A stretch of DNA of 62,756 bases, the filler included, from Hyphochytrium catenoides (taxonomy: Eukaryota; Protista; Hyphochytriomycota): NCBI GenBank assembly GCA_900088475.1. It is 8 parts of 8 records of this genome, joined end to end, with 100 filler letters (N's around TTAATTAATTAA, not from the genome) between each part and the next. Parts side by side here need not be neighbours in the genome. Positions count along the whole stretch, not along the records: positions 1 to 7,908 come from FLMG01002200.1; 7 more parts are not named here. The stretch is one strand, 5' to 3'. The stretch's first letter is position 1. Each line of letters begins with the position of its first letter. Positions 1 through 62,756 of this stretch are shown here, one piece after another. A program made the position numbers and the translations under genes. The notes beneath the pieces are model-generated. The model was not told the origin of the DNA. It made no database searches and saw only the letters and a program-made list of their open reading frames with translations.

Positions 1-998
1 TTTATGGCTTATGGTCAGTACCCCGGAATACCTTCAAGACTGACCTTTCTAGACAGGGATCTCTCTATGAATGAATATCTTAGGGTTCATTAGGAATAGT
101 TGGCATAGTTAGAATAGCTCTAGGAGGCCGTCCGCCTAAGTTTCAACGAAATTATCAAAGTTTCGTCCGATTGTCCCACTTTTGGGGATGGGACATTCAA
201 CCCTGTGATGGGGTTTCCAACGCACTGGTAGAAGAACCAGAACGGAGTGAAAGGTCTTCAGTTGCCAGCTTTCTTGCCTCATTTTATAAAGCCTGAGAAA
301 AGCGAGAATGATGAAGAGAAGACAGAAGAAGCAACGAATTAGAGTACGATGGGAAAAAATAGCGATGCGTCAGGAAGATTACTCCTCTAACTTCCTTCCT
401 CAGTTCGCCTCGCCTCTTCTATTCTATTCTTCTTAGGAAACCGGCATGACGACAGATCGCCACCTATATAAGCTTCCTCTTCTCTCATCTCCTCCTGCTC
501 TGCTCCCACATCTCCTTTCCTGCTGCTGTTCCCAATTCTCCTGCTGCTGCTCCCACGTCGCTTCTCTTACGGTCATCATCTCTTACGGTCATCATCATCA
601 TTCCAGTTGCAGCTGCTGCAGCATTGATTGAGCACTAACAAACCTGGAAGACCAACCATGAAGATTAAGAAGGTCGATGATGATCATCTTGCTAAGAGGG
701 AGTATAATACATAGAGCTCTTCTACTGCTAAGTGAAGCGGTACTACTCTTGTAGGAGAGGTTATCTGTACGAGACGAGACTGAACAAATACTATGAGGAG
801 GAGGAGATGATGGCAGGAGGACGAAAAGGGCTGCTTGTGCTTTAGCATAGATTAGCATAATAGGAACTTAGAAATCAGGATAGACTATACGTTGGCTGTC
901 CTCCGACAATCCACCATCATTAGGAGATTGCTGTCCACCGGCATCCTCTTCACCAAACGCATTCGTCCTCTTCTGTTATTCCATGGAAGCCATCTTCT

Positions 999-3900
999 CT
1001 AAGCTCTCTTCCGTCTGCTGCTTCCGCTGCTTTGTTCGTCATGCCCTCCACTGAACTCACCGTCCCCACCTTGTTGGCCACTCCTACTTATCTTCTTCGC
1101 TTTCCTGGTCTTCGCCAAGTAACTAAACTTGGCCTTTATTTGGATGACAGTTAGAAGAAGCTTTCTTGAATACAGCCCTTGGCTCTGGTTGAAGCGTGCT
1201 TTCATTCTCTTCTGCGCCTCTTCTGGTGAGATAACGTTCTGCTTCGGGTCAGTAAGATGGAGGTTGAACATCTTCTCCAGAAAGTTCAGCTGCTGTGTCG
1301 TGAACCTGGAAAACTTGCGCTCCCGTTTCACGTATCTGCCCATTCCGTCCAATTCATTCTTCCTGCTCTCTTCGTTTTCTTCTTGTTTCCTGATCAGGGG
1401 ATGAAGGAGGCATTGGCATTAGTGGAGGGAGAAAAAGAGGCGCATAGAGATGATATCTCCTCAAGCGGCTATACCTTTGCACATTGGAGTAGAGGGGTCT
1501 TGCCTTATCCCGTTCTTCGGCCCTATGATGTCTCGTATCGGTCTTCTTCTGCTGCTTGAACTTCTTCTCATGGGCAAGTGACAAACCTTCCTCCTGGTCC
1601 TCCGTTTCCTTCAAATTATTCGAAGGTCCTTCTCGAACATCAAACCGCGCCGTTGTTGCTTCGTCCTTCCTCCTCCTCTTTCGTGACGAAGAGAGGGGGG
1701 GAGAATCTTCTAACGACGATGGTCGTTGTCCGAAGAAGGACTCCTCAATAGATGGCTGCTGTTTCGTCCTCTCTGCAGAGTGTAAAGGAATGAAAGCAGG
1801 GTAGTTAGTGTTCAAGGTCAGAATGACAGCAAACCCAGGCGTTATAGATGGAGCGAGAACGAGCATAGGCAGATTTTACCTCCGCTTGCTGTAGACCTAC
1901 TTCTGCCGGTCGACTTGCTACTCTTGTTCTTGGCAGTGGCTGTCTTTGTGCTCTCAGCTCTTTCCTTCTTGTCCTTTCTCTGCTGCTGGCATGGCAAGCA
2001 AGAGCCAATAGGAGGCTCATCTCGGCCGACGTCGTTGATATGGGTAATGCTGATCGTTGAGTCATAGTGGTCGTTCCCTCTCAAAAGGACAATAACCTTT
2101 GGCCAAACCGAACCGATAGCTGTTCTAATCCTCGTATCAGTAGATGGCTGGCACCCATAGGAAGCTAGCGGTGTGCTTCCAATATCGATCACAGAAGGAG
2201 ATGATTGTCCTGCTATGCGATTGTAGATCTTGAGCCCCACACCGTAAGTAGCAGCAAGGATGGTAGGCATAAGGTCGCCGATAGGAGTGGAATAGAATGT
2301 CTCTATCTTGTCAAAGATGGTAAACATACGGGTCAAGAACGTATCCTGTTCTTCCATTCCAAGCTTTGCAAGACCACCTTCAGTTATTTTGTCATTACAG
2401 AACCTCCACAGTGCTTCTTGGTTGGTACCCGTATATGCTTTGAGGTCAAGAAGAAGATCCGCATAGGGTAAGGACTCTGAAGAAGGATGAAGATCATCCG
2501 CCCACTGTAATCCATTAAGAAAAGCAACAAAAAGACAACGACCATCCGGTGGACAGAGATATCGAAGTCGTTTAGAGTCCCCAAAAAGTAACTCTTGAGG
2601 AACGTGCTGAAAGCACACCTTGTTTCTGTCGACCCTCGCAGGAAGCGATATTGAAGGGCCACCTTCAGAAGATGGACGGTCTGGTGTCATCATGTGCTCC
2701 TCAGGAATGAGAACGTCGTAATGGTTGCGCTCCCTCCAAAGGAGGACAATGCTGGCGGTAGGAACTTGCCGAAGAAACCCCAGCTTGTCCGCACTGGCGC
2801 CATGTAATGGACGCGCTACGGCTCTCATCGCTGGCTTCAAGTGATTTTGGCCTCCTCTATTAGCATTGGAGGAAATATTCTTCGTTGTAGGCTCTCTACG
2901 GTAGACCGTGATAGCGTTGATTACCTGATCGTCAGAGTTATCCATCTGCAGAACTATAACAGGTCTATGGGGGAAAAGGATGCTGAAGACTCTGATTGTG
3001 TCATCCGTTCCCCATCCTTCCTGGCCAACAGTGGTTGTAGAAGTTTGACAGTAGCGCCTTGCGTACGTTGTATATACCCTTCGGGCCTCGGGAGTATCTG
3101 GCGCCACAGGGCGAGCCCCCCTGACAGATTCTATGTACTTCGGCCCGCAAGTCTCGCGGAACCAGGACATATTCCGTAATAGGAACTCGCTAGTAATGCA
3201 TCGCAACGCCACCCAGGATAAATGCTCGGTTTTTGCAGATGAGAGACCTACTGCAAGGGCTCTAGCTTGGCAGTACCCATCCCCTGGGATTAAGGTCACC
3301 TTTCGTGCCAATGCCTTCTCAATTGAGGAGAGAGTGAGGGGTAGTAGTCTGCGCTCTTCTTCCTGAGGGGAGACATCTCCATAAAAGTTCCTCAGCTTGA
3401 TTGGCAGCCCAGAGCCTGAGCCTGCCGTTGGTTCCGCCGCCGGCTGCTCACCACTGGAGGTGCCAAATGTAGCATTGTCTGCCTCCTTCCAATAAGTCTC
3501 CTCCTTATCAAAGGCAGAGGACGAAGACCTCTGCTTCTCGTCAGTCACTTCCTGGTTGCTGCCAGCGACAGGGAGATCTCCTTGCGGGGTGGGCCCACCG
3601 GCAGGGGACTGTGAAAAATACTGCCGCTTATACTCCGCCGGTTCCACAGGGCTAGATCGAAGGGACTCTAAACAAGCAATCAAACTGATTAGGTTATTTC
3701 TACGAGAAGGAGATCTAACTGAAAAATATAGTGTGCATTCTGCCACATACCTGAGAAGACTTGGGGGTCTATCTTCATGGGCACACCTCTGAACTCACTT
3801 CCCCAGTACCGCTCCAGCTCGTCCCATGGTTTGAAAAGGCCCTCACCGATGTCGCGACTACGAAAGAACCGTATCCCTTTGCATGTCCTCCCCTCCCCAT

Positions 3901-6900
3901 TGCTATCATACTCATAGCGACGGCAGTGATACATCGACAGATGTGTCATAGGGGAGTATGTCCGCTTTTCCTCCCTGTCAACCTTCAGCTGGTAGTTGAT
4001 AGAGTTCTCCTTGGCGGACTCATCCAAGACAGCTATTACGTCCTTCGGATGGACAACATCCTTCCCACCGGAGTTAACAGCTCTCTTGATCTGCTGAGAA
4101 ATGGTCCCAAAGTCACTGTCGGCACAACAGTCTGCATCAGAAAATAAGCCTTCAACAAGTGAGGTAATAATAAGCCTTTAACAAGTGAGGTACGACTGAT
4201 GGTCACTGAGAAAAAAAAGAAGCTATCTGAAGGACGACTCACCCATCGCACTTGTTTTTTCCTCCTCCAGCTTCCGAGATATTATGCTCAAGGACGGTAA
4301 CACCAACATCTAAGGCAGCATAAGGAAGTCCTAGCATGAAAGCCGTGCAGCTAAAGTTGGATACCCCGTCCGACTGAAGAATGACCTCAGTCAGCTTATC
4401 ACCCAGCTCCATCTTGATCTGCTCTAGCACTGAGATGATGCAATACAATGATTGTACCCAGTCCTGCTTTGTTGAGTCCGGTACCGCTCTGCAGTAGAAA
4501 ACCTTGCAGACATCGTCGTCTTTGTTCATATTCAACGCGCATTGCCAAAGCGCAGGGAAAATGCAAGATGACAGCACGTGCGAGAGCCAGAACGGTTAGT
4601 AAAAGCATCGACGACGTAAAGATAGAAGAAGAAGACGTGTAAGAGGCAAACCAGTAACAGCCCCTTCTAATTCTTCTTACCCTCGACGAAGAGGACGTAA
4701 GCTCCGAATAGGCTGAGTCCCTTCTTGCCATAGTGTTCTGATTGTGTTTCCCTATGCTAGAAGATGGAAAGTTCAGCGGCAGTGCCAAGCAGCAGTCTGT
4801 TATCTACTGCACTGTGGTACATCCCTATCACCACTTTCCAACTCACCTTAGTCATCAAAATCTTCATCTTATGATCGAATATGATAAAGGCTTGGCCTTT
4901 CTTGAGCTTCTCTACGATGGAGCGTTGTGCGAGAAGCGAAAATGCCTTCCTCGCTAGATGAGCAATGTATTTGTCAATGGTCTCTATACAAAGCGAGAAC
5001 TCTTCCCTAAGGCTCTCTAGCTCATCCAGCTCCTCCCCTTTGCAGTTGACATCACCCCTGTTGCTACCGGCAACAGCGCTAAAGAAGGCAAGAACTTCCT
5101 TCTCAAAGGTAAAGCGGCGCTGACAGCTATTGGCCACCAGGGTGTCATAGAAAAGATGGCTTTAGTAACCAGTGGTCAGATGGCAAAGCCACAAGGGCAA
5201 TACAGGTGAGATTGAAAGAGTGAGTATGGAGGTGAGCAAATAGAATATTGGATACTCAAATTCGAAAGTGGGAGTAAGAGCGACTGAGACAAGAAGAGGA
5301 TGGAGAATCAGTGGAGGACGGAGAAGCGAACGGATCCTACCCCTAAGCAGAAGTCAGATAAAAGAGACCGACCAGGAGAGATTATTGTAGGGGAAGATAG
5401 AGAGGGAGGGTATTCAACTCACTCTACGTCGTCGAGAGGGTGCTCGTGATCGCATTTTTTTCTTAGTAGCGCGTCTTTCGGCATAGAGAGACAATACTGA
5501 AGACAGAGGAGCTTGCTTGGGTCCGTTTGTTTGAGCCTTTGACGAAAGTCAAACTTGTAGTGTCTTGACATTTTTATCAGGTCATGTTTAAAGGTTGCTA
5601 CCTTAGCAGGATTGTATTGCATCAACTTGTCCAGGATTCCTTCAATGACCTTAATGCTCGCTATTCCCTGTACAGGTAAAGGAAGCGCAGCGCTTAGTAA
5701 TGAAGAGCCGCTGACAGCTGTGGTCAGAACTCTTACATCGTCACAGTTACTGCATAAGGAGTCCATCCTCTTCTTGTCCTTCCACTGTGGATGCTGCTTT
5801 ACGTATTCGTAGAACTTTGTCCTACCAACGGCGCTTTCGTCGATGTCCTGGCCAGTTTCCTTCAGCTTTTCCATGAAGGCGCGATATAAACTAGCAGTGT
5901 GAGACGCCTTATAAAGTACATCGGTGGTAGGAGACGGCGTCAAAATTCCTTCGGTCGCAAAGAAAGTTTCCAATGCCTGCCTCTTTGTAGCGCTTAGCCT
6001 GACGCGCGTGAACTTCTTACGTTCGACTTTGCTTCCCGGTCCCTTCTCTCTCGTATGGAGGCGAGCCAGGTATATTTGATATGTAGTGACTTTGAAAAGC
6101 TCACGCGTGTCCTCATAGCGGAAAGCTGGTGCGAAGATGGATAGGAGCTGCCGTTTCTCCCATTTGTCCGTAGTCCTTTCGTAAGCTCCCACAAACAGGC
6201 GTAAGAATTCCCTGTATCGCTTCGCAATATCTGGATTATTCGGGCTGACACTGAACTTTACTAGAAGCTCTCGAATATCATCCGCATGCAGAAGCTTCCC
6301 GGCATGTGCTGGATGGGAGAGAATCTCCCGCATCAGGCCGGCTGAATCTTTAGGGCATATTTTGTCGAGAATGGCTCTAAGAAAGTTAGCCGCCGCCGCG
6401 GACAGGTCGTACCTCCTGCTGCGACTTAGCGATTGGAGATTGTTGGTCAATGATCTGACTAGTGGTGATGCTAGGTGCAGGTCTTCTTCATCATGCCGAA
6501 GAAGCCTTGCGACCTCCTCATGGCCAAAGCCGCACAATCTCCTTCCTTGTCTCAGCAGTGAGAATGCACCCGGGTCTACATCAAACGCCTTAGCCACGGA
6601 GAGCCAGAGTTTCATGGCCGTGGAATGGCCTTCCCGCCCTATTTCTACTTCAATTATGCGCCGGTAGGCCTTTGGATGGACAACCCTCGCACGAAATAAT
6701 GGCCCGCCAGCGAAGGCACTTCTTTCGTCGAGGAGCATCGTCACGGACCATTCAATGGTCACGAACGCGGATTTTACGAGGACCCCAGGAGGAAGAGTTG
6801 TAAGAGCTGTCAGTCCATCCCGAAGATGGATCTCAGGTAGACCTCTTGCTGCCTTTATAATCCAGTCTGGATGATCAACCATAACACCAAGGTTTGTGAA

Positions 6901-7479
6901 GCTGATTCTTGCACCTTTGTATGTATGCTCTCTATTCATGGCAGCAACTAGAGGCCTAAGTATCATAGTCTAAGAGGCAAAAAATACAAAGAATAAAGAA
7001 GCATTAATAAGGATTCAGGGGGAAAAGGAGATAGTCGATTGGCATTACCTGCCTCAAGGGATGGGCCTTGCTATCGTTGTTACCTCTGTCCGCTGTGCTA
7101 CGAAGAAGAAAATGTGCAGCGGTACTCCTACGGAGCGCTGTAACGGCGTTCTCTACTTTGCTGATAAAGGAGTCCATCCTAGACCTCCTGTCTCGTGAGA
7201 AAGAGCCTTGCATGTACCTGGCGATGGTGGTCTTATGGAGCCTGACGCCTGTTATCTGATGGAGTGTATTCAGGAAGGTCCGGACACCGCTCTGCCTTTC
7301 ACCGGTAATCCTCGCCTCCAGGAACTTAAGTACGCGCTGATCCCTAGGATCTGATATTACTCCACTAGTAGCAGGTGGCGATACCGGGGACGAGGGAGAA
7401 ATAGGAGGTGTTGAGATGGGATGCTGCTCTGTTGTGCTAGCATCTGAGAGTGAAGACTCGCTTTCTTGCTCAGTAGGCT
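999..7479 (-). CDS. Sola3-like DDD transposase with two in-frame OTU cysteine-protease domains (about 1,790 aa or more, 10 or more exons)
   Basis: Hand-built GT-AG exon chain: 7479-7049, 6969-5737, 5667-5423, 5126-4847, 4756-4681, 4519-4243, 4115-3751, 3667-1880, 1772-1475, 1389-999. All splice phases are compatible and the chain ends on TAG at 999-1001. Motifs in order: KRQLLSIFA..ARLH..GPG, CSNC, CDHEH, FDHKMK|HRETQSEHYGKKGLS, KQDW, LQSDG, ISEAGGGKNKCDG|DFGT..NSGGKDV, IRFFRSRDIGEG, [OTU x2], RFTTQQLNFLEKMF..LTVIQIKAKFS. These match the Sola3 pattern as I recall it (DWAMK..RESQ..FGKRG, SDNA, SE.Q.GK..CDR, RF...Q..L..F..QI..FSR). A likely extra exon lies at 7554 and above; the true start is unresolved. 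Confidence 0.8.
2055..2570 (-). other. OTU domain 2 within the transposase
   Basis: Cys loop CPPDGRCLFVAF (Cys codon 2535-2537), IGDLMPTILA..YGVGLKIY, His loop GNDHYDS (His codon 2067-2069). Confidence 0.85.
2710..3300 (-). other. OTU domain 1 within the transposase
   Basis: Cys loop IPGDGYCQARAL (Cys codon 3270-3272), WGTDDTI variable loop, His loop RNHYDVL (His codon 2721-2723). Confidence 0.85.
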
Positions 7480-7952
7480 CTGTATTGTCGTCATAGGTAG
7501 GAGAAGACCCATTCAGTCGTTGTGCCACCACTCTATGTATTCAAAACCCTTACCTATTATAAGCTGTCTTTTACCCGCAGAAGGACAGCCAACTGGCACA
7601 GAAGGGCCGAAGAAAGAACTCAAGAGTGGTTGTGTCTTCCTTTTTCCTGGTCCATCATTCGCCTTTAGCAATGAAGGGACACTCTCTGCGCTAAAAACAG
7701 TTCGAGGTTCCTCAGGAGCCACCGAAGATCATATGTCTTCAGAGGTAGTAGCAGCTCCTTCTGTCCCTTCTTCATGTATAACCACGCGCTGACGGCTGGG
7801 GTGAACGTTGTTAGGAGTAGTAGTAGTATCACCTTCCTTGTTACTTGGGTCAGGACACAGGGGTGCTCTTTCATCACCATCTCCTTCTTCCCTTTCTCGA
7901 AACGACGANNNNNNNNNNNNNNNNNNNNNNNNNNNNNNNNNNNNNNNNNNNN

Positions 7953-7964
7953 TTAATTAATTAA
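7953..7964. other. Artificial six-frame-stop contig linker TTAATTAATTAA (also 9141, 19414, 23002, 37635, 38849, 42224)
   Basis: Identical 12-mer centred in N blocks of about 100 nt total length, seven times. Confidence 0.95.
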
Positions 7965-8008
7965 NNNNNNNNNNNNNNNNNNNNNNNNNNNNNNNNNNNN
8001 NNNNNNNN

Positions 8009-9096
8009 AGAGCGTACCAGCCTTCCCAGGAGCGTTGGATGGCTCCGGAGGAGTAGTAAGAGGTTCGTACACATCGAGAGAGTGAAGAAGAGGAAGCAGA
8101 AAGCTGGTGGGAAACTTAGCGCTGCCATAAGCACCTGTAGAGCGATGCCTAACAGAGAGAGAGAGGACAGCCATGACTCTCTTCCTCGAAGTCTTTGCCA
8201 TAAGGGGTGAAGGGCAATTTCCTGGTCTTCGTACGTGTCCAACGGAACTGTGGAGAAAAACCTTGGCCCGCTGCTTGTTGTCGGTTGTCTCCTCCTAGAG
8301 CGTGGACGGCTGACGACGTGTCGGCGATAGAGTTTCAATAGGACAAGGAAGACGTCGTAGTAGCTGTCAACCTCTAGGGGGCCACCCATGGGGAAGATGC
8401 GATAGTACCGGCGTTGCTGTATGTTTCTATAGAGGAGTGGGAGGAGAGACGTTAGCAAGCGAAGCTAAGGTTGACTGGGTAGACAGAGCAGCAACTGAGG
8501 GATTCAGGCGTTGCGATGAGGGTTAGCAGAACATGACAACGCAGCCGAAGTACCCTGAAGAGGAAAGAGGAAGGGCACCAGGGAAAGGGGGAGAGAGCGA
8601 CAGCGAAAGGACGGCAGCATAGAGCATATAGATTGAGGTATCGAAGTATGAGGAAGAACATTCTTTATGCCGTTCCAACCGGCAGGACTATTTGGAGGTA
8701 ATCTACCTGTTGTCGGTGGTCTCAGGACCAGTCTCTCTTCTGGTGGTTGACCCTGTATCTCTCCGGCTGCTCCGGTCCTCAGCTTTCACTTCGCTGCCTC
8801 TCTCTTTAGCAGAAGAATACGTTCTAGACAGTGTGCTTTCGGAGTGCGGAGTGCGCGTCATATGCTCACTGTGAGAGGTCCTAGAGTGTTGCTCAGCGTG
8901 GAGGGTGATCCTGGGGCCACTGAAGGGCGCCGCCTTCACCTTCTGTGTCCTAAACTTCTTTCCGTCCATCCTCGTGCTGGGCTCCAGCACGAGCGGCCAC
9001 TTGATATTGATAAAGTAAGACGTCCCATCCACCATGCGCTGCCGCAGCCGGCGGATGTTCTTCACGAACTGTTGGAAGTGCAAAAAAGAGAGTACT
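8009..9096 (-). other. Largely microsatellite-free contig with spliced-looking ORF fragments; possible 5' part of the transposon or another TE
   Basis: Composition resembles 1-7908. Minus-strand ORFs 8703-9083 and 8009-8430 have a donor (AG|GTAGAT near 8706) and a branch point/acceptor (CTAAC...TATAG near 8428). No recognisable domain; flanked by linkers. Confidence 0.3.
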
Positions 9097-9196
9097 NNNN
9101 NNNNNNNNNNNNNNNNNNNNNNNNNNNNNNNNNNNNNNNNTTAATTAATTAANNNNNNNNNNNNNNNNNNNNNNNNNNNNNNNNNNNNNNNNNNNN

Positions 9197-9230
<34 letters not shown>

Positions 9231-9257
9231 GGTGTTGGGAAAGAGAAATGGGAAGAC

Positions 9258-10309
9258 TTAGCGTGCGAGAGTGAGAAAGGAGAGCTCATGAATTGTACTT
9301 ACACTAGCAGAAAGACGAGAGAGAGACACAGAGAGAGAGAACGAGAGAAAGAGAGAGGAGCAAAAAGGAAGAGAGCGATATAGAGAGAGGGATCCAAAAT
9401 AGGAAGAACGGCAAGGAAACCAAAATGGGAGGAAGAAGATTGTGCCAGGGAGTGCGAGAAAGAAAGAGATGTGAAGAGAGGGAGAAACAAGGTGCTAAAG
9501 AACCTGTAGGACAGGGACAGAGCGGCAAAGATGCTAGGGACTAGGGAGAACGAACAAAGACAGAAAGACAAAGAGAGAGCGAAGAGAGAAAGGTGCACAG
9601 AGAGAGAGAGAGAGTCGTTACCGTTTCAGCAGGGAGGCAATTAGATTTCTCTCTTTCTCCACATAGAACCAAATGGCGTGCACAATATTGTCAGGATCCT
9701 TCTCCTAAAGCAAAAGGCGAAAAATGAGAGAGAGAGAGAGAGAAAGATAAGAAAGGGGGAAAAAAGAAGATGCAGAAGAGAAGCACTTCAAACGTAGACT
9801 ATTCATGGTTGGAGAATAGGAGAAAACGAGAGAAAAGAGCGAGCGTGCAGCAAAGGAGAGAGAAAACAACCAGAGAGAGAACGTGGAAGAAAGAGAGAGA
9901 AGAGAGGGAGAGACAGAAAGAAGAGGGGAGAGGGCAAAAGAGAGAGAGAGAGAAAGAGAAGAGAGTGCATGGCTTCCATCCATGAGAAACAGAACAGTTG
10001 ACCCACACATGAGAATATGAAGGCATTCTGAAGCAGAAAGGGGGGGATGCGGAGAGGGAGAGACACAAAAAGAACGACCGGGCGGGAGAGAGAGAGACAC
10101 ACACGCAGGCAGGCAGACAGAGGAGCGAGCGAGCGAGCGCGCGAGAGAGAGAGACAATAGGGATGCACCTTGCTCTTATATCTGAAGATGAGATACTGTT
10201 CCATAATGTCGTTCTGGAAGTCTTCGGAGATGGGCTGAATGAGGTTCGTCGTGCTCAAGCGGTTCAGAACGACCATCTGGAACCGGGGAGTCGTGGTGCT
10301 ACGGAGAAG

Positions 10310-10389
<80 letters not shown>

Positions 10390-10767
10390 CAGAAGAGAGT
10401 GTGAGCAAGGAGAGAGAGTGTGGAGAGAGGGGGAAAGCGGGGAGGAGAAGGAGGTGGACGCAAAAGAAAGGGAGAGAGAAGATGCAAGGAGACACTGCTT
10501 TTGGAAGAGCTGGAGAAAGAGAGAGAAAGAGGAAGGAAGAAAGCAATCGAAGAACACGAGAGATAGATGTAAAGAGAAGAGTGGACCAGAGAAAAAGGAG
10601 AGAAGACAGGTATGGGAACCACAGCAAGAAAAAGGAGGAGAGGGAGGAAGTACAGTCATGACAGGGAGTTCTGCAACGGCTCTACCAGAAGCCATCGAGT
10701 GAGAGACGGGGAGAGAAAGACAGAGAGAGGGAGAGAAGGGAGAGAGAGACAGACAGAGAGAGAGAGA

Positions 10768-10800
<33 letters not shown>

Positions 10801-11326
10801 GCGAAGGGGAGAGGCAGAGAGAGGGAGAGAGGGAGATGGACGACGAGCCGCTATTATACCGCTTCACTACAAAAAGAGAGCCTTCAATCCCTTTCCTCGC
10901 CTTTAGAAGAGGAGACAAGCATCTTTGAGAGAGGAGTACGGGTCTTAACTATCTCTCTCTCTCTCTCTTTCTCTCTGTGTCTCGTTCTCTCTAGCTCTCC
11001 GCGTCTCCCTCTCTCTCCAGTTCGCTTAACCCTCCCCCTGGCCTCTCCAATTTTTCTCGCTCACGCCTCCCTTCTATTCATTAATCTCTCACCCATTCTC
11101 TCTCTCTCTCTCTTTCTCTTTCTTACCTCATCTTCTCTTGCTCATCTCTCTCTCTCTCCTGTTCCTTCTCTATCTCTCTTACCCACTCATTCCTGGTGCT
11201 ATCGAAGAGATAGACGACGACGTGTCCCGCTGTCCCTAAGATTTCCATAATATTCGCGTCCATCCGCTGCAGAACCATGAGATTCGAAGAGGGACTCTTC
11301 GAGCGGTCCAACTGTAAGGTAGCCAT
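9258..11326 (-). CDS. DCP1: mRNA-decapping enzyme subunit 1 (EVH1-like Dcp1 domain)
   Basis: Exons 11326-11183, 10900-10860, 10298-10169, 9704-9622 and a tentative last exon ending at 9258. They give NLMVLQRMDANIMEILGTAGHVVVYLFD..EW|ARKGIEGSLFVVKR|..PRFQMVVLNRLSTTNLIQPI..YLIFR..|..VHAIWFY, the canonical Dcp1 motifs. The 3' end is uncertain because it is next to a gap. Confidence 0.9.
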
Positions 11327-11338
11327 CTCTCTCTCTGT

Positions 11339-11384
<46 letters not shown>

Positions 11385-11571
11385 TCTCCCTCTCTTTCTC
11401 TTATCTATCAGTCTATTAGTAGCCCTCGCTCGAGCTTTGTCCTTAAAGCTTTCTCTTCTACTTCCTCCGTACTCTTCTGCCACTGCGCCAGGGGCCTGCC
11501 TCTCCCTGTGTGCTGCCTTGTCTCTCTACTCTGCCGTTCCTGCAATCGCTTCTTTGAGAGAAGGAGACGAG

Positions 11572-11606
<35 letters not shown>

Positions 11607-12085
11607 ACCACTTGACAGTCTCTCAAGCTTGGCTCGGCGCCTCATTCAAAAGAATGAGATGTGGCGTTGCCGGACGCCGTGTCGCTTTCCTCTCCTTGGG
11701 CGGCTCTCTCCCATCTCTCTCCCATCTCTCTCTCTCTCCCCCTCTCTCTCCATCTCTCTCTCTCTCCCCCCTCTCTCTCTCCCTCTCTCCCTCTCCGGGC
11801 GTAGCTTTTCAAATAGTTCCATTTTGTGAGATTCTGGTTTGTGCATAATAGGATATGTCTAGAATATCTTGCCATCATATGCCATAATCAGCGTATTTCT
11901 AAATAGCTTATTCCGGATCTCGAAGGTGTTGAGTGAGGAACGGACAAAAAGTTGATGGTCGGGTTATTGGGAGATGAAGAGAAACAGGAATGGAGAGAGA
12001 GAGAGAGAGANNNNNNNNNNNNNNNNNNNNNNNNNNNNNNNNNNNNNNNNNNNNNAGGGAGGGGGAGAGAGAGAGAGAAAGGCAG

Positions 12086-12121
<36 letters not shown>

Positions 12122-12388
12122 AGGAGAGTTGAGAGGGAGCAAATGCTCGCTTTCTCCTGTACTTGTATCCTAAAGCGAGCAGCAGCAGACACACCTCTGT
12201 CTCTCTCCCTTATTACTGCCGTGTCGCCGTGTCTCTCCTGGTCTCTCTTCTGTGCGGGGTCCCCCTTTCTCTCTCTCTCTCTCAGCTGGCTCCTCCCTCT
12301 CGGCGGCATTAGAGATCTTTCTCTCTCTCTGTCCCATCATTGTCTCTCTCTCTCTCTCTCTTCACTGCTGCTGAAGCTGGAGAAAGGC
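11327..12388. promoter_or_regulatory. Probable bidirectional promoter between DCP1 and the CCR4-like gene
   Basis: About 1 kb between two divergent starts, with a microsatellite-poor, AT-richer core at about 11800-11970. Contains a 45-N gap. Confidence 0.45.
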
Positions 12389-12705
12389 ATGCCGCGGCCG
12401 CTGCTGAGAATTTCCGGCACTTCAGAGCGGATCAATCTCTTCTCCAGTCGCCTTTCTGCGCTCTCTCCCTCTCTCTTTCTCTCTCTCTCTCTCCCGCACA
12501 GATCGCGGTGTTTGCTCCTAAGAATGAGTCTCTCTTCTGCTGCTCCTCTCTCTCATTGTTCTCTTCCTCTCCCTCCTCCTCTCTCCAGAGCGGGGACCAG
12601 GAGGCCGCAGCCGCCGGCCTGGGTCGAATGTCCTCCAAAAAAAGGAGATGTAGAGGAAGGAAAAGGTAGCGGTAGAAAGTTCACTGTCGCACAGGTAATG
12701 AAGAT

Positions 12706-12747
<42 letters not shown>

Positions 12748-13113
12748 CGGCTCAAGAGTGAGGAGAGAGCATGCAGAGCCTCTTGGAGAGATGGCACAGG
12801 GAGAGGGGGGGAAGAGCCAAAGAGAGAGAACTGCACCTCATACGTCCTTTCGTTCTTCTTTCTGAGATTCCTCTCCCTGTCTCTCTCCTCACCTTTTACA
12901 TCTCTTTCTCACTCTCTCTTTCGCACTCTCTCTCTCTCTTCCTCTCTCTCTCTTTTACTCTTACTTCTTTCTCTCTCAGTTCAACATCCTAGCCAGCAAC
13001 TTAGCGAAATACTCGCGCTTCCCTTACGTCCTGCCCTACCTTCTCGACTGGAAACAGAGAAAATGGAACGTCCTCCATGAGGTGAGACGAAGGATCATGT
13101 TTTCTCGCTTTCT

Positions 13114-13154
<41 letters not shown>

Positions 13155-13763
13155 TCTCTCTTTCCTCTCTCTTCTCTATTTGCTCTCTGTGCAGACAGCA
13201 CTACGAGTTCGTTTTGTGTTCATCTCTTTGTTTTAGCTCTTCCTCTCTCTCTCTCTCTCTCTCGTTCTTCTTCTCCTGCTGGAATGCGTTCATTCGCTAT
13301 GGCTTCTAGCCTTCTCTCTCTTTGTCTTTCCTTCTTATCTTCTCTCCTCATCCAAATCCGTCTTTCACTCCCTCCTTCTCCCCTCTTGCTTGGTTCTAAC
13401 ACCGGTCTCTCTCTCTGTCTCTTGTCGCCCATCGCGTCGATTCCTCTGCTTTGGCTTTCCGCTTGATTTCCTCTTGTCGACCTCTCTCTCTTCCTCACCC
13501 TTCTCTCGGTTTTTATTTTGGATTCTTGCACCTCTCTCTCGGGCTCTCGTGCTTCGTCTTCTTTTCTATCTCTCTCTTTTTTTTATCTTTCCGTTTACTT
13601 TGTCTGCGTCTCTCTCTTCTTCTTCCTTTCTGTCCGTCTCTTCTTCTTCCTTTGTCTCGCTCTCTTTCTCTCTCTTTCCCCTCTCCCTCACATTCTCTTC
13701 CGTTCTTCTGACTGTGTCTCTCTCTTTCTTCCTCTTTCCTTTCTGTCTCTCGCTTCGTCTGTC

Positions 13764-13797
<34 letters not shown>

Positions 13798-13798
13798 G

Positions 13799-13840
<42 letters not shown>

Positions 13841-14030
13841 AGATCCTGGATCTGGATGCGGACGTGCTCTGTCTTCAGGAGCTGAGCGACTTCTGGACAT
13901 TTTTCAAGCCGGAGCTGGAGAGCCGCGGATATCTCTCTTCCTATGTCAAGCGACCTTCCATCCACACCTCCAACTGGTCAGGAGATAAAAAGATGGACGG
14001 ATGCGGCATCTTTTTCAGGTAGGAAAGGGA

Positions 14031-14061
<31 letters not shown>

Positions 14062-14769
14062 GGTTTCCTCTATATTTGTGTCTCTCTTCCTTCTCTTTAT
14101 CAATCTTTCTCTCTCTGTGTTCACTCTCGTTTCTAGGTCTATCCGCCATGGGCTGCGTTCCCTTGCTAGGCTCTCTTTCTCTCCTTCTTCGATACGCCGC
14201 TCAACCCTCTTGGCTGCCCTTGTCTCTCTCTTTTCCCATTCGTGCCTCTCTTTCTTTTTACTTCCCTTTTTGTCTCTTACAGTGTCACTCTCTCCCCACC
14301 TCCTTTTCCTCTTCCTCGTTTNNNNNNNNNNNNNNNNNNNNNNNNNNNNNNNNNNNNNNNNNNNNNNNNNNNNNNNNNNNNNNNNNNNNNNNNNNNNNNN
14401 NNNNNNNNNNNNNNNNNNNNNNNNNNNNNNNNNNNNNNNNNNNNNNNNNNNNNNNNNNNNNNNNNNNNNNNNNNNNNNNNNNNNNNNNNNNNNNNNNNNN
14501 NNNNNNNNNNNNNNNNNNNNNNNNNNNNNNNNNNNNNNNNNNNNNNNNNNNNNNNNNNNNNNNNNNNNNNNNNNNNNNNNNTGGGCTGTGTGTCAACCCT
14601 CTTGGCTGCCCTTGTCTCTCTCTTTCCCATTCGTGCCTCTCTTTCTTTTTACTTCCCTTTTTGTCTCTTACAGTGTCACTCTCTTCCCACCTCCTTTTTC
14701 TCTTCCTCGTTTTCTTCTCTCTGTCCCTTAAATCTATTTCGTCTGTCACATCCTCCTTGTCTTTCTCTC

Positions 14770-14800
<31 letters not shown>

Positions 14801-16769
14801 CTTTCTCTCTCTCTCTTTCTCTCCCTTCTGATCACCTGACAGGCGCGATGCATTTGAGGTTCTGGAGGTTGAGTCTGTGAATTATCGTGACCATCACGAT
14901 CGCGTGGGGCTTCTCGTGCTCTTGAGAGAGAGAGAGTCTCTCTCTCTTCTCTTGGTAGCCACGACCCACCTCTGGTGGGATGCAGGGTATGTGGCGCTCG
15001 TGCGGAGGCGAGAGAGAGAAGGGCCTAGAACTAAAAGACTGAGATTGAGAGAACAGGAGAGAGGGGAACAGAGAGACTCAAAAAGAGAAGAAAATGAGAG
15101 AGAGACTTTCAGTATACTGCTCAGACAAACCCTCTACTATCTCCAAACACCCATGGCGTCTCTTCCTCTTTGAACCTTGGGGTTTTCCTTTTAAAGGTTT
15201 TTCTTTTGTCTCCTGTCTTGACGGGTCCTTTCTCTCTTTCACCTCTCTTCTTCTCTCTCTCTCTCTCTCTCTCTCCCCTTTCACTCTCACTGTTTCCTCA
15301 GCCGGCCAGAGGAGCAGCTCCAGGAGCTGCGGGAGCTGGATGAGAGCCTTCAGACGGCCCTGACGGTCTACGAGGAGAAATATGACACACAGAGCATTCC
15401 GGTAGGGAGAGAAGCGGAGACAGAGGCGGACAGAGCAAGAGAAAGAGGGGAAAGAGAGAGAGAGGAAAGAGAGGGAGAGAGAAAGAGAGAGAGAGGAAGG
15501 AAGGAAGTTCGAATGCGCACGTTAAAGAACCATAAAGTAAGTGCTCTGGAAGTGGAACGACTGATGGCAAAGAATCTTGGTTTACGTCTGGTCAGCCCAG
15601 CCATTTAAATCTCTCTCTCTCTCTATCTCTCTCTTTTCCTTCTCTCTGTGTCCTGTGTCAGGTGGTTCTCTGTGGAGATCTCAACAACTCTCCAAGCTCT
15701 ATTATCTACAGCTACATGCAGAACAACTTCCTCAGGTGCTCTCTCCTTCAGTTTTTCTCTGTCTCTCTCTCATTTCGATGCCATCTTTGCTTTCTCCCTC
15801 GTGTCTGGTCTTCATTCTCTTCTCTTGTCCTTGAACAGGGCTCACAGTCTTTTGCTAGGCCAACAGGGCGGCAGATGAGAAGCGCATACAGCAGCTACAG
15901 ATTGTGCCCAGGTAGAGGGGGAGAGAGAGAGCGAGAGATGGAGAGAGAGAGAAATAGAGAGAGAGAGAGCGTATGTGTGAAAGAGAGAGGGACAGTGGGC
16001 GATCGAGAGCACACAAGGCAACAACTGGATGTCGAAAGACAAAAGATAATGGCTTCAAGGTGGAGAGAGAGAGAGAGAGAGAGAGCGACGAATGCCGTTT
16101 CTCACGCATCTTTTCCCTTGTTCGCTCCTTTCTCTCTCCTTCTCCTCTCCCAGGAACTGGTCTGGACGTGAAAGAACGACTAGAACACGCGGCGAAGCTC
16201 TCTGCCGCTACGACCCAGCAATCCGCGCCAGGTCTTGGTCCTTTTCCTCTCTTCTTTCTTATTCTGGACTCTCTTTCTCTTGTGTCTGCTCCTATCTTGC
16301 GCCAGAAAGCGTAGACCTCTTTCTCTCCTTTTCATTTTGCCTGGGTGTGTCTCTCCGTTGACACGAGTCTTTCTCTTCTCTTTGTTAGCTCTGGCGGGTG
16401 ATCTGGCTGGGGAGCCGGAGGCAGGAGAGATCTCTCTCAGTGCTGAGCCGCCTCACACGACCGTCAACTATCGCCGCTGCTGGACCATAGACTACATCTG
16501 GTAACACTTTTTCTCCTTGTCTCTTTCTCTCTCTCTCTCTCTTTCTCTCGTCTTTGGTTTTCTGTCTCTGTCTGGCTGTTTTCTCCCTTTGGCTCTTTCC
16601 TCCTCTCCCTGCGGTCAGGTCCTGATGTGTCGCTCTTCATCAACCGGCGAAGGCCTCACTTCCATTTTCTGTTGCCTGCTCTCAACAGCCTCCACCTTCC
16701 TCTCTTCTTGGAAGAAGCTCCTCTTTTCCTTTTTCTGTGTCTCCGCACTGACATCGTATCCTCCCTCTT

Positions 16770-16801
<32 letters not shown>

Positions 16802-17036
16802 CTGTAGGCATTCGGAGGCGCTGGCAGCTCGACGGCTGCTCCGCGTCCCCTCAGAGTCCGAGCTTCGGTCCGAGGAGGGTCCTGCGGACTGGCTGGGGCT
16901 GGTCTCGGACGACACGGGCCGACTGCCGCGCGGGCTGAGAGGGAATCACAACGGGATCCCAAACAGTCAACACGGCTCGGACCATATCCCGCTCATGGCA
17001 GAAATAGAGATCCTTGAGCCAGCCCCACAGTCATAA
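12389..17036 (+). CDS. CCR4/nocturnin/Angel/PDE12-family EEP phosphohydrolase (putative deadenylase)
   Basis: Ten phase-compatible exons: 12389-12694, 12980-13081, 13843-14018, 14843-14986, 15302-15401, 15662-15735, 15859-15911, 16154-16231, 16389-16500, 16808-17036. Motifs: FTVAQFNILA, DADVLCLQE, DGCGIF, VATTHLWW, LCGDLN, MRSAY, TIDYIW, IPN..HGSDHIPL. Start ATG uncertain (12389 or 12524). Confidence 0.9.
14150..14711 (+). repeat. Near-identical ~130-bp copies on either side of an N gap
   Basis: TCAACCCTCTTGGCTGCCCTTGTCTCTCTC...CAGTGTCACTCTC..CCCACCTCC occurs at about 14201-14320 and 14593-14711. Confidence 0.8.
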
Positions 17037-17235
17037 CTCTCTCTCTTCTCTCTCTCTTCTCTCTCTTTCATTCTCTCTCTCGATCAGGGCCCCCATGTCC
17101 TTGTCTGTCTGCATTGAAAGGTCTACTGGCCAACTCATTCTGTCTGCCGATTGCTAGCGTCAGCCACAAAACTCTCTCTCTGTCTCTCTGTTTGTCTGTC
17201 TCTCTCTCTCTCTCTCTCTCTGGCTTTCTCTTGTC

Positions 17236-18120
17236 CTAGCAGTCCGGGCAGGTGTGTCGGGCCTCAGAGGATTCGTAGCTATGACCAGAAGAGGCGGAAA
17301 GAAGGCAAGGGAAAGGAAGTGGGGGGAGAACAGAGGAGAGAAGAGAGAGAAGTACGGGAAAGTTAGTTGAAACGGGGCCACGTGGACCGACATCTAGAGC
17401 ATGTTCTCTCCCTCTTCTCTCTCTCTCTCTCTCTCACTCTCTGGCTTGTCTCTCTCTCACCTGGTGAGGAGGCAGAGAGAGCAGAAGATCCTCTCACAGG
17501 AGCTGCAGGAGCCCTGACAGTCGTAGCAGACAGACTTCTCGCAGTAGGCGCACCGGTCCCACCCTCCCGCCGCCTGACTGCAGACAAAGCAGCGCGCTTC
17601 TCTCTTCCCATCGGTCTGCGGCTGGGTCAGACGGTGATAGAGAGTCGCGGCCCCTCGGCGGAGCAGGCGAAGAGTAGTCTCTGAAGGGCAAGAGAGAGAA
17701 GAGAGAGAGAGAGAGAGAGGAGTAAGGTAGGTTGTCAACATACAGCTTAAAAGTTACGATCTAATAGAAAGACAAGGATAAAGAAGATCTTAGAGGGAAG
17801 CTATGAAACCTGAGAGGGAGAGAGAGCCACCACGGAAGAGAAGGCGCAGACAGGACTGGATGGGAGAGAGAGAGAGAGATGAGTCGGCATCCGACGGACA
17901 TACAGAGAGAAGAATAGCATAGCTCTTTCAATGCAGATAAGAGGAGAGAGAGAGAGAGAGACGTAAAGAGAGAAGGGTCGTGGGCGTTACCCTGCGGGCT
18001 GTTGAGACGCTTGGCCGCGTTGCTGTGGAGGAGAGGAGAGGACTGCGGAGAGGGAAATGTCCCATCGAAGGCTGGCTGCTGGTCCTCCAGGCCAGCACTC
18101 AGCTTCCGCTTGCGAGCCAT
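17236..18120 (-). CDS. SIVA-like cysteine-rich zinc-finger protein
   Basis: Exons 18120-17991, 17680-17461, 17278-17236. N-terminus MARKRK; C-terminus CFVC..CAYCEKSVCYDCQGSCSSCERIFCSLC..SYESSEARHTCPDC*, which has the Siva cysteine spacing. Confidence 0.75.
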
Positions 18121-18509
18121 CCTACGTCTTGCCGTCCTCTCTTTCTCTCTTCTTTCTTGCTCACTTTCTCTCTTTGAATCTTTGCTCTATCCCATGCGCC
18201 GCGTGACCGTTGAGAGAGAGACAGAGAGAGAGAGAGAACACTCTGTAAGAACACTAAAGGTATATTCTGTTCCTCTCCCCAAGGCCTGAAGCTGCGGAGA
18301 GAGATCACTTGGTCCCGGTTAATATAAAGCTTGACCGATAAACGAACAATGAAGCGAGCAGTGAACCCACCAGACCAGAAAGGAAGACGAAAGACAAAGC
18401 GCTAGGGACCGAAGTGAGAGAGAACAAGAGACAGAGAGAGAGAGACAGAGAGAGGGAGAGAGAGAGAGAGNNNNNNNNNNNNNNNNNNNNNNNNNNNNNN
18501 NNNNNNNNN

Positions 18510-18547
<38 letters not shown>

Positions 18548-19328
18548 TGCTTGGACTTGGGGATGGCAAGTTGGCGCGAACTTACCTTCCTGGATGTCCG
18601 TTACCCGCTCCCCTGAGAGTGTTCAAAGTATGGGCAGCAGGAAGAGCGACGCTTGATATCAAGGAACCAAGCCCAGCGAAAGCCAGAAGCTGTTCCTTCC
18701 TCTCCTCTTCTCCCTCAGCCTCGCAGCCTCTCTCTCTCTCTCCCTCTCTCTCTTCTTGTTAGTCTCTCTCTCCCGTCTTTTTGTGAAGTCTTTCCTCCTG
18801 GCCCCTTTGTCTACAGTGAAATCTATATGGAATCTCTGACGGTCTCTGTCTGGCCGGTCGGGTTGTCCTCAAGCGCTATTCCTCATCAGCAATGCCTCCC
18901 AGCGGGAGCCAACCTTCTATCGCCTGCCTCAGTCAACGAACATGGAAACAGGGAGAGAGACGAAACGAGAGACACACACAAGGAGAGAGACACAGAGAGC
19001 GAGGAGGGAAAGAGACACGACAAGAGAGAGAGAGAGAGAGAGAAGCTAGCGAGACACTTTCAGTGATTTGATTCCCTGGCCTTTAAGTGAAGCAATTAAT
19101 GGGCGTTTCTCTCTCTCTCTCTCTCTCCTTTCTCCTCTTCCTCTCTCCCTCTTCCGTTGCTTCGACTTGGGGAAAGAGAGCTTTGACCTCCAAAAGCGGG
19201 GAGAGCCTTCCTAGGAAAGTCAGTCCGCCGACAGTGGAAGGAAACATACCTGCAAACGGCGGCAGCAGTAGGAGGAGGAAGAAGGACAGTCCAAAAGAAG
19301 GAGCGTGGCCAAGAGAAAGACAAGAGAG

Positions 19329-19369
<41 letters not shown>

Positions 19370-20315
19370 NNNNNNNNNNNNNNNNNNNNNNNNNNNNNNN
19401 NNNNNNNNNNNNNTTAATTAATTAANNNNNNNNNNNNNNNNNNNNNNNNNNNNNNNNNNNNNNNNNNNNAGAGAGAGAGGGGGGGGGAGAGAGAGAGAGA
19501 ACAGAGAGGAGAGACGGCATTAGGGAATGAACACAAGAGAAAGTGAAGGGAAAAGGAAGTAGAAGGTGAGGCAAGAGAAATAGAGAGACAAAAAAGGAAG
19601 AAGGTCAGCACGGTTGAGAGAGTACGAAAGAGAGAGATGGGCAGAGAGAGACAGAGAAGAAGAGAGACGGAAGAGTTTATGAGAATAGATAGAGGAAAAC
19701 AGAGAAAGAAAGAGGAGAGGGGAGAAGAAACATGATTTGAACTTAAGAACCTGAGGAGAGTCAGACGTGGGATGTCGAGACAGCAGAGAGAGAGGAGAGA
19801 GAAGAGGGAGAAGAGGGAGAAGAGAGAGCAGATGGACCGTCCGTTTCTCTCTCTCTCTCTTTATCTGTCCTCGCACTCCCACTTCTACGTGTCCATCTTC
19901 CTTGCCTGGGCCCTTCCTTTCTGTCTTCTTTCCGTTCCTCTTTTCCTCTCTCTCTCTCCTCTCCGTCTCTGTCTTCTCTCTCTTCTCCTTTCTTCTATAC
20001 CATTTTTCTCTCTCTTCTCTCGCACTCTCTCCTCTCCTTTCTTCTATACCGTTTTCCTCTCTCTTCTCTCGCACTCTCTCCTCTCCGTTTCTCTCTCTCT
20101 TCTCTCCGTTTCTCTCTCTCTCTCTCTCTCTCTCCTCTCCGTTTCTCTATTCTCTCCTCTCTCCTTTCCTCCTCATATCGTTTCTCTCTCTCTCTCTCTT
20201 GCCCCTTTAACTCTCTCTTCTCTCTCTCTCTCTCTCTTTCTCTCTTTCTCTCTCTCTCCCTCTTTTCATTCTTACATTGCTCTTCTCTTCCGATTGCTTG
20301 ACGTTTTTCTCTTAC

Positions 20316-21644
20316 CTTTCCGGTGACTCTGATCCTATAGAATCCCATGCAAAAGAGTAACACCCGAAAAGGGTGACAGAGTAGTCTCCTCTTCCAGGGA
20401 GAGAGAGAAGAGGGAGAAGAGAGAAAAGACGGAGAAGAGGAGAGAGAGAGAGAGAGAAAGAGCTTGAGAGAGAACATGAAGACAATGTATGTGATGACTA
20501 TGCCTAAGATCCTCAGAGGGAGAAGGGTGGGGATCATAATCGACATCTGCGGGGAGAGAGAGAGACAATGAGAGACAATGAGAAAAAGAGAGAGGGAACA
20601 GAAAGGAGGAGAGAGAAAGCGAGAAAGAATGATTGAAAGAAAAGGAGAAAGAGAGGAGAGGAGAGAGGAGAGAGGAAAGAGAGAGGAGGCAGAAAGAGAG
20701 GAAGTAAGATTGAGAGAAAAGGAGAAAGAGAGAAAGAGAGAGGGACAAAGAGAGAGAGAAAGAGAAAGAAAGCAGACAAAGAGGAAGAGAGACGGAATAG
20801 AGTTAAGGAAGGAAGACAGACAGCGACAGTGAGAGACAAAGTGAGAGAGAGAGAGACAGAGATAGAGCAGAGAAAGAGAGAAATCCGCTTTTCAAGTGTT
20901 AATATAGGGAAAAAACAAATGAAGAGCGCAATGAGATTCAGAGAAAGGGAGATTGTGCAGACCACCAGGGGAGAGACGAGAAGAAAAGGAGAAAAAAGAC
21001 AAGAGAGAGAGAGAGAGAGAGACAGAGAGAGAGAGAGGCCTTTTGACCTTCAACTTCTCATATCGAGAAAGCTCCCAAGTCGTGGCGAGGAAAGGGTTCA
21101 GCTCTTCTTCGGAGGGAAGAGAAGGCGCAGGGTGGACAACAGTCTTGAAGGGAAGAGATGAGCAGAGAGAGGAGGAAAGAGGAGAGGGAGAGGGAAACAG
21201 TCGATGGATCTCTCTCTTGAGATCTGGAAATAAAGAAAGAAGCAGGCAAGGACGCGAGAGAGAGAAAGAGACAGTGTGTGTGAGAGCGAGAGAGAGAGAG
21301 GGAGAGAGAGAGACCGAGGCGACGAGAAGAAGTGGGATAACGCGATATAGAACAAGGAAGGGAGGAGAGAGACATAGAGAGAGAGGGCCAGACAGACAGC
21401 GACATTGCAAGCAGGAGGGAGAGAAAGAGCGGTTCCGAGAGAGAGAAAGAGAGAAGAAAAGGAGAGAGATGAGGAGAGACGATGGACGAGGTGAGACCAG
21501 TGCCAGAGAAAAAGAGAGGACAGAGAGAGAATGGAGAGAATCAACCCAAGACAGACAAGTGAAGAAAGTCAAAAGGGGGAGAGGGAGAGAGAGAGAGAGA
21601 GANNNNNGACAGAAGAGGCTCTCTACCTTCGGGTGGTTCGGCAT
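20316..21644 (-). CDS. Lysophospholipid acyltransferase (LPCAT/LPEAT-like), 5' exons only
   Basis: Exons 21644-21627, 21143-21048, 20546-20316 give LNPFLATTWELSRYEKLK|MSIMIPTLLPLRILG..PWKRRLLCHPFRVLLFCMGFYRIRVTGK, typical of LPCAT N-termini. The catalytic HxxxxD exon was not found before the linker at about 19414. Confidence 0.65.
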
Positions 21645-21815
21645 CTGAGGGAGGAGCAGTTGGGTTGTAAGGGAGAGGAAGTAAAAAAGAGGAGAGAGAG
21701 ATGAGCCGGCGGAAGGAGAGAGATAGAATATTAGGAAGGAGTGCAGAAGAGAGAGCCAATCGGCCCGAAACGTGGCTTTGCCATTGGACTTGATTCTCCT
21801 TCTCTTGCTCTCTCC

Positions 21816-21856
<41 letters not shown>

Positions 21857-23057
21857 GTATGCATTATCCATCTTTCACTGAGTCCTGTCTCTCAGTTTCC
21901 TTGTCTCTCTTGGACTCTCCTCCCCCTGGCGACCTCTCTCACCTGGCAGTCTCTTCCACGGCTCGAGAAGGTAGAGAAGAAGAATGATGAAAAGGTAGGC
22001 AGCCAGCACATAGCCACACACTTCCACAGGGAAGAGAGAAGAAGAAGAAGCCATTTCTTTTCCTCTCTCTCGTTTCAATCTCTCTCTCTCTTCTGTTCTC
22101 GAGGGTGCGAGAGGAAGAGAGGAAAGAAGAGAAGGATCTCGTGCTCTCTCTCTCTCTCTTTCTCATTCAGGGGATCACATGCTTTTGGCAGAAGAAGCGC
22201 GGGAGAGAGTGGCAGGACGCCGGTAAAAAAAAAATCAAAGGCAGAACGACGAAGAAAACGCGGGGGAGAGGCGGGAGAGGGAAAGAGAACAAAAAGAGTG
22301 AGAGAGGATGAAGAAAGCAAAAGCGAGGTGAGAGAAGAGGTAGGGTGTGGTGTGTGTCAGAGAGAGAGAAGTGAGAAGGGAAAGAGAGAGAGGGAGGGAG
22401 AGCGAGACAGTGTGTCTGTCAGAGAGAGAAGAAATAAGAGAGAGAGAGAGAAAGATAGTTCGGAGGAAAAAACAGCTGACCGGGGAACTCAGAGGCCTCC
22501 AACGGCGGGCTGCGGAACTCTCACTGAGAAAGAGACAGAAAGGAAAGAGAAAAACGAGAGCAAAAAGAGAGAGCAAAGCGAGGAGGAGGAGAGTAAGAAG
22601 AGAGGAATCAGAGAAGAGGGAGAGAGAAGACAGACAGAAGGGGGAAACGTGTGGGGTGGTCTTCCTTCCGCCTCTCTCGTCTCACAGCAGCAGCTCCAAT
22701 GTGAGGATCGGCGTTAGGAGAGAGAACAGGAGGTGGAACGGGCTTCCTACGTGGGAGGCAGGCCAACGAAGAGAGGGAGAGAAGACCACTATGAAGAGAG
22801 AAGAGGCGGAGAAAGAAAAGAGAGGGGGAGAAAAGGTAGATAGAAAGATGCGGACACGAGAGAGAGAGAAAAAGAGAGAAAGAGGGAGCGAGAGACAAAG
22901 AGAGACAGAGAGAGAGAGAGAGGAGAGAAGAGAGTGGAGAGAGAGAGAGAGAGAGAGNNNNNNNNNNNNNNNNNNNNNNNNNNNNNNNNNNNNNNNNNNN
23001 NTTAATTAATTAANNNNNNNNNNNNNNNNNNNNNNNNNNNNNNNNNNNNNNNNNNNN

Positions 23058-23088
<31 letters not shown>

Positions 23089-23123
23089 CGTTTCTCCGGC
23101 TTCTCCAAAATGCTCCAGTGGCC

Positions 23124-23257
23124 TTACCTCTTTCTTCTTCTCCAGAAACAGGAGTCGAGAGAGATGCTCTCTCCCTCTTTGACGCTCGAACGCACTTCCA
23201 AGGCCCGCGACCGAGAGGATACTGTGAGCATCACGGCCTTTGTGAACGATGACCGAC

Positions 23258-23296
<39 letters not shown>

Positions 23297-23584
23297 GAGA
23301 GAGAGGCGCGCGAGAGAGAAAGAAAGGGAGGAGAGAAGACAAGAAGAGATTAGTGAACGGTAGTTGATGGCAGAGAGACAAGAGAGTTATAAAAATAGAC
23401 AGATTCACAGCGATGGAGGGAGAGAGAAGGAGATGGAAGATCCACACGGGGAACGTAACACATATGGAAAGGCAATCTTTAGGAAAGAGAGAGGGCGGGA
23501 AGAAGGGAGAGAGAGAGAGGGAGAGCAAGCAGAATAGCCAGCGAGATTGTGGAGGCGGATTGTGAAGAGAGAGAGAGGGAACAC

Positions 23585-23623
<39 letters not shown>

Positions 23624-24415
23624 GGAGAGGAAGAGAGAGCGAGAAGAAAAAGATAGATAGATAGATAAAGAGAGAGAAAAACGAGTTGGTAGTCCTGCGG
23701 CAGAGCTCGAGTTTAGGATGAACGGAGGGAGAGAGAGACCGTCTCTCTTTCTCTCTTCTGCCGTGGTACCTTGTTCCTCTTTCTGGTTCCCAGTCCAAGT
23801 CTGTACGCAGCCAGCTTTATATCTCCCTCAGGGAGGAGAGAGTCTTCAAGATCAAGAGAGAGAAGCACTGCCTCTCCTCTCCCTCTCTCTCTCTCTCTCT
23901 CTCCTCCGCCATACTGCACAGCGACATCACAGAGTACAACTCCTCTCACTTGAACCAAGTCAGAGCCCCAGAAGCGGATCTGAGGAGGAGAGACTCGAGA
24001 GGGAGAGAAGTGCTCTCCAAGCTTCAGCTCCTGCCACTGGAAAAGCCAGAGATATGAGGAGAAAGTAGCGAATGAGAGAGAGAGAAAGACTAGGGGAGAG
24101 GCAGGCACATCTAAAGATACGGGAGACAGAAAGAGAGAGAGAGGGGCAAGAAAGAGAGAGGGAGATGCAAGAGACAAACGGCAAAGAACCTGAAAGTCTC
24201 GGGGAGTAGGATAGAGAGAAAGGGGGCGAGACACTGAAAGTGAGGAGAAGAGAGAAGAAAGAGAGAGGGAGAAAGAAAGAGAGAGGGAGAGAGAAAGGGA
24301 GAGAAGGGAGAGAGCTGAGAAGTAACTCAGGCGATAGGGGAGGATTGGCCACCGAGCAAACAAAGAGTATGACAGAGAGATTAAGAGAAACAGAGAGAGA
24401 GAGAGAGAGCGAAAG

Positions 24416-24469
<54 letters not shown>

Positions 24470-24818
24470 CGAGCGAGAGAGAGAGAGAATAAGAGAGAAA
24501 GACAGAGAGCTCAGCTGCTCGTGTATGGTCTCTGCCTACCTGCTGATCGGGCAGAGCATCGCTGTTGCGTCTTTCTTGCAAACTGCCTTGCTGATCTGCG
24601 GACAGAAGGGAATGTCAACCGCAATAGAGGAATGGCGAAGAGAGGGAGAGTGAAAAACAGAGAGAGAGAGAATTAGAGACAAGACGAGAGAGAGAGAGAG
24701 AACGTGGGAGACAAGAACAGGGAGAAAAAGTGGGAGACAAGAACGGAGAGGGAGAGAGCAAGACAAGAGAAGAGAAAGAGAGTGAGAGAGAGAGAGAGAG
24801 AGGGACTGAGAGACAAAA

Positions 24819-24850
<32 letters not shown>

Positions 24851-24979
24851 CAAAGCGCGAAGAGAGGGAGACACAAAGAGATAGAGTGAGAGAGAGAGAG
24901 TGATAGAGAAGAGAAAGTAGACTCTTTGGGGCCGACCTATGCCGACACGGACTCCGCCTCTATAGCTTCCGACCTTCAT
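23124..24979 (-). CDS. Hypothetical ~159-aa beta-rich protein
   Basis: Four phase-compatible GT-AG exons (24979-24937, 24595-24540, 24036-23770, 23237-23124) total 480 nt from ATG to TAA. Mostly non-repetitive peptide WQELKLGEHF..IRFWGSDLVQVRGVV..LLPEG..VMLTV..ISLDSCFW. Confidence 0.55.
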
Positions 24980-25369
24980 AGTCCTGCCTAGCTTGTGTGT
25001 CTCTTTCTCTCTCTCCTACAGCGTCAGGAGCTTCATGGAGGAGAATAGGTAAGTAGCTTTCCTCTCTTCACACTCCCCAGCTAGCTCTTCGTCTCTTTCT
25101 CTCTCTTTCCTCAATGACTGCCTCTCTTTCTCTGTCTTGAGAGTTCCCCACCAGTAGGACACACGACACTCCTGCATGTACAGATTTACCGGAGAGAGAA
25201 AAAGAGAGAGGAGAGGAAGTTGCCGGTGTGATCAGTGATCAAGCACTTGGTTATCCGCGCGAGAGCGAGGAGAGACGGACCGAAGGGAGAAGGAAAGACA
25301 GAGAGAGAATGGTGAGAGAAAAAGGAAGACAGACACAGACAGAGAGAGAGCGAGAGAGAGCGAGAGAGA

Positions 25370-25424
<55 letters not shown>

Positions 25425-25459
25425 GCTCTGGGACTGGGATAGAGAGACATGAGAACCAC

Positions 25460-27625
25460 GCAAATGACGTTACAGCATCTGCTCAGTTATCGCAAACATG
25501 ATCATTAATTGATTTTAAATCTGATTTTGTACTTCTGTATCTCACTTTGTTTCACTGATCCTTTTTGACTTTTGATGCTCTATATTTTTTACGGCTTATG
25601 GAGCTTATTGCTACTACTATCGCTACTAACAGACTAATTCTAGAAGAAGAAGAAAGTGAAGAAGAAGAAGAGGCAGAAGAAGAGAAGGAAAGCTAAGAAG
25701 CCAAAGGCTCTTCCATCATCTCAGCTCGACCTGCTCCCTGCTGCTCATCATCAGTAAAAGAAGAATCATAGTTTTTGACTTCTGATGCTTTTGATCTTCT
25801 TGGTTTGGTCAAGCTAGTCAAATTGACGGACCAGCAGCAGCCAGCGCTGGCCTTCTCTGCTTTATTATTATCTTTACTTTTTTATTGAGTGGTGGACGGT
25901 AATAAGTAATACCTGTGGTAAACGGCGGCATAAATAAAAGCAATAATGCAAGAAGAAGGCCCACTACTAGGACTACTATGAGACGATACAAGCTGCAACA
26001 CACATACTAACATTCAGCATGCTGCAGCGCTCGAGGCTGGTTAACGTTGCTAGGTTAAGTCATGATGCCAAGCTCGCTCGTTACGCGGAGGAATAACCCT
26101 AAGCAGGATGATAATATGGTTTCGTCCCCCTGGTCTGGGAGACATTTGGTGGAGCTACCACGGAAGAAGTCCACGAATCGCTCCGCCACCGGAGGATTAG
26201 AGCAGTTCGCGACGACAAGTGCGGAGGAGGGGGTTTGTCTTCTTCTTCTCTCTTTAGTTCCATCTGTGAGAGGATATCAACACATTTCCAGCGCTGTAAT
26301 GCAACAGATGGTGCGCAGTCACCATGTTCTACAGCACCAGCAACAACTGCAACAGATGCGACGACGGAGGAGAGGTGGAGCCGCAGTCGTCCAACAAGAG
26401 GTTGTAGTATAATAGGCCTTAAGAGTTGGTAGGTTTATGACTAGTAGTAGGGTAGCGTAGCGATTTGTAATAGTACTCTTCACTTCTTTTTCTAAAAGTG
26501 GTCAATAACAAGCAAGAAAGACTTCGCCTCTGATGACCACAAACACTATAGAAGCCCTCCAGCAACAGCTCCAGGAATCTGTCCCAGGACACTCCCAGAC
26601 CACATTCTCAATGTGCGCAGGCTGAGGCGCTCTATGAAACACCATCTCTGCATTACGATTACTGCGTTGCAGGAGGACAGAGATCCGTCTGTACTGTAGG
26701 CGGTGTGACAGGGAGAGACGAGAGAGGACGACCAGCACTCGTACACCTGTGAGAGATAGCCCTAAGCCATTCTTTCAGGGTTGGCAGTAACACTACAGTA
26801 CCAAGCAAAACGTTACTCATAGTGATATCTATACCCAAACGCCGATTGTTGCACGGATGGGCTCTTTCTGCTGGTCCCTTTACTTGTCGAAAGCCTATGC
26901 CCAACAATCACCCAGAGATACTTTTGGTACTGGAAAGGAGTTTTGCTCGGCTTTGGAGGGTTAGTTCTACTCGTACACCTGTAGAACTATGGAATTAATT
27001 ATGTTTTACTCGCAGTTATGTTATGAGCTCCTCCTTATAAGGCCTTAACTGTCAACTCATTTATTGTAGACAAGAGAAAGAGGAGTAGTAGGAGAGAGAC
27101 GGAGCATTATTTGAGAGAGGAAAGAAAGGTATCCTAGAGAGCTGGTTGGAGCGGAAGAAGAAGAAGAGGAAACTAAGAATTCTCTCTTTCCGTACCTTCA
27201 ACTTCATAAAGGTATAAATCTATAGGTTTTTCATAGCTGTCCTGGCTCTTTATCCTCGCCTTTGGGTTCTAAAACCGCCTACTATGAGTTGGGTCACAGA
27301 ACCATTATTTCCTAGACCATCATCTTGCCTATCTTGTCACATTACGAACGGGAATAGATTTGTGAATGTAGTCCAAAGCTGGTATAGCATATGAAAGGCC
27401 CTTTTTAATCAATATGATAACGAAAAGTTCAGTGTGGCATGACTCACTCGTGAAAGATTCCATACGGTTCTATAATAAATTAGCGATCAAGTTTCTCTGC
27501 AACTATTACGATATTAACAACTTGCTGGATAGCGCTCAGCTGGAGCTTTAATATGGCGTTTAGAGCACTAAACATTTCCTAAACTAGGATCTAGACCGGA
27601 AGTTATGGCGATATTCTGTGGTGGT
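25460..27625. mobile_element. Microsatellite-free 2.1-kb insert; probable decayed or non-autonomous TE
   Basis: Sharp compositional boundaries against (AG)n on the left and (CT)n on the right. Only short, stop-interrupted frames; no clear TIR or TSD found by eye. Confidence 0.35.
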
Positions 27626-27626
27626 G

Positions 27627-27669
<43 letters not shown>

Positions 27670-27685
27670 NNNNNNNNNNNNNNNN

Positions 27686-27741
<56 letters not shown>

Positions 27742-28380
27742 CGTCTTTCTCTTTCTTTCTCTCTCTCTCTTCTAAACCTGACACACAACCTATTCAAGTA
27801 GTAGTACAGGAGTAGAAGTCCTTAAGTAGTCCTTCTTGTCTCTCCTTAAATTCGTCTCTTCTTCTTCTCCTCTGATCTCCATGCATCGTCTTTACGGACT
27901 TTTCTCTCTTTCTCTGTCTCCTCCCCTCTCTCTTCTCCTATTCTCTTCCAGTCAGTCCCGTCTTACAGAGAGAAAGAACACCGTCCTACAGTGGTGCAGA
28001 ACTCATTATCCGGAAGAGGAGAAGCCTTCTCTCTCCGACCGTCACCAATTCTCATACAAAAGTACAAACGGCCGGACGAGTTGTTGGAAGAAGGAGAGAG
28101 AGAGAGAGACATACAGAGAGAGAGGAAGAGAGAGAGAGAGAAGAATTAGAGGGACAGAGAGAGAGAGAGAGAGATAGACGGACAAAGAGAAAAAGGAGAA
28201 CAAAGATGCACGTGCATCTTGAGTCCGTCAAGCAATCTTCTTCTTCGTCGTCACATGCCCGGCGGCCTGCGCTGGCTGGGTGGCGAAGAAGAATGATGAC
28301 AAGCAGATTGTTGCTTTTCTTCTTTCACTGTCTCAAGGCGAAAGTTATGTGCTTGTTGATCTTTTATAAAGAGCAATGAT

Positions 28381-28426
<46 letters not shown>

Positions 28427-29151
28427 GAAAAGCATAGCAATGATGATGATGATAGAGTAAGGTCATCACACTCTTCTTATTATACGCCGTGTAGAAGAGA
28501 GGGCTGGTCGATGTCATCAACTGGTGCAAGCTGGCTCTCCTCCGTTATAATCTCTTCTTGTTAATAAGAGCTTTGGGAGTCTCTTATTCCTTGCGTTCTT
28601 TCTGTGAGTTCCTCTCTCTTCTTTCTCTCTCTCTCTTTTTCTCTCCCTGTGTCCCTTGTTTATGGTTTATGATAGGCTCTTATCGCTCGCCCGCAAAAGG
28701 GTTGAAGGCAGCTCTTTGATTGCTGGGAAAGAGAGAAAGAGAGAGAGATAGAAACAAAGAGAGAGAGAGAGACAGAGACAAAAAAAAAGCTGAATGTGGG
28801 AGGGTCGTGACATAAATAGTTCAAAGATTTTTTTTAAAGAAATGGCGGGGCCAAACGAGGGAAGAACAGATAAAGAAAAGATGGATTGGGAAGAGAGATG
28901 GAAGGGGAGCTCTGGGTGCGGGAGAGAGAGAGAAAGAGAGGTCAAACAGAGAAAGAGGGAAAAAGCTTGAATTTTTGTTACATAATCGTGGGCAGATGTT
29001 CGGCAGAAGGAGACACAAGGAAAGAGGGACGCACATCTATGATTGATGTACAAAGAGAGAGCAGAGAGAAAAAGAGGAGGAGAGAGAGAGTGTGAGAGAG
29101 AGAGAAAAAGAGGAGGAGAGAGAGAGAGTGTGAGAGAGAGAGAGAGAGTGT

Positions 29152-29182
<31 letters not shown>

Positions 29183-30145
29183 TTAGGTGTATGTGGATTT
29201 ATTGCCGTTATTACTAAGATAATAGAGGAGAGGAGCCATGAAGAAGATTGCGGGGAAGCGCCAAGAAAGGAAGAGAGAAACATGAGAGGAAGAGAGAAAG
29301 GCAAAAGGAAGTACGCGAGAATTGGAGAAGGGGAGACGGGTAAGAAGATAATGTAAGCGCATTGGCAGGAAAAGAGAATCTCTCTCTCTTCTCCTCAAAA
29401 ATTTTAGAGGAGTTTCCTTGGATAAAGAAGGTTTGTTGAGGATATTTGAATCTAGGGAGAAGTCGACTGAGTGAGCAGNNNNNNNNNNNNNNNNNNNNNN
29501 ATGCATTGCAGCGAGAAGAGCTAGTAAAATGACCAGAAGAGAGAGAGAGAGAGAGAGGAAATGATGTGAAAGAGTGTAAAAAAAGACGAGGAGAAGACTC
29601 GTCAAGTATCTTGGTTCGAGACGCCTATTCAAGAAAAAGAGGAGAGAAAGGGCACAGAGAGAGAGAGCGAGAGAGAGACTCTGAACGAGAGAGAAAAGGA
29701 TGCATCACTGGAATGTGGGACGTCGGGCACACGCCGTTTCTCTGCTTGTGCCATATGGAGGACAGAGAGAGAGAGAGAGATTGTGTGAGAGAGAAAGGGA
29801 CATGCATGTGCCGAGTTAGTACACAGGAGCAGAGAGGGAAGAAGAAGTCAGAGAAAAATTGTTGAAGGAGGGACGGCTTATAAGCACAAGAGGAGGGAGA
29901 GAAAGAGAGCGCCCCCACGAGGGGGGGAGAGAGAGAGAGAAGAGAGGCAGACGGCTCGTCTCTTTCTAAGTGTCCTGCTAACACCCTTTTAGAGTTCGGA
30001 CGAAGAACCTCTTTCTTTCTCTGTCTCTCTTCCAGATCATCACATATTCGTCAGGTCTCTCCTCTTTCTCTCCAGCTTCTTCCTGTCAGCAGGGGCGCCA
30101 AGATCTAGACTTTCTTTGTTGCTTGGTCTTGCAACACTTTGTGGT

Positions 30146-30184
<39 letters not shown>

Positions 30185-30628
30185 CCTGCTCACATTCACA
30201 AGAGGCAACATGCGGAGCTCAGTCAATTTCATGTTTCTAGATACGGAGAAACAGCTCATTCATACTGCAGATCATGGAAAGAGAAGAAAAAAGAGGAGAA
30301 AGGCATCAGGAAACGAGGAAGGGCGGTCGACTGCAGCAGAGAAGAGATGGAGAAAAAGGGATGCCACAATTTTACAAAGACTCCAGGAAAAAAGAAAGAA
30401 GAAAAGAAAAGAGGGACGAGAGAGAGAGACGAGAGACAGAGAGACAGGGAGAGCGAAAGAGAGAGAGAAAATGAGGATCTTCCACCCGCAGCGGGAGGAC
30501 AGCAGCAGCAACCCTTCTGGGTGCATGTGACCATGGCACCCGCATCTAGAGACAGGACATGTGAGAGTAAACGAAGAGAAGGAAAGAGAGAAAAAAGAAA
30601 GAGAGAGCCTCCGGGCCATGGCACGTTG

Positions 30629-30667
<39 letters not shown>

Positions 30668-30837
30668 CGGGGAAAGGAAAAATGTGCAGAGTACGAGGAG
30701 AGTCTCCGCAAGATCCGGGGAAAGATTAATAGAGGAGAAAGAGAGAGGTAGAGAGCTCTTCGATGTACGGAACCGTAGAACATTGTTCCATTGAGACGCT
30801 AAAAATTAGCTACTCGCACTCCTTTTGGATGACTCAG

Positions 30838-30873
<36 letters not shown>

Positions 30874-31298
30874 ACTCTCTCTCTCTCCCTCTCCCCGTCT
30901 GTTTGTTCCTCTCGCGTCGTTTCATTGCAAGCATTAGAGACATCTGCTTTTTCCCTACAATGAGTAGTAGTGCTCCCCTTGCTATCACTATCTTCTTTCT
31001 CTCTTCTTTCTCCCTCTTTCTCTCTTTCTCTCTCTCTTTCTCTTCTCCGTGCCTATTGGCGGATGACAGTCATCGGGCGGCAGACGCTCTCTCCTTCTGC
31101 GGGGGAGGATAAGAAGAGAGAGGAAGAGAAAAGACCTCGTTGCTTATAAAACTTTTGTCTCCTAGTGCGATGGTGGCGGTGAGACAGAGTGACGGTCAGG
31201 ATAAGATTTGAAGAGGAAGAGACAGAGCTCGGGATGGCACCACAGCTTTTACGATTAGTGAAGGCGACCGCTTAACTCTTTCTCTGTCCTCAGTCTTC

Positions 31299-31331
<33 letters not shown>

Positions 31332-33062
31332 TTTTCTCTCTCTCTCTCACTCTCTGTGCAGCTCTCATTGTAACTGCTTGGTATCTGACTCTTTCTCTCT
31401 CTCTAATCTAGCAACGGGGCTTTCCTTTTTCTCTCTCTTTATCTCTGATCATAGATGTCTAAAAGGACGGAGCAGGGAGGCTAGCAGTTGAAGGGAACAT
31501 AGAGAGAAGAAAGAAAAAGAGAGAGAGTGAGAGAGAGAGAGAGAAGAAGAAGAAGAAGAGATATAGCATGCAGAAGAGAAAGAGAGAGAGAAAGGATGAA
31601 GAGACAAGGCATAGTTCTATGGTCCTACATGTCAAGGCTTATATATTTTGGAGCAGAGAGGAGGGAAGAGACGGTCTTTCTCTTGTTTGTCTCCAAAGTA
31701 ATAGCAAATCTATCAAAGAGAGAGAGAGAGAGAGAGAAGGAAGAGAGATCTCCAGAGAGTGAGAGAGGCCTGAGATGATTGAGCGGCTGACTCTAAGTAA
31801 CGGGTAGGAAACACTGCAGAGAGATAGGAAAAACCCCGACGTAAGACACAAAGGGTACTAAGATGAGAAAAGTGGATATGAAAAGCGACACAGAGAAAGA
31901 GAAAGAGAGAGAGAGACCCAATGCAAAGCTTACTACCTACTACTTCCCAGTATTGAGAGGAGGCGTCTCTCTCTGTCTCTCTCTCCCACCTTTTCTCTCT
32001 CTGGCACATGTCATCCTATTGTGCGGAGAAGGACCTCAAAAGATGTCCCGTAAAGTTCTTGACAAAAAGAGAGAAAGAGAGGCAGCCAGGGACAGCAAAC
32101 GACAGGCACAAGAGAGGAAAGAGATAAAGAAAACAGAGAGAAAGAGAGGGAAGAGAGAGACAGAGAAGCATAGGCAAGTGGAGGAGGCTACCAGGTAAAG
32201 AACGAATGCTATCTTGAAGGAACGTGTGCCTCACCCACTCTCAATCTCTCTCTCTCTCTCTGTGTGTGTGTCTCTCTCTCTCTCTCTCGCAAAGAGCTTT
32301 TCCTGAGAAAACCTTAAAGACAAGGGATTCCTTCTCTTTCCTTTCTCTCTCTCTCTTTCTCATACGTCTTCTCACTGTGTCTCTCTGTCTCTTGCCTGCC
32401 TCTCTTTGTATCACTCTGTCTCTCCCTCTCTCTCTCCATCAAGAAAAAAAAGAACGAGAAATCCATTTACTTCAAAGAGGGAACCTTTCAAGAAGCAAAC
32501 CCTCAATAAATTTCTTGGCTCCCGAAAACTACCTTGGAAAGGAAATAAATGTTTCAATGTTTCACAGATACAGTTTTGCAGTATAGCAGTGTTCGTCCAA
32601 TTGTCAGTACTATCACCGATCTCTCTCTCTCTCTCTCCCTCTCTTCTTCTTAGCTTCTCTCTCTGTCTTTCTAGTTTCCCTTTCCTATCTCTCCTTTTTA
32701 ACAATCTCTCTGTTTTCAAAATATCTCTCCTTCTTTCTTTCTCTCTCTCTCTGCTCTCCGTCCTCTACCTTGTGTCGTCCTTCTCTTCTTCCATTATAGA
32801 GCCGGAGAGTCGACGCGAATATTTGGCCGCGATTTACCTTGCTTCTTTAGACAAACTTCTTAACCTCTACCTTAGTCTCTCTCTCTCTCTTTTTTTCTCT
32901 CTCCCTCTTTCCCCTTTATCTGCTAGAAAGTATGTGAGAGCGCACAAGCCAGGCCCTGGGAAGGAAAGTCTAGGCCTTACGATGTTGCTATCAATCTTCC
33001 GTATCGATGTCAAAAAGTATCCGGCGTTTCCTGATGGAGAGAATCAGAGTCGGTTCTGCTCT

Positions 33063-33126
<64 letters not shown>

Positions 33127-34048
33127 GGCCCGACAGACAGGCCTAGAGTTGTTAGCATGCTGCTCAAGCTTCCGGACAAGACGCCATACAGAGCCACTTA
33201 CGGGTTATTGTTAGGGAGCAGGGTAAAACCGTCATCACTGGGTCTCCTCTCTTTCTCTCTCTCTCTCTCTATTTTTTCCTCTGTCTCTCTCTCTCTCCTT
33301 CTTCCCGATCTTTCCTATACTGTACGGCAGATAACGTCCGTTGCTCTGTAACTCTCCCACATGGAGGAACGAAGCTCTGAACGTGATCAAAAAAGAGGAA
33401 AGAGGAGAGCGTTTCCTGGTGTGAGTGGAGTTGTGTCTTACCCTGGGTCATACATTCGGTAGATGGTGCCTTTGGAGTCTCTCTCCTCTCTTTTTCTCCC
33501 TCTCTCTGTGTCTCTCCCTTTCCAACATTGATCTCAATGTACACGATACTGTTTTCACATTCTCTCTCTCTCTCTTTTCTACGCCCTGCGTCCACATCGT
33601 GGCTGCACTGATAGCAGGATTGTCTTTCCATTCTTGTGGGTACTGCGTCTTCTCTCTCTCTCTCTCCCTCTCTCTCTCTCTCAATCCACCTCTGCTTCCG
33701 CTTGCCCTTTCTCCTATCCTCATTGTCCGACGTTAGCTTCAGGCCTGTCAATGCTCATTTTCCTGGCTTTGGACCAAGAGCGACGCTGCCTCCAGACACT
33801 TCATTTTCAAAACTCGGAACTTCCAAGCAGCTCTTTGTTATCTCTCTCTTACCATCTCTTTATCGCGTTCTCTCCTCTCTTTCTCTCTCTCTCCTCTCTC
33901 TCTCCCTGTTGTCCAAGCTTGCGCGCCGCCAACAGGCCTGAGACCTCAAAGTCGTTGTTTCTCAGGAAAATTTTCGCCAGCCGCCTCTCGTTTTCTCTCT
34001 CTTTTTCTCTTTCTCTCTCTCTCTCTCTCCTCTTCACAACCAGGACAA

Positions 34049-35485
34049 ATGACGGCAGAAGTCTCTCTCCCTTCCCTTCCCCTCCCGTCCTCTCTGAAAA
34101 AAGAGGTCGAAGACATTCTCGAAGAAGAGGAAGAAGACATAGACGAAGAAGAGGAGGTAGGAGAGAAAACTCTTCTCTCTTCTTCTCCTTCTCCTCAAAG
34201 CGAGAGCGAGAACGAATCTTCTTCGACCGAAGAAAGCACCACGAACAGCCCGAGCTCCGTCCCCAGCGGCTCAGCCGCCAAGCCCACGCCTCCGTCTGTC
34301 ACGCCTCACGTGGCGCCTTTCTTAGAGAAACTCTCCGCCATCCTCGCCGTTGAAGATCCGAAGATTATCTGCTGGTCAGATGACGGAAAATCCTTTGAGA
34401 TCCACAATCTGAAGCTTTTCACTGATGTTATCTTAGCCAAATACTTCCGGCACAACCGCTTCGCCAGCTTCCAGCGGCAGCTCAACTACTTTGGCTTCAA
34501 GAAGATGAGCAAGTTCATGTCGAACATCTGCACCTACTCGCGGCAGCATTTCTCTAGAGACCGTCCTGAGGATATCAAGCTTATCAAGAGGAACAAGAAG
34601 AGCTCATCGCAAAAGGCGCAGCAGCAGAAGAACTATAATCTGCTTCTCTCTACCGCGATGGCGCGCTCTGTCGGCGTCAAGCGCCCGTTTGACGCGCTGG
34701 ACATCCACAGCGCTTATCAGCAGTATCCTAACCAGCTGATGCGCCTCGGAGACGCTGCTAATCTTTATCTGGCGCAGACGGCGATGGCTAACAATCCTTA
34801 TGCAAGCTACACGGCCATCCCCACGCCGCATGAGTATCCTTCTCTCTCTCCTGCGGCCCATCATCAGCAGTTAGAGCATCAGCATCAGCAGCATCATCCT
34901 CATCATCAAGCGGGAGAGAACGGCCATGCGTCCGTCTCTTCTTCCATGGCAGGAGAGAACAATGGCGCTCACGGAGCTGCAGGCGGCGCCGGAGTTTATC
35001 GCCATTCTCCGCAAGAGCCTCTCTTCGACTCTGCGACGATTGACATTGCTTGGGATACAATCTTTCCTGCTGCTGCACAGCTTGTTGGCCTTCCGATGGG
35101 AGGAGGAGAAGCCGCAGGAGAGAGCCAGGAACAGAGCCATCACCATGACGTGGAGCCACACTCTTTCTCTCTCTCTTCCTCTCCTGCTGCTGTCTCCACA
35201 GCGCTTCCTCCTGTCTCCACGCCTTCTCCCATGCACTTCAATGACTTCCACACTGCTCCCTCTCCTTTCCACATGGGAGGCGGCGCAGGAGCAGCAGCAG
35301 CGGGAGGTGTCTCTTCCTCTGTAGAAACTGTTGGCACGGGAAGTCTCTTCTCTTCTGGCTGTGGAGCAAACGATCCAAAGCCATTTGTTGGGGCTTTTCC
35401 AGTCGGAGGATACGCGACCGGAGGGTTTATGGGCTTTGGAGGCGGTGTCTTTCGCGGCCCTAACGAGCTGAAGATCAAGCACTAG
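34049..35485 (+). CDS. Heat-shock-factor-type transcription factor (478 aa, single exon)
   Basis: HSF DNA-binding domain PFLEKL..IICWSDDGKSFEI..LAKYFRHNRFASFQRQLNYFGFKK..HFSRDRPEDIKLIKR at about 34310-34590, with an acidic N-terminus and a Q/H/G-rich tail. Confidence 0.93.
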   Translation: MTAEVSLPSLPLPSSLKKEVEDILEEEEEDIDEEEEVGEKTLLSSSPSPQSESENESSSTEESTTNSPSSVPSGSAAKPTPPSVTPHVAPFLEKLSAILAVEDPKIICWSDDGKSFEIHNLKLFTDVILAKYFRHNRFASFQRQLNYFGFKKMSKFMSNICTYSRQHFSRDRPEDIKLIKRNKKSSSQKAQQQKNYNLLLSTAMARSVGVKRPFDALDIHSAYQQYPNQLMRLGDAANLYLAQTAMANNPYASYTAIPTPHEYPSLSPAAHHQQLEHQHQQHHPHHQAGENGHASVSSSMAGENNGAHGAAGGAGVYRHSPQEPLFDSATIDIAWDTIFPAAAQLVGLPMGGGEAAGESQEQSHHHDVEPHSFSLSSSPAAVSTALPPVSTPSPMHFNDFHTAPSPFHMGGGAGAAAAGGVSSSVETVGTGSLFSSGCGANDPKPFVGAFPVGGYATGGFMGFGGGVFRGPNELKIKH

Positions 35486-36358
35486 GACGCTTTAGGTCTC
35501 TCTCTCTCTCTCTCTCCTTCTCTCTCTCTTTCTTTCTCTCGTTCTCTCTCTCTCGCTTTTTTGTTTCCCGTTGGCTATCTGCTCGTGAGAGAGAGACGTG
35601 CTTTATTTATTCTTTAGATAGTTCGGTGTGACATAGTCGTAACGATAATGATCAGGTCATAGGCATAGACTGCCTCTGTCTCTCTTCAAACAGATCCTGG
35701 GCATCACCTTCTTTCTTTCTCTCTCCCTCTCTCCCTCCCTCTCTATCTCTCTCTTCCCCTCTACCCTCCTTCGTTCGTCGATATCTCTCCTTCTCTAAAC
35801 TCATTCCCTCTCCTCCTCTTTTTTTTCCATCTTCTCGCCACTTTTCTTTTCTCTTCTCTCCTCCCATTCTGCTTCTCTCTCTCTTTCTCTCTCTCTCTCC
35901 CCGCCTTCCCTCCCATTTGCCTATGTTCTTCTCCTTTTTCCTCTGCAGTGCACGAGCAAAATTGGTGGAGAGCGAGGAGGGAAGAAAGACAGACAAAAGA
36001 GGGGGCAAGAGAGAGAGAGAGGAAGAGAAAAAGAGGAGAGTCAACAAGAGACTGTGACGGTCCAAGAGAAACATAGGAAAAATGAAGAGAGAAGAGAAGA
36101 AAGAGGAAGAGAGACAAGAAGGGAGGAGAACGGGAGACCTTCTTCCACTGGCCAGAGTGGATGTGCCCGGAGCCTTTGTGGACCTTGCCGCAGCGCATAA
36201 GCTCAGCAAGGAGGAGAGAGATGTGTGCGGCAAAGAAGGGTGACGATCGAGAGAGAGAGAGAGGGGGAGCGAGAGAGGAGAGAGAGAAAGAGAGAAGAGT
36301 TGGCTCTCAGGAATGATCAGGGTTAGGCATGCAATTGCGTAATACCTTGGGGGACAGT

Positions 36359-36391
<33 letters not shown>

Positions 36392-37031
36392 AAGAGTGAG
36401 AGAGAGAGCCAAGAGAGAAAGAGAGAGCCAAGAGCATGGGAGTGAGAGAGAGAGAGCGCTTACCGAACGAGAAAGAGAAACTCCGCCTAAGAAAAGTGAT
36501 GGAAATAACGGTACAAAGGTGGATGCCGCCGTGGCAAGGATGCGCGAGAGGCGCCACAAAGGTTGTTGAGCACAGGTAGAGGTGACGAGAGGAAAAAAAG
36601 GAGAGATAGGGATAGATGTGTAGAAAAAGAGAGAGAAAGTAAAAGAGAGAGAAGAGAGAAAGGAAAGAAACAAAGAGAGAGAACATGATTGAGCGAAAGT
36701 AAGGGCGAAGTGAAAAGCGAAGGTTGGAGAAGAACACTATTATTGCCGAAGAAGCTTCCTCCAAACGATGGAAGCTCAAAGTGAGAAAGAAAACATGTAG
36801 AAGAGAGAGAGAGAGAGAGAGAGAGAGGTAGCGAGAAGAGAGAGAGAAGAGAGAGATAAAAGGAGAGAAAGGGCTAGAATCGGAAGAAAGAAGAGTACGA
36901 GAGACAGAGAGACGACAACGAGAAAGAGAGAGAGAAGAGGAGACACCAACCGACACGAGGACGAAGAAGTAGGCTTCTGCCTGTGTCAGGTGCCCAGCCT
37001 GCTTCGTCAGTAGTGGGCGTTGATTTATTAG

Positions 37032-37080
<49 letters not shown>

Positions 37081-37690
37081 TAAATCTCTGCCTCTCTCTC
37101 TTGTTTCGTCTTTCTCTCCCTTCTCTGTCTCACCTTTCTCTCTCTTCGCCAAACTTCCCTCAATGTGATCTCCTCTCTCACTCTCTCTGTCTCTGTGTTA
37201 CTCTGTCTCTCTCTCTCTAAATCTGTCTTTTTCTTTTTCCTACTCTACCTACCTAAAGGAAAGCTTTCGGCCCCAAAATAGCACAGGTTTCATGAAAACA
37301 TCTGCTTGGTTCTTGGGATGGACATTAAGAAAACAGCGTAAAAACCCAAGGAAAATGAATGCTATCTCCAAAATTAGCACATTGGCTTGACCGAAATCTA
37401 TTCTTGGTGCCCTCTACTGACGATTTTTGAAGTGTGTAACTGCCCGAACAAGTGCAACCGTAACGGACCACAAAAGCTGGGGCAATAAAATCTTAGGAAT
37501 ATGGACTTTCTCACTTCCTCTTCCGCTTCTCTTCCCTCTCTCTCTCCTCCTCTCTTCTCTCTCTCTCTCCTCCTCTCTCTCTCTCTCTCTNNNNNNNNNN
37601 NNNNNNNNNNNNNNNNNNNNNNNNNNNNNNNNNNTTAATTAATTAANNNNNNNNNNNNNNNNNNNNNNNNNNNNNNNNNNNNNNNNNNNN

Positions 37691-40600
37691 CCTGCTCCTC
37701 CCGCGCTGCTGCTGCCATCATCATAATGCTGCTTTACTACTACTACTGCAGTCATGTTGGAGGCCATTACTCAAGCTCTACTTCTTGCGTCTCTTCTGCA
37801 GCTATAACATATGGCATAAAAGTAGGTTGCCGCCAGTAGTCTTCTTAGGATTACTACCCCAACCCAGTAACAAAGGTAATTTTCGTCCGTAATGAGGGAC
37901 CTTCTTCCAACTGCTGATGATTGAGGCGATGACATAAAAAGGAGATCTATGGCTATGCGTAAGGGAAGTGAGGTCAGTTGCTGCGGATGCGGTGAGAACG
38001 GCCATAATACCCCAACATGTCCAACAAAAACGTAAAGGTTCTGTGCGGAGTGCCACCAGTAGACGTTCTAATGGTAGTAGCGGTAATAAATGGTAATAAG
38101 TACTACCATCATCGGCGACGACTGTTTCCGGGAGGTTGAAAGGGAACAAGATGATGGAGAACGAGGACGCGGCGGAGTCCGAGACGCGGCGTGGAAGAGA
38201 GGCCAACCGCTCGCAGGACTAATAAGGGCCATGATGGCAACAATTTGTCCATTTGGCAGTACTTTGGCGGTACTCTTTGACGACCACAACACCATCCACA
38301 CCACCAGCCAGGCTAGCAGAACAAGCGCAAGGGAATGGACAACAAAGAAAAGAGAATGGTAAAGCAGTCGCTACTAGTACCACAGCAGCAGTCGCAATCG
38401 GCAATAGAGACGAGCAGCAATTAGCACTGACACTCCAGCGGTTCGCAACAACAATGCTAGGGCAAACAGCAGTGTGTTATAGGTGCNNNNNNNNNNNNNN
38501 NNNNNNNNNNNNNNNNNNNNNNNNNNNNNNNTTGCAGGTTACTCTTCTATCTTCGCATTTCTCAGCTAGAGTGACTCTTTCATGAGGGAGACTCTTTCTC
38601 ACCTATGTATGGCAGTTAATAGACTTCTAAGTAGAAGATACTTTGCTCCTTGCGAGTGTTCCCGCGAAGTCTTCCTTTGCGTGGTGCTTGTCTGAACTGA
38701 GGCCTGGCCAGCCAAGGTACAGACAGAGCACCTTCTCTCTCTCTCTCTCTCTAGACCCGCCTCAGCCTCTCATGTTACACAGTGCTTCTGCTTCTGCCTC
38801 CACANNNNNNNNNNNNNNNNNNNNNNNNNNNNNNNNNNNNNNNNNNNNTTAATTAATTAANNNNNNNNNNNNNNNNNNNNNNNNNNNNNNNNNNNNNNNN
38901 NNNNGTGCTAGACGATGGGCCTCCTCTCGGGCAGTTATTAGGAGGAGACCGGCATCTCTTCGATGGGACTGCAGGGCAAAAGCGATAGATTAATTAACCC
39001 CGATGATGGTGGAGCAGCTCGTAGAGGGGCCAACGAGGAGATTATCGTGGAGGATAAAGCTCTTCCTTCGACTAAGCTTTTCTTCTTGCTGGAGAGTCCA
39101 TCAAGAAGGCCGGCAGGTGCAAACCAAGGACAGAGATCTCAGCACTTACGGCTTCCTATGTGGAGAACGAAGGCAGCAGACCGTTACTCTCGTACACTTT
39201 GGTGTTGATCTACTATTGAGGGCCACGCCGCACTGATGGCGAGGACAAGGAGGAGTCGAGGAGCTGCTGGCGCAGACACTACGAGCCCCAATTTTCCCAG
39301 GCTGTTGGAGCAGTCGCAGTCACCACGAGTTTCCCAGGTCCTACTAGCTCCTCAAAGAGCATTCCGTGGAGTTGATATGTTAGTCTTCTTCTGTCAGGAT
39401 AGTGCTACCAGGAGCGCGCGAGCGGAGCGCCGTGGCGGTGGCGACAGTAGAGTTAGTTAGGGACGGGGGACCTAGCGCGATCTTTATGTCTCTTGCTCGC
39501 CTAGTTCTCATTCCAGGCTGAGGTGACAATGGCTTCGTGAAGTGGGAAACAACCACCATCTCCTTCCTTTCTGTCTATGTATTATGTATCTATAAACCTG
39601 CTACCCGTGCTTTCTCATGCTTACCAGAGGTTGCTCATCGTATGATTGTCCCTCTTCGCTTGCCAGAGCGTCAAGCGGAAGATCTGCTTTCGATGATTAG
39701 CTCCTCTGTTCTCTCATCTTCTCCATTACCAAGTCAGTCATCTTCTAGTATCTTAGAAAGAGCAAGGCGGTCTCCTATAATCTATCTACACTCCATAACA
39801 TTGACAAATGATCAGTGCTGACAACATGCTCCAGCTGACCCATCACTCGGAATAGGAGATCATAATTTTCGCTTGGTTCAGGCAGCTCCGTAGTGCCAAT
39901 TTATTGGGATTGGATGGCTTCACAGAGTGTCAAGCACAAGAACCGCTTGCTGGCTTACCTTGTTACCGAGGAAGAAGAGTCAAGAGGGATGTGAGTCAAT
40001 GATAGTGTCTTTGTTTGTTTTTCTTTGACAAGATGAAGAAGTTAGTTCTATAAAGAGAGACATCGCATCAAGAGGACAGACTCTTCGAATAATCTTCAAT
40101 AACTAGTTCCACCATCGTAATGCATCCTTGGCTCACTTCTTTTCATGACAGGTTAGGCGTCTGCTTGCGACTATCGGTCGTCGTAGAGAACCTTATAAAG
40201 ATAAGGAGTGGAACAAATGGGAAGAGAAAGACGCTGTAAGGAGACGGGCTGGAGGTCACGATGACGCGTCAGCGGGACACGATCTCTGCTTCAAAGACGA
40301 TAGTAGTGAAGTTCTCTGCTTCCCACTCCTTGCTCTCAGCGGCTTAACCGTCCTGCCTGCGTTTTCTATTGACGATAACAGCAGCACAGGTGAAAACCGG
40401 TCGGCAACGAAGGAGATGTCGAACAGATGGATCTTGCACGATCTCTGCAGTCACGCTCCTCATGCTGGGGGTTTCTCCTGCCCTGCCATCATGATGAGTT
40501 CAAGCGCCGGGTGGAGCCAATCAGTCCCTAACCGAAGCCCTTTCTCCCCGCTATAGCTTCTGTTCCTTCCGTGCCCTAACCCCGGGTCCATTGTAAAAGA

Positions 40601-42179
40601 TGCCGCTGCTTTGCCGGCATTCATATGACGATTAGCACTAGACGTAAAGAAGAGGACGACGTGTTAGATCCTGTCCTGCTACCTGATCATTGGTATATAT
40701 TACTCCCCACGGACCAGGAAAGAGGCAATATGGTTTGGCGGCGTATCACAGGTACGGTGCGCTTCGTTCCCTTGCCAGGATGTTCGCTGGCTGGCTCTGT
40801 TGTTTGTCAGCAAGCTTTCAAACTAGCGATATTCTTTTAGTGGTAGCTGCCATCTGCCATCGCCCACTATCAGGAAACTCTTTCCTGTCACCCACCGCCT
40901 CAATGTCGTATCGTTGTTGTCTGACTCCTTCTCCTACCCTCAACCTCGCTCCTTCCTTCTCTTGCTCTTCAGTTCTCACCAATGGCAGCAGCATGGGCAG
41001 CTTCCGGCCCCTCAAAGATACATGGCGCTCACATCCTCAGGAAGAGGAAAGAGAAGGGTGCAGTAGAAAAAGGAGACATAGTAGGAGAGAGAGAGAACAT
41101 CGGAGTAACATGATCTGTTAGAGCACAGCACAGGAGAGTAGGCGAATATCACGCAGCTCAGCTGCTCCTGCTTCAATCACACGGAGTCACAGGCAATGGA
41201 TGTTTCAGAGGACGATTCAGATGTACTCAGATTATAAGGAGCAGCGGGAGGGAGCTTTTCTACTAAGGCCACTATCCTTCTCATTATCAACGAGCGCCAA
41301 AAGCCTCGCCACATCATGAAGCACTCAAACTTCCTAATGCAAAGCCCACCAGCCGCGCTCTGACGCATGATGCCAGCTGTGGCGCCACGACTCCTATCTC
41401 ATCCAGCTCTTCAGTAGCCATAGGCGGTAGCAAGCATCAAGCTCCATCAGTGGCCGAGCACTGCCAGCGCTGGCCCAGCTCTAAAGGAGATCGGTCTGTG
41501 CCTCAGACCAGCCAACAGCCATTCTAAAACAGACAGAGACTCCTGGTTCATCCAGTCTCGGGTCTCAACCCGATTCTTTCGGTATTGACACTTATATTCG
41601 TAGATTCCCCCATCATTGGTGTTTTCCAAAGTAAATGTCGAAAACTCTGGGATTGTCTTCGGTAGATAATAACTGCTTTCGGATAAAGATGAAGAGTGGC
41701 GGGAAGGGAGATCAACGTTTGAAATTTGCTGGCGCCGATCGGTGTTCCCTCCGCCTCTGGCTGTCGCCGTCGACCTCTTCTGTCTATCTCACTCCCTTCT
41801 GGTGGTTGTCCTCCCTTGTTATCTCAGCAGGACTTTCTCTACCTTCCGTGAGATCTGAGCTTTGATAAGCAGACCAGCAGGAAGGAAAGAGGCATGCCTC
41901 TTCTGTCTCGAGAGTGCTGAGAGATATGGGATCGATAAGGGAAGAAGAAGCAGATACCAGCCAAGATCGTCGACCCCAGAAGAGGCCGAAGAAGTCTTCA
42001 TCATTGCCGCTACCAGCAGTGACGAACGCCATCGGCTCCCAGGGGAGGAGGAATGCTTACAGGCCATCGTCAGCAGCAGCATTCACAGTCCTAACGAGCC
42101 CTGACCTCTTGCTGTACATCAGCGCATTGCAACGTGGCCGGAGGTACGCAGACTGGCACTCTGGCGATCAGGCTGCGGC
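37691..42179. mobile_element. Largely microsatellite-free contigs with degenerate coding-like sequence; probable TE remnant
   Basis: Composition resembles the element at 1-7908. Short frames with stops and splice-like signals; no recognisable domain. Contains a gap and a linker. Confidence 0.3.
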
Positions 42180-43602
42180 NNNNNNNNNNNNNNNNNNNNN
42201 NNNNNNNNNNNNNNNNNNNNNNNTTAATTAATTAANNNNNNNNNNNNNNNNNNNNNNNNNNNNNNNNNNNNNNNNNNNNAGAGAGAGAGAGAGAGAGAAA
42301 AGCGAAGAGGGAATAAAGCAGCAGGCAGCACAGAAGAAAGGAAGAAAAGAAAATCGTGACTGAGGATGCGTTGTTCGTTCTCTTCTGTCTCCTTTTCATC
42401 AATTTACTTACCAGACAGAGTTCTTTCTCTCTCTCTCTCTTCCACATCTAGTCTTTCTCTCTCTCTCTCTCTGCATGCTCCTCTGCTACCAGCTAAAAAC
42501 TAACATTAGCACGACACTTCTTAGCGGCTTTTTCTTGCCTCTCTTGCGTGTCTCTCCTAGGCGCGGCTATTCTCTTTCTCTCCTTAGCGGCGACCACATT
42601 AGATGGTTCTGCACCCAGCTTGAGAGCTCTTGCCTCCCTTTTCCTCTTTCTCTCTTCTCTTCTCTTTGATCTTTCTCATCTTTCTCTCTCTCGCCTGCGT
42701 AATGAAGTCGGAAGGAAGATTCTTCCAAGGCTGGACAAAGAGAAGTAGAAAAAAAGATGAGAGGGAAGACGGGCAAACATGAATACAATGTAATGAAGAG
42801 AGGTAACATAAAGTGGGAAAGAGAGGAAAACATGAGGAGATATTGACGGGTCTGTTAGAAGGTGATGTGAGGTATTTAAAGAATTGAAGAGGCGAGAGAG
42901 AGGTAAGCGAAGAGTCCGGCTGGTGAACGATCACACTCTCTTCTCCTCTATCTCTTTCTTTCAGAAGGAAGCGAAGTTATGCTGCTGACGCTGATGATGG
43001 AAGTTGACTGTCGTAGAGAGGCGGAGAGAACGAGAGAGAGGAGAAAGGAGAGAAAGAGAGTGAAGAATAAGAGAATAAAGGGAAACTGTACAGCTGTGTT
43101 CCTCAAAAAAGTTCGGCTCCGTCGTTATCTCCTGGCCCTCAGGCAGCACTCTCCCTTTCTTCGCTTTCTCCTTACTTTCAACCCTCTAGGACCCGTTTCG
43201 TCACTCTCCTCGGACAGCAGCCGCAGCGGCTCTCGCTGTGCTCTCTCTCTCTTTCTTTGTCCCTCTCTCTCTCTCTCTCTCTCTCTCCTCTCTCTTTCTT
43301 TNNNNNNNNNNNNNNNNNNNNNNNNNNNNNNNNNNNNNNNNNNNNNNNNNNNNNNNNNNNNNNNNNNNNNNNNNNNNNNNNNNNNNNNNNNNNNTCTCTC
43401 TCTCTCTGTGTTATATCTCTTCCTTCTCACTCTCTATCTCTTTCTCATTCTCTCTGTATCTCTTTCCCTTTCATCTTGCTTTTCTTTCATTTTTCCTCAC
43501 TCTCTCTTGTCTTTTCTGTCCCTCTGTGTGTCTCTCTCTCTCACATCCTCGTCGGTTACTGTAACGGTTCTGCGTTATGAAGTCCTTTCCCAGTACTGTT
43601 TC

Positions 43603-43700
<98 letters not shown>

Positions 43701-43857
43701 CTCGGTCGTATCATCGCTCTTCCCCATCCGTGTTGCTGTTTTGCCTATCCATCTCTTTTCGTGATCCTCATTGATGAGTAACTATCCTCCTCACCGCACA
43801 CTGTACATCTCTCTTCCTCTCTCTTCTCTCTCTCTTTCTCCTTTCTCCATCTTTCTT

Positions 43858-43888
<31 letters not shown>

Positions 43889-44310
43889 TTGTTTCTCTCT
43901 TCTCCATCTCTCTCTCTCTCGTTCTCTCTCTCACACTCTCTTCTCCCACACGATCCAATCTCTCACCTTCCATTAGCATCCATGACTTTGCTCTTGTTTC
44001 TTCCTCTCTCTCGTCGTCGGCTGTATATCTTCTATATCTCTATATCTTGTTTCTTTTCTTCTCCATTCTTCCATGGTCTCTCTTTCAACTCTCTCCCGTG
44101 TCAGACAGCTTCATAAGCAGCTCTTTCTCCATCTTTCTTTCTCTCTCTCTCTCTCTCTCTCTCACTGTTTTTCTCTGTTCGGTGCCGCCCTATTTTTCTC
44201 CTTTCTTTTGGTGCCTTGCTTTTTCTCTTCGCGGCCTTCAATCTCCCTCACGGAAGCATAACATCAAGGGAGAAAAGGACCAGAGAGAGAAAATTGAACA
44301 AGAGAGAGGG

Positions 44311-44376
<66 letters not shown>

Positions 44377-44717
44377 AGAGAGAGAGAGACACAGAGAGAG
44401 AGAGACCTGACTCATATCGCCGGCGCTCTGCCCATCAGGATCCTGCGGTTTAGTGTCAATGCTAAGCAGAGAAGTTCTGCTTTTATTCTCTTTCTTTCTC
44501 TTTCAAGAGACCTCTGATAAGCGGGAGAGAAAGGGAATTAAGAGAGAGAGAAAAACAAAGAGAGAGACTTTGGCGCCAAGGAATGAAAAGATTGAGGCAG
44601 AAGAGACAAGAGACACCAGAAGATTTAACTATTGTTAAGAGATAAGAATAGAGCGAGTAAGTGAAAAAGGAAATAAAAGAGAGAGAGGGAAAAGGAGAGA
44701 GAGAGAGAAGAGACATC

Positions 44718-44963
44718 ATGACCGTCCCAGGCGGAACAAGCGCCCGTGTTCAGCCTCTCCCTGGCTCTCTCTCCCCTTCTCTCCCTACGGATCTGTCTAC
44801 AGTTTCTCCCGCTCTCTCTACTTCTCCTCCCGCGGCCATGGGAGAGAGAGAGAAAGAGAAAGGTTTAGGACAAGGCCTGGGACCACAAAGACTGAGACGA
44901 TCTGCCTCCGCTCTGGATATGAAGATTGACAGCCCAGTGAAGCATGGGAGAAGGTCCGAAACT

Positions 44964-45017
<54 letters not shown>

Positions 45018-46151
45018 CCAACCCCCTCTCTCTCTCTCTCACCCTCTTTCTTTCTCGCTTTGTGTCTCTCTCTTCTTTCTCTCCGTTTTCTATCTCTTTT
45101 TCAGTCTCTCTTTCTCTGAGTCTTTTGCGAAAGGTTCATAGTGTCCTCTCTCCGTTTCTCTCTTAACACCTTCCCTGTTTTTCTCTCTCTCTCTCTCTTT
45201 CTCTTTCCGTCTGCCTCTCTCTCTTTCCTCTCCGTCTCTGCCTCTTCCCCTCTCTCTCTCCTCTCTTCTCTCTCATCCTTCTCTCTTTCTCTCCTCCTCT
45301 TCTTGCTCTCTCATTTGCTTCAGATCCTCAGCTTTGGCTGGTAAAATTGTCTTGGAAGGCGTCAGCAGTGAGCCTTCTCTCTCTCTCATGAAAGAGAAAG
45401 GCACGGAAGAGAAAGGAAAGAAAGAGAAAGAGAAAGAAAAAGGAGAGAGAGAGAAAGGAGAGAGAGAGAAGAACGAGAAAGAGAACGTGGCGAAGACTCT
45501 CATTCGTCGCGTTAGCGGTCTAATCTTAGGAAATCCCAAACCTCGTCGTCCTGTGGAGCTGGGAACAGAGAGCAGAATCTTTCTCGATAACGCGGAGAGA
45601 GAGAGAGAGAAAGAAGAGAGAAGAGTCGCGGAAGGTCATGCTTTGGAACTGGTAGCACAGGGAAAGAGAGAGAGAGGTCTCCTTGTCTCTTCTCTCTCTC
45701 TCTCTTCTTTAGATTATGACGATCTCTCTGCAACGCCACGTTTCTCTGTCTTTCTCTTCACGACGAAGAGAGGGAAAGGAGGCTCGGCCTTGGAAGAGTT
45801 CCAGAAAAGGCTGCAGAAAGAAATTTCCAAAAAGTTTTTCAAAGGTAAACTGCAGTTTAGGAGGAGAAGAGAGAAAAAGGAGAGAAGGAGAGAGAGAAAG
45901 AGAGACCAAGGGAGAAGAGAGACAGAGAAAGATTGTGGAAAGAGAGCTTGTGTGTGCGTGTGTGTGTGTGAGAGAGAGAGAGAGAGAAAGAAAGAGAGAG
46001 AAAGAGAGATGAGGAAGGAGAGGGAGAGAAAGAGACACTGAGAGAAGGAAGAAAGATATCCAGAGTCAAAAGAGGAGGGAAATGAGAGACAGAGAAAAAA
46101 TCGAAAACTTTGCATTCAAGAGAGCGAGGCAGAGCGCCAAGAGTGAGGAAA

Positions 46152-46183
<32 letters not shown>

Positions 46184-47016
46184 GGGGGGGGAGAGAGAGT
46201 AGGAGCAACCGGTAGTCCATGACAGGCGGAGAGAGACGATAGGAAGAGAGGAAAGGAGGAGATGCAGACATGCTAATAATATCTCTTTCTTTTTTCTCTC
46301 TCTCTTTTTCTCTCTCTCTCTTTTGTTCTCCTCTTTTTAGCTTTGGATCTACGGGAAATGCGGTTTACTATCCTTCAGATAGAGCTAAGAGAGGAAGCAG
46401 GAGGAGCACTGTCAGAAGAAAAGAGAACAGGAAAAAGAGAAGAGGAAGAGGACGAAGAGGAGGATCTTCTCTCTTCTCTATCTTCCTCTCTCTCTGCCTT
46501 GGGAGCCACTCCCTTTCTTTCTCCCCTCTCTCTCAAAGAAGAGAGTCCCCACTTCCTCCGGGAATGGGAAGAATGGAAAGAAAGACTCTTTTTCCTTCTT
46601 CCTCGGCCTCAGCAAGCTAAAGAGATTCCTCTTGAGCTGAAGCTCAAAGTGGAAGAGATTTCCCAGCCCTCGGAGGAAGAACTGAGTAAGGTAAGAATGG
46701 TAGACGAGAGAGACAGAGGGAGAGAGANNNNNNNNNNNNNNNNNNNNNNNNNNNNNNNNNNNNNNNNNNNNNNNNNNNNNNNNNNNNNNNNNNNNNNNNN
46801 NNNNNNNNNNNNNNNNNNAGAAAGAAAGAAAGAAAGAAAGAGAGACAGACAGACAGACAGACGGGAGAGAGAGCAAAAACAAAATTAGAAAGGTGGGGAG
46901 AATGAGAGAAGCGAACCTGAGAGAGAGAACAAGAGAGAGAGAAAGAAAAGAGTAACTGAGGAAAAGAAATGCTTTAAAGTGCTCGCAAAATTGTCTGACG
47001 CTTTTCTCCGTTTCTG

Positions 47017-47056
<40 letters not shown>

Positions 47057-48900
47057 TCTCTCTCTTATTTTTCTCTTTGCTTGTATCGCTCTTATTTTTC
47101 CTTAACTATTCTCTCTCTATATAATCCCTCTCTCTTTCTCTCTCTCTCTCTCTCTTGTACTCTCTTCTTCCCTCTCTCTCTCTCCCTTCTCCCTCTCAGC
47201 TGGAGATTATTGATGGGATCCGCGACTATGTTCCTCAGGTCTCCGAAGGTCGCAACCTCTTCGACGCTGTCTCCGTCCCTCTTTCCTCTCTTTCAGTTCT
47301 CTCTCATGAAGACGAGACAGAAGAGACAGCAGGAGAGAAATTGGGAGGAGAGAGAGAGGAGAGAGAAAAAGCGAAGAGAGGACCGACAACTGTCTACGGT
47401 CTGGACTATGACATTACAGGCACAGGCCTCAAGTTCCAAGCGGGAGACTGCGTCGCTCTTCTCCCGGAAAACTCTCTCTCTCTCGTGCAGTCCCTCTCTC
47501 TTCGTTTCTCTTGCTCTCTCTCTCACTGGATCACTGTCTCTCCAGCCAAGGTTCTCGTCTCGTCTGCGGATGAGACGCCTCAGTATCTTCCTGCTATGGA
47601 AAGGGTTCCCTTCCCTATTCCCTGTACCTACGGAGCCGTTCTCTCTCTTTATCTTGACTTACTCGCGCCTCTCTCTCCTAAAATTCTGCAGCATCTTGCT
47701 TGCTATACCACAGACGCTGACGTCAAAAATCGCCTTCTTCAGCTCGCGCACCCGATTTATGGAGACGACTTCCGCCGGTATTTTGAAGATTCCAGATTCG
47801 TGTCTGTAGTACAATTTCTATTGGAGACGCCAGAAATAGAGATTAATTTTGAAGCTTTCATCAACTTGATGCCGATTATTAAGCCGGTCTACCTGTCAGT
47901 GGCCAACGCACCCTACAAGACCCCCAACACTATCTCTCTGTGCGTAGGGCTCCCTTCCCTCCCCTGTTGCGCGTCTCCTCCTCCTTCTCCTTCCTCTCAT
48001 GCCGGAGCGCAACAATCTCCTTCTTCTTCTGTTGCTCTACTAAGTTCTTCCTCCTCTCGCCCTTCGCCTGGGAAGAACCAGGTGGCACCTCTTCTTCCTC
48101 ATGCAGGAGAGAAAGAGAAAGAAGGAGGTGGCTCTCCTCTCTCTTCGTCCCTCCCTCGTTCTCTCTCCCCTTCAAAGTCTATGGGAAAGAAGGGACCGTC
48201 TCTCTTCCATTCTTATCTTCATACTCTGGACCCGGAGAAAAGCTGCACGAGGATGACGATCGTTCCATCGCGTTTCCCTCTTCCTTCTCTCTCTTCTCCT
48301 CTCATCCTCATTGGAGCAGGAACCGGCATCGCCCCTCTCCGTGCTATTTTGCAAGCACGTCAGCATGAGAAAGAAGAGAAAGAGAGAGAAGAGAGAGACA
48401 GTAAGAAAGAGAGAGACGTCCAAGGGCTAGGAGACGGAGAAGCCAACCGAGAGAAGAAAGAGAGAGTCGGTCAATGCTTTCTCTTCTACGGCTGCAGGAA
48501 AGAATCTTCTGCGCTTTATCATGAGGAACTACAGAGTTTGAAGGGAGAGGGAGGTGTTCTCTCCGATCTCTTCCTGGCTGTCTCCCGTCCAGAACAGCGG
48601 AAGAAGAAAGAAATAGAAGAGAGAGAGAAAGAGGGAGAGAGAGAGAAGCTCTTCTCCTCTCCTCCTCTTCACATCCACGTTCAGCATCTTCTTCGCTCCT
48701 CTTCCTCTAAGATCTGCTCGGTTATGATGAGGGAAGAAGGCGTGATTGTTCTCTGTGGCAGGAGAAAGTTTGCGGAAGAAGTGAAGAGAGAGTTGGTTGC
48801 TTGTCTCGTAGAAGGAGAGAAGTTATCAAGAGAGGAAGGGGAAGGCGTGCTGGCTACCTGGCAGAAGGATGGCAGGCTACATGAGGAGAGCTTCGGATAG
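44718..48900 (+). CDS. Divergent NADPH-dependent diflavin oxidoreductase (CPR/NOS-reductase/MTRR/NDOR1 superfamily)
   Basis: Exons 44718-44953, 45324-45844, 46341-46690, 47200-48900, phase-compatible (intron 3 contains a gap). FNR-module motifs: FQAGDCVALLPEN, PLILIGAGTGIAPLRAIL, LFYGCR, AVSR, HVQHLL, VLCG, GRLHEESFG*. The flavodoxin-like region is degenerate. Confidence 0.85.
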
Positions 48901-50024
48901 TGAGAGAGAAAGAGAGAGAGAGAAAGAGAGAGAGAAAGAAAGAGTGAAAGAAAGAGAGAAAGAATGAGAGAAAGCAAGCGAGAAAGCAAGAGAGAAAGAA
49001 AGAGAGAAAGCAAGAGAGAAAGCAGAGCGAAAGAAAGAGAGAAAGACAGAGAGGAAGAAAGAGAGAAAGACAGAGAGGAGAAAGAGAGAAAGGAGAGAGG
49101 AAGAAAGAGAGAAAGAGAGGGAGGCAAAGAGAAGGGAGGCCGACAACACGAGAGAGAGCCATAACGAGAGCAGTGAGAGGAAGGAAGCAATAAAGCAACA
49201 AAACCTATTTGAATAGTCAGACAAAGTGGCGAATTCACATACCGATACGGAGAGGGAAAGAGAGAGAGAGACAGGGAGAGAAAGAGAGAGAGAAAGACCG
49301 CCCCAAAAAAAAAAGACGAGAGGAAAAATGAAGAAAAGAGGCAAGAGAAAAAGGAATAACGCGACGGCAGAGAGCTATGATGAGAGCAGTAAGGGGAACG
49401 GAAGCAGTTAACTAACAAACATCTCTAGAGAAGATAAGTCGCAAATCGATGTTCCGATAACGAGAGGAAGAAAGAAAAGGAGAGACAGGGAGGGGGAAGA
49501 GAGAGAGAAGAGACAGAGAGAGAAAGTAGAATAGGGAAGGGGAGACAGAGAGAGAAGGAGAGAGACAGATAAAAAAAGCTCCAGAGGTGGGAGATGGAGA
49601 ATTGGAGTCTGCCATAGAAGATAAGATTCTTGGAGAGATGAGAGAGAGAGAGAAAAGGAGAGAGACAGAAAGAGAAGACCTTGAGGGATGGGCAATGGAG
49701 CAAAAAGAGTCTGGCATGGTACGCTAAATTTTTATTGGAAATGACGCCTGGACGGTTGAGAACTGGCTGCTCTTTCCTCTAGCATTGTGCCCGAAGGAGA
49801 GAGAGTTATTGGAAAAACAGCCACAATGGAATATGAGGCAACAAAAAGCCAGAGAGAGATAAGAGAAGTGAGACAAGATTGGCCAAAAGAAGAACAAGGA
49901 AGAGGGGCCACGAGTATGGCATGGCAAGAGTTCTGCCGAGAGAGAGAGGAAAGGGACGGAGAAAGAGAAAGATAGACAAACATAGGAACTTAGGTAAACC
50001 GAGAGAGAAAGCTGGCAGCTCTTA

Positions 50025-52706
50025 TCACTGAACAGCTTTCTCCGTCTCTCCCTTTTCCTTCTTTAGGCAGTCCAATATTATCTTCACATCCTGGGCAGCA
50101 TGAGAGCCAAAGATCCTCTGCACAGCCTCCAATGAAAATCCTTCCGGCAGCTTCACAGTCTCAACAATCGAATCTGCAGATTGATTCTTAGTAATCTGCA
50201 GATCTTCGGATGAAGATTTCTGAAGATCTACAAGTTTTGCAATTGAGTCTTTCTGCGCCTTGGAGCCCGACTTCTTGGCTTTCTTTTTGGTTGGAGGAGA
50301 GGGCGATGGTCCGTTGTGGAGAATATCTTGTGGAAGAGAAGAAAGAGAAAGGCTGTGAAGCAAGGGAGAAGCCACGGGACGAAGAGAGAGAAGTTCAGGG
50401 ATAGAGTAAACGTGTTTTCTTTCTGTCTCCTCCTTCTCTGTGTCTCTCGACGGTTGCCTTTCTCTTTCATCTTTGTCAAGCAGAGGAGAAGAGAGACGTG
50501 TTGATTTCGAGAGAGAGAGATGAGGAGAGGGAGAGAGCTCCGGTCTTGGCGGAGCCTGTTCGTTTGGTGTGTCTCCGTTTCTTTCTTCCTCTTTCTCTCT
50601 GTTATCCTTGCCATTCATAGATTTTTCTCTCTCTCTCTCGTTGTTATTCTTGCCATTTACAGACAAGAGAGAGAGGGGCAATGAGGGAGGAACAGAGAGA
50701 GAAGTGACAGGACAACGGAGAGCAAGAAGTTCCGAGATGGAGTAAACTTGCTTTTTCTCTCTCTCATCTTCTCCTCCCTCTTCTCTCTCCTCTCTCTCCA
50801 GGGCGAGCGGTCCACTGTCTTCTCCTTCAGGCTCGTTATGTTCTTCTTCCGTCATTTCTGGTGCCGTCAGAGACCGAGGATGGGAAAGGAACGAGAGAGA
50901 GGGGGAGAGAGAGAGGAGAGAGAGAGGTTGTCTTCTCTCTCTTAGGGCCAGAAGGTCGGGAATGCTGTACTGAGTCCTAGGCTGGCCGGCTTACAAGGAG
51001 AGAAATGAAGAAACGAGAATGTAAGGGGCCGAGATAAGTGAAAAAGCGGGGAAAACAGGGGAGAAAGATAGAAAGTGAGGGAAAGAGAGAGAGAGAGAAG
51101 AGAATGAGAGAGGAAATCAAGAAAACGAGAGAGAAGGGGCAAGGAGAGAGAGGGAGATACCGTAAGAGATAGGATAGAATGGGGTACCATACAAAAGAGA
51201 GCAAAAGAGAGAGCAAAGAAAGAACAACAAGAGAGAGAGCCAGAGAGAAAGGAGAGAGGCGACAAAGCGCAAGCTGGTGGACTCACCTCGTGGGCCATCT
51301 GTCTTGGCAAAAGTGGGCTTGAGGGAAGGAGAGACAGGTGCTGGCGAGTCAGAGAGAGAAAGAGAGAGAGGGGATGCACTATCAACGAGTGTCTCTTTTC
51401 TCTTCTCTCCTTTGTCTCTCTCTTTATAGTCATCCAAGGGAAGAGAAGACGTCGTTTTCTCTTCCTCTTCTCTTTGCTGTGGCTCTTGGCAAGCTGTTGC
51501 CTCTTTGGAAGAGAGAGAGTGAGAGAGAGAAGGCGGTGACGAGAGAGGACAGGAAGATTTATGATCTTTCTCTTTCGGTTTGAACTCCCCTTCTGGCGCA
51601 TTGAGAAAGGAGAGAGATGGAGTAGGCAAGAGAGGTGCTTCTGGGACATTTAAGAGAGAGAGAGAGGCTAGAAGATCCTTAGGAAGAATCCCTTTGTCTC
51701 CTCTCTCTTCCATTATCCGCTGTCTCTCCTTTCCATCGCTTTTTCGCTGAAGTTTAAGAAGAAAAGGAATAGAATACTGCATCTTGGTTGGCCCATCTTC
51801 TCTCTCTTCCCTTCTCTCTATCTTCCCCAGTCTCTCTCTCTCTCTTCTAGTTTCTCTCCCTCTCTTGTCTAGCTCTCTCTCTTCGCAAGATGTCTTTTTG
51901 GGTGCAACGGCTGCTCCAACACTCTCTCCATTCTCTTCTCGTGCATTCTTTTCCTTAACGAGACTTTGTCTCTTCTCTTTGCTCTCCTTTCCTTTCTCTC
52001 TTCTTTCTTTGACCGCTGCCATGTACTCTCTCTCGGCTGATGCTGCGAGAGAATGATAGAGACGAGCTTTTTCCCTCTCTCCTTCTCTCTCCCTCTTGGA
52101 GAGCGAGGAGAGAGAGAAGAGACTACCTTCAAAGAGGCTCCAGGCCGATTCCTTGAGAAGCTGCAGATAAATCTCTCCTTTGTTAAAGAGAGGAGAAGTA
52201 GGCTCAGAAAAGGGGGAAGAGATAGAGGAAGAGAGAGAGGAAGAGAGAGAGGAAGAGAGAGCGTCTATGGTCCGTAAGTACAAAGCTTCATTAAGAAGCA
52301 GCTCTCTGGAAAGGGAGAAGATTTGTCTTGTCTCTTCGTTCTTCAACGCAATCGTTAAGGCTGCCAACCTTCTCCGCTGTTTTGCAATAAGCTCTGAAAT
52401 AGAAATCTCCGTCTGAAAATCTCCGTCTGCAACTTGTCTGTTAGCATCTCTATGAAGATGAGACGGAGACCCGTCTCTGAGCCTTTTCTTCCCTTTCCCG
52501 AGTCCCTGCTTGTGAACAACTTCTTTCTCATGCAGTTCCTTCTCGTTTTTCCTCTGTCCTCTCTCTGTTTCTCTTATGAGGAGAAGAGAAGGCAAAGGCT
52601 GGGGGAGAAGAGGGAGGTAAGGGTTTCTCTCTCCTGGCGCTTGAAGGGAAGGAGAGGGAAAGAGAAACCAGGGCAAGGAAAGGTTATGAGAAAGAGGTAA
52701 AGCCAT
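50025..52706 (-). CDS. Low-complexity protein with four YSIxxLLxL (eIF4E-binding-like) motifs
   Basis: ORFs 51117-52706 and 50025-50855 join in frame through intron 51286-50990 (G|GTGAGT...TAAG|CC). 5' end uncertain. Confidence 0.65.
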
Positions 52707-53421
52707 GTCAAGCCTTTCCTTTCTCCTTGCAATTTGTGCTTCTCTTGCTCTCTCTCTCTCTTTTGCCAGACGAGGTCTTCGGAAAGCGATGATAGTGAGG
52801 AATTGAGAGCTGAGAGAGAGAAAGAGAAATGGTACCGACCTAGAGACCGAAGAGAGAAAGAGCTAGAGGAAGGGAGGAGAGAGAGAGACAGAGAGAGAGA
52901 AGAGCCCGGAAAGAGGTTTGGCTTGCTTCTCAATGATGAATAGAAGGCTGGACAATGGGAAGGAAGTCGTTTGGCTCTCTAGAACCGTCCTTCTGCAGAT
53001 TCTTGTGACTACTTGTCTGTCTCTCTCTCCCTCTCTTTGGTACACTCGCTCTGTCCCTCTGCTTCTCTCTCTCTCTTGGCCATCTCTCGCTCGCTTTTCT
53101 TCTCTTTCTCTCTTCTCGACTCGTCTACCCCTTTCTCTTTTCCACTGTCTTTCCGTCCCATTTCCCTCTTCTCTCCTCTTCTCTTCATCACCTCTCTCTC
53201 TCTCTCTCTTTCTCGTTCTCTCTCTCTCTCTCCCTCTCTCTCTCTCTCTTTCTCTCTCGCCTTCTCTCTCTCCCTCCCTCTCCCACTGGCCTCTGTCTCT
53301 CCCGCTGTCTCTCTCTCTCTCTCTCGTATATCTCTCTCTCCCTCTCTCCCTCTCTCTCTCTTGCTCTCTCTCTCTCTGTCACTAGAACATTGTGCACGAA
53401 TACTCCCACCTCACCGCACAG

Positions 53422-53868
53422 ACGAGCCTAACAACTACAACGCCATTCAGAAGTAGTAANNNNNNNNNNNNNNNNNNNNNNNNNNNNNNNNNNNNNNNNN
53501 NNNNNNNNNNNNNNNNNNNNNNNNNNNNNNNNNNNNNNNNNNNNNNNNNNNNNNNNNNNNNNNNNNNNNNNNNNNNNNNNNNNNNNNNNNNNNNNNNNNN
53601 NNNNNNNNNNNNNNNNNNNNNNNNNNNNNNNNNNNNNNNNNNNNNNNNNNNNNNNNNNNNNNNNNNNNNNNNNNNNNNNNNNNNNNNNNNNNNNNNNNNN
53701 NNNNNNNNNNNNNNNNNNNNNNNNNNNNNNNNNNNNNNNNNNNNNNNNNNNNNNNNNNNNNNNNNNNNNNNNNNNNNNNNNNNNNNNNNNNNNNNNNNNN
53801 NNNNNNNNNNNNNNNNNNNNNNNNNNNNAACGAACCTAACAACTACAACGCCATTCAGAAGTAGTAAA
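53422..53868 (+). repeat. ~37-bp direct repeat flanking an N gap
   Basis: CGAG/ACCTAACAACTACAACGCCATTCAGAAGTAGTAA on both sides of gap 53460-53828. Confidence 0.8.
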
Positions 53869-54066
53869 AACCCGAAAATGACGCCTTGGTCTTGTCTATA
53901 AAAGGAGAGAAGATTCTGCTGTCCCCAAGCCCCTATTTAAATCTTAGGATTAAGGGAAAGGAAAGCGACAAAATGGGGCTTTGATGGTGGGGAAAGAGCG
54001 ACAAATCTTGAGATCTTTCTACATCCCTCTCTTCCTTNNNNNNNNNNNNNNNNNNNNNNNNNNNNN

Positions 54067-54101
<35 letters not shown>

Positions 54102-54706
54102 TCTCTCTCTTTCTCTCTCTCTACCTGTCATCTTTCTCGTTCTCTTTTCCGCTCTCTGTCTTCAAGCTTTCTCCCCAATCTTCTTTTCTCTCTCTCTCGA
54201 CGTTCTGACCTTCCTCCTGTCCTTTCTCCCTCTTCTAGACTTCCTCGTCTCTCCCACCTTTTTCCCCGTGCTTTCTGCTCTAGTGATGCTGTCAGATCAT
54301 GGCTCTCAGAAGAGGAGGGTGCTCTACAGCATTGGGCGGCACAAACGGAGAGAGAGAGAGAGAAAAAGAGATAGAAAGGAAGAGAGGGGAGAAGAGAGTG
54401 TCACCGGGGAAGGAGTAGAAGTGCACACTCTGCCTCTATTCAATTGTAGGAAGACAGTGGAGGAAGGAAAGAGGAAAGAAAGAGAGAGAGAAGAGCGCCC
54501 TGATTCTCCTCTCTTCTTCCCTCCACAAAGTCAGTAAGTCTGACTTCGTACTAGTCCCTCAACTTCCGTTGAAACCTAAAGAACGGGCAAGAGAGAGAGA
54601 AAGACAGAGCGAGAGGAGAGGGGGAGACAGAAAGCGAGAGGAGAGAGACAGAGAGCAAACAGAAAGAGAAGCGAGCGCGCGAGAGGGAGGCGACCGTGAC
54701 AAGGAA

Positions 54707-57700
54707 ATGAAGACACGGACGGAAGAGAGACAGAGAGGAGAGACAACTGCTCTTGGCAGCCCTGTTCTGAGGCCAAGAAAGAGACTTTCGTCCGCTCTTT
54801 CTCCCGGCGCTTCTCATCCTTCTCCCCCGCCGCCGCGGACTCTACGGTCAACTCCCAGAAAGAAAGAAGAGAGAGAGAAAATTAGTGCTCCTTCTACAGC
54901 TGCGACTTGCCCGAAGAGCTCAAAAAGAGAGAAGAAGGAAAGAAAAGAGACCTCACCCCGTTCTTCTCTTTCCCGCCCGGCCAACACTAACACTAACAAG
55001 GCACAGGAGGAGGCAAAGCCTCTAAGAGAGAGAAGAAGAGCATCAACCGCTCCTATCGTCACATCATCGCGTAAAGGCGAGAGAGGACACCTGGGAGAGA
55101 GAGACAAGGAGAAAGAGAGAAAGAAAAAGAAGAAGCCCGTTGCAGCTTTACTAGCAGCAAAATACCGCTGTTCTTCGCCTGGTTGTCCGCGATACAGAGT
55201 GGCGCAAGGTCTCTGTATATCACACGGCGCTATCACACGCCGCTGCTCCTCTCCCGGCTGTCAGAACCACGCCCGAGGCCAAGGAAAGTGCCTCAAGCAC
55301 GGGGCAAAGACTCCACGATGCTCTGTCTTTGGCTGTGAGAAATTTCCTGTCTCTCGAAGACTCTGCAGCGCGCACGGAGGCGCGAGAGCTCTCTCTTTAT
55401 GTTCGGTCAAGGGCTGTCAAGAGAGAGTCAAGGGCCAAGGACTCTGTTCCCGTCACGGCGGAAAGGCGCGGCCTCGGTGTTCTCGGGCAAAGTGCGCTAA
55501 GTTCGCATTATATTCGGGTCTTTGTACGGGCCATTATATGGCAAAGTTCCCCAGTTGTACAGCGCCGCGCTGTCAACGCCGTGCGGTAGTAGATAATCTA
55601 TGCATTATGCACGCGCCCCCCAGGACTGCGAAGCGTTTTCGGTGTTCGGTGCGGAGTTGTAAGAAGTGGAAAGTGAGGGGCGGGATGTGTCTCTCTCATG
55701 GGGCTAACGCTATCATTAAGCGTTGCTCTGTCTCGGGTTGTGGCAGGCATATCCAGAGGCATGGCATGTGCGTGGCACACTTCTCTCTCTCTCTCTCTTC
55801 CTCTCTCTCTTCTTCATCAGCCTCTTCTGTGTACTCTTTAGAGGAGAAAGAAAAGAGAGAGAGAGAAGACAAAGGTTCTTCTCTCTCTCTCTCTCGCCAC
55901 TGCAAAAAGAAGGCCAAGGTACCAGCCGAAGAGGGAAAAGAGCACGAAAGAAGAGAAAAATCGCGGACAGAGAGAAGAAGTACCCGTGTGTCTCTTCTCT
56001 CTTCTGCCAAAAAGGAGGAAACAAAAAGAGAGGAAGAAAAGAAGGAGAATGACGAAGAAGAGAGAGAGAATGGGGAAGAAAAACCTAGGAGAGGAAGAAA
56101 ACGAGAGAAAAGAGAGAGAGAAGAGAATGAAAGAGAAATATCGGAAGAGATAAAGGATGGAGAAGGGAAGAGGAGAGAAACAGAGCAGGGAGAGAGAGAG
56201 AGAAAGCGCCGTAGACAGAGTCTGCCACGGGCAGCGAAAGAGAAGAAAGATACAGAAGAGAGAGAGAAAGGGGAAAGAGGAGAGAAACAAGAGAGAGAAG
56301 GAAAAGGACGAAAGGCTCTCAAATACCAAGGAGGGAAGAGAGAGAGAGGAAAGAGGAAGAAAAGAAAGGGAGAGAGAGGGGAAGAAAGGAGAAAGGCAGG
56401 GAAAACGATAGAAGAAGTAGTGGATGAGAGGCCACAAGAAAGAGAGAGAGAGAAACTAAACAGAACGAATAGAAGAAGAGAGAAAATGAGAAGAGAGACG
56501 AACCAAGATAAAGAGAGAGGCTCTCAGCATCCAAAAGAGAGCGAGACAGATGGTAAGGAAAAGGAAGGGAGAAGACAGGAGGAAGAAGAGACAACCATTC
56601 AAGGAAAGAAACGCGGACTTCGGGAGCTTCTCTCTCTCTTCGATGGCAAGAAGCCAAAGAGGAGAAAGAGTCAGCAAGAGAGAGAGAAGAAAGAGAAGAC
56701 TCTCTTTAGCACATCTCTTGAGGGAGAGAGAAAAAGAGACAGAAGAGACGAGGAAGTGGGCACTGGAAACGAAGAAAGAGGAAAAGAGAGCAACTCTATG
56801 GAAGAGAATTCTGGGAAGACAGTAAAGGTAAGACGGGACGAAAAGAGAGAGAGAGAGACAGGGAGAGAAGTAGAGCTACTTTGGGAAGAGAGAGAGAGAG
56901 AGACTTCCTGTCTTCCGGAGGAAGAGAAGGAGAGGGTTGAGGGAAACATGAAAGGAAAAGAGAGAGAGATGGAAAGAGAAGAAGAAGAGAACGAGAAAAC
57001 CCTAAGAGAGAAAGGAACAAGCGGGACAGATGAAGAGAAAGAGGGGAAGGAAGATGATAAGAGTGATACCGAGAGACAGAATCGAAAGAGAGAGAAAGAA
57101 TGTTTAGAGACACAGAGAGAGGAAGAGGTAGACTTTGCACCCGGGAAAGAAGAAGAAGAAAGGATTGAAGAAGAGTTGGACATGCGATCGGAGAGAGGAG
57201 AGGAAGGAGAGAGAGAGGAAGAAAAAGACGCCGTGTGGAGCAAAACAGGGGAGAGAGAGACACAAGAAGAGAGAGAAAGAGACTCTGGAAGAGAAGAGGA
57301 GGGAGAAGGTGGAAGAGAAGACGGCCTAGAACAGTCAAAGGAGAAAGAGGGAGAGAAAGAGGAAAAGGAGACTTCACCAGAAGAGAGCGAGAAGAGAGAG
57401 ACAGAGAGAGATAAGGAAGAGATAACAGAGGAAGACAAACTTGGGTCAGAGAAGGACTATGAAGGAGAGAAGAGAGAAGAGCAGCACTTCTCTCTCTCTG
57501 TCTCTCCAGAAAAGGAAACGGAAGTTGAACACAAGGAAGAGGAGGAAGAGAGACAGGAGGAATGTCCTATAGGAGACACGGAACATGAAAAAGACGGAGA
57601 AAGAGAAGAGAGAGAGGTCGAAAGAGGAGGTTCGTTTCTCTCTTCTCTCGGGGTAGCAGAGGAAGAAAGGAGAGCAACTGTCGTTGTCTCTGAGGAAGAG

Positions 57701-60700
57701 GAGGCGAAAGGAGAGTCATACAGAGAGAGAGAGGAGACAACATCATTGGAAGAAGAGGAAAAGGAGAGAGAGAGACCACTCTCTCCTCCTCTTTCTTTTC
57801 AGGGAAGGGACACAAAAGAAGAAGGGAGAGAGTCCAAACCTTACAGGGCTGAGACATTAGAGGAAGAGGTAAAAGGGAGAGAGGCAGAAGAGAGAGAAAC
57901 AGAAGCTTCTCTCTGTGGGGAAGAGAGAGAGACAGTTCTTTGCGAAGACAGAGAAGGCAAGAGAGAGAGAGAGAGTGGTCTTTCCGCTGAAGAGAATGAG
58001 GTAAGAAAGGAGCGAGGAGAGAGAGGACAGGGAGATCACTTTCTTCAGGGGGAAAAGAAGATGGAAGAAGGGGAGAAAGAGAGAGAAAGATTCAAAGGTT
58101 TACTGAACAATGACAGGGAAGAAGATGGGAAGGATACGGCAAGAGAGAGAGAAGAAAGAGAGAGATCAAGGGATCAACCCGAGGAGGACGACGAGAGGAA
58201 GAGTCACATGGTACAAAGAGAAGAGAGAGAAGATGAGAAGGAGACGACAAAAGAGAGAGAAGAAAGAGAGAGAGCATGGGATCAACCCGAGCAGGACGAG
58301 AAGAGGAAGAGCCAGATGGTACAAAGAGATGAGAGAGAGGAGAGATCAACAGGGGAAGAGAGAAAGAATCAAGACAGTGAAGAGCCAGGCATTCTCTCTC
58401 TAGGGGACGAAGGAGAGGAAATGGAGATAGAGGAAGAGGGAAAGAAAGAGAGACAAGACTCTGCGGTGGCGTCAGTAGAAATGGAGAGAGAGGCTTTAGT
58501 GGGGGAGAGAGATCCACAGGAGAGAGAGGAGGGGATAAGAGAAGACGAAGAGAGGAGAACAAGAAGAGACACTGTCCCGGTAAAAGGCACAAAGGAGACA
58601 GAAGAAAGAGAAAGCGCAAAAGGAGAAGGTAAAGAAGATGAGGGACAGATTGTCTCTCTCCTGCTGAAAGACGCAGGAAGAGAGAGCCCAGAGAGAGAAG
58701 AGAGTTTCATTCAAGAGAGAGAAGAGGAGAGTGATCAAGAAGAGGGATTGCAGGAGAGAGAAGAGGGAGAGAAGGAAAGAAGGATGGAGAGAGAGACAAG
58801 CGAGGCAGAGAGCTATCCCTTGGGAGAAGAGGAAGACGAAATGGCAAAGGAGAGAGAGGTGGACACCATGAGCGCTCTCAGAGAGAAGAAAGAGGAGGAA
58901 CCAATGAGAGAAGAAGAGGGAGAGAGACAAAATGTCTCTCTCTCTCTCATGGAAGCAGAGAAAGAGAGGGACGCTAGCGAAGGACCTACGGAAGACGGGC
59001 CAATCGCAGGAGAGGAGAGAGAAGAGAGACAATCTGTCTCTTCTCTCTCTCTCGAGCACCAAGAAAAAGCAGACGGGGGCTCTCCCAAGACGAGGTGGGA
59101 ACAGGAGGGAGAAGTGACACATTCTTCCTCTTTCCCGAGGGAGAGAAGTGAGGAGAGAGAGAAAGAAGCTGGCTACTGTCTTTTGAGGGAAGACGAAGAG
59201 GAGAAAGAGAGAGAAGAAGCCTATCTTCTAACCGGGAAGGAGGAGGAAGAAGAGAGAAAAGAAGAGGAGAGAGAAGATCATGACGTCTTTCCAGGTAGAA
59301 AAAATGTCGCCGGGGCTTTGGAGAGAAAGGAAAAGAACGAGAAGGAACAAGAGAAGGAGACGCTTTCTTCTCTCTCTGGGGAAGAGGAAGAGTCCAAGCG
59401 AGATAGCAGGGCTTCTCTCTTCTCAGAAGAGGAGGGAAGAGAGGACGAGGAGAAAGTCTCTCTCTCTCTGGAAGACGGAGGTGAGGAACCAGAGGGGAGG
59501 TCTCTCTCTCTCTTGTCCTACCAGGAAGGAGACACAGCAAAGGAAACCGAGGAAGAGAAGCCTCTTTCTCTCTCTCCGAAAGGCGAAGAAACGAGGGACA
59601 ATGCCTGCCACTCTCTCTCTTTGCCATTGGAAACAAGACAGGACGAAAAAGGACAAGAAGAGGGAGAGAAAGCAAATCTGTCTCTCTCTCCCACGGCCAT
59701 GGCTGAGGAGGAGAAAGAGAGACATTCTTCTCTCTCCTTCTCCATGAAAGAGGAGGAAAACCTAATGATGAGCGAAGTGGGACGCTCTCAGAAAGACGAG
59801 GAGAAAGAGAAAGACGAAAAGAGGGAGGAAGAGGAGAAACTCTCTCTCTCTTTCCACGAAGAGAGAGAGAATGAAGAGGAGGAAGACGCCAGTCTATGTT
59901 TCGCTGCTGTGAGAGAGAAGGAAAGAGAGAGAGAAGAGACACCCATTCACTTGGTGCAAACAGTAGAAAGCGCCGTAGAAAGAGAGGAAGAGAACCCAAC
60001 ATCTCTCTCTGAGGAAGAAGCCCGTGAAGAAAGACGAGAGAGAAGAGAGGCGACTTCTTCCCCAATGGAGACAGGGGAGAAAGAGAGACAAGAAGGAGAG
60101 AAAGATGAGGAGAGAGAGACGAAAGAAGATAATTTTGTAAGGGAAGAGGAGGAGATGGATCAGGAAGAAGAAGAAGAGAGAGTGTCTCTTATGATGGTAG
60201 AAGAGAATAAGGAGAGAGAGAATTCTCTAAAAGAGAAGAGAAATGAGGAGAGAGGGGGGGAAATAGTAGACTGCTCTCCAGGAGAGGGAGAACAAAATGG
60301 GGAGAGAGAGACTGAAGAGGAGGGAAGAAAGCAGGAGGGAGAGAGAGAAAGAGATGATGACAGCGAACAAGAGAAAGAGAATCAAGAGACTCTCTCTCCT
60401 CACCTCGCAGCCCCTGACCAGGAGAGAGAGGAGGATACTCAAGAACAACTCTTTCTTCTCTCTTCCCCAGAACCAGCGGAAGAGTCTCTCCTTGATAAGA
60501 AGAAACAAGAAGAGGAAGAGGTCGATCTCTCTTCTAAGGGAAAGATCGCTCAGGAAGTGGAAACTGGAAAGAGAAAGGCGCAAATCCCTCTCTTAGACGC
60601 AGCCTCTTTGGAGGAGAGAGAGAAAAAAGAAGAGACTTCTCTCCTGTTCTTACTCGAGGGAGGAGGAGAGACAGCTCCAACTGAGACGAGAGAGATCGCA

Positions 60701-62110
60701 GAAGTGTCTCTCTCTCTCTCCAGCGAGGTATGTAAGGGAGAGACTATCGGAATGAAAGAAGAAGGGAGAGAGAGAAGCAACGAGCGAGACAAAGAGAAAG
60801 AGGGAGATGGAGAGAGAGACACGGTGTTGACTCAAAAAGATGAGCAAGGAGAAGAGAGGGAAAAAGAGTCAATCCAAGGCGCCTCTGTCCCTGGAAGAGA
60901 GACTGAAGAGGATGAGAAAAATAGCGCAAGAGAACCCTGTCTCTCTCTCCCGGAAAACGAGACAACAACCGGCCGAGACGAGGTAGAGTCCTTGGGTATT
61001 CCTTCTGCAGAAGAGGGAGAAAAGAAAGAAGACAGGAAAAGAGAAGCCTCTCTCTCTCCCTCTTCGCCTCTACAAGCAAAAGACGGGAGCGAAAGGGAAG
61101 AGGAGGAACCAGTGCCGCATCCAGTCCTGGTAGAGGAAGAAGGTGAATCCTGTTCTTTCTCTCCTCCAAGGAAAGAAGAGAGAAAGAGCGAAAAGAGCCC
61201 TTTCTCTCTTCTCTCTCTCTCACCAGGACCTTTAGAGAGAACACAAGAAGAAGCGGGAGAGAAAGCTGCGGCACGAGCGGACGAAGGAAAGGCAGAACGC
61301 GAAGAGGAGAGAGAGAGAGACACACAGCCCGAAGAGTCTCTCTCTCCGCAGGAAGAAGGAGCCAGGAGAGAGACAAAAGAGCATGGAAAAAAAGAACCGA
61401 GCAAGGTAGTAGAAGAGAGAGAGGAACTAGAGAAGGGTGGCACGACAGCAGAGAGAGAACGCGGTCTCTCCCTCCTTCATACTGGAAGAGACACACAAGA
61501 GAAACTCAGAGGCGAAGGGGAACAGAGGAGAGAGCTATCCGACTCCGTTTCTCTCTCTCTCCTTGAAGAGACAGATACAAGAGAGACGCCAGAGAAGGAA
61601 AAATGGACTACAGGCCATACAGAAAGAGAGAGTGAGGAACCAGAGGCGGAAGTAGCAAGCGAAGAGAGAGAGAAGAGTCTCTCTCTTTTTCTCTCTCTCG
61701 GGAACATCGAAGAGAGATCGAAGACAAGGGAGACGAGCTCTTGCATTGTAGCAGAGAAAGACGAAGACACAGACCTGGCTACCTCTTCTCTCTCTTCTCC
61801 CTCGCATCTCTCTTCCAGTTCTTCGATCCCCTTCTCTCTCCCTCTTCTGTCTAGTTCTGTGTCTCTCTCTCTCCCTTCTCTCTCTTCCTCTAGTCCGCCA
61901 CAATCCTCTCAGGAGAGGGAAAGAAATCCAAAGGCAAAGATGAGGGAACCCGACGAGAACAAGAACGGCCGTCTCTCTCTCTCCTCTGCCATCGGGGAAT
62001 TTTTCGCTTCTTTGGAGAAGAAAGAAGACAGAGAAGGGAGAAAGAAAGAGAAGGACAGCGGAAGATGGCCACTCTCTTCTCTCCAAGCAGGGCTCTGGGT
62101 CGTGGACTAG
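54707..62110 (+). CDS. ~2,470-aa protein with 8 tandem C-x4-C-x9-C-x2-H ('WRKY19-like') zinc fingers and a huge E/K/R-rich tail
   Basis: Uninterrupted 7.5-kb frame, first ATG at 54707. Eight repeats such as RCSSPGCQNHARGQGKCLKHGA at about 55165-55770. No WRKYGQK motif. Confidence 0.8.
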   Translation: MKTRTEERQRGETTALGSPVLRPRKRLSSALSPGASHPSPPPPRTLRSTPRKKEEREKISAPSTAATCPKSSKREKKERKETSPRSSLSRPANTNTNKAQEEAKPLRERRRASTAPIVTSSRKGERGHLGERDKEKERKKKKKPVAALLAAKYRCSSPGCPRYRVAQGLCISHGAITRRCSSPGCQNHARGQGKCLKHGAKTPRCSVFGCEKFPVSRRLCSAHGGARALSLCSVKGCQERVKGQGLCSRHGGKARPRCSRAKCAKFALYSGLCTGHYMAKFPSCTAPRCQRRAVVDNLCIMHAPPRTAKRFRCSVRSCKKWKVRGGMCLSHGANAIIKRCSVSGCGRHIQRHGMCVAHFSLSLSSSLSSSSASSVYSLEEKEKREREDKGSSLSLSRHCKKKAKVPAEEGKEHERREKSRTERRSTRVSLLSSAKKEETKREEEKKENDEEERENGEEKPRRGRKREKREREENEREISEEIKDGEGKRRETEQGERERKRRRQSLPRAAKEKKDTEEREKGERGEKQEREGKGRKALKYQGGKRERGKRKKRKGERGEERRKAGKTIEEVVDERPQEREREKLNRTNRRREKMRRETNQDKERGSQHPKESETDGKEKEGRRQEEEETTIQGKKRGLRELLSLFDGKKPKRRKSQQEREKKEKTLFSTSLEGERKRDRRDEEVGTGNEERGKESNSMEENSGKTVKVRRDEKRERETGREVELLWEERERETSCLPEEEKERVEGNMKGKEREMEREEEENEKTLREKGTSGTDEEKEGKEDDKSDTERQNRKREKECLETQREEEVDFAPGKEEEERIEEELDMRSERGEEGEREEEKDAVWSKTGERETQEERERDSGREEEGEGGREDGLEQSKEKEGEKEEKETSPEESEKRETERDKEEITEEDKLGSEKDYEGEKREEQHFSLSVSPEKETEVEHKEEEEERQEECPIGDTEHEKDGEREEREVERGGSFLSSLGVAEEERRATVVVSEEEEAKGESYREREETTSLEEEEKERERPLSPPLSFQGRDTKEEGRESKPYRAETLEEEVKGREAEERETEASLCGEERETVLCEDREGKRERESGLSAEENEVRKERGERGQGDHFLQGEKKMEEGEKERERFKGLLNNDREEDGKDTAREREERERSRDQPEEDDERKSHMVQREEREDEKETTKEREERERAWDQPEQDEKRKSQMVQRDEREERSTGEERKNQDSEEPGILSLGDEGEEMEIEEEGKKERQDSAVASVEMEREALVGERDPQEREEGIREDEERRTRRDTVPVKGTKETEERESAKGEGKEDEGQIVSLLLKDAGRESPEREESFIQEREEESDQEEGLQEREEGEKERRMERETSEAESYPLGEEEDEMAKEREVDTMSALREKKEEEPMREEEGERQNVSLSLMEAEKERDASEGPTEDGPIAGEEREERQSVSSLSLEHQEKADGGSPKTRWEQEGEVTHSSSFPRERSEEREKEAGYCLLREDEEEKEREEAYLLTGKEEEEERKEEEREDHDVFPGRKNVAGALERKEKNEKEQEKETLSSLSGEEEESKRDSRASLFSEEEGREDEEKVSLSLEDGGEEPEGRSLSLLSYQEGDTAKETEEEKPLSLSPKGEETRDNACHSLSLPLETRQDEKGQEEGEKANLSLSPTAMAEEEKERHSSLSFSMKEEENLMMSEVGRSQKDEEKEKDEKREEEEKLSLSFHEERENEEEEDASLCFAAVREKEREREETPIHLVQTVESAVEREEENPTSLSEEEAREERRERREATSSPMETGEKERQEGEKDEERETKEDNFVREEEEMDQEEEEERVSLMMVEENKERENSLKEKRNEERGGEIVDCSPGEGEQNGERETEEEGRKQEGERERDDDSEQEKENQETLSPHLAAPDQEREEDTQEQLFLLSSPEPAEESLLDKKKQEEEEVDLSSKGKIAQEVETGKRKAQIPLLDAASLEEREKKEETSLLFLLEGGGETAPTETREIAEVSLSLSSEVCKGETIGMKEEGRERSNERDKEKEGDGERDTVLTQKDEQGEEREKESIQGASVPGRETEEDEKNSAREPCLSLPENETTTGRDEVESLGIPSAEEGEKKEDRKREASLSPSSPLQAKDGSEREEEEPVPHPVLVEEEGESCSFSPPRKEERKSEKSPFSLLSLSPGPLERTQEEAGEKAAARADEGKAEREEERERDTQPEESLSPQEEGARRETKEHGKKEPSKVVEEREELEKGGTTAERERGLSLLHTGRDTQEKLRGEGEQRRELSDSVSLSLLEETDTRETPEKEKWTTGHTERESEEPEAEVASEEREKSLSLFLSLGNIEERSKTRETSSCIVAEKDEDTDLATSSLSSPSHLSSSSSIPFSLPLLSSSVSLSLPSLSSSSPPQSSQERERNPKAKMREPDENKNGRLSLSSAIGEFFASLEKKEDREGRKKEKDSGRWPLSSLQAGLWVVD
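58140..58345 (+). repeat. In-frame 108-nt tandem duplication
   Basis: GGATCAACCCGAG..GAGGAAGAG..ATGGTACAAAGAGA occurs at 58171 and 58279 (peptides DQPEEDDERKSHMVQRE and DQPEQDEKRKSQMVQRD). Confidence 0.85.
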
Positions 62111-62756
62111 CCGTCCTGGCGCTCTCCTGCCTGCTGTCTTCTTTAGCTCCACCTGCTGAGAGACAACGGATGTTTCTTTCTCTGACCCTCTCTCTCTTTT
62201 CCTCTCTCTCTCTCACTCTCACACTCTCTTCATCCTTAGTATACTCTCTCTTTCTTTCAGCGTCTCTTTTTAGTCTCTCTCTCACGCAGTCCCGCGGCCC
62301 CCCACGTGTACTTCTATTTCTATCTGTCTCTCTCTCTCTTTCCCTTGCTTTTTTCTCTCCCTCTTTCTTCCCCACCAAGGATGTGACTTTGGCTATTCTC
62401 TAGCCATTCTCTATACAAAAGAAAACGCTCGCGAGAGAGAAGTGAAGACAAAGGAAAGAGAAAATGAGAGAGAAGAGAGAGAGCTTGAACCTCTGAGAGA
62501 GCAACAACGCAAGACGGCTCTGCTCTCTTCATAAAAGAGAGAAAGAGCCGGAGGTGACCCCTTTCTCTTTCCCTTTCTCTTTCCCTCATCCTCGTCTATA
62601 GATTTTCTCTCTTCAGAAGACAATCAAGTTCCTGACGCGTCGACGAAGAAGAAGAAGAAGAAGAAGAAACATCAACCACGATCGCTCTCCCGGCTGCGTA
62701 TTCTGCCAGGGGTCTCTCTCGTGTCTTAGTCGTTCTCTCTCTCTCTCTCTCTCTCT

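Follow-up and report, generated by a model that had tools for sequence, protein, structure and literature searches.

Deubiquitinase and protease domains recur on unrelated transposons, with Ulp1 found on Mutator and Ginger1 elements, OTU on Ginger1 and Helitrons, and VTD on Helentrons. Sola3 DNA transposons were reportedly described by Bao, Jurka, Kapitonov and Jurka in 2009. They constitute group E.13 of the RNase H-like superfamily (Majorek et al., 2014; PMC3985635), for which Sola3-1_HM of Hydra and CRE_08425 of C. remanei serve as exemplars (PMC3985635), and in fungi they have been reported from Rhizophagus only (PMC5751038). In Ginger1 transposases an OTU or Ulp1 domain lies at the C-terminus (Bao, Kapitonov and Jurka, 2010; PMC2836005). 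Deubiquitinase domains of the OTU and/or VTD type are known from Helitron and Helentron proteins (PMC2836005; PMC9741609; PMC4067079). One Helitron VTD domain has been the subject of biochemical and structural work, and an ‘active’ VTD is described; according to the same study, none of the transposon OTU domains has ever been assayed (PMC9741609).

Here we describe a gene in a 62,756-nucleotide window of the Hyphochytrium catenoides genome (GenBank GCA_900088475.1), located in the piece at positions 1-7908 (FLMG01002200.1). It is probably a Sola3-superfamily cut-and-paste transposase gene, or one very recently derived from such a gene, with an OTU-like insert exon acquired in this lineage. The finding concerns one copy, predicted from genomic sequence.

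Exon structure and Sola3 kinship

The long open frames in this piece all lie on the minus strand. Nine exons, running from 7540 to 999, make up the gene and have a joined length of 5,547 nt (Table 1). The spliced frame comprises 1,848 codons and a stop, contains no internal stop, and is interrupted by eight introns of 79-263 nt, every one of which is GT..AG. The first-pass annotation had described a single phase-consistent frame of about 1,790 aa that starts at 7479 and includes an unlisted 76-nt exon. The single frame and the small exon were recovered, and the junctions that it gave (3751/3667, 1880/1772 and 1475/1389) are identical to those of our rebuilt gene. Its start and length do not hold, since 7479 is an acceptor site that could be linked in phase to a further open frame upstream. 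The protein would have 1,828-1,848 aa, to which a possible 5′ exon would add.

Table 1. Predicted exons of the gene and the motifs located in them.
Feature	Position	Strand	Content	Basis
Possible further 5′ exon	7554..7728	(-)		In-phase link to 7479 by intron 7553-7480
Exon A	7049..7540	(-)	Ser/Pro-rich stretch, then helix-turn-helix-like segment RTFLNTLHQITGV (7282-7244)	Open frame and GT-AG joins
Exon B	5423..6969	(-)	Family-specific N-terminal domain, KRQLLSxFAP motif, Cys/His clusters CSNC (5754-5743) and CDHEH (5454-5440)	40 HMMER matches; alignments A3-A5
Exon C	4847..5159	(-)	Long helix, then first catalytic Asp in FDHK (4879-4868)	Alignment A2 column D(H/Y/W)
Exon D, 76 nt	4681..4756	(-)	Peptide HRETQSEHYGKKGLSLFGAYVLFVE with Sola3 signature GKKG(L/M)SL; Sola3-1_HM counterpart REGQKEYFGKKGMSLH	Unlisted in ORF track; contiguous in intron-free P0031, P0013, P0032
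Exon E	4243..4519	(-)	Second Asp in QSDG (4376-4365); third Asp in GGGKNKCD (Asp codon 4247-4245)	A2 columns SD(G/N) and GK...D
Exon F	3751..4115	(-)	C-terminal part of catalytic domain	Aligns to P0031, P0013, P0022, P0032
Exon G, 1,788 nt, phase 1-1	1880..3667	(-)	OTU-like unit 1: Cys box DGYC (3281-3270), WGTDD (3014-3000), His box HYD (2723-2715); OTU-like unit 2: DGRC (2546-2535), HYD (2069-2061)	GT-AG sites and phase
Exon H	1475..1772	(-)	Low-complexity acidic/basic linker; KRRRK (1680-1666), a possible nuclear localisation signal	Junctions from GT-AG sites and reading phase only
Exon I	999..1389	(-)	Conserved C-terminal homeodomain-like domain; RF..QQLNFLEKMF ... QIKAKFS (QIKAKFS at 1142-1122)	Stop codon 1001-999

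The predicted splicing of exons A-F, including the 76-nt exon, is confirmed by alignment to relatives. The A/B junction is crossed by the alignment of spliced residues 70-554 to P0025, and the intron-free relative P0031 aligns to residues 235-1009 unbroken across four introns (E 9e-49 in the local database). Three other intron-free relatives are likewise unbroken over exons B-F (P0013, 1e-41; P0032, 5e-27; P0022, 2e-25; local database). The homologue alignments give no support at the F/G, G/H and H/I junctions, which follow GT-AG sites and phase only; phase-consistent sites of this kind predict that the OTU-like exon is part of the mRNA. At the 5′ end, a GT-AG intron of 74 nt would join a further open frame in phase. 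This extra exon is tentative because it shows no significant similarity to the N-termini of relatives. The 5′ end of the gene, that frame included, yielded no in-frame ATG; the closest candidate, an ATG ATG (7658/7655), is shifted from the frame by one base.

Using HMMER with exon B, we obtained 40 matches at E<=1e-3 among 1.84 billion proteins; relatives are present in cnidarians, molluscs, amphioxus and green algae. The three acidic residues of the window protein are D775, D860 and D901, and alignment A2, with exons C and E of the window included, contains conserved D, SD and GK...D columns. The third motif, KCDG, is split by an intron (4253-4243, its last codon being finished at 4115). The Sola3-1_HM core listed for group E.13 consists of GKKGMSLH, KSDNASSY and NEPCRGKD, and the motifs of CRE_08425 are LRSDNAGCYH and SEAQGGK (Majorek et al., 2014 supplement; PMC3985635). 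The window counterparts are GKKGLSLFG, QSDGVSNFS and SEAGGGKNKCD, a match over GKKG(M/L)SL, SD(N/G).S..(Y/F) and E..GGK that was made by eye against that supplement and not with a scored profile. The motifs of Sola1 (SDNCGGQNRN, GHT) and Sola2 (DFAENY, TDGCAGQYKN, SHG) are unlike those of the window. The link to Sola3 is transitive and runs through P0032. This protein is a homologue of the window gene (exon B matches it at 3.6e-4 in the whole protein library, in addition to the local-database value above), and of the motifs LRSDNAGCYH and SEAQSGK that it bears, it shares the first with CRE_08425.

The fold was computed on the relative P0031 (residues 765-1120), which is 33% identical to the window protein in the core. 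AlphaFold2 gave a model with pLDDT 69 and the order β1-β2-β3-α-β4-α-β5-α, in which β1 carries the first of the three conserved Asp residues, the second follows β4 and the third stands where the next helix begins. In VIA-align the closest folds were retroviral integrase cores and the IstA transposase (Z 8.0-8.4), with the Mos1 mariner transposase at Z 7.7. When AlphaFold DB clusters were searched with Foldseek, the matches were uncharacterised eukaryotic proteins (E 4e-17 to 3e-11), several of them labelled as C2H2-domain proteins. Some of these neighbours are presumably from Glomeromycotina, judging by UniProt accession prefixes. Neighbours in a structure atlas were DUF7869, ISAzo13 and IS630 transposases, and the ESM Atlas grouped exon E with DUF7869-type transposase clusters (score 0.94). 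Membership of DUF7869 was rejected, as the Pfam model did not match and the motifs agree with Sola3 rather than with a Sola1-like pattern. Pfam gave nothing relevant on any exon or sub-domain, with only weak chance matches such as DUF5952 and FtsX_ECD, and no match on the ten related proteins scanned. A word-indexed protein search with exon B also returned nothing, its length window and 5-mer requirement probably hiding distant relatives, and the exact product of the 515-aa ORF had no match on record.

Taken together, the E.13 motifs, the homologues with Sola3 motifs and the RNase H-like core of a relative support a Sola3-type DDD transposase. This agrees with the first-pass annotation, whose D-D-D triad (FDHK, QSDG, KCDG) was located throughout in the places it had claimed and is conserved in A2.

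The OTU-like exon and its position

The homeodomain-like domain of exon I is conserved in P0022, P0037, P0012, L001 and L009 (alignment A6), and in related loci tblastn placed it where it would be expected, after the core (E 0.016-0.017). Homeodomains are marked by a three-helix motif with a recognition helix of type Q(I/V)K.WF..(R/K)R. Profile A6 yielded weak matches in the PDB (E 0.02-7), mostly to helix 3 of homeodomains (MATalpha2, PRH, Nkx3.1, GBX-1 and engrailed), and the domain had no match in Pfam. In relatives the core and this tail are separated by a short segment, about 600 nt (200 aa) in L009 and about 680 nt in L001, which in several of them contains a C2H2 finger. No OTU was found in that stretch in any of the 40 related proteins or 10 related loci, and the loci contain no pair of OTU-like motifs. 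A metagenome scan with alignment A5 gave 9 loci, all of them OTU-free. None of the relatives aligns to exon G, a metagenome scan with exon G itself recovered no relative, and the OTU-bearing form was found only here in the protein and metagenome searches. These results support the position of the OTU-like pair between two parts conserved in relatives, the core and the QIK..(W)F(S) domain. Because relatives lack exon G and its pair, a lineage-specific insertion that was kept in frame is indicated.

Exon G is open over 596 codons and is laid out as a linker, OTU-like unit 1, OTU-like unit 2 and a basic tail. The candidate catalytic residues are C1156/H1339/D1341 in unit 1 (DGYC at residue 1153 and HYD at 1339, a spacing of 186 aa) and C1401/H1557/D1559 in unit 2 (DGRC at 1398 and HYD at 1557, 159 aa). 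In both units a (W)G.D..I motif lies in canonical order between the Cys and His-x-Asp boxes. The His and Asp of HYD would correspond to the triad residues of yeast Otu1. When exon G was shuffled, two ordered DGxC...HY[DN] pairs appeared in 0 of 100,000 sequences, and a single pair in 17. Among language-model neighbours of exon G in the Atlas, PF02338 OTU accounted for 93 of the 100 nearest named clusters, with 134-158 shared features and scores of 0.83-0.89 (best 0.89) that fall under the 0.9 ‘lead only’ line. A two-unit profile searched against the PDB (177,635 sequences) had a single match, which was non-significant (E 1.3): the OTU domain of OTUD3 (4BOU), in an alignment that takes in both the Cys box and the His box.

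Direct profile searches were negative. PF02338 matched neither exon G nor either unit even at E 10, the OTU parts had no match in NCBIfam or PHROGs at E up to 10, and phmmer with exon G found nothing in the PDB. Word-indexed protein searches with exon G and unit 2 were also empty, in which the 5-mer and length window may hide distant relatives. AlphaFold2 run without an alignment gave an unusable model of the OTU region (mean pLDDT 32, pTM 0.21). The units could, on these grounds, be chance or degenerate look-alikes of OTU proteases, or pseudo-enzymes that act as ubiquitin-binding or spacer modules, and the sub-threshold Atlas scores would also fit. We regard such a reading as improbable: the boxes stand in canonical order at OTU-like spacing, two such pairs never arose in 100,000 shuffles, the lone PDB match is to an OTU domain with both boxes aligned, and OTU clusters dominate the Atlas neighbours.

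It is likely that the two OTU-like units are real. Their OTU identity is putative and rests on the motifs, the shuffle test, the language-model neighbours and the one non-significant PDB match; since no profile match was significant, we name the units ‘OTU-like’ and do not class them as PF02338 members. The two resemble each other weakly (approximately 25% identity, E 0.047), and a recent tandem duplication was rejected as the source of the pair on this basis. The first-pass annotation is confirmed in its observation of a transposase frame with two DGxC...HYD units, in the C-terminal RF..Q..FL..F...QI..FS domain (exon I, A6) and in the placement of the pair between conserved transposase parts; its description of the units as OTU domains stands for both residue sets and lacks a match to the OTU profile.

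The symmetric phase of exon G means that skipping from F to H would keep the frame, and relatives manage without such an exon. The exon might therefore lie outside the main mRNA, either skipped or in a nested or separate transcript, the usual product being an OTU-less Sola3 transposase. We consider this quite unlikely. Exon G has a canonical acceptor and donor in the right phase, is open along its whole length on the transposase strand, and would not be expected to retain two Cys/His/Asp sets if it were purely skipped. No ATG occurs in its frame ahead of the first Cys box, which argues against a stand-alone OTU gene. Its base composition and codon use are like those of the other exons: GC is 0.51, compared with 0.47-0.52 elsewhere in the gene, so that a compositionally foreign exon was rejected, and GC3 is 0.51, equal to that of exons A and B.

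Copies, read depth and mobility

No convincing terminal inverted repeats were found in 1-7908, and the element ends may lie outside the piece. The best inverted pair (697-716 / 7531-7550; 20 nt, 80%) is at chance level. Terminal inverted repeats were also not seen in related loci, and no target-site duplications were found for this copy. The left edge of the piece lies within a high-copy repeat. Across the gene body, depth is flat and approximately single-copy in two DNA runs (21-22 in X1 and 221-237 in X2), and is about half that of 293-1575, contig depths being a rough guide only. Parts of the gene recur in the same genome as partial, rearranged copies: 293-1575 exists in a second and diverged version, depth is raised at 3201-3400, and a rearrangement joins 6598->3243. 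The related loci L005-L008 are mutually 97-99.9% identical and may represent one organism sampled repeatedly, and so are uninformative on copy number. A tRNA- or Rfam-related feature was rejected as a reading of the locus.

These data bear on whether the gene could be a domesticated host gene, that is, an immobilised Sola3 transposase fused to two OTU units and acting, for example, as a DNA-bound deubiquitinase. A flat depth in both runs, a frame intact through 1,848 codons and eight introns, the lack of terminal inverted repeats in the piece and an OTU-bearing form found nowhere else would all be compatible with domestication. We nonetheless judge it improbable, since all three catalytic Asp residues are retained, the partial, diverged and rearranged copies of gene parts are typical of a decaying transposon family, and no in-frame start codon was found, which would be unusual in a host gene under maintenance. 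The halved depth relative to the gene’s own 3′ flank would fit presence in one haplotype only, or a single copy.

Our preferred reading is that of a Sola3 transposase gene, or a very recent derivative, with an acquired exon. Its predicted protein of about 1,850 aa would consist of an N-terminal helix-turn-helix, a family-specific domain, Cys/His clusters, an RNase H-like core and a homeodomain-like tail. Fold and conserved residues suggest that the transposase parts would bind the element ends and cut and rejoin DNA, like other DDE/D transposases. One symmetric exon between core and tail would add two diverged OTU-like papain-fold units with intact Cys...His-x-Asp sets, which would most probably act as deubiquitinases carried along by the transposase. 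Possible targets are ubiquitin or a ubiquitin-like modifier on the transposase itself or, where transposition takes place, on chromatin or repair factors. Similar proposals exist for the OTU and Ulp1 domains found in Ginger1, Helitron and Mutator elements. The roles put forward in the first-pass annotation, shielding of the transposase and removal of ubiquitin from chromatin, are speculative. Skipping of exon G, which its phase makes conceivable, might also provide an OTU-less isoform. A more elaborate version, in which the gene belongs to an autonomous Sola3 transposon whose two OTU deubiquitinases are active, differ in specificity and keep the element from being degraded or silenced in a ubiquitin-dependent way, is possible and rather doubtful.

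Comparison with known deubiquitinase-bearing elements

Fusions of transposases with deubiquitinases are already known from Ginger1 and Helitrons, and Sola3 would be one more group. A Sola3 transposase with two intact-looking OTU-like units would represent an additional independent acquisition. If the more elaborate version above were true, no deubiquitinase-bearing element would have been known before it among the DDD (Sola) transposons, and independent recruitment of deubiquitinases would be indicated for cut-and-paste, for integrase-like and for rolling-circle elements. Close relatives that lack OTU offer a natural with/without comparison for the role of deubiquitination in a transposase. 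The analysis also annotates a poorly covered family, in which neither the window exons nor the ten scanned relatives have a Pfam match.

Like other Sola3 proteins, the window protein has the ordered core motifs D..(K/Q)K.LP, (R)E.Q.E.(F/Y)GK.G.S., SD(N/G).S/G..(Y/F) and (N/S)E..GGK/GK.D, and an RNase H-like fold with three Asp residues, the fold being taken from the model of a relative. It differs from them in that an additional exon of 596 codons, bearing the two OTU-like units, lies between core and tail, a stretch in which several relatives have a C2H2 finger, and in that terminal inverted repeats and target-site duplications were not seen for this copy. With OTUD3 (PDB 4BOU), yeast Otu1 and giant-virus OTUs, the units share a Cys box, (P)GDG.C(L)(F)xA, followed by a His box, HYD(S/V), at OTU-like spacing. 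Unlike these cellular and viral proteins, they lack a significant profile match and are embedded in a transposase.

As in Ginger1, one reading frame, in our case through predicted splicing, holds both a transposase of the cut-and-paste kind and a cysteine protease of OTU type, and the same functional guess can be made, namely involvement of the ubiquitin pathway in transposition or subsequent repair. The core of Ginger1, however, is a Gypsy-integrase-like DDE domain, whereas that of the window is Sola3 DDD. Ginger1 has a single OTU at its C-terminal end, matched by PF02338, whereas the window has two, internal and upstream of the conserved tail, that are too diverged for Pfam. Helitron and Helentron proteins are rolling-circle RepHel proteins and not DDE/D transposases, but they too are transposon proteins with one or two deubiquitinase-type papain-fold domains. 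Tandem arrangements comparable to the OTU-like pair occur among them, with two VTD domains in zebrafish DrT1 and a VTD plus an OTU in many Helitrons.

Gene model and its support from homologues

In the piece at 1-7908, every long open frame lies on the minus strand, and nine exons join into a single frame of 5,547 nt (1,848 codons plus a stop) with zero internal stops. All eight introns, 79-263 nt in size, are of the GT...AG type. The acceptor of intron 4 is the first AG past a CTAAC box and the sole in-phase acceptor nearby. Intron 5 contains a tandem duplication.

Coordinates of the transposase gene and of features in and around it
Feature	Coordinates	Strand	Remark
Candidate further 5' exon	7728-7554	-	open frame
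Intron of candidate 5' exon	7553-7480	-	74 nt, GT-AG, connects in phase to 7479
Exon A	7540-7049	-	
Exon B	6969-5423	-	
Exon C	5159-4847	-	
Exon D	4756-4681	-	76 nt
Exon E	4519-4243	-	
Exon F	4115-3751	-	
Exon G	3667-1880	-	1,788 nt, 596 codons, phase 1-1
Exon H	1772-1475	-	
Exon I	1389-999	-	
Duplication in intron 5	4143-4192		26-nt tandem unit
Raised depth	3201-3400		around first Cys box
Even depth	1546-6000		gene body
Doubled depth	293-1575		3' end and 3' flank
Repeated 16-nt unit	563-594		two perfect copies, 3' flank
High-copy repeat	3-123		runs past left edge

The junctions 3751/3667, 1880/1772 and 1475/1389 proposed in the first-pass annotation are identical to those in the joined frame, and its unlisted 76-nt exon was recovered as exon D, whose peptide is uninterrupted in the alignment with intron-free relatives. 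The same annotation began the gene at 7479; this coordinate holds as an acceptor site but is probably not the gene end, since the 74-nt intron would connect it to an in-phase open frame upstream. From splice sites and phase, this frame is likely a further 5' exon. It contains no in-frame ATG; the closest ATG ATG (7658/7655) is one base off frame, directly ahead of an A5 run, and the offset may be a genuine frameshift or a homopolymer sequencing error.

Homologues were used in place of transcripts to judge the splice model. Exon B, scanned with HMMER against 1.84 billion representative proteins, gave 40 matches at E<=1e-3, the longer relatives being P0031 (JGI metagenome), P0013 (ENA metagenome), P0022 and P0037 (Cymbomonas tetramitiformis), P0012 (Branchiostoma belcheri) and P0032 (Saccostrea echinata). 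In local BLASTP, spliced residues 235-1009 aligned unbroken to the intron-free P0031 (9e-49), as did residues 353-975, 427-1061 and 341-1000 to the intron-free proteins P0013, P0032 and P0022, respectively, while residues 70-554 aligned to a further relative, P0025, across the A/B junction. The peptide of the 76-nt exon, HRETQSEHYGKKGLSLFG, corresponds to HHEAQSEGFGKRGLSIFG in P0031. Because the spliced protein aligns unbroken to intron-free relatives, homology confirms every exon from A to F, the 76-nt one among them; junctions F/G, G/H and H/I are predicted from canonical splice sites and reading phase.

The third match of the scan, P0003 (1,263 aa), consists of repeats of about 40 residues, with 10 short stretches matching exon B, and resembles an artefact of repeats or composition more than a relative. 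Four Sola3-type genes from several metagenomes (L005, L006, L007 and L008) share 97-99.9% mutual identity and one architecture, an N-terminal domain followed by the core, with members extending beyond the core without an OTU domain; they are probably from a single organism sampled repeatedly.

Assignment of the transposase to Sola3

A Pfam search of the gene's exons and ten relatives returned zero matches, which is explained by the lack of a Pfam model for the Sola superfamily; models are also missing for Zator, Kolobok and some other superfamilies, and alignments published by Majorek et al. in 2014 have been used instead (PMC5751038). For group E.13, supplement file 5 of the Majorek study (PMC3985635) prints the RNase H-like core, in which Sola3-1_HM reads ...KDYCQKVLPSKFREGQKEYFGKKGMSLH ... 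LYAKSDNASSYH ... YDYNEPCRGKD and C. remanei CRE_08425 reads ...MDWSQKVIPMQ..PQSDFYGKSGISVH ... HLRSDNAGCYH ... FTFSEAQGGK. The counterpart in the window is ...FDHKMKILMTKHRETQSEHYGKKGLSLFG ... ILQSDGVSNFS ... HNISEAGGGKNKCD, and the relative P0032 contains exact LRSDNAGCYH together with SEAQSGK. In contrast, the Sola1 core carries the signatures SDNCGGQNRN and GHT, and the Sola2 core DFAENY, TDGCAGQYKN and SHG (PMC3985635). In our core alignment of the gene and its relatives (A2), three acidic positions are kept family-wide, including in exons C and E of the window.

For the fold, we ran AlphaFold2 on residues 765-1120 of P0031, the closest full-length relative, with a ten-row alignment (mean pLDDT 69, pTM 0.63). 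The model follows the RNase H fold order, β1-β2-β3-α-β4-α-β5-α; of the three Asp, the first falls on β1, the second closes β4 and the third opens the helix that follows. Its Foldseek matches in the PDB were retroviral integrase cores and one PIWI domain. In VIA-align, the IstA transposase and the integrase cores of ASV, HTLV and RSV scored Z 8.0-8.4 over 132-152 residues, and the Mos1 mariner transposase scored Z 7.7 over 165. AlphaFold DB clusters matched at E 4e-17 to 3e-11 were uncharacterised eukaryotic proteins, several of them named C2H2-domain, and a structure atlas placed cnidarian and mollusc clusters first, followed by DUF7869, ISAzo13 and IS630 transposases. The nearest clusters to exon E in the ESM Atlas were of DUF7869 type (score 0.94, 207 shared features). 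Core motifs and transitive homology thus agree with the Sola3 affiliation first proposed for this DNA; on these grounds, with the fold tested on the relative P0031, we conclude that the gene encodes a Sola3-type DDD transposase.

OTU-like units between two conserved parts

Exon G encodes two units, the first reading LIPGDGYCQARALAVGL (Cys1156) ... GWGTDDTIRVFSILFPHRPVIVL ... IVLLWRERNHYDVLI (His1339, Asp1341) and the second LCPPDGRCLFVAFLNGL (Cys1401) ... IGDLMPTILAATYGVGLKIY ... VIVLLRGNDHYDSTI (His1557, Asp1559). In shuffles of exon G, 0/100,000 trials yielded two DGxC...HY[DN] pairs in order with a spacing of 100-230 aa, and 17/100,000 yielded one pair. PF02338 OTU was named in 93/100 of the nearest named ESM Atlas clusters, at scores (0.83-0.89) that the tool itself rates as a lead only. 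The single match of a two-unit profile among 177,635 PDB sequences was the OTU domain of OTUD3 (4BOU), which at E 1.3 is not significant, with Cys and His boxes both aligned (PGDGNCLFRAL, GEHYDSV). Searches of Pfam, NCBIfam and PHROGs up to E 10 gave no OTU profile match, phmmer with exon G gave zero matches in the PDB, and no homologues of exon G or its second unit were found in protein sets and metagenomes. An AlphaFold2 model of the region was unusable (pLDDT 32). Of the two OTU domains originally annotated, both DGxC...HYD sets stand, backed by the shuffle test, but no significant profile match accompanies them; we call the units OTU-like and consider it quite probable that they have the OTU fold. 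They are not the product of a recent duplication, their mutual identity being just ~25% (E 0.047).

Exon I encodes ...RFTTQQLNFLEKMF...QIKAKFSYLAKTRK, a domain that also terminates P0022 and P0037 (...Q(I/V)TSWFSRR) and P0012 (QITSFFARL) and occurs in frames past the core of two related loci, L001 (QIKSWFSSEKRRR) and L009 (QIKAWFGSEKARRK). Its profile matched the PDB weakly, mostly at homeodomain helix 3. The distance from core to C-terminal domain is ~680 nt in L001 and ~600 nt in L009; a C2H2-like finger lies in between in L001, as in P0031, P0022 and P0032. No OTU-like motif pair was found in any frame of ten related loci, and no relative aligned to spliced residues 1024-1619 in local BLASTP. 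Since relatives show a short gap and no OTU, exon G and the low-complexity exon H amount to ~700 extra residues between two family-conserved parts, which agrees with the first-pass proposal of an OTU pair captured between conserved transposase parts. The OTU frame lacks an ATG ahead of the first Cys box and so, in its present form, could not be a separate gene; base composition and codon use of exon G are unremarkable relative to the other exons. Because exon G is symmetric, its skipping would leave the reading frame intact, and an isoform lacking the OTU-like pair could arise.

On L001, the contig of P0013, the finger and a QIKSWFS domain lie at 3815-4945 in another frame, overlapping the last part of the gene call (1,129 aa), which suggests that this metagenomic copy has either a frameshift or an intron missed in the annotation.

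Copy number, proposed working and known transposons

The sequence is present in DNA sequencing runs X1-X3 of the source organism, and small parts occur in rhizosphere, soil and sediment metagenomes. Contigs mapped onto 1-6000 showed even depth over the gene body (21-22 in X1, 221-237 in X2). Depth at 293-1575 was ~2x this level, with two versions separated by SNP clusters and 8-, 11- and 16-nt indels, which implies a second, diverged copy restricted to the 3' end of the gene and its 3' flank; de Bruijn contigs end around 1546-1575. In one X2 contig, a stretch like 6569-6598 (one mismatch) is fused straight to 3243. Together with the raised depth at 3201-3400, this indicates that another place in the genome carries a partial copy in rearranged form or the junction of a tandem duplication. 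Rearranged or truncated gene parts elsewhere form the pattern expected of a decaying transposon family, but just a single complete copy can be seen; on these data a transposon gene appears more likely than a domesticated one. One copy of the 16-nt unit in the 3' flank is missing from X1 and X3 contigs.

No terminal inverted repeats were found in the piece. Its left edge sits in a very high-copy repeat, ~700x gene depth (summed contig word depth 15,248 in X1 and 167,905 in X2), so that the element ends may be beyond the piece. Loose ends show that the repeat runs on past the edge; it lacks tRNA and Rfam matches, and also occurs on a rhizosphere-metagenome contig.

The DDD core is intact, the N- and C-terminal domains are conserved, and both units have complete Cys/His/Asp sets. 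The helix-turn-helix, zinc-cluster and homeodomain-like parts would bind the element ends and the RNase H-like core would cut and paste the DNA, while the OTU-like units may strip ubiquitin, or a modifier akin to it, either in cis or where transposition takes place, perhaps shielding the transposase from proteasomal turnover or modulating chromatin or repair factors. The same ubiquitin-removal idea has been raised for the OTU and Ulp1 domains of Ginger1 (PMC2836005) and the DUB domains of Helitrons (PMC9741609). Differing substrate or linkage preferences of the two units would fit their strong divergence.

The novelty suggested for the fusion holds in that neither the literature searched nor the relatives recovered here pair Sola with OTU. 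Transposases with OTU or Ulp1 domains are established in Ginger1, Helitrons/Helentrons and Mutator (PMC2836005, PMC9741609), and tandem DUB domains are known in Helentrons too (PMC9741609). What is new relative to this literature is the OTU pair on a Sola3-type transposase, seen in a single copy; the transposase-protease fusion as such is already known.
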